This document shows, in pieces, positions 1-12,282 of a stretch of 12,282 nt of DNA (positions are counted from its first letter, which is position 1; the number at the start of each line of letters is the position of its first letter). The notes under the pieces were generated by a model. The model had not been told where the DNA came from, did no database searches, and worked only from the letters and a program-made list of their open reading frames with translations. The stretch covers positions 1 through 12,282 of the forward strand of contig JANLOX010000088.1 in NCBI GenBank assembly GCA_031366795.1, read 5' to 3'. The stretch is from Candidatus Eiseniibacteriota bacterium. GTDB taxonomy: Bacteria > Eisenbacteria > RBG-16-71-46. The position numbers and the translations under genes are program-made.

Positions 1-748
1 GCCAGTTTCTGGAGCGACAGCTTCCACAGTCGCGAGCGATGACCGTTGCTCCCGCCCCCATCGGCGGTAATGAGCAACTCGCTCGCCCGTGGGAACCGGC
101 GCTGGCCCATTTGGACCCACCAGCGTCGGATGCTGTTGGTGGCGAACGGGACGGTGTCGTGGTCGATGCCCACGCTGACCCACCCCTGATTATTGAAGAG
201 ATCATAGACGCCATAGGGAATGGCCTTGCCCAGGGACGGATCGAGAAAGTCATGCACGCGAACCGCTTCGGGTTCTCCGACGGGTCGCCACTCTTTCCCC
301 GCGTTTCGAAAGGCTCCCACCAGTTCTTTCTTCTTGGTGTCGACCGAGATCGCCGGTTGGCGGCGCACCAGGAAACGACTGACACTGGCGCTGATGTATT
401 CGAACTGGGCATTGCGGTCCGGATGCGCAGCGCCTTCGAGCGTCTTCCGATTGCCTGCAGGCTGTAGCCTTCCCGGATCAACAATGCCGCGACCGCACGC
501 GGACTGACAGGATGTTCCTGGTGCGTCAGTTCCTCGGCGAGTCGGCGCGTGCTCTTGCACGTCCAGCGCAAGGGGGATTCCGGGTCTCCACGCGTCCCCG
601 GCTCAACCAACGCTTCCAGGGCCCTCAACAACTCCGGGTCATTCACCGTGAGCGACCGACGCCCACCGCCGGGCCGTCGGACACGAGTTGCGTTGACGGC
701 GCGTTGCTTCGAAGGCAAGGCAAGCTCTCGCAATGCAGTAGACAGCAT
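1..748 (-). pseudogene. ISAzo13-family DDE transposase, frameshifted and apparently N-terminally truncated (partial)
   Basis: Manual translation. Frame A (748-455): MLSTALRELA...RVRRPGGGRR...LEALVEPGTRGDPESPLRWTCKSTRRLAEEL...GYSLQ. Then a 1-nt loss at ~453-454 (CAG GC AAT where the family has Q-A-N). Frame B (452-3): NRKTLEGAAHPDRNAQF...ISVDTKKKELVG...VHDF...KAIPYGVYD...GWVSVGIDHDT...LLITADGGGSNGHRSRLWK. An in-frame TAA at 766-764 precedes the ATG at 748. Not listed in the ORF track. Confidence 0.9.
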
Positions 749-753
749 TATTT

Positions 754-777
754 GAAAAGTTATTTATGCGCTAGCCC
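754..777 (-). repeat. Putative left terminal inverted repeat of the ISAzo13-family element
   Basis: AT-rich GAAAAGTTATTTATGCGCTAGCCC followed by TAAG, immediately upstream of the transposase. It resembles the GTTATTT...CCTAAG ends I recall for this family. The partner IR is not in the window. Confidence 0.55.
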
Positions 778-815
778 TAAGGGATCCTTCCCTGTTCCCT
801 AAAATCGCCGGCGGG

Positions 816-2660
816 CTAGGCCGCCCTGGCCATACCACCCGTGTCGAACGCCAGCGCGGCGGCCGCCGCATCGGCGTCCGTCACCGTCGGCAACTCGATC
901 TCGAAGGTGGTTCCCTGCCCGGGCTCGCTGATCACGCGGATCACGCCCTTGTGTTCATGCACGATGCCGTAGGAGACCGACAGCCCGAGGCCCGTTCCCT
1001 GGCCCGAGGGCTTGGTGGTGAAGAACGGCTCGAAGATGCGCTGTTGGATGTGCTTCGGAATGCCCGGGCCGTTGTCGCGCACGCGGATCTCGACGCGGCC
1101 GCCGATCCACGGGCTCACCTCGACCAGCACTTCGCCGGGGCTGCCGTTCATCGCCTGCTGCGCGTTAAGCATCAGGTTCATCAGCACCTGCTGCAGCTGG
1201 TTCGCGTTGCCCTGGATCCTCGGCAGCGACGTCGGCACTATCTGTACGAGCGTCACTTCGGCGAGCGCCAACTGGTGACGCATGATCGCCACGGCGTCGT
1301 TGACCACGGTGCCGATGTCGACGGGTCCCAGGCCGACCTTCTCCTGCCGCGCGAAGCGCAACAGGTTGTCAATGATCGCGCGACACCGACGTGTCTCCTT
1401 CTCCACGGTCTCGAGATTTTCGTTGAGCATGGGGACGTCGTACCGGGTGCGGCGCATCAGTTGCACGAGCCCGAGAATTCCCGCGAGCGGGTTCTTGACC
1501 TCATGCGCGACGCCGGCGCCGAGCTGGCCGAACGCGGCCATCTTCTCGGACTGGACGAGCTGGCCCTCGGCATCCTTCAGCGCTTGTTCACGCGCGTTGA
1601 GCTGCCGGCCCATCTGCGTGAACGACTCCGCCAGCGTGCCGATCTCGTCGCGCGAGTTCACCTTCACCTCGACGTCGAAGCGGCCCTTGGCGATTTCGCG
1701 CGTCGCCTCGACCAGCTTGGCGAGCGAACGGGTGAGCGACTGCGACCACAACATGCTTACCACCGCTGCAAACGCGAGCAGCAGCAGCGCCACCCACAGC
1801 AGGCTGCTCAGCAGCTGCCGCGAGGCGAAGTACGCGGTCGCACTCGGCACCTCGGCGGCGGCGATCAGGTTCGTGCCCTCCACCGGCGCGTAGCCCGCAA
1901 TCTTGTCGCCTTTCGGGTCCGAGATCTCGCGAACGAGTGCGGCGCTGTTGCGGCCCAGCGTCGGGATGCCCGCCAGGCGCTCGCGATGCAGCACCCTCGA
2001 GGCTTCCCTGTGGCTCAGCAGCATGTGGCGGTTGTCGGCAATGTAAACATTGAACGAACGCGAACGCGTCGCGATGTTCATCAGGTCATCGAGACGCAGC
2101 ACCGCGGACATCACCAGCGGCACCGAGCCCTCGCGTTTGTGCGACACGGCGATCGCCAGCGTGGGGAGCCGGCTGCCGACGGTCGAGTTCTCGACGTAGG
2201 TCTGGCCCTCGATGATGGCCGCGAAGGGCAGCGGATGCTCTGCCCGGTAGTGCTGGAGGTCCGACGGCGTGATGCCACCCTCGTGCAACGAGGCCTCGTC
2301 ATACACGGACGCCAGCGGCGTCCCGCGCGCATAGGCCGTCAGCGACACGAAGCCGTGGAACCCTTCGAGGACGTCCTGGACCAGCGCGGTGCGCTGCTCC
2401 GCGGACAGTTTGGGATCCTCGAGCAGACGCGCGCAGACATCGAGCCGGTCGCGGTACGACGCGATGACCGCCTCGGTTTCCTGCGCGGCATGCGTCGCCT
2501 GCACCGCGCTCAAGTCGCGCACGTAGATGCTCTTGTCGGCGTGGAACATCTGCGCCATCGTGAAGGTGATGGTGCTGACGACCGCCGTGACCACCAGCAG
2601 CACGGCCAACAGGATTTTATAGCGGATCGGAATTCCAGCTGCTCGTGGCATCTCGAACAT
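816..2660 (-). CDS. Sensor histidine kinase (2 TM, periplasmic Cache-like sensor, HAMP, HisKA, HATPase_c; NtrB-like class)
   Basis: TM1 ILLAVLLVVTAVVSTITFTMA; TM2 LLWVALLLLAFAAVVSMLW; HAMP ...EIAKGRFDVEVKVNSRDEIGTLAESF; H-box AGVAHEVKNPL; N-box QLQQVLMNLMLNAQQAM; G1 DNGPGIP; F-box IFEPFFTTK; G2 GTGLGLS. An alternative start at 2651 has better spacing from the G-rich SD at 2661-2670. Confidence 0.95.
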   Translation of the reverse strand: MFEMPRAAGIPIRYKILLAVLLVVTAVVSTITFTMAQMFHADKSIYVRDLSAVQATHAAQETEAVIASYRDRLDVCARLLEDPKLSAEQRTALVQDVLEGFHGFVSLTAYARGTPLASVYDEASLHEGGITPSDLQHYRAEHPLPFAAIIEGQTYVENSTVGSRLPTLAIAVSHKREGSVPLVMSAVLRLDDLMNIATRSRSFNVYIADNRHMLLSHREASRVLHRERLAGIPTLGRNSAALVREISDPKGDKIAGYAPVEGTNLIAAAEVPSATAYFASRQLLSSLLWVALLLLAFAAVVSMLWSQSLTRSLAKLVEATREIAKGRFDVEVKVNSRDEIGTLAESFTQMGRQLNAREQALKDAEGQLVQSEKMAAFGQLGAGVAHEVKNPLAGILGLVQLMRRTRYDVPMLNENLETVEKETRRCRAIIDNLLRFARQEKVGLGPVDIGTVVNDAVAIMRHQLALAEVTLVQIVPTSLPRIQGNANQLQQVLMNLMLNAQQAMNGSPGEVLVEVSPWIGGRVEIRVRDNGPGIPKHIQQRIFEPFFTTKPSGQGTGLGLSVSYGIVHEHKGVIRVISEPGQGTTFEIELPTVTDADAAAAALAFDTGGMARAA

Positions 2661-2668
2661 CCCCCCTC

Positions 2669-4051
2669 TCAGAACTTCGCTTCGATGACCTTCGACTTGT
2701 AGGCCGAGTTGCCGACACGATCGATTGCTTCGACCACGACCACATTGAATCCACGCTTCAACTTGACGGTGCGCTCGAACTTGCCGGAGCCATCGATGAC
2801 GGCCTTCTCACCAGCAACGATGATGCGGATGCCGGGGTCCGTGGTTCCGCGCACGATGCATTCACTGCCGTTGACGACGCTCGCCGGGAAATCCACCTTG
2901 AGGCCCGGCTGCCGCTGGACGCTCGAAACCACGACCGTGCGCGGCTGCGACGGGGCGCCTTCGGCGCCTGCGTGCAGCGCGCTGACACGCCAGTAGTAGG
3001 GGCCGCTCTTGAAGTTGCCGTAGACGAAGTCCGTCGCGGCCAGGCGCTGGTCGATCACCACGCCCTGGAACTCCGGGCTGCGCGAGACGCGCAAGCGATA
3101 ACCGTCGGCGCCCGGCACCGTATTCCAGCGGAAGGTGACCTGCGGCGACAATTCGCGATAACTGAACGTGGCCCCGCCCGCCGGTGCCAATAGAATGGGC
3201 GCATCGGGCAGTGTGGCAGGTGCTGTGGCGCCGCGCAGCGAATCCACGGTGATGAACTGGTTGGCGCCGATATGCACGGTGCGGCCCAGCGAGACCACGT
3301 CGGCGCTCCCGTGATAAACGGACACGATGGAACGCTTGTTCCTGCCCACCGCGACCCTGAACTGCGCCGGGGCGCCGCTGGAGGACGACACGCTGGTCTC
3401 GGCGCCGGGCGAAGTGACTTGCACCGCGCCATGGTCCTCGCCCTCGCTCGCCACATTGCCCCACAGTTCGCCCATTTCGACATGCACTGAAGTGGGGGGA
3501 TTCAGCGTCTCCACCTCGGAATGGCTGGCGCGCACGATCATCAGCGAGTTCTGCTCGAGTTGCAGGTGTTTGCCCTTGCTGAAGGTCAACATCGCCGTGC
3601 CGTCGCGGGTCGTCTGAACGGCATCGCCTTCATGCAGCGGCGTCCCCGAAGGCACGGCGCCCCACACGATGCCGTCGGCATCCTTGCGCATCACCTGCGT
3701 GTTGAGCACCGTCAGCATGGCGGCGGCGGGATTGAGTTTATCGCCTAGATTGCCGAGGTCTTGCAGCGACGCCGTGAAATTGTGCCGTCCCCCGTCGCCC
3801 TGCGAGCCGGGCTGCATCAATTCGTGCATGGTCAGCCCGGAGGGAATCAGCGCCGACATGGCGAGCATGAACACCGCGAAGAAGGCCAGCGCCACCAGCA
3901 CCGAGATGATGACCTCGGTGCCGGCCGTGACCATTCGCCGCACGCGGCCGATCACGGACGCCGCGGGAGTGCCGTTGGGCGCGGATGCAGGAGGTCGCTT
4001 CGCTTCGGCTGCGGTGCCCTGCTCTGCCCCGCGTGGATCGCGGTCGGTCAT
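2669..4051 (-). CDS. Single-pass membrane FecR-domain protein with FN3-like and C-terminal Ig-like domains
   Basis: Short N-tail and a TM helix (VIISVLVALAFFAVFMLAMSALI). FecR-like signature LHEGDAVQT...AMLTF...LQLEQNS...VEMGELW...QFRV...VSVYHGSADV. FN3-like segment APILLAP...VTFRWNTVPGADGYRLRVS...YYWRVSA. Ig-like segment VRGTTDPG...GFNVVVVEAIDRVGN. GGAGG SD lies inside the last codons of the upstream gene. Confidence 0.85.
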   Translation of the reverse strand: MTDRDPRGAEQGTAAEAKRPPASAPNGTPAASVIGRVRRMVTAGTEVIISVLVALAFFAVFMLAMSALIPSGLTMHELMQPGSQGDGGRHNFTASLQDLGNLGDKLNPAAAMLTVLNTQVMRKDADGIVWGAVPSGTPLHEGDAVQTTRDGTAMLTFSKGKHLQLEQNSLMIVRASHSEVETLNPPTSVHVEMGELWGNVASEGEDHGAVQVTSPGAETSVSSSSGAPAQFRVAVGRNKRSIVSVYHGSADVVSLGRTVHIGANQFITVDSLRGATAPATLPDAPILLAPAGGATFSYRELSPQVTFRWNTVPGADGYRLRVSRSPEFQGVVIDQRLAATDFVYGNFKSGPYYWRVSALHAGAEGAPSQPRTVVVSSVQRQPGLKVDFPASVVNGSECIVRGTTDPGIRIIVAGEKAVIDGSGKFERTVKLKRGFNVVVVEAIDRVGNSAYKSKVIEAKF

Positions 4052-4052
4052 C

Positions 4053-7000
4053 TCAATACCTCCCCTGCGCGCGAACGAACCATCCGCGCACGGAGTAGTC
4101 GTTCCTCGAGAACTCGCTATCCGAGAAATCCGTGAAGTTGTAGCCGCCCCCGACGCGCATGTTGCGCGTGAGGTCGTAGGTCAGTTCGTTGAGCCAGCCC
4201 TGCCGCCGGTCATGCGCCTCGCGCTGGCCAAGCACGCGGTACTCGACGCCAAACCGCAACGGCCCGCGCACGGCCGTGCTGACGCGGCTCAGCATCAGGG
4301 AGGTGCGCGTGCGCGCTTCGGGGCTGCCTTGGGAGCGTTCGCGCATCGCGCGCAAGGCGCCCTTGCCGCTCCACTGCACCATGGCGTTCAGGTCGACGGT
4401 CGCCTCGGCGGCGAACACGTCCATCAGGGTGCCGGCGTGGGAACTGTCGGCGCCCACGCTGGGGCCCATTTCGTCCAGCCGAGTGTAACGCGCGACACCG
4501 TTGATGCGGTCGCTGGTCAGCGGCCGGTAGGCGAGCCCGAGCGCGTGCTCCTGGAAGCGCGCCTCGTCGCGGCCCGACACGAGATCGCGCGTGCGGCTGT
4601 AGCGGAAGTCGCCGAGCACCACGAGGTTGTCAGTGAGCCGCGACTCGGCGTGATCGGTCCACAGCACCTGGCGCCGCTCGAGCGCGCCGTGATCGCGACG
4701 CCACTCGGCCCGCGAGGAGACATGCAGGTCTTCTTGCGGTGACCATGCGAAACCACCGGCCAGCGCGCTGCGGCGCGTGGCGCCCGCGACCGCCTGGGTC
4801 TGCCCGTACTCCCCGCTGGCAAACAACGTGGTACCGGCGCCGCGCTGCCACTGCTGTTGCAACCCGATGAGCGAAATCCTGCGCGATCCCGCCGCGGCCT
4901 GCTCCCACTGGTACTCGCTGTAGGCGCGGCTACCGCGGCCGAACGGCGTCTGGGCACCGAGCACGGTCGCGGCAGTGTGGGCATGCGTGTCGTCGGTGAG
5001 CCGCTGGTTCACGTACACGCTTCTGCCCCCACCGGTGGCAAAGGTTGCGCCGCCCTGCAACGAATTCCCGAGCGAGCCCGTCACGCCCCGCGCGTCGAGG
5101 GCGAGGTGCTGCGTCAGTTGGTATTGCAGGCTCGCACGACCCTGGTCGTTGCGTGGCCCTCCGAACGTCGACTGCTGCTCGAGCCGCGCGCTCAGCCTGG
5201 CCGAGGGCTTGAACCACACGCTGCCCGTGCCATAGCTCGAGCGATCCGTCATGCGGCGCACTGCGTCCTCGAAGCTGCGCGCCTGGAACTCCGTGCCGAA
5301 GCCCCAGCGCCCGGCATCGTGCGCGAATGACAACGCGGCGAGGTTCGAGACGCGCCCGTTCGCCACGGTGTCGGCGGGTGAGCGGAACTGCTCATCGCGA
5401 TCGAAATGCGCGCCCAGCTTGTCGTGCTTGGTGAGGCCGACGTTCGCGCTGACGCCAGCCTTCTGGGTGCCGCGGTCCTGCGTGCTGCCGTTGGAGAAGA
5501 AGTCGTGCTCGACGCGCTTCACGTAGGCCTTGAGCATGGCGCGATCGGGCGCGCCGAACCACTCGCCCACGTCGAGATCGGCCGCGGCCTTCCACGCCTT
5601 GCCTTCCTTGAGACCATTGGGCGTCTGCTCCTGGAAGCTCACGCCACCATCGAGGCTCGAGTAGACGCGCGACGATGCGCCATTGCTGCTGGCGAGTTCG
5701 CCTGAGATGCGCGAGTTGCGCCCGGCGCGCAGTTCGGCGTCGGCACCGTGCAATTCGTAGCCCCCCACGCCCACGTCGTCCTTCAAGTAGGTGCCGCCGA
5801 GTGCCATGTGATCGCCGAGATGCTGCTGCACGTGACCGCCTGTTGCGGAGCGGTCGAGCCCCTGAATGCTCGTCTCGTAATCGATCTCGATGGTCACGGG
5901 GCTGCCGGGCAGCAGGGTGGTGCTGACGAGGCTGCCGTCATCGAGCACGCTGGCGACGGGCCGCGAGAACAGGATACGGCCTTCGCGGTACTTGACGGTG
6001 TAGTCCATGTTGCGGCGCTGCGGCATGCGCGCGATGACCAGACCGGTCGTGGCGTCGCGCACCGCGAGTGACACCTGCTCGCTGCCCTCGACCAGATCAG
6101 GGTGACTCAAGTAGTAGACGGAGCCGCCTGTCCCACGCAGCTCGTCGCGCACATGCACCTGCGAGGCCTCGGCGCCGAGCAGCGCAATCGTGGTGCGCGG
6201 CTGGCCATAGCGCGTGCGCGAGACCGAGTGGTACTGGACGCGCGCGCCATACAGCGTGCGCTGGAATCCCGACAGCTCGGTGTCGTTGAGCGACATGGCG
6301 TAGTTGCCGACCAGGGCCTGGAACTCATCGCTCTCGACCGCGAGGAAGAACCGGCCCTGCGCCTGCGCATCATAGACCATGCTGCTCGAGTCGCCGTAGA
6401 CCGGATAGAGCCGGTCGGGATCGAGATTGGTGAGCAGGCGGTCGTTGGTGTTGTCGTCGACATCAACCAGGATCTTCTCGAACCCGCTGGTGCGCGTGTC
6501 GAACGCCGAGGTCACGAGATACTTGCCGGCCACGTAACCCTTCAAGTAGTAGGCGAGCCGGCCATCGGCGTAAAAGCCGGTGTTCGCGAGCCGCCCCGCG
6601 CCATCGACGAAGCCCTTGCCGCGCAGCTGCCCGAGGGTTCCGTCAGCCAACCCTAAGAAGAACAGCTTCTGCGGCACGCGCACGACATCGCGCTCGAGGG
6701 TGGAGATCTGGCCGGTCTGGTCGATGGCCTGGATCAGCATATGACTGGAGCCGCGCGGCAGTGGCGCCGAGTAATGGAAGCTGCCATCGACGCGCACCGG
6801 CACGTCCTGGCCATTGACGCGCACATGGTTGCCGGGATTGGTGACGCCGGAGATCGGGTAGGTGTCGCTCATCAGCGGCGCGTCCACCGGCGGCAGCGCC
6901 ACGGTCAGGTCCGGCTGGCGATCCACGGCGATCAAAAGCTTACCGCCGGCATCTTCATTCGCGACGGTCAGCAGCAAGTTGACGAGACGCGTGGCTCCCG

Positions 7001-9965
7001 CGGCATTGCGCACCATCACGCCGTAGGTGTTGTAGCCGAGTTGCAGGTCGAGCGTGGCGTGGAACAACCCGGTCGTGTCGGCGAAGAACTCGCGCTGGTC
7101 CAACTGCACGAGGTTGCCGGGCGCGGTGCGTCCGACCAGCTGGCACGTGCCGACCGGCTCGCTACCCGCTTCGTCAGCGCCACTGCTCAACCGCAACGCG
7201 CCGGCCGTAACGCCCGGAGCCAGCGGCGCCACGCGATAGGGCCCCTCATTTGCGCCGAATGCCACGCGCTGCGTTCCCAACGGCTGCAGGATTTCCACAT
7301 CGGGCAGCGGCACGGCCGAGTGAATGACGCGTCCCGCGGCATCACGCACGAGGATGTCGATCCGCTCGACGCTCGCCGGAACCTGCGTGGCGAAGCGGCC
7401 GCCGGCATCGATCGACAGCGTGTCACCATTGATCTTCACCAGCGGTTGGCGGCGCTGGCGGTCCGTGATCTGCGCTTCCTGGCGATCGACCATCTTGCCG
7501 TGGATCTCGACGCGACGGTTTTTCTCACGCCCCGCTTCCGTCGCATTCGTCGCCACCGGGCGCGCCTCGCCGTACCAGCGCAGCACGAGCCGGTCCTTCG
7601 GGATCTGCTGCTCGTCGGTGAGGAAGGCCGCAGCCGACTTGGCTCGCGCTCCGGACAACGCGAGGTTCAACTCCGCCGGACCCACCGAGTCGGTGTAGCC
7701 CTCGATGAACACGGTCTCGCCCGGATGGCGACGGATCAGGTCGGCCACCTTCGTGAGCGCCTCACGCGCATCCGCGCTGAGCACCGCGTTGCCGCTCTGG
7801 AATGCCTTGCCGGTCATGGTGAGCGCGATCGTCGTCGAGCGGTCGACGCCGAACGTGCGCACCGGACTCGAGGCGCGAATGCCGTCGCGGTAAAGCAGCG
7901 ACAACTGGTACTGGTGGAGCTCCCCGCCGCTCAGGCGCGTGCCGTCGTTCTTGACGCCATCCCACGTGACGGCGCGCGGCGGCGGTCCTTCGCCTTCAAA
8001 GGTGCGTTCGATGTCTCCCTGTGCGCCCATGATCGTGAAGGTCCAGGAGCGGATGAACTTGGGATCGTTGGCCGAGATCTCGAAGCGCAAGGGGCCTGCC
8101 AACTGGCGGTCCTTGATCTGCACCGATTCCGAGAGGCCCGCGATCGACAGCCTTACATCGCCGTCCGGCAGCGTCAGCAGGTCACCATTGAGCAGCAGCT
8201 TCGGGCCTTCGACCGTGCCGACGAGCATGGCCGGCTCGGGCGTGGCTTGGCCGGCGATCTCGAGCCCGGGCATTGCAGGCCTGCCCGAGCGCAGGGTGTC
8301 GCGAACCATTTCGATCCCGAAGTTGGCCTTGGCCAGCAGACCCGGGCTCACGGTGACAAGGCGTGTCTGCTCGGTCGTGGCATGCGCCACCCCCGGGATG
8401 CTCGCCACATCGATCTTGACCACGCGGTCGCCCGGGCGAATGCCCGCGATGTGGTAGAGCCCGTGGTCGTCGGTGAGCGCGTAGGTGCCATCATCGAGTG
8501 CCACCTTCGCCCGCGCGACACCGCCTTCGTCGCGGCCCTGGCGGCCGTCGCGATCATGATCGTCGAATACGCGGCCCACGATCGTGCCGAGGCCAAACAT
8601 TTCATCCACGCGCACGCGCACTCCGGCTTCGCCCGCATTGGAGAGCAGACAGGCATCGCACACGTCACGCGCAATGGCGACGTTGCGGTAATACCCAGGC
8701 GTCGCCCCCGAGCCGACGACGAGCTGGTAGCGCAGCGTGACATAGCCGGGCTCACCCGGATCGGCCTGGCCGTTGGCGTTGGCATCCACGAATGCCGGCA
8801 CGGTGCCGAGCACGAAGGTCAGGGGTCCTGACCCCAGCGGGTCGGCCGCGTGGACGCCGTCCACGGAGGCGGAGCCTCGCAGGTACTTGAAGTCGGCGGG
8901 CGGCTGGTCCTCAACGCGAACGTTCGACACCGGCCACGCGATCGTGTTGCGCAGCACGACGGTGTAGTTCACGACATCGCCAATGACCACCTCGGCGCGA
9001 TCGGCGAGCTTCTGCAGCAGCAGCACTTCGCGCTGCGTGAACGCCACGGTGGGGTGCATGCCGACGGTCAGCGCGTCGCTGGTATCGCGCGCGGAGATCG
9101 TCGAGATGCCCGCGAGGTTCGAGCGGATCGTGCCCGTCACCCTGCCGGCGCTGTCGGTGAACGCCACCGGCTGCGCCAGCACGTCGGCCGCGCCGCGGTC
9201 GGTGGTGAACACCACGCCGCGGCCGGGCAGCGGAATGCCGGTGCCATCGCGCACCGTGGCGGTGATGGTGCTGAAGGCTACGCCATCCGAGAAGACGACC
9301 GGCGGATTGACAGTCACGGTCGATTGCGTCGTGTCCGGCAGCGCGTAGACGCGCACGGTCATGCTGTTGGCATCCGTCGCATCGCCATCGGCATCACCGA
9401 TGGTGGAGGCGCGCGTGCCGCCGATGCTGACGGTTGACGAGCTGAAGTCCGCAATGCCATCGATGCCGGGAACGCTCGCCGACACATTGATCTGGAGGTG
9501 TGCGGTCGTATCCGCGAGCGGCTGGCCGAAGCGCACCGTCACGGTGGATCCCGCAACCGTGGCACAGTACTGGCCGGAACCGGGGTTGGGGCAGCGGGCG
9601 CTGAGCGCCACACCGGAGACCGTGACGGACAGCACGGCGAAATTCGCGTAGCCCGCAGGTGCCGTCAGCGCCACCTGGTCGAGCGATGGATCGGACGGCA
9701 GCACCGTCGCGAGCAGATCCCACGTGAACACGTTGCCCGCGCTGCCTGCGATCACGCGCGTCGGCGCGATCTCGGCGGTCGATGCCACACCGGGCACGAC
9801 CTGTCGGGTGAGTGTCACCATGGCTTGTGACGAATCGAGCGGCACACCACCGGAGACACCGGTTGCGGCGTTCGATACGCTTTGTGCGCGCACCGGCTGC
9901 GCGGACGCAAACAGCAGCGCCAGCAGCAACGGAATCTTCCAACGCATCAGCTTGAGGGAGCGCAT
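4053..9965 (-). CDS. Giant secreted outer-membrane protein: Ig/Big_1, DUF11, SdrD-B-like, FlgD-Ig, OmpA-like, Ig repeats, large C-terminal beta-barrel
   Basis: Sec signal peptide ending VRA|Q. Big_1/invasin-like domain ~9039-9340 (STITATVRDGTGIPLPG...TDSAGRVT). Complete DUF11 ~8605-9030 (LQK...VNYTVVLRN...EDQPP...YRNVA). SdrD-B-like ~8310-8590 (IVGRVFDDHDRDG...EGG). FlgD-Ig ~7850-8095 (VTWDG). OmpA_C-like ~7498-7825 (IEGYTDSVG...NLALSGARA...GEARP...NRRVEI). Alternating amphipathic strands from ~6670 to the C-terminal GWFVRAQGRY (aromatic beta-signal). Confidence 0.9.
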   Translation of the reverse strand: MRSLKLMRWKIPLLLALLFASAQPVRAQSVSNAATGVSGGVPLDSSQAMVTLTRQVVPGVASTAEIAPTRVIAGSAGNVFTWDLLATVLPSDPSLDQVALTAPAGYANFAVLSVTVSGVALSARCPNPGSGQYCATVAGSTVTVRFGQPLADTTAHLQINVSASVPGIDGIADFSSSTVSIGGTRASTIGDADGDATDANSMTVRVYALPDTTQSTVTVNPPVVFSDGVAFSTITATVRDGTGIPLPGRGVVFTTDRGAADVLAQPVAFTDSAGRVTGTIRSNLAGISTISARDTSDALTVGMHPTVAFTQREVLLLQKLADRAEVVIGDVVNYTVVLRNTIAWPVSNVRVEDQPPADFKYLRGSASVDGVHAADPLGSGPLTFVLGTVPAFVDANANGQADPGEPGYVTLRYQLVVGSGATPGYYRNVAIARDVCDACLLSNAGEAGVRVRVDEMFGLGTIVGRVFDDHDRDGRQGRDEGGVARAKVALDDGTYALTDDHGLYHIAGIRPGDRVVKIDVASIPGVAHATTEQTRLVTVSPGLLAKANFGIEMVRDTLRSGRPAMPGLEIAGQATPEPAMLVGTVEGPKLLLNGDLLTLPDGDVRLSIAGLSESVQIKDRQLAGPLRFEISANDPKFIRSWTFTIMGAQGDIERTFEGEGPPPRAVTWDGVKNDGTRLSGGELHQYQLSLLYRDGIRASSPVRTFGVDRSTTIALTMTGKAFQSGNAVLSADAREALTKVADLIRRHPGETVFIEGYTDSVGPAELNLALSGARAKSAAAFLTDEQQIPKDRLVLRWYGEARPVATNATEAGREKNRRVEIHGKMVDRQEAQITDRQRRQPLVKINGDTLSIDAGGRFATQVPASVERIDILVRDAAGRVIHSAVPLPDVEILQPLGTQRVAFGANEGPYRVAPLAPGVTAGALRLSSGADEAGSEPVGTCQLVGRTAPGNLVQLDQREFFADTTGLFHATLDLQLGYNTYGVMVRNAAGATRLVNLLLTVANEDAGGKLLIAVDRQPDLTVALPPVDAPLMSDTYPISGVTNPGNHVRVNGQDVPVRVDGSFHYSAPLPRGSSHMLIQAIDQTGQISTLERDVVRVPQKLFFLGLADGTLGQLRGKGFVDGAGRLANTGFYADGRLAYYLKGYVAGKYLVTSAFDTRTSGFEKILVDVDDNTNDRLLTNLDPDRLYPVYGDSSSMVYDAQAQGRFFLAVESDEFQALVGNYAMSLNDTELSGFQRTLYGARVQYHSVSRTRYGQPRTTIALLGAEASQVHVRDELRGTGGSVYYLSHPDLVEGSEQVSLAVRDATTGLVIARMPQRRNMDYTVKYREGRILFSRPVASVLDDGSLVSTTLLPGSPVTIEIDYETSIQGLDRSATGGHVQQHLGDHMALGGTYLKDDVGVGGYELHGADAELRAGRNSRISGELASSNGASSRVYSSLDGGVSFQEQTPNGLKEGKAWKAAADLDVGEWFGAPDRAMLKAYVKRVEHDFFSNGSTQDRGTQKAGVSANVGLTKHDKLGAHFDRDEQFRSPADTVANGRVSNLAALSFAHDAGRWGFGTEFQARSFEDAVRRMTDRSSYGTGSVWFKPSARLSARLEQQSTFGGPRNDQGRASLQYQLTQHLALDARGVTGSLGNSLQGGATFATGGGRSVYVNQRLTDDTHAHTAATVLGAQTPFGRGSRAYSEYQWEQAAAGSRRISLIGLQQQWQRGAGTTLFASGEYGQTQAVAGATRRSALAGGFAWSPQEDLHVSSRAEWRRDHGALERRQVLWTDHAESRLTDNLVVLGDFRYSRTRDLVSGRDEARFQEHALGLAYRPLTSDRINGVARYTRLDEMGPSVGADSSHAGTLMDVFAAEATVDLNAMVQWSGKGALRAMRERSQGSPEARTRTSLMLSRVSTAVRGPLRFGVEYRVLGQREAHDRRQGWLNELTYDLTRNMRVGGGYNFTDFSDSEFSRNDYSVRGWFVRAQGRY

Positions 9966-9966
9966 G

Positions 9967-10584
9967 TCAGTTGACCCTCACGCGGAAGCGAATCGCGATG
10001 CGCGTCATGGGCGGAATGAGCCCTGGCTGGTTGGCCTGGCCTGTGACGCCGCCCACAGTGAGCCGGTCTCTGCCTAAGGAGCCTCCGGAGTCGACGATTG
10101 AAGCAATATCGTCGGGAGCTCCCGTGTCATCGGTGAGAGGTGTCCACGTGGCGTTCCATACCGCTGCGTCGCTCGAACCGCTGGCCACCGTGGTGACGGC
10201 GAGCGAATTCGGGACGTACGTGAACTGCGACTCGTTCAACGGGTCCGTCAGTTGCAGATCGTCGATCGGGTACGGTGTGGCGTTATCGACGTACAACACG
10301 AAGTACAGGTCCTGACCTGCGGCAACGCTACCGCCACCGGGCAACACCACTCCCCTCAGATCACGCGCCTGTTTCACCAGGGCAAGATCCGTCACGTTAA
10401 ACGTGACCAAGGCCGGGCCTGTGCCGTCGCCGCCCAGGAGGGTGCCGTTGTCGGTTCCGCCAATACCGCCCTTCACCGCATTCGTCGCAGCGTGGGCCGG
10501 CACTGATCCGGTCAACAAAGCCCATCCCAAGAGCACGAATAGCCAGTACTTCAGCCGTGCCAGGGGTGTGTTAGTGCAGGTCAC
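9967..10584 (-). CDS. Secreted DUF11/isopeptide-type fimbrial-like subunit (putative minor pilin)
   Basis: GTG start; signal peptide ending AHA|A; DUF11 pattern LALVK...FVLYVDN...LTDPLN...FTYVPNS; ends AIRFRVRVN. Clear paralogue of 10673-11254. The start codon is less certain because there is no obvious SD. Confidence 0.85.
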   Translation of the reverse strand: MTCTNTPLARLKYWLFVLLGWALLTGSVPAHAATNAVKGGIGGTDNGTLLGGDGTGPALVTFNVTDLALVKQARDLRGVVLPGGGSVAAGQDLYFVLYVDNATPYPIDDLQLTDPLNESQFTYVPNSLAVTTVASGSSDAAVWNATWTPLTDDTGAPDDIASIVDSGGSLGRDRLTVGGVTGQANQPGLIPPMTRIAIRFRVRVN

Positions 10585-10613
10585 AGTCGTTCGATACGCT
10601 CGTTAAGAGTCTC

Positions 10614-10660
10614 GCGTGCATGCACGGGCGCGAAGGATTCGCGTCACAGCATCCGCACGC
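10614..10660 (-). promoter_or_regulatory. Long imperfect intercistronic stem-loop downstream of the first operon gene (mRNA stabiliser or partial terminator)
   Basis: mRNA-sense GCGTGC-GG-ATGC...CGCGAA-TCC-TTCGCG...GCAT-GCACGC. Outer arms 10655-10660/10614-10619 and 10649-10652/10620-10623; inner hairpin 10629-10643. No U-tract follows. Confidence 0.5.
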
Positions 10661-10672
10661 AGCCTGACGTCG

Positions 10673-11254
10673 TTACTGAACCTTCACGGTGAACAGCACA
10701 GCCCACACCTTGCTCGCCGGAACCGTGACCAGACCGTTACCCGCAGACGCACCCGCGCTGATGGTCGTGCCCGTGATACCCGCCACGTCCGCACCGCTCA
10801 CCGCATCGCTCAGCACCGCTGCCGCATTCGCTGCCGCAAAGATCGCCGCGACCGTCGAACCGGTGTTCACGGTGTTGCTGACACGGATCGTTCCCGGCTG
10901 GTAGACGAACGCCGCGTTCAGCGCATCGACCACGTTGACCGAGTCGACCGGGACGGCCGTCGTGTTGTCCATGTAGATGAGGAACTTGACCGGCGTGCCC
11001 TTGGCGACCGTCGTGTTGTTCGCGATCGGCGTGCCGTCGGTGAGGAATGCCGCCTTCACGAGCGACAGCTGCGTCGAGTTGATGGTGAAGATGTTCGAGG
11101 TCCCGAGGTTGGTGGCGTTACCGGCGATATCACCGCTCGCCTGGTTGTCCGCCGCGAACGATTCGTGCGGCGCAAACATCACGGACGCGACGAGAACGAG
11201 ACTGGTTGCCGCGATAAACTTCGCGACGCGAAGGGACCACGTGTGCAACTTCAT
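10673..11254 (-). CDS. Secreted DUF11/isopeptide-type fimbrial-like subunit (putative major pilin), 193 aa
   Basis: True start is most likely the ATG at 11254 (MKLHTW...), preceded by GGAGGAG. Signal peptide ends SFA|A. DUF11 pattern LSLVK...KFLIYMDN...VVDALN...FVYQPGT; ends AVLFTVKVQ. Ala/Thr/Val/Asn/Gly-rich and beta-rich composition. Confidence 0.9.
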   Translation of the reverse strand: MKLHTWSLRVAKFIAATSLVLVASVMFAPHESFAADNQASGDIAGNATNLGTSNIFTINSTQLSLVKAAFLTDGTPIANNTTVAKGTPVKFLIYMDNTTAVPVDSVNVVDALNAAFVYQPGTIRVSNTVNTGSTVAAIFAAANAAAVLSDAVSGADVAGITGTTISAGASAGNGLVTVPASKVWAVLFTVKVQ

Positions 11255-11258
11255 GCTG

Positions 11259-11265
11259 CTCCTCC
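11259..11265 (-). promoter_or_regulatory. Strong Shine-Dalgarno site of the putative major pilin
   Basis: Minus strand reads GGAGGAG-CAGC-ATG. Confidence 0.8.
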
Positions 11266-11477
11266 GAGTTAAGTGAACGCTCATCAATGAGCGCCGTGTG
11301 AAACACCAAATGACGGAACGCGTCGCAGTGACGCGCGCCCGCCCAAAGCAGAACTGAAATTCCCCATGCGCGAATGCACGACAGATCGCGCGACACTCGC
11401 CGCGAGCCACGGAACCGCACATGGGACTACCGCAAACTGTTATCGGCCAGAGGGATGGGGGTTCTGCACCAGTGTCT

Positions 11478-11567
11478 GGGGCCGGCGGCAGGGGGCGGCT
11501 AGGGCTATGGGGGGCAAGGGTATGCGGGGGGGGGCGGGGGCGACTGCGGTGGAGCGGGCGCCGGGGG
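11478..11567 (+). repeat. G-run-rich low-complexity tract (potential G-quadruplex; includes G9) in the divergent intergenic region
   Basis: G runs: G4 11478, G5 11491, G3 11502, G6 11509, G3 11518, G9 11526-11534, G5 11536, G3 11556, G5 11563. Confidence 0.6.
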
Positions 11568-11616
11568 CGGTCTATGCTCGTCGTCCCCCAGTCGTTGGAT
11601 AAACAGGCGTGACCTC

Positions 11617-11622
11617 GGAGGA
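11617..11622 (+). promoter_or_regulatory. Shine-Dalgarno site of the divergent gene
   Basis: GGAGGA, 8 nt before the ATG at 11631. Confidence 0.75.
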
Positions 11623-11630
11623 ACTCGGTG

Positions 11631-12282
11631 ATGCGCGTGAGCTCGCTCGTAGTGAGCGCCCTGTGCGGAATGGCGCTCTCGGCCGCCGCGTCGACAGCAA
11701 TGGCGCAGATCGGGCCGCCTGATCCCGCAAGGACCACATTGCAGAGTCAGTACATCGCGGTCGTCGGATCCACCAACGGCACACCCGATGCGTGTGGCGA
11801 TACCCGCTGCGGCAACTTCAACGTCACGGTTCGCGACTACGCCAACAACGTACTGCCTGGCATCACCGTGACCATCGACTTTTCGGCTTGCCCGGATATC
11901 CAAATCGCGTGCGATCAATTGACGGCGACCACGGGGCAGACTTATCTCGGCGGCGGAAAGGTCAGCGGCGTCACGAACTCTCTCGGCCAATTTACGTTCC
12001 GCGTGATCGGCGCATCGAATGCCGTGCCGACCAGTTCGAACACGACCTCTCCAGGTTCATTGATGAACACGCCGTGTGCGCAGGCGTATGAGGGCGGCGA
12101 GGCGCTCTCGCCGGTTTTGATTGTCGCCGCTTACGACGTGAATGGACTCGGCTCCCCCAACGCCGCGGTCAACGGAGCAGGCGCGTCGCTGGTCGGCGCG
12201 GAAGTCGTGAAGGTCGGGCTCGGCGCGACGCCACATCCGCGCGATGACTACAACAACAGCAACAGCGTCACCGGCCCCGATG
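11631..12282 (+). CDS. Secreted Cys-containing Ig-like protein with dockerin/EF-hand-like C-terminal motifs (partial, runs off window)
   Basis: Open frame from the ATG at 11631 to the window end, missing from the ORF track: MRVSSLVVSALCGMALSAAASTAMA|QIGPPDPARTT...FNVTVRDYANNVLPGITVTIDFSACPDIQIACDQ...GVTNSLGQFTFRVIG...AAYDVNGLGSPNAAVNGAGASL...RDDYNNSNSVTGPD. Has an SD and a signal peptide. Confidence 0.88.
   Translation, partial: MRVSSLVVSALCGMALSAAASTAMAQIGPPDPARTTLQSQYIAVVGSTNGTPDACGDTRCGNFNVTVRDYANNVLPGITVTIDFSACPDIQIACDQLTATTGQTYLGGGKVSGVTNSLGQFTFRVIGASNAVPTSSNTTSPGSLMNTPCAQAYEGGEALSPVLIVAAYDVNGLGSPNAAVNGAGASLVGAEVVKVGLGATPHPRDDYNNSNSVTGPD

Follow-up and report, generated by a model that had tools for sequence, protein, structure and literature searches.

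The window, a 12,282-nucleotide stretch of DNA, comes from an uncultured sediment bacterium (Eisenbacteria) and carries five genes that we term g1 to g5 (Table 1). Re-derivation of the open reading frames bore out the co-directional arrangement described in a first-pass annotation, with all five genes on the minus strand and separated by gaps of 88, 1, 1, and 8 nt. A GGAGGA Shine-Dalgarno sequence lies 6 nt 5' of the g1 ATG. No significant structure was found in the spacer between g1 and g2 (z = 0.40 versus shuffles), and a search of the spacer for a terminator-like site saw none. Direct reading of the sequence indicated AxA-type signal peptides on all three secreted proteins, g1, g2, and g3. 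Pfam and NCBIfam detected no usher, chaperone, sortase, prepilin-type signal, lipobox, or assembly ATPase in the g1-g5 proteins, in agreement with the earlier claim that factors needed by chaperone-usher, type IV, type V, sortase, and curli systems are missing from the module.

Table 1. Genes and predicted features of the g1-g5 locus (positions are those of the window)
Feature	Residues	Window	Strand	Remarks
g1		10673-11254	minus	ORF, 193 aa
g1 signal peptide	1-34		minus	
g1 N-terminal donor-like segment	35-62	11069-11152	minus	invariant Asn37
g1 truncated CLIPPER/DUF11-like acceptor domain	63-193	10676-11068	minus	Lys67, Asp110
g1-g2 spacer		10585-10672	minus	88 nt
g2		9967-10584	minus	ORF, 205 aa, GTG start
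g2 signal peptide	1-32		minus	
g2 donor-like segment	~33-66		minus	own class (ATNAVKGGIGG...GDGTG)
g2 acceptor domain	~67-205		minus	Lys71
g3		4053-9965	minus	ORF, 1970 aa
g3 signal peptide		9885-9965	minus	
g3 donor-like N-terminus	28-54	9804-9884	minus	Asn32
g3 Big_1		9084-9326	minus	
g3 DUF11/CLIPPER		8853-9020	minus	
g3 SdrD_B		8403-8576	minus	
g3 OmpA-like		7515-7802	minus	
g3 Ig (Glucodextran_B-like)		6681-6914	minus	
g3 C-terminal barrel domain	1101-1970	4056-6665	minus	
g4		2669-4051	minus	ORF, 460 aa
g4 hydrophobic helix	~45-75		minus	read by eye; single-pass, short cytoplasmic N-terminus
g4 periplasmic FecR-like domain	144-250	3302-3622	minus	
g4 C-terminal Ig domain	382-459	2675-2908	minus	
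g5		816-2660	minus	ORF, 614 aa
g5 HAMP	307-355		minus	Pfam/NCBIfam
g5 HisKA	379-440		minus	Pfam/NCBIfam
g5 HATPase_c	485-592		minus	Pfam/NCBIfam

Neither g1 nor g2 matched a Pfam or NCBIfam family above threshold. A search recovered 132 homologues of ~190 amino acids, and g2 is a paralogue of g1 (36% identity). Positions N37, G41, D110, and N173 do not vary, and 49 of 50 sequences have K67. In the AF2 model of g1, a protein ending in FTVKVQ, pLDDT values are above 90 at residues 63-193 and 47-60 at residues 35-62, which are unstructured in the model. This donor segment is conserved among the small subunits with a length of 28-34 residues, and its invariant Asn is the third mature residue. The modeled fold is CnaA-like, and among solved structures it comes closest to isopeptide domains of adhesins and pilins (PrgB, Z 8.9; BcpA, 7.6; RrgB, 7.1; CLIPPER 9IFR, 6.9). 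Remote signals link both proteins to DUF11, namely a weak PF01345 match in 16 of 50 family members (best 8.6e-5) and an hhalign E value of 1.3e-4 against the DUF11 domain of g3 itself. By these sequence and model comparisons the small proteins appear DUF11-like with ends shifted relative to the canonical repeat, which is what the annotation had meant by permuted. We regard g1 as a candidate shaft subunit and g2 as a candidate adaptor subunit.

The donor-like segment of the predicted giant outer-membrane protein g3 is related to those of the subunits, with the Asn as fifth mature residue, and Ig-like stalk domains come after it. Its DUF11 domain scored 23.8 bits, just below the cut-off of 24.6, and 44.9 bits with TIGR01451 (cut-off 24); the OmpA-like domain matched at 69 bits. 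The last 870 residues had no Pfam or NCBIfam match. Their AF2 model (pLDDT 79.3) is all-beta, with ~42 long strands; domain residues 183-233 form a small insert. Only generic outer-membrane barrels match the model, at a TM of 0.25 or less. The predicted model is consistent with the very large barrel postulated earlier and places it in the C-terminal part of g3.

The FecR-like domain of g4 scored 20 bits, below the cut-off of 24, which was passed by three of six orthologues. The C-terminal Ig domain of g4 is related to the one just before the g3 barrel (30% identity, E 3e-11). In the sensor histidine kinase g5, a periplasmic region of ~250 amino acids between two hydrophobic segments precedes the HAMP domain. 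No response regulator gene lies within the window.

The order g1-g2-giant-FecR-like-kinase was complete in 8 of the 14 loci found with the subunit profile, drawn from Eisenbacteria, Nitrospirota, Terriglobia, and Woeseia. Four more loci end at contig ends and agree as far as their DNA reaches. The sole exceptions among loci with enough DNA are L042, where a lone g1 is followed by an AcrB-type gene, and L047, where g2 and the FecR-like and kinase genes are absent and the giant bears a g2-type donor. Orthologues of g2 follow g1 in every complete locus, and g4 orthologues follow the giant in eight loci from the contig search and in genomes G001, G009, and G023. The segment g1-g2-giant is preserved in G001 and G007, and giant-FecR-like-kinase in G001, G009, and G023. 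Because the order is conserved across phyla, the adjacency of g1-g5 is not due to chance. The idea of a conserved module was thus upheld, as was the association of FecR-like and kinase genes with the giant across loci. The cluster is not self-contained as had been supposed: tip-adhesin-class proteins have their genes outside this set of five, and many loci include an upstream hybrid kinase.

Specifically, no tip adhesin gene lies within the window; the candidate tip adhesin of this genome is on contig C39, and a gene of this class directly follows the kinase gene in a sister genome (L034 4957-11022). These large beta-helix/SdrD_B adhesins have a g1-type domain at the extreme C-terminus and no N-terminal donor segment. 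The domain ends 0-3 residues from the C-terminus in eight complete large locus proteins and in P0274 and P0275, and for 7 of the 10 proteins the match to the profile begins at positions 57-63, i.e. the donor is absent. Tip acceptors match the subunit profile at E values of 1e-36 to 1e-46. Conserved mature N-termini form three classes (g1, g2, and giant), each with an Asn, and the giant has a subunit-like N-terminal segment in all 10 loci where it adjoins g1 and g2. The 4001-residue giant of G009 lacks the donor motif, and its residues 106-823 match residues 288-1039 of a separate 2021-residue adhesin of G001 at 51% identity; no small subunit was found in G009 (genome 88% complete). This pattern of acceptor-only, donor-plus-acceptor, and donor-only proteins suggests a head-to-tail fiber.

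We infer, with a probability of about 0.55, that g1-g5 form a module for building a modular head-to-tail surface fiber rooted on the giant. The N-terminal segment of each secreted part would enter the truncated DUF11/CLIPPER-type last domain of the preceding part in the order tip adhesin, g1 (one or many copies), g2, and giant, with the chain ending at the N-terminus of g3. As the g1 body appears to stop just before the strand with the isopeptide Asn of a canonical DUF11 domain, the two missing strands, and perhaps that Asn, would come from the donor. A covalent lock might then form between Lys67 and Asp110 of one subunit and Asn37 of the following one, in the manner of SpyTag/SpyCatcher. The N-terminal stalk of g3 would reach the surface via its own ~42-strand barrel, through which the subunits might also exit, and its OmpA-like domain would fasten the base to peptidoglycan. 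The FecR-like g4, with an Ig type common to the giant, and the kinase g5 would sense or regulate the fiber. Polymerization, covalent locking, barrel export, and signaling are all putative steps of this scheme. Of the fiber pathway proposed in the first-pass annotation, the conserved module, the missing known assembly factors, and the barrel model speak in favor, whereas the self-containment did not stand.

The proposed split of the DUF11 domain was examined against a canonical model of 45 domains, in which the spacing of K8, D42, and N99 matches that of K715, D748, and N806 described for 9IFR (PMC12617251). The g1 body aligns to model positions 11-78 and, by eye beyond the alignment, appears to end near position 90, before the Asn strand. 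The 30-residue spacing of N37 and K67 in g1 recurs in the C39 protein at a natural junction of a full DUF11 domain and an acceptor, and in the C39, L034, and L037 proteins the subunit-profile alignment extends across the final strands of the full DUF11 domain that comes before the acceptor. Statistically, the donor segment is only weakly tied to the two final strands of DUF11: donor segments of 8 of 13 subunits aligned to positions 85-117 of the canonical model at E 0.6-9 in inconsistent register, and a model of the natural tandem junction aligned across donor plus acceptor in 1 of 13 (L048 g1, E 8e-4). Against a split, the confident prediction of residues 63-193 without the donor suggests that the g1 domain may be complete alone, and the invariant N173 could be an internal partner of Lys67. 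More distant giants of the barrel family begin with a motif of similar form (GTPIDNTA...SNTV) in places where no gene for a small subunit is near, and so the motif may have another role. The mid-chain OmpA-like domain of g3, which imposes a topology with the chain passing through the membrane inside the barrel, also counts against the fiber, as do the two deviating loci among the 14 and the lack of a tip adhesin gene in the window.

The same parts could, though this seems unlikely, make a fixed adhesin with one copy each of tip, g1, g2, and giant, with no polymer and with a g1 that does not bind itself. The small proteins would then be adaptors for swapping adhesive heads on one anchor, as would fit the different large acceptor-domain proteins of individual genomes (583 and 872 residues in G007; several in G001). 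The three distinct conserved donor classes likewise suggest ordered, specific pairing, and single-chain fusions occur without a repeated shaft (the G009 giant; L047). However, g1 bears both donor and acceptor, and as its acceptor resembles those of the tips, a donor that fits a tip should fit g1 too. The 88-nt gap and the strong g1 ribosome-binding site are suggestive in the same direction; major subunits are often set apart with a strong ribosome-binding site.

It is quite improbable that the giant instead works on its own, as an autotransporter-like fibrillar adhesin that tethers the outer membrane to the cell wall, with g1 and g2 co-regulated and unjoined as secreted or periplasmic caps, chaperone-like helpers, or matrix components. 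The barrel family is indeed very large (2825 representative clusters at E <= 1e-3), most members have long N-terminal passengers with no small subunit gene nearby, and G009 and G023 retain giant, FecR-like, and kinase genes with no small subunit found. Such a giant leaves unexplained why the subunit-like segment accompanies g1 and g2 and is absent in G009, why the last domain of the adhesins is a subunit domain lacking the donor, why the adhesin head of G001 occurs fused to the G009 giant, and why the L047 giant bears its g2-type donor. An envelope-sensing device, in which the giant signals stress at the surface or in the cell wall to the FecR-like protein and kinase as in FecA-FecR with the DUF11-like proteins as periplasmic partners, is very improbable: no genes accompany this giant subfamily more constantly than those for the FecR-like protein and the kinase, g3 and g4 share an Ig type, and the OmpA-like domain puts much of the giant in the periplasm, but g4 lacks a cytoplasmic domain of the anti-sigma type, no gene for a sigma factor is close by, the beta-helix, SdrD_B, Big_1, and DUF11 modules and fused adhesin heads indicate the cell surface, and the donor/acceptor pattern is left unexplained.

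We found no published description of the five-gene system in the literature, and the fiber that it likely builds, judged from sequence, would be a pilus type for which no match was found there. Type Va autotransporters resemble g3 in combining an N-terminal surface passenger, presumed to pass through the barrel lumen, with a C-terminal barrel in one chain. Nevertheless, their barrel has 12 strands compared with the ~42 modeled in g3, g3 matches no autotransporter family and has OmpA-like and Ig domains between passenger and barrel, and its passenger would be extended by separate subunits. Sortase-assembled Gram-positive pili (SpaA, RrgB, BcpA, EbpC), with CnaA/CnaB-type domains, Lys-Asn isopeptides, and covalent links between subunits, provide the nearest solved folds to g1. 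Unlike them, g1-g5 have no sortase or LPXTG-type C-terminus, the host has an outer membrane, and any subunit link would be a spontaneous split-domain bond rather than a transpeptidation product.

Chaperone-usher pili of the Fim/Pap type consist of a tip (FimH/PapG), shaft (FimA/PapA), terminator (PapH), usher (FimD/PapC), and chaperone (FimC/PapD), and the usher barrel has 24 strands. Their tip with an acceptor-only C-terminal domain, shaft and adaptor subunits that combine an acceptor domain with an extension at the N-terminus, chain-ending subunit, and dedicated outer-membrane barrel (PMC11821415, PMC9715654) follow a logic to which that of the g1-g5 parts appears analogous. The differences are that usher and chaperone families have no match in the g1-g5 proteins, that g1 and g2 have a CnaA/CLIPPER-like fold in place of a pilin Ig fold lacking its G strand, that the terminator would be the barrel protein itself, and that this barrel is modeled with ~42 strands.

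Costa et al. (2025) describe CLIPPER/DUF11 (PF01345, PDB 9IFR) as an intramolecular isopeptide domain of fibrillar adhesins, including a Gram-negative adhesin with an "OmpA-like anchoring domain" (PMC12617251); the word "barrel" is absent from the main text. One such domain is present in g3, and g1 and g2 are remote relatives of the same fold class with Lys and Asp at canonical spacing. The domain described there is complete, with a within-chain bond in a single-polypeptide adhesin, whereas the g1-type domain is apparently cut two strands early, with the Asn-bearing segment on partner N-termini.

The g3 barrel resembles, by description only, a superfamily of single 38- and 40-strand outer-membrane barrels (1194 and 849 sequences) that were predicted from contact maps, are larger than any solved barrel, and have no assigned function (Solan et al., 2021; PMC8346858); operon, subunits, and role do not figure in that description. 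The archaeal thread filament Saci_0406 (Gaines et al., 2022; PMC9715654) may be an analogue of the proposed fiber, as its Sec-type subunits have a strictly conserved mature N-terminus and join head-to-tail by donor-strand complementation without chaperone or usher, with a proposed spontaneous isopeptide involving the N-terminal segment. As described, that filament has no outer membrane or barrel anchor and belongs to another fold family, and its bond connects the Asp24 alpha-amino group to Asn57 in the subunit two places along.

The window makes up the entire contig C43 (12,282 nt) of a 4.18-Mb metagenome-assembled genome (MAG) of 474 contigs, and the names of close homologues fit an assignment of this MAG to Candidatus Eisenbacteria. 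The five genes of the operon were confirmed to be co-directional, with gaps of 88, 1, 1 and 8 nt, as the first-pass annotation had described; they lie on the minus strand between positions 816 and 11254. The ribosome-binding site GGAGGA precedes g1. Features in the window and in related sequences are collected in the table.

Features of the window and of related contigs and loci
Feature	Contig or locus	Coordinates	Strand	Remarks
Broken ISAZ013-type transposase	window	2-748	-	left of operon; runs off contig
Overlapping transposase frames	window	2-748 and 3-560	-	Rhodopirellula-type DDE fragment, PF07592, 66.5 bits
g5, sensor kinase	window	816-2660	-	
g4, FecR-like membrane protein	window	2669-4051	-	
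g3, giant protein	window	4053-9965	-	1970 aa
g2, small secreted subunit	window	9967-10584	-	
g1, small secreted subunit	window	10673-11254	-	
Divergent gene for secreted protein	window	11628-12281	+	signal-peptide-like start; runs off contig
Secreted protein	C39, same genome (L003)	6105-8063 (L003 1498-3453)	-	652 aa
OmpA-domain protein	C39, same genome	1710-3995		near the 652-aa protein
Paralogous giant	C231, same genome	495-7990	-	>1951 aa; open at contig end
Second copy of g1 region	C452, same genome	3551-5708		aligns to window 12282-10139
Adhesin	sister genome G001, C52 (L034)	4957-11022		2021 aa; starts 18 nt after kinase gene
Giant in two ORFs	L043	11194-17042		1005 + 962 aa
Giant in two ORFs	L044	5936-11895		1306 + 675 aa
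Giant with g2-type N-terminus	L047	992-6484		

A gene-neighborhood check showed that the module is conserved. Fourteen loci were found when the subunit profile was run against one genome per species, and eight of them have the order g1-g2-giant-FecR-like-kinase (L041, L043, L044, L046, L048, L049, L051, and L053). These eight span Eisenbacteria, Nitrospirota, Terriglobia, Woeseia, and unclassified bacteria. Loci L040, L045, L050, and L052 are cut by contig ends and are consistent with this order as far as they can be read. Two loci deviate: in L042 g1 stands alone, with an AcrB-type gene after it, and L047 has g1 and a giant, followed by a transketolase gene, with no g2, FecR-like, or kinase gene. 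The barrel query had matches in 21 genomes of the 41 relatives, and full-length g3 orthologues (>40% identity) were found only in G001, G009, and G023, in all three of which the giant, FecR-like, and kinase genes are kept together. The g1-g2-giant order is kept in G001 and in the related genome G007. A gene for a hybrid kinase of ∼720 residues (receiver-GAF-HisKA-HATPase-receiver) lies directly before g1 in L041, L045, L048, L049, L050, and L036 but not in the window, and many loci have a large adhesin gene upstream of such a kinase. The giant is split into two ORFs in L043 and L044, probably by a frameshift or assembly error; in the near-identical L046 it is a single ORF of 1954 residues.

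The two small subunits are paralogues (36% identity), and neither matches a family above threshold. The 132 homologues of g1 are ∼190 residues long and are all unnamed or labeled "TIGR01451 family." A search with g1 for longer proteins gave only three matches. In one of them, the database protein P0273, gene calling has probably merged g1 with the kinase upstream of it, since the protein contains an internal Met and signal peptide. The sequence links to DUF11 are remote. PF01345 was matched weakly by 16 of 50 g1 relatives (best 8.6e-5) and not at all by g1 itself, and g2 matched TIGR01451 with an E of 0.031. Comparison of the g1/g2 family with the DUF11 domain of g3 by hhalign gave an E of 1.3e-4.

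The AF2 model of g1 is confident for residues 63-193 (pLDDT >90), whereas residues 35-62 are unstructured (47-60). In the model the body is most like the CLIPPER domain and the isopeptide domains of CnaA type found in adhesins and pilins of Gram-positive bacteria, with a best Foldseek E of 7.6e-3. VIA Z values were 8.9 for PrgB, 7.6 for BcpA, 7.1 for RrgB, and 6.9 for the CLIPPER entry 9IFR; these values are middling, but most of the matches are domains of a single kind. A sequence search of the PDB with the subunit profile gave chance matches only (E 0.55). In an alignment of 50 g1 homologues the mature N-terminus follows the pattern A-(D/T)-N-x-(A/G)-(T/S)-G...G...S-N, with N37 and G41 invariant. 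Of the body residues, K67 occurs in 49 of the 50 sequences, and N97, D110, D150, D156, and N173 are invariant.

Both the conserved N-terminal segment, which we call the donor (g1 residues 35-62), and the body, or acceptor (63-193), are present in g1 and g2. Other proteins carry one or the other. Large β-helix/SdrD_B adhesins, represented by eight complete proteins from the loci and two database proteins, have a g1-type domain 0-3 residues from their C-terminus, and seven of the 10 align to the profile only from positions 57-63 onward, without the N-terminal segment. Conversely, the giants encoded beside g1 and g2 begin after the signal peptide with x-x-I-x-N-x-A-x-G...G..LD...VTLTR at 10 of 10 loci. 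This pattern of acceptor-only, donor-plus-acceptor, and donor-only proteins suggests a chain in the order tip, g1, g2, giant. We consider such a head-to-tail chain of parts the best reading of the system, with a probability of about 0.55.

Further giants bear on the junctions of this chain. The mature L047 giant starts with a g2-type segment (AATNAVTGGIGG...GDGTG), its locus has no g2, and it looks like a natural fusion of the adaptor segment to the anchor. The giant of G009 (4001 residues) has no donor segment, and over residues 106-823 it shares 51% identity with the separate G001 adhesin (residues 288-1039); no small subunit was found in the G009 genome, which is 88% complete. Complex prediction with three mature g1 copies (residues 35-193) scored 0.00 in two runs without controls and gives no verdict either way. 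As a caveat to the proposed chain, the distant giants of L021, L025, L026, L031, and L033, with barrels of ∼30% identity, begin after the signal peptide with G-T-P-I-D-N-T-A...S-N-T-V-R-x-I-V. This N-terminus resembles both that of the subunits and the last DUF11 strands, and there is no small subunit gene nearby.

The cluster had been described as self-contained, and this part of the description did not hold, as candidate tip adhesins are encoded outside the five genes. The L034 adhesin of the sister genome, which is of the same genus, combines SdrD_B and β-helix parts with a full DUF11 domain and ends in a subunit-type domain; its gene extends the module there to six genes and is absent from the window. 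The best candidate for a tip adhesin of the present genome is the 652-residue protein of contig C39, in which an N-terminal part of ∼380 residues without assignment is combined with one full DUF11 domain (53.8 bits) and with a subunit-type domain at the C-terminus.

The chain could be built by sharing of strands between neighbors. The acceptor would be a DUF11/CLIPPER domain without its final two strands, and the N-terminus of the partner would supply both these strands and the Asn that forms the bond. The canonical triad consists of a Lys in the first strand, an Asp in mid-domain, and an Asn in the penultimate strand. In a canonical DUF11 model derived from 45 domains of the loci examined it falls at K8, D42, and N99, the spacing of the 9IFR triad K715, D748, and N806 in the CLIPPER paper (PMC12617251). 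The g1 body aligns to positions 11-78 of this model, and Lys-67 and Asp-110 of g1 are conserved at the canonical spacing. Read by eye, outside any alignment, g1 appears to end at around position 90 of the model, before the Asn strand. An intramolecular Lys-67–Asn-173 bond as the canonical pair was dropped as the preferred assignment because the canonical-model alignment puts the canonical Asn beyond the end of g1; it is kept as a less favored alternative.

The distance from Asn to Lys is 30 residues in g1 and also 30 at the junction between the full DUF11 domain and the acceptor in the C39 protein. In the C39, L034, and L037 proteins the subunit-profile alignment continues through the last strands of the preceding full domain. 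Against the split, the donor segments matched the expected end of the canonical model in eight of 13 subunits, with E values of only 0.6-9 and in inconsistent register. A model of natural tandem junctions matched donor plus acceptor significantly in only one of the 13. In addition, AF2 models the g1 body confidently without the donor. Owing to the weak donor matches and the donor-free model of the body, we hold the chain at only slightly better than even odds, and a covalent lock between its parts is the more tentative proposal, which we would put somewhat below even odds.

The giant protein g3 contains Big_1, DUF11/CLIPPER, SdrD_B, OmpA-like peptidoglycan-binding, and Ig domains. Its DUF11 match at residues 316-371 lies just under the cut-off for PF01345 (23.8 bits against 24.6) and well over that for TIGR01451 (44.9 against 24). 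Residues 722-817 belong to the OmpA-like family PF00691 (69.4 bits against a cut-off of 27.2). The sequence NRRVEI is present in g3 and contains NRRVE, a motif of the OmpA-like peptidoglycan-binding domain. As the OmpA-like domain lies in the middle of the chain, the polypeptide would have to cross the membrane through the barrel.

No Pfam or NCBIfam family matches the C-terminal 870 residues of g3. The AF2 model of this region, made from 32 sequences (pLDDT 79.3), is almost all β and comprises ∼42 long strands along with a small insert and a single disordered loop. Foldseek returned only generic outer-membrane barrels (MtrB, BtuB, SprA, LptD, and SlpA; TM ≤0.25), and an atlas search with the barrel found only unnamed clusters, "hypothetical" or "outer membrane protein." With a threshold of E ≤1e-3 the family takes in 2825 representative clusters, and with one of 1e-30 it takes in 889. 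In most of the 150 best matches listed, the domain reaches the C-terminus or falls only a few residues short of it; in at least three matches (P0213, P0230, and P0231) some 90 to 780 further residues follow the best-scoring stretch. Complete proteins among those listed reach 7600 residues, and some are fragments of 400-900. The paralogous giant of contig C231 has a barrel 27-30% identical to that of g3, and the next gene encodes a separate 547-residue OmpA-domain protein. Solan et al. (2021; PMC8346858) cataloged predicted barrels of 38 and 40 strands as a superfamily without an assigned function, whose families 002 and 003 are possible homes for the g3 barrel.

Family scans of all five proteins with Pfam and NCBIfam agree with the claim that known pilus machinery is absent, and place the module outside the known pilus classes. 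There is a parallel to the chaperone-usher pili, in which the logic of acceptor-only, donor-plus-acceptor, and donor-only parts is the same. The N-terminal segment, which is conserved, unstructured in the AF2 model, and absent from the tip proteins, may polymerize the subunits by donor-strand exchange as in those pili. Neither the usher PF00577 nor the PapD-like chaperone PF00345 was found among the five proteins at E ≤0.1. No sortase family was matched by the five proteins, and the C-termini of g1 (...FTVKVQ) and g2 (...FRVRVN) have no LPXTG-type sorting signal and no hydrophobic tail. For type IV pili, the subunits lack a prepilin signal, having AxA-type signal peptides and polar mature N-termini (ADNQASG and ATNAVKG), and prepilin peptidase and secretion ATPase families were absent from the five proteins. 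The lipobox of type V pili (FimA/Mfa1) is ruled out by the lack of a Cys at the cleavage site of g1, g2, and g3. Curli are built from CsgA/B-type repeats, whereas g1 models as a β-sandwich, and no CsgA/B-type or CsgG family match was obtained in the five proteins. No autotransporter (type Va) family was matched, and the classical autotransporter barrel has 12 strands against ∼42 in the g3 model.

By its domains, g5 is an ordinary two-component sensor histidine kinase, with HAMP (51.6 bits), HisKA (56 bits), and HATPase_c (102.9 bits) matches in Pfam. The FecR match of g4 (PF04773) is 20 bits, below the cut-off of 24, which is exceeded by three of six orthologues. FecR sensors partner an ECF sigma factor through a cytoplasmic anti-sigma part. 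The g4 protein has one hydrophobic helix and a cytoplasmic part of ∼45 low-complexity residues, and neither the window nor the related loci that were examined contain a sigma factor gene. It is FecR-like in its periplasmic domain only and is not classed as a FecR sensor. Its C-terminal Ig domain is 30% identical to the Ig domain before the last part of g3 (E 3e-11).

The overall interpretation given in the first-pass annotation stands as to conservation and separateness from known pilus classes and fails as to a self-contained pathway; assembly, export, and signaling by the module are what we infer. The boldest form of our proposal is of an evolutionarily split CLIPPER/DUF11 domain, in which the catcher would be the truncated last domain of one part and the tag the two-strand N-terminus of the next, with its invariant Asn. 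Given this split, tip adhesin, shaft, adaptor, and anchor would become joined by covalent bonds outside the cell, and the N-terminus of the ∼42-strand barrel protein would be the anchor. The barrel, of the largest outer-membrane class, would serve as translocon for itself and for the subunits, and the protein would report fiber load to the FecR-like/kinase pair. That all of this holds jointly, as a new Gram-negative pilus class free of chaperone, usher, sortase, and ATPase, with split-domain covalent clicking, a self-translocating ∼42-strand anchor, and load sensing, we regard as unlikely.

If the proposal is correct, it would describe a surface-fiber pathway beyond the five textbook pilus classes, occurring in diderm Eisenbacteria, Nitrospirota, Acidobacteriota, and Gammaproteobacteria. 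It would give a function to the very large unannotated family of giant barrels, with its 2825 clusters, and possibly to the 38/40-strand superfamily cataloged in 2021, and would pose two further problems, the folding of a ∼42-strand barrel by BAM and the threading of the stalk through it. The split domain would be a natural, modular SpyTag/SpyCatcher-like ligation pair with three mutually specific tag classes. Finally, an adhesive fiber would be coupled directly to a two-component sensor, possibly as a surface-sensing device.

No published description of the operon was found, although most subscription journals lay outside the search and one could have been missed. The CLIPPER paper deals with the domain only and mentions a Gram-negative adhesin with an "OmpA-like anchoring domain," with no barrel in its main text (PMC12617251). 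Archaeal thread and tafi filaments are analogies to this system only; a "Tafi" paper (PMC11821415) was discarded as a link to DUF11, since it matches through DUF1102 only.

The scans for regulatory elements were negative. The spacer between g1 and g2 has no structure above shuffles. A sigma-54 pattern had 19 matches against 15.2 expected, none upstream of g1, and a sigma-70 scan gave no promoter-like site. Terminator-like sites numbered four against 7.0 expected, none of them within the g1-g2 spacer, and an Rfam search gave no family match. All 10 sequence runs listed for window positions 4053-11400 are DNA, from sediment and freshwater metagenomes, and no RNA is listed.

On the left of the operon, the transposase fragment may mark a breakpoint of the locus, because the adhesin gene occupies that place in the sister genome. 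In the transposase region, one extra base after position 754 was present in four of four metagenome runs compared. The product of the divergent gene on the right has only a weak Big_1 match (E 0.08). This gene is also found on contig C452, where a segment 85% identical to the window in nucleotide sequence covers the upstream region and g1 and is cut off within g2 by the contig edge. The encoded proteins are 94% (g1) and 97% (g2) identical to those of the window, and C452 is either a strain variant within the bin or a second locus.

Follow-up and report, generated by a model that had tools for sequence, protein, structure and literature searches.

The giant barrel protein encoded in the window (the whole stretch of 12,282 nucleotides from Candidatus Eiseniibacteriota that was analyzed here; every feature given with coordinates lies on its minus strand) begins with a conserved donor segment that probably plugs into a separately made fiber subunit. 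The locus as a whole is best explained by a donor hairpin on the barrel that anchors a split covalent fiber, an explanation that we hold with some confidence. In the proposed scheme, the stalk of the barrel protein would display residues 28 to 55 at its outward end, where they would serve as the C-terminal strand pair that a CLIPPER-like (DUF11, CnaA fold) domain lacks. The hairpin would complete a truncated pilin acceptor, most likely that of pilin 2, with Asn32 probably joined to Lys71 of pilin 2 by an Asp-catalyzed isopeptide bond; the donor of pilin 2 would enter the acceptor of pilin 1, which may repeat, and a large adhesin with an acceptor at its end and no donor would cap the far end. 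The whole would be what results from splitting an adhesin that the same barrel family also encodes in one piece, from head through stalk and OmpA domain to barrel. This scheme is built on the conservation of the segment, its independence from the next domain, its co-occurrence with acceptor-domain genes, and the homology of the heads, each of which is observed directly.

Architecture of the giant barrel protein

The 1,970-aa protein (open reading frame at 4053 to 9965) starts with what was judged by eye to be a Sec-type signal peptide (9885 to 9965), which has an A-x-A-type end (V-R-A27) and no lipoprotein Cys; a hydrophobic leader also precedes the donor motif in the homologues. The mature protein begins with QSVSNAATGVSGG...SQAMVTL, and the donor hairpin (residues 28 to 55; 9801 to 9884), as delimited by conservation, AlphaFold2, and a complex model, has Asn32 (9870 to 9872), Ala34, Gly36, Gly40, Leu43, Ala48, and Val50-Thr-Leu52 as its key residues. 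It is followed by D1, a complete Ig-like stalk domain without Lys that is missing from part of the family (9342 to 9794), and by a Big_1/invasin-like Ig domain (residues 214 to 294; 9084 to 9326; PF02369, E value of 6.9e-14). Next comes a complete CLIPPER/DUF11 domain (8616 to 9023), which scores 44.9 bits on TIGR01451 (cutoff, 24) and 23.8 bits on PF01345, below the cutoff of 24.6; its Lys319, Asp353, and Asn428 may form an intramolecular bond. An SdrD B-like domain recognized by Pfam (residues 464 to 521; 8403 to 8576) and an OmpA-like peptidoglycan-binding domain (residues 722 to 817; 7515 to 7802; PF00691, E value of 3.4e-19), which we take to be periplasmic, lead to the C-terminal 875 aa, a putative outer membrane barrel of an unnamed family (4053 to 6680).

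This barrel region (residues 1096 to 1970) matched no Pfam family at an E value of ≤1, and its Atlas neighbors, at 0.92 to 0.98, are mainly unnamed clusters, some of them labeled outer membrane protein. No usher was present among the best 60 of its 86 PDB sequence matches, and Foldseek with a four-domain N-terminal model returned generic tandem-Ig matches only. Downstream lie a secreted or membrane FecR-like protein (2669 to 4051), which is kept behind split and one-piece barrel genes alike, and a HAMP histidine kinase (816 to 2660), also a conserved neighbor.

A conserved donor segment independent of the next domain

The initial annotation recognized a pilin-like donor motif at the mature N-terminus, with Asn32 encoded at 9872 to 9870, and this stands: both upstream pilins fit the pattern, with N37-x3-G-x2-A-G...F-T-I and then LSLVK67 in pilin 1 and N35-x3-G-x2-G-G...V-T-F and then LALVK71 in pilin 2. 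It was also right that no acceptor domain follows, as the domain at residues 58 to 208 has no Lys and the first L-x-L-x-K, at residues 315 to 319, belongs to the complete CLIPPER domain, which also contains Asp353 and Asn428. Two details needed revision. In the proposed pattern N-x3-G-x2-[GA]-G, Gly+4 and Gly+8 are conserved, but the [GA] position before the second Gly is variable (N in 26, G in 23, and S in 16 of 69 sequences); the most conserved positions in these 69 are Gly+4 (67), Leu+11 (65), Ala+16 (58), Ala+2 (57), and Gly+8 (56). In addition, a single-strand donor had been implied, whereas the complex model shows two strands, with contacts from residues 29 to 41 and 43 to 55, and the segment is therefore extended to about 9801.

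Direct likeness to the pilin donors, as judged by sequence, is modest. On an HMM built from 51 pilin donors, with the pilins of the window and of locus L001 excluded, residues 28 to 60 are the top site in the whole protein at 7.7 bits, a score matched by 8 of 2,000 shuffles. A profile-profile comparison with the pilins aligned Asn on Asn (E value of 0.0018; probability, 15%), and the donor profile did not match single CLIPPER repeats (nine sequences; E value of 0.47). The identification is nevertheless firm because the segment is conserved in orthologues. Among 120 homologues selected by the barrel region, from a query alignment seeded with four donor-less proteins, 84 have a visible N-terminus, and the donor was found in 80 of these, a sample of related and redundant loci; a donor score of 12 bits was reached by none of 2,400 shuffles. 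Conservation of Asn32 in orthologues, which the initial annotation proposed to check, extends to all 80 donors, and Ser replaces the Asn only in two further near-identical loci, L024 and L025.

The segment is an orphan donor, as first proposed, rather than a strand of the following Ig domain. In the 75 HMM-positive homologues, the domain after it is D1 in 61, Big_1 in 10, and another in 4; in locus L012, the donor precedes a complete CLIPPER domain, and 11 homologues bear a pilin-type donor instead (13 to 34 bits on the pilin HMM). In the AlphaFold2 models of the protein's own chain, residues 28 to 57 lie outside D1, with pLDDT values of 56, 70, and 56 compared with 83 to 97 for the following domains. 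Residues 28 to 55 are, then, a conserved donor segment that is independent of the domain behind it.

Pilins as truncated CLIPPER/DUF11-like domains

Upstream of the barrel gene lie pilin 2 (9967 to 10584; donor Asn35, acceptor Lys71 and Asp114), likely the basal adaptor, which stops before the Asn strand, and pilin 1 (10673 to 11254; donor Asn37, acceptor Lys67 and Asp110), likely the shaft subunit. These pilins are CLIPPER/DUF11-like domains truncated before the Asn strand. The pilin 2 acceptor fold matches CnaA-type domains and the CLIPPER structure 9IFR (Z-score of 6.6, root mean square deviation of 2.3, 87 aligned residues), with Z-scores of 6.6 to 9.8 overall that are close to the range of common sandwiches. 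The match covers residues 22 to 109 of the 123-residue 9IFR chain, and the Asn strand that should come after Lys and Asp is missing from the pilins. When aligned with tandem CLIPPER repeats, the pilin 2 acceptor profile spans the point where two repeats meet, and its Lys and Asp fall in register with theirs (E value of 5e-5); DUF11 clusters, about half of whose members are annotated, lie near it in the Atlas at 0.92. Standard searches returned little: TIGR01451 reached only an E value of 0.031, Pfam gave no family for pilin 2 and one spurious family for pilin 1, a PDB sequence search with the pilin profile found nothing under an E value of 0.35, and a PDB search with the donor and CLIPPER domain of L012 did not recover 9IFR.

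By pattern, Lys and Asp are retained in 112 of 120 pilins and 28 of 32 heads. In locus L022, the basal pilin has lost both, yet the barrel protein retains its Asn. Donor and acceptor classes also covary: 35 loci combine basal donor class B with F-class shaft acceptors, and 8 combine class C with V-class. This observation is given little weight because the classes track two subfamilies and because several rows were miscalled by the patterns (L013, L018, L020, L025, L078, L089, and L108).

A probable split fibrillar adhesin

Donor and acceptor genes occur together. After the first 28 loci were left out because they had been found via pilin 2, acceptor-domain genes adjoined all 31 donor-bearing barrels with at least 600 nucleotides upstream and none of 7 complete donor-less barrels from metagenome loci, 6 of which look like one lineage. 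Within the bacterium's own phylum, the counts are 3 of 3 versus 0 of 5, and overall none of 12 complete donor-less barrels has such a gene beside it. The gene set varies: locus L068 has a donor barrel and no pilin-2-type gene within 10 kb upstream, L042/L152 (one contig) has a barrel, one pilin, and one head only, and head genes are sometimes unlinked or on the opposite strand.

The donor-less barrel proteins are one-piece adhesins, and 19 of 31 acceptor-ended proteins match their heads (at best, 62% identity over 619 aa). None of these 31 proteins, several of which are cut at the 5' end, has a donor match in its first 140 aa; acceptor-only tip proteins exist, and one is encoded in the source genome too. 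The acceptor of this head is closer to that of pilin 1 (score of 227; 56 of 137 residues identical) than to that of pilin 2 (93; 42 of 137), as expected if the donor of pilin 1 can enter pilin 1 and the head alike. Since donor-less barrels are one-piece and share homologous heads, in many cases, with the separate tip proteins that end in an acceptor, we conclude that the system is a split fibrillar adhesin of barrel, pilins, and head.

Docking model and a possible covalent bond

Docking of the donor into a pilin is modeled. With donor-less pilin 2, the donor gave a complex score of 0.75, compared with 0.01 for the best control; the mark used was reached by 116 of 157 solved pairs and 2 of 215 mismatched pairs, although the score, obtained with self-made alignments, may reflect the likeness of a split domain to intact solved domains. 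Runs share at least 94% of contacts, with a partner pLDDT of at least 81. The earlier idea that the segment inserts into a pilin is thereby supported to the extent that, in the model, the donor can complete the pilin 2 acceptor. Lys71 and Asp114 of pilin 2 both contact Ala34 of the donor, and the Lys71-Asn32 pair is not among the 25 best-defined contact pairs listed. Covalent capture of the pilin, as first suggested, is plausible: conservation of Lys and Asp points to a bond via the side chain, and we lean toward Asn32 locking to the pilin by an isopeptide bond.

Anchoring and assembly order

The barrel protein is likely the base anchor of the fiber, as the initial annotation held, since one-piece relatives carry an adhesive head at this same end. 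The two further claims, that it is the nucleator and that distal growth is implied, cannot be deduced. Because acceptor-only tip proteins exist, a finished fiber need not expose a free donor, and because base-growing chaperone-usher pili share the polarity, neither nucleation nor distal growth follows. A donor-only subunit at the proximal end would bring assembly to a stop in type 1, P, and type V pili (PMC9715654), and FimI is added last and acts as an anchor (PMC12122975). We infer the subunit order, polymerization, and export through the barrel.

It is possible, though somewhat less likely than not, that capture of the tethered donor comes first and starts the fiber as a nucleus, with exported subunits joining the distal free-donor end until the arrival of an acceptor-only head closes it. 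The families that recur in the loci are response regulators and adhesin fragments, with nothing chaperone-like among them; in the models, the donor is tethered beside the barrel and nothing is seen to mask it. Self-capping looks unlikely because the pilin's donor lies about 3 residues ahead of the acceptor in its chain and is modeled with low confidence in the monomer (pLDDT values of 56, 60, and 54). Polarity alone does not give the order, however (PMC9715654), and heads of up to 2,861 aa would need separate export and would then have to find the fiber end.

Rather doubtful is a chaperone-usher-like order, in which the head exits first, pilins coming from the periplasm attach to the free acceptor, and the barrel donor terminates and anchors the fiber, the protein's own stalk following outward after its donor binds last. 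Type 1, P, and type V pili have the same polarity (PMC9715654), FimI is a precedent for a last-added anchor (PMC12122975), and PamR has been modeled as an N-terminally inserting terminator and anchor (PMC13278184); moreover, the head lies at the N-terminus of the one-piece chain, which would mean that the family handles head-first cargo. Against this order, no chaperone gene was found in the loci, no means of restraining a tethered donor is evident, and no usher-family match was obtained for the barrel.

It is unlikely that the parts form just a short fixed or noncovalent linker of barrel, adaptor, and exchangeable head, with no long polymer or no bond. The single pilin of L042/L152, the loss of the triad in L022 and in L024/L025, and the unlinked or opposite-strand head genes would suit such a linker, but the retention of Lys and Asp in most pilins and heads and the closeness of the head's acceptor to pilin 1 (227) rather than pilin 2 (93) speak against it. 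Very improbable, and largely refuted, is the reading of the segment as an integral strand in the Ig domain behind it, or as a linker or sorting peptide with no relation to pilins. For all its weak direct likeness to pilin donors (7.7 bits; 15%), the segment is kept ahead of no fewer than four domain types, gives way to pilin-type donors in 11 homologues, lies outside D1, and is missing where pilin genes are missing.

Taken to its full extent, outward growth would make this a chaperone-free and enzyme-free covalent pilus of two-membrane bacteria, derived from a one-piece adhesin cut inside a CLIPPER domain, with a nucleating barrel donor and exchangeable giant heads as caps; we regard this as speculative and rather improbable. 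If true, such a pilus would be a natural, addressable SpyTag/SpyCatcher-like code. If the anchored-fiber reading is right, two-membrane bacteria own a pilus route without chaperone or sortase, in which self-forming bonds lock a pilus rooted in an uncharacterized barrel family. The occurrence of split and one-piece forms within one family fixes the identity of the fiber ends and gives a direct view of how fibrillar adhesins can turn into pili. With a peptide of 28 residues and a domain of 140, the different classes of donor and acceptor are also candidates for natural pairs of covalent tag and catcher.

Comparison with known systems

A snap-together surface fiber with a barrel-borne donor would be of an undescribed kind; no description of such a system was found in literature listings outside subscription journals. 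Type V pili have lipoprotein precursors and a C-terminal donor strand, unlike the present proteins, whose leaders end in A-x-A without Cys and whose donor is N-terminal. A DUF11 grappling-hook filament was considered and set aside as a different system, being a one-chain repeat protein in whose accessible description neither donor nor isopeptide is mentioned (10.1101/2025.08.19.671072).

The archaeal thread protein Saci_0406 combines donor-strand complementation with an isopeptide bond, and the donor-only Saci_0405 would be terminator or nucleator depending on polarity; there, however, Asn bonds the N-terminal amine of subunit n+2 and no barrel is involved (PMC9715654). Its fold is not among the matches listed for the pilin model, a list from which absence does not count as evidence. 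In the Pam pili of CPR bacteria, PamR is modeled as an anchor whose N-terminus enters the basal pilin, but these pili have membrane-bound chaperones and no outer membrane, and the accessible text does not mention isopeptide bonds (PMC13278184). In BsaA of Clostridium perfringens (TasA family), an Asn-bearing N-terminal donor is inserted into the following subunit and becomes locked to a Lys there, and mutations abolish oligomers (PMC11580942). That exchange-and-lock triad is present here as Asn and Lys, with Asp and not Glu as the conserved acid. BsaA also has a monoderm host, SipW processing, and a Glu catalyst (PMC11580942), whereas this system combines a donor of two strands with a CLIPPER-like acceptor, an anchoring barrel, and large heads. 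The TasA/camelysin family gave no Pfam match on the pilins and is not among the fold matches listed for the pilin model, and no SipW-like family was noticed among recurring neighbors of the loci.

CLIPPER/DUF11 domains (PF01345; PDB 9IFR) have a CnaA-like fold and occur in Gram-negative adhesins with an OmpA-like anchor (PMC12617251). They share with the present system this fold, the Lys and Asp register, and the Asn-x-Ala strand, but in CLIPPER a single chain holds the Lys, Asp, and Asn, while here the Asn strand pair is the N-terminus of another protein; neither "donor" nor "split" occurs in the accessible text on CLIPPER (PMC12617251). Chaperone-usher pili consist of the FimH tip, FimA rod, FimI terminator, and FimD usher (PMC12122975, PMC13721041). 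No chaperone-usher pilin is among the fold matches listed for the pilin model, and no recurring chaperone-like family was found among the 997 remaining open reading frames of the loci, which have limited flanks. The present system has outward-pointing donors and an acceptor-only tip adhesin, as those pili do, and resembles them in that proximal subunits donate to distal ones, in its minor adaptors, and in its outer membrane barrel. It differs in that the barrel lies outside the usher family, the anchor donor is on the barrel chain itself, one-piece relatives exist, and the bond is probably covalent.

Results

In the window, the genes for pilin 1 (11254-10673), pilin 2 (10584-9967) and the 1970-aa giant protein (9965-4053) lie on the minus strand, and a FecR-like gene followed by a HAMP histidine kinase gene (816-4051, minus) belongs to the same locus. 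The closest named locus (93% to pilin 2) is labelled Candidatus Eisenbacteria. The giant protein consists of a leader, residues 28-55, an Ig domain (D1), Big_1, a complete CLIPPER/DUF11 domain, SdrD_B, a weak FlgD-like Ig domain, an OmpA-like domain and a further Ig domain, and ends in 875 aa that matched no Pfam family. This C-terminal region is a putative barrel, judging from its Atlas neighbours (some labelled outer-membrane protein) and its terminal Tyr. The FecR-like/kinase pair, often with response regulators, was seen beside split and one-piece barrels alike in most related loci and is possibly a surface-signalling module. Cut off at the contig ends are an ISAzo13-family transposase (PF07592; 3-748, minus), split over two frames, and a divergent secreted Cys-containing protein with a faint Big_1 match (E 0.08; 11628-12282, plus). 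Another contig of the assembly (C452:3551-5708) carries both pilin genes and, beside them, the gene for this divergent protein a second time; the copy, truncated by the contig edge, is 85% identical to the window at the DNA level along 2178 bases and is either a duplication or from a related strain in the bin.

The initial annotation had correctly placed a pilin-like donor motif at the mature N terminus of the giant protein (9807-9884). Residues 28-55 are the protein's top site for the pilin-donor HMM (7.7 bits, matched by 8/2000 shuffles), and the donor profile matched pilin donors with an E value of 0.0018 and a probability of 15%, Asn aligning to Asn; by these measures, the direct likeness is modest. 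Homologues were selected independently of the motif, since the query was barrel residues 1095-1500; 120 listed of 289 matches were taken in, including the window protein's own cluster. Of these, 64 scored at least 12 bits on a barrel-donor HMM, for which 19 barrel donors from related loci were used (some identical to proteins among the 120; 0/2400 shuffles at this score). The pilin-donor HMM picked up 11 more, and the remaining 45 matched neither profile. By eye, 5 of the 45 have a sub-threshold motif, 4 have a leader and a different head, and 36 start mid-protein; the donor is thus present in 80 of the 84 listed barrel-selected homologues with a visible N terminus, and its Asn in 80/80. As for the proposed N-x3-G pattern, Gly+4 holds in 67/69 donors of the barrel type, whereas the residue preceding the second Gly is variable. 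As a counter-example, Ser replaces the Asn in loci L024/L025 (at 10633), lineages that have lost it, and the pilin of locus L022 (9866-10456) has lost the acceptor Lys and Asp; these would be natural non-covalent variants.

In 75 HMM-positive homologues, the donor is followed by D1 (61), Big_1 (10) or other domains (4), and in L012 by a complete CLIPPER domain. D1 contains no Lys, and 11 homologues carry a pilin-type donor at the same place. In AlphaFold2 models of residues 28-472, the first 30 residues had pLDDT values of 56, 70 and 56, without any long strand; the domains after them reached 83-97 up to the cut end. Neither objection anticipated in the initial annotation, poor conservation of Asn32 and the Gly pattern or a donor that is an integral strand of the next Ig domain, was therefore borne out.

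When modelled (residues 34-173), the acceptor of pilin 2 resembled CnaA-type domains, with a best Z of 9.8 (rmsd 2.6 over 119 aligned residues), and CLIPPER 9IFR, with a Z of 6.6 (rmsd 2.3 over 87 aligned residues, covering 22-109 of the 123-residue chain); Z values of this size lie near the common-fold range. The pilin profile spans the junction of tandem CLIPPER repeats (E 5e-5) with Lys and Asp in register; the donor alone gave no match to single CLIPPER repeats in profile comparison. In 9IFR, the bond is Lys715-Asn806, with Asp748 (PMC12617251). By residue patterns, which miscalled some rows, Lys plus Asp occur in 112/120 pilins and the donor Asn in 115/120.

A complex model of donor-less pilin 2 with giant residues 28-60 scored 0.75 (best control, 0.01), a mark reached by 116/157 solved complexes and 2/215 mismatched pairs, which is only a rough guide for the custom alignments used here and which split-domain halves can pass through likeness to intact domains. 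At least 94% of contacts agreed between runs, with partner pLDDT values of at least 81. Both residues 29-41 and 43-55 contact the acceptor; the first donor strand runs antiparallel to the Asp114-bearing strand, and Ala34 is touched by Lys71 and Asp114. By register, Asn32 would adjoin Lys71 and Asp114; the 25 contact pairs listed do not include Lys with Asn.

Metagenomes scanned with two barrel patterns, whose query alignment had four donor-less proteins as seeds, gave 102 loci, and the best 80 were retained. A donor is visible in 37 of them, in 36 by HMM and in L071 by eye, and 36 have no visible N terminus. Among these 80, an acceptor-domain gene lies beside the donor barrel in 31/31 loci with at least 600 nt upstream and in 2/6 with less; complete donor-less loci have one in 0/7, a kinase gene abutting the barrel gene instead. 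In the window's own phylum, the barrel occurs in 30/206 genomes; 20 regions taken from 34 matches include 3 with donor and pilins, 5 with complete donor-less N termini and no acceptor gene and 12 cut or frameshifted. A second phylum gave barrel matches in 5/401 genomes and four regions, three that combine a donor with one or two pilins plus a head, and one broken by an N run. No P value is given because related loci are not independent. One-piece barrel adhesins in the window's phylum (L137, L140, L142, L143, L149) have open frames 2,400-4,500 codons long and extended stalks of repeats.

Discussion

Many loci encode large acceptor-ended proteins, which, where scanned, contain beta-helix, SdrD_B, laminin-G or CLIPPER domains. 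In the set of 31 (two mis-started pilin ORFs left out, one protein from L132 put in), none has a donor match in its first 140 residues. Since 19/31 match N-terminal parts of one-piece barrels at an E value of ≤1e-10 (6/9 such parts being matched, at best with 62% over 619 aa), the head fused to the N terminus of the barrel in one form is a separate acceptor-ended protein in the other, the donor marking the cut. In the same assembly, on another contig than the operon, a 652-aa candidate head (C39:6105-8063, minus) is hydrophobic near its N terminus, contains a complete DUF11 domain, lacks a donor and carries a C-terminal acceptor closer to that of pilin 1 than to that of pilin 2. Another contig encodes a distant barrel relative (C231:495-7990, minus) with many tandem DUF11 repeats and its N terminus beyond the contig, followed by a separate gene that is OmpA-like by eye.

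Because both subfamilies keep the pilin 2 acceptor as well as the barrel donor, the sequences suggest a chain that runs from the barrel through pilin 2 and then pilin 1 to the head. Exceptions are L068 (no pilin-2-type gene nearby), L071 (pilin-type barrel donor and one shaft-type pilin) and L042 (single pilin).

The initial annotation took this arrangement to imply distal growth, which is not established: type 1, P and type V pili likewise have their donors pointing outward, and there a donor-only proximal subunit would terminate assembly (PMC9715654). Tentatively, the barrel donor may be captured first, as favoured by its unmasked state and by the lack of a recurring chaperone family in the loci. 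That it is instead bound last seems somewhat less likely, although the polarity of those pili argues for it, as do the terminator FimI (PMC12122975) and PamR, which is modelled as one (PMC13278184). Unordered or short fixed chains seem about as likely as binding last.

No description of such a system was found in the literature searched or in passages of a 2026 review (PMC13721041); proteins of this kind may be named in the supplements of PMC12617251. While membership tests placed the split system in neither group, it is like the chaperone-usher pilus in its layout and like BsaA (PMC11580942) in its chemistry.
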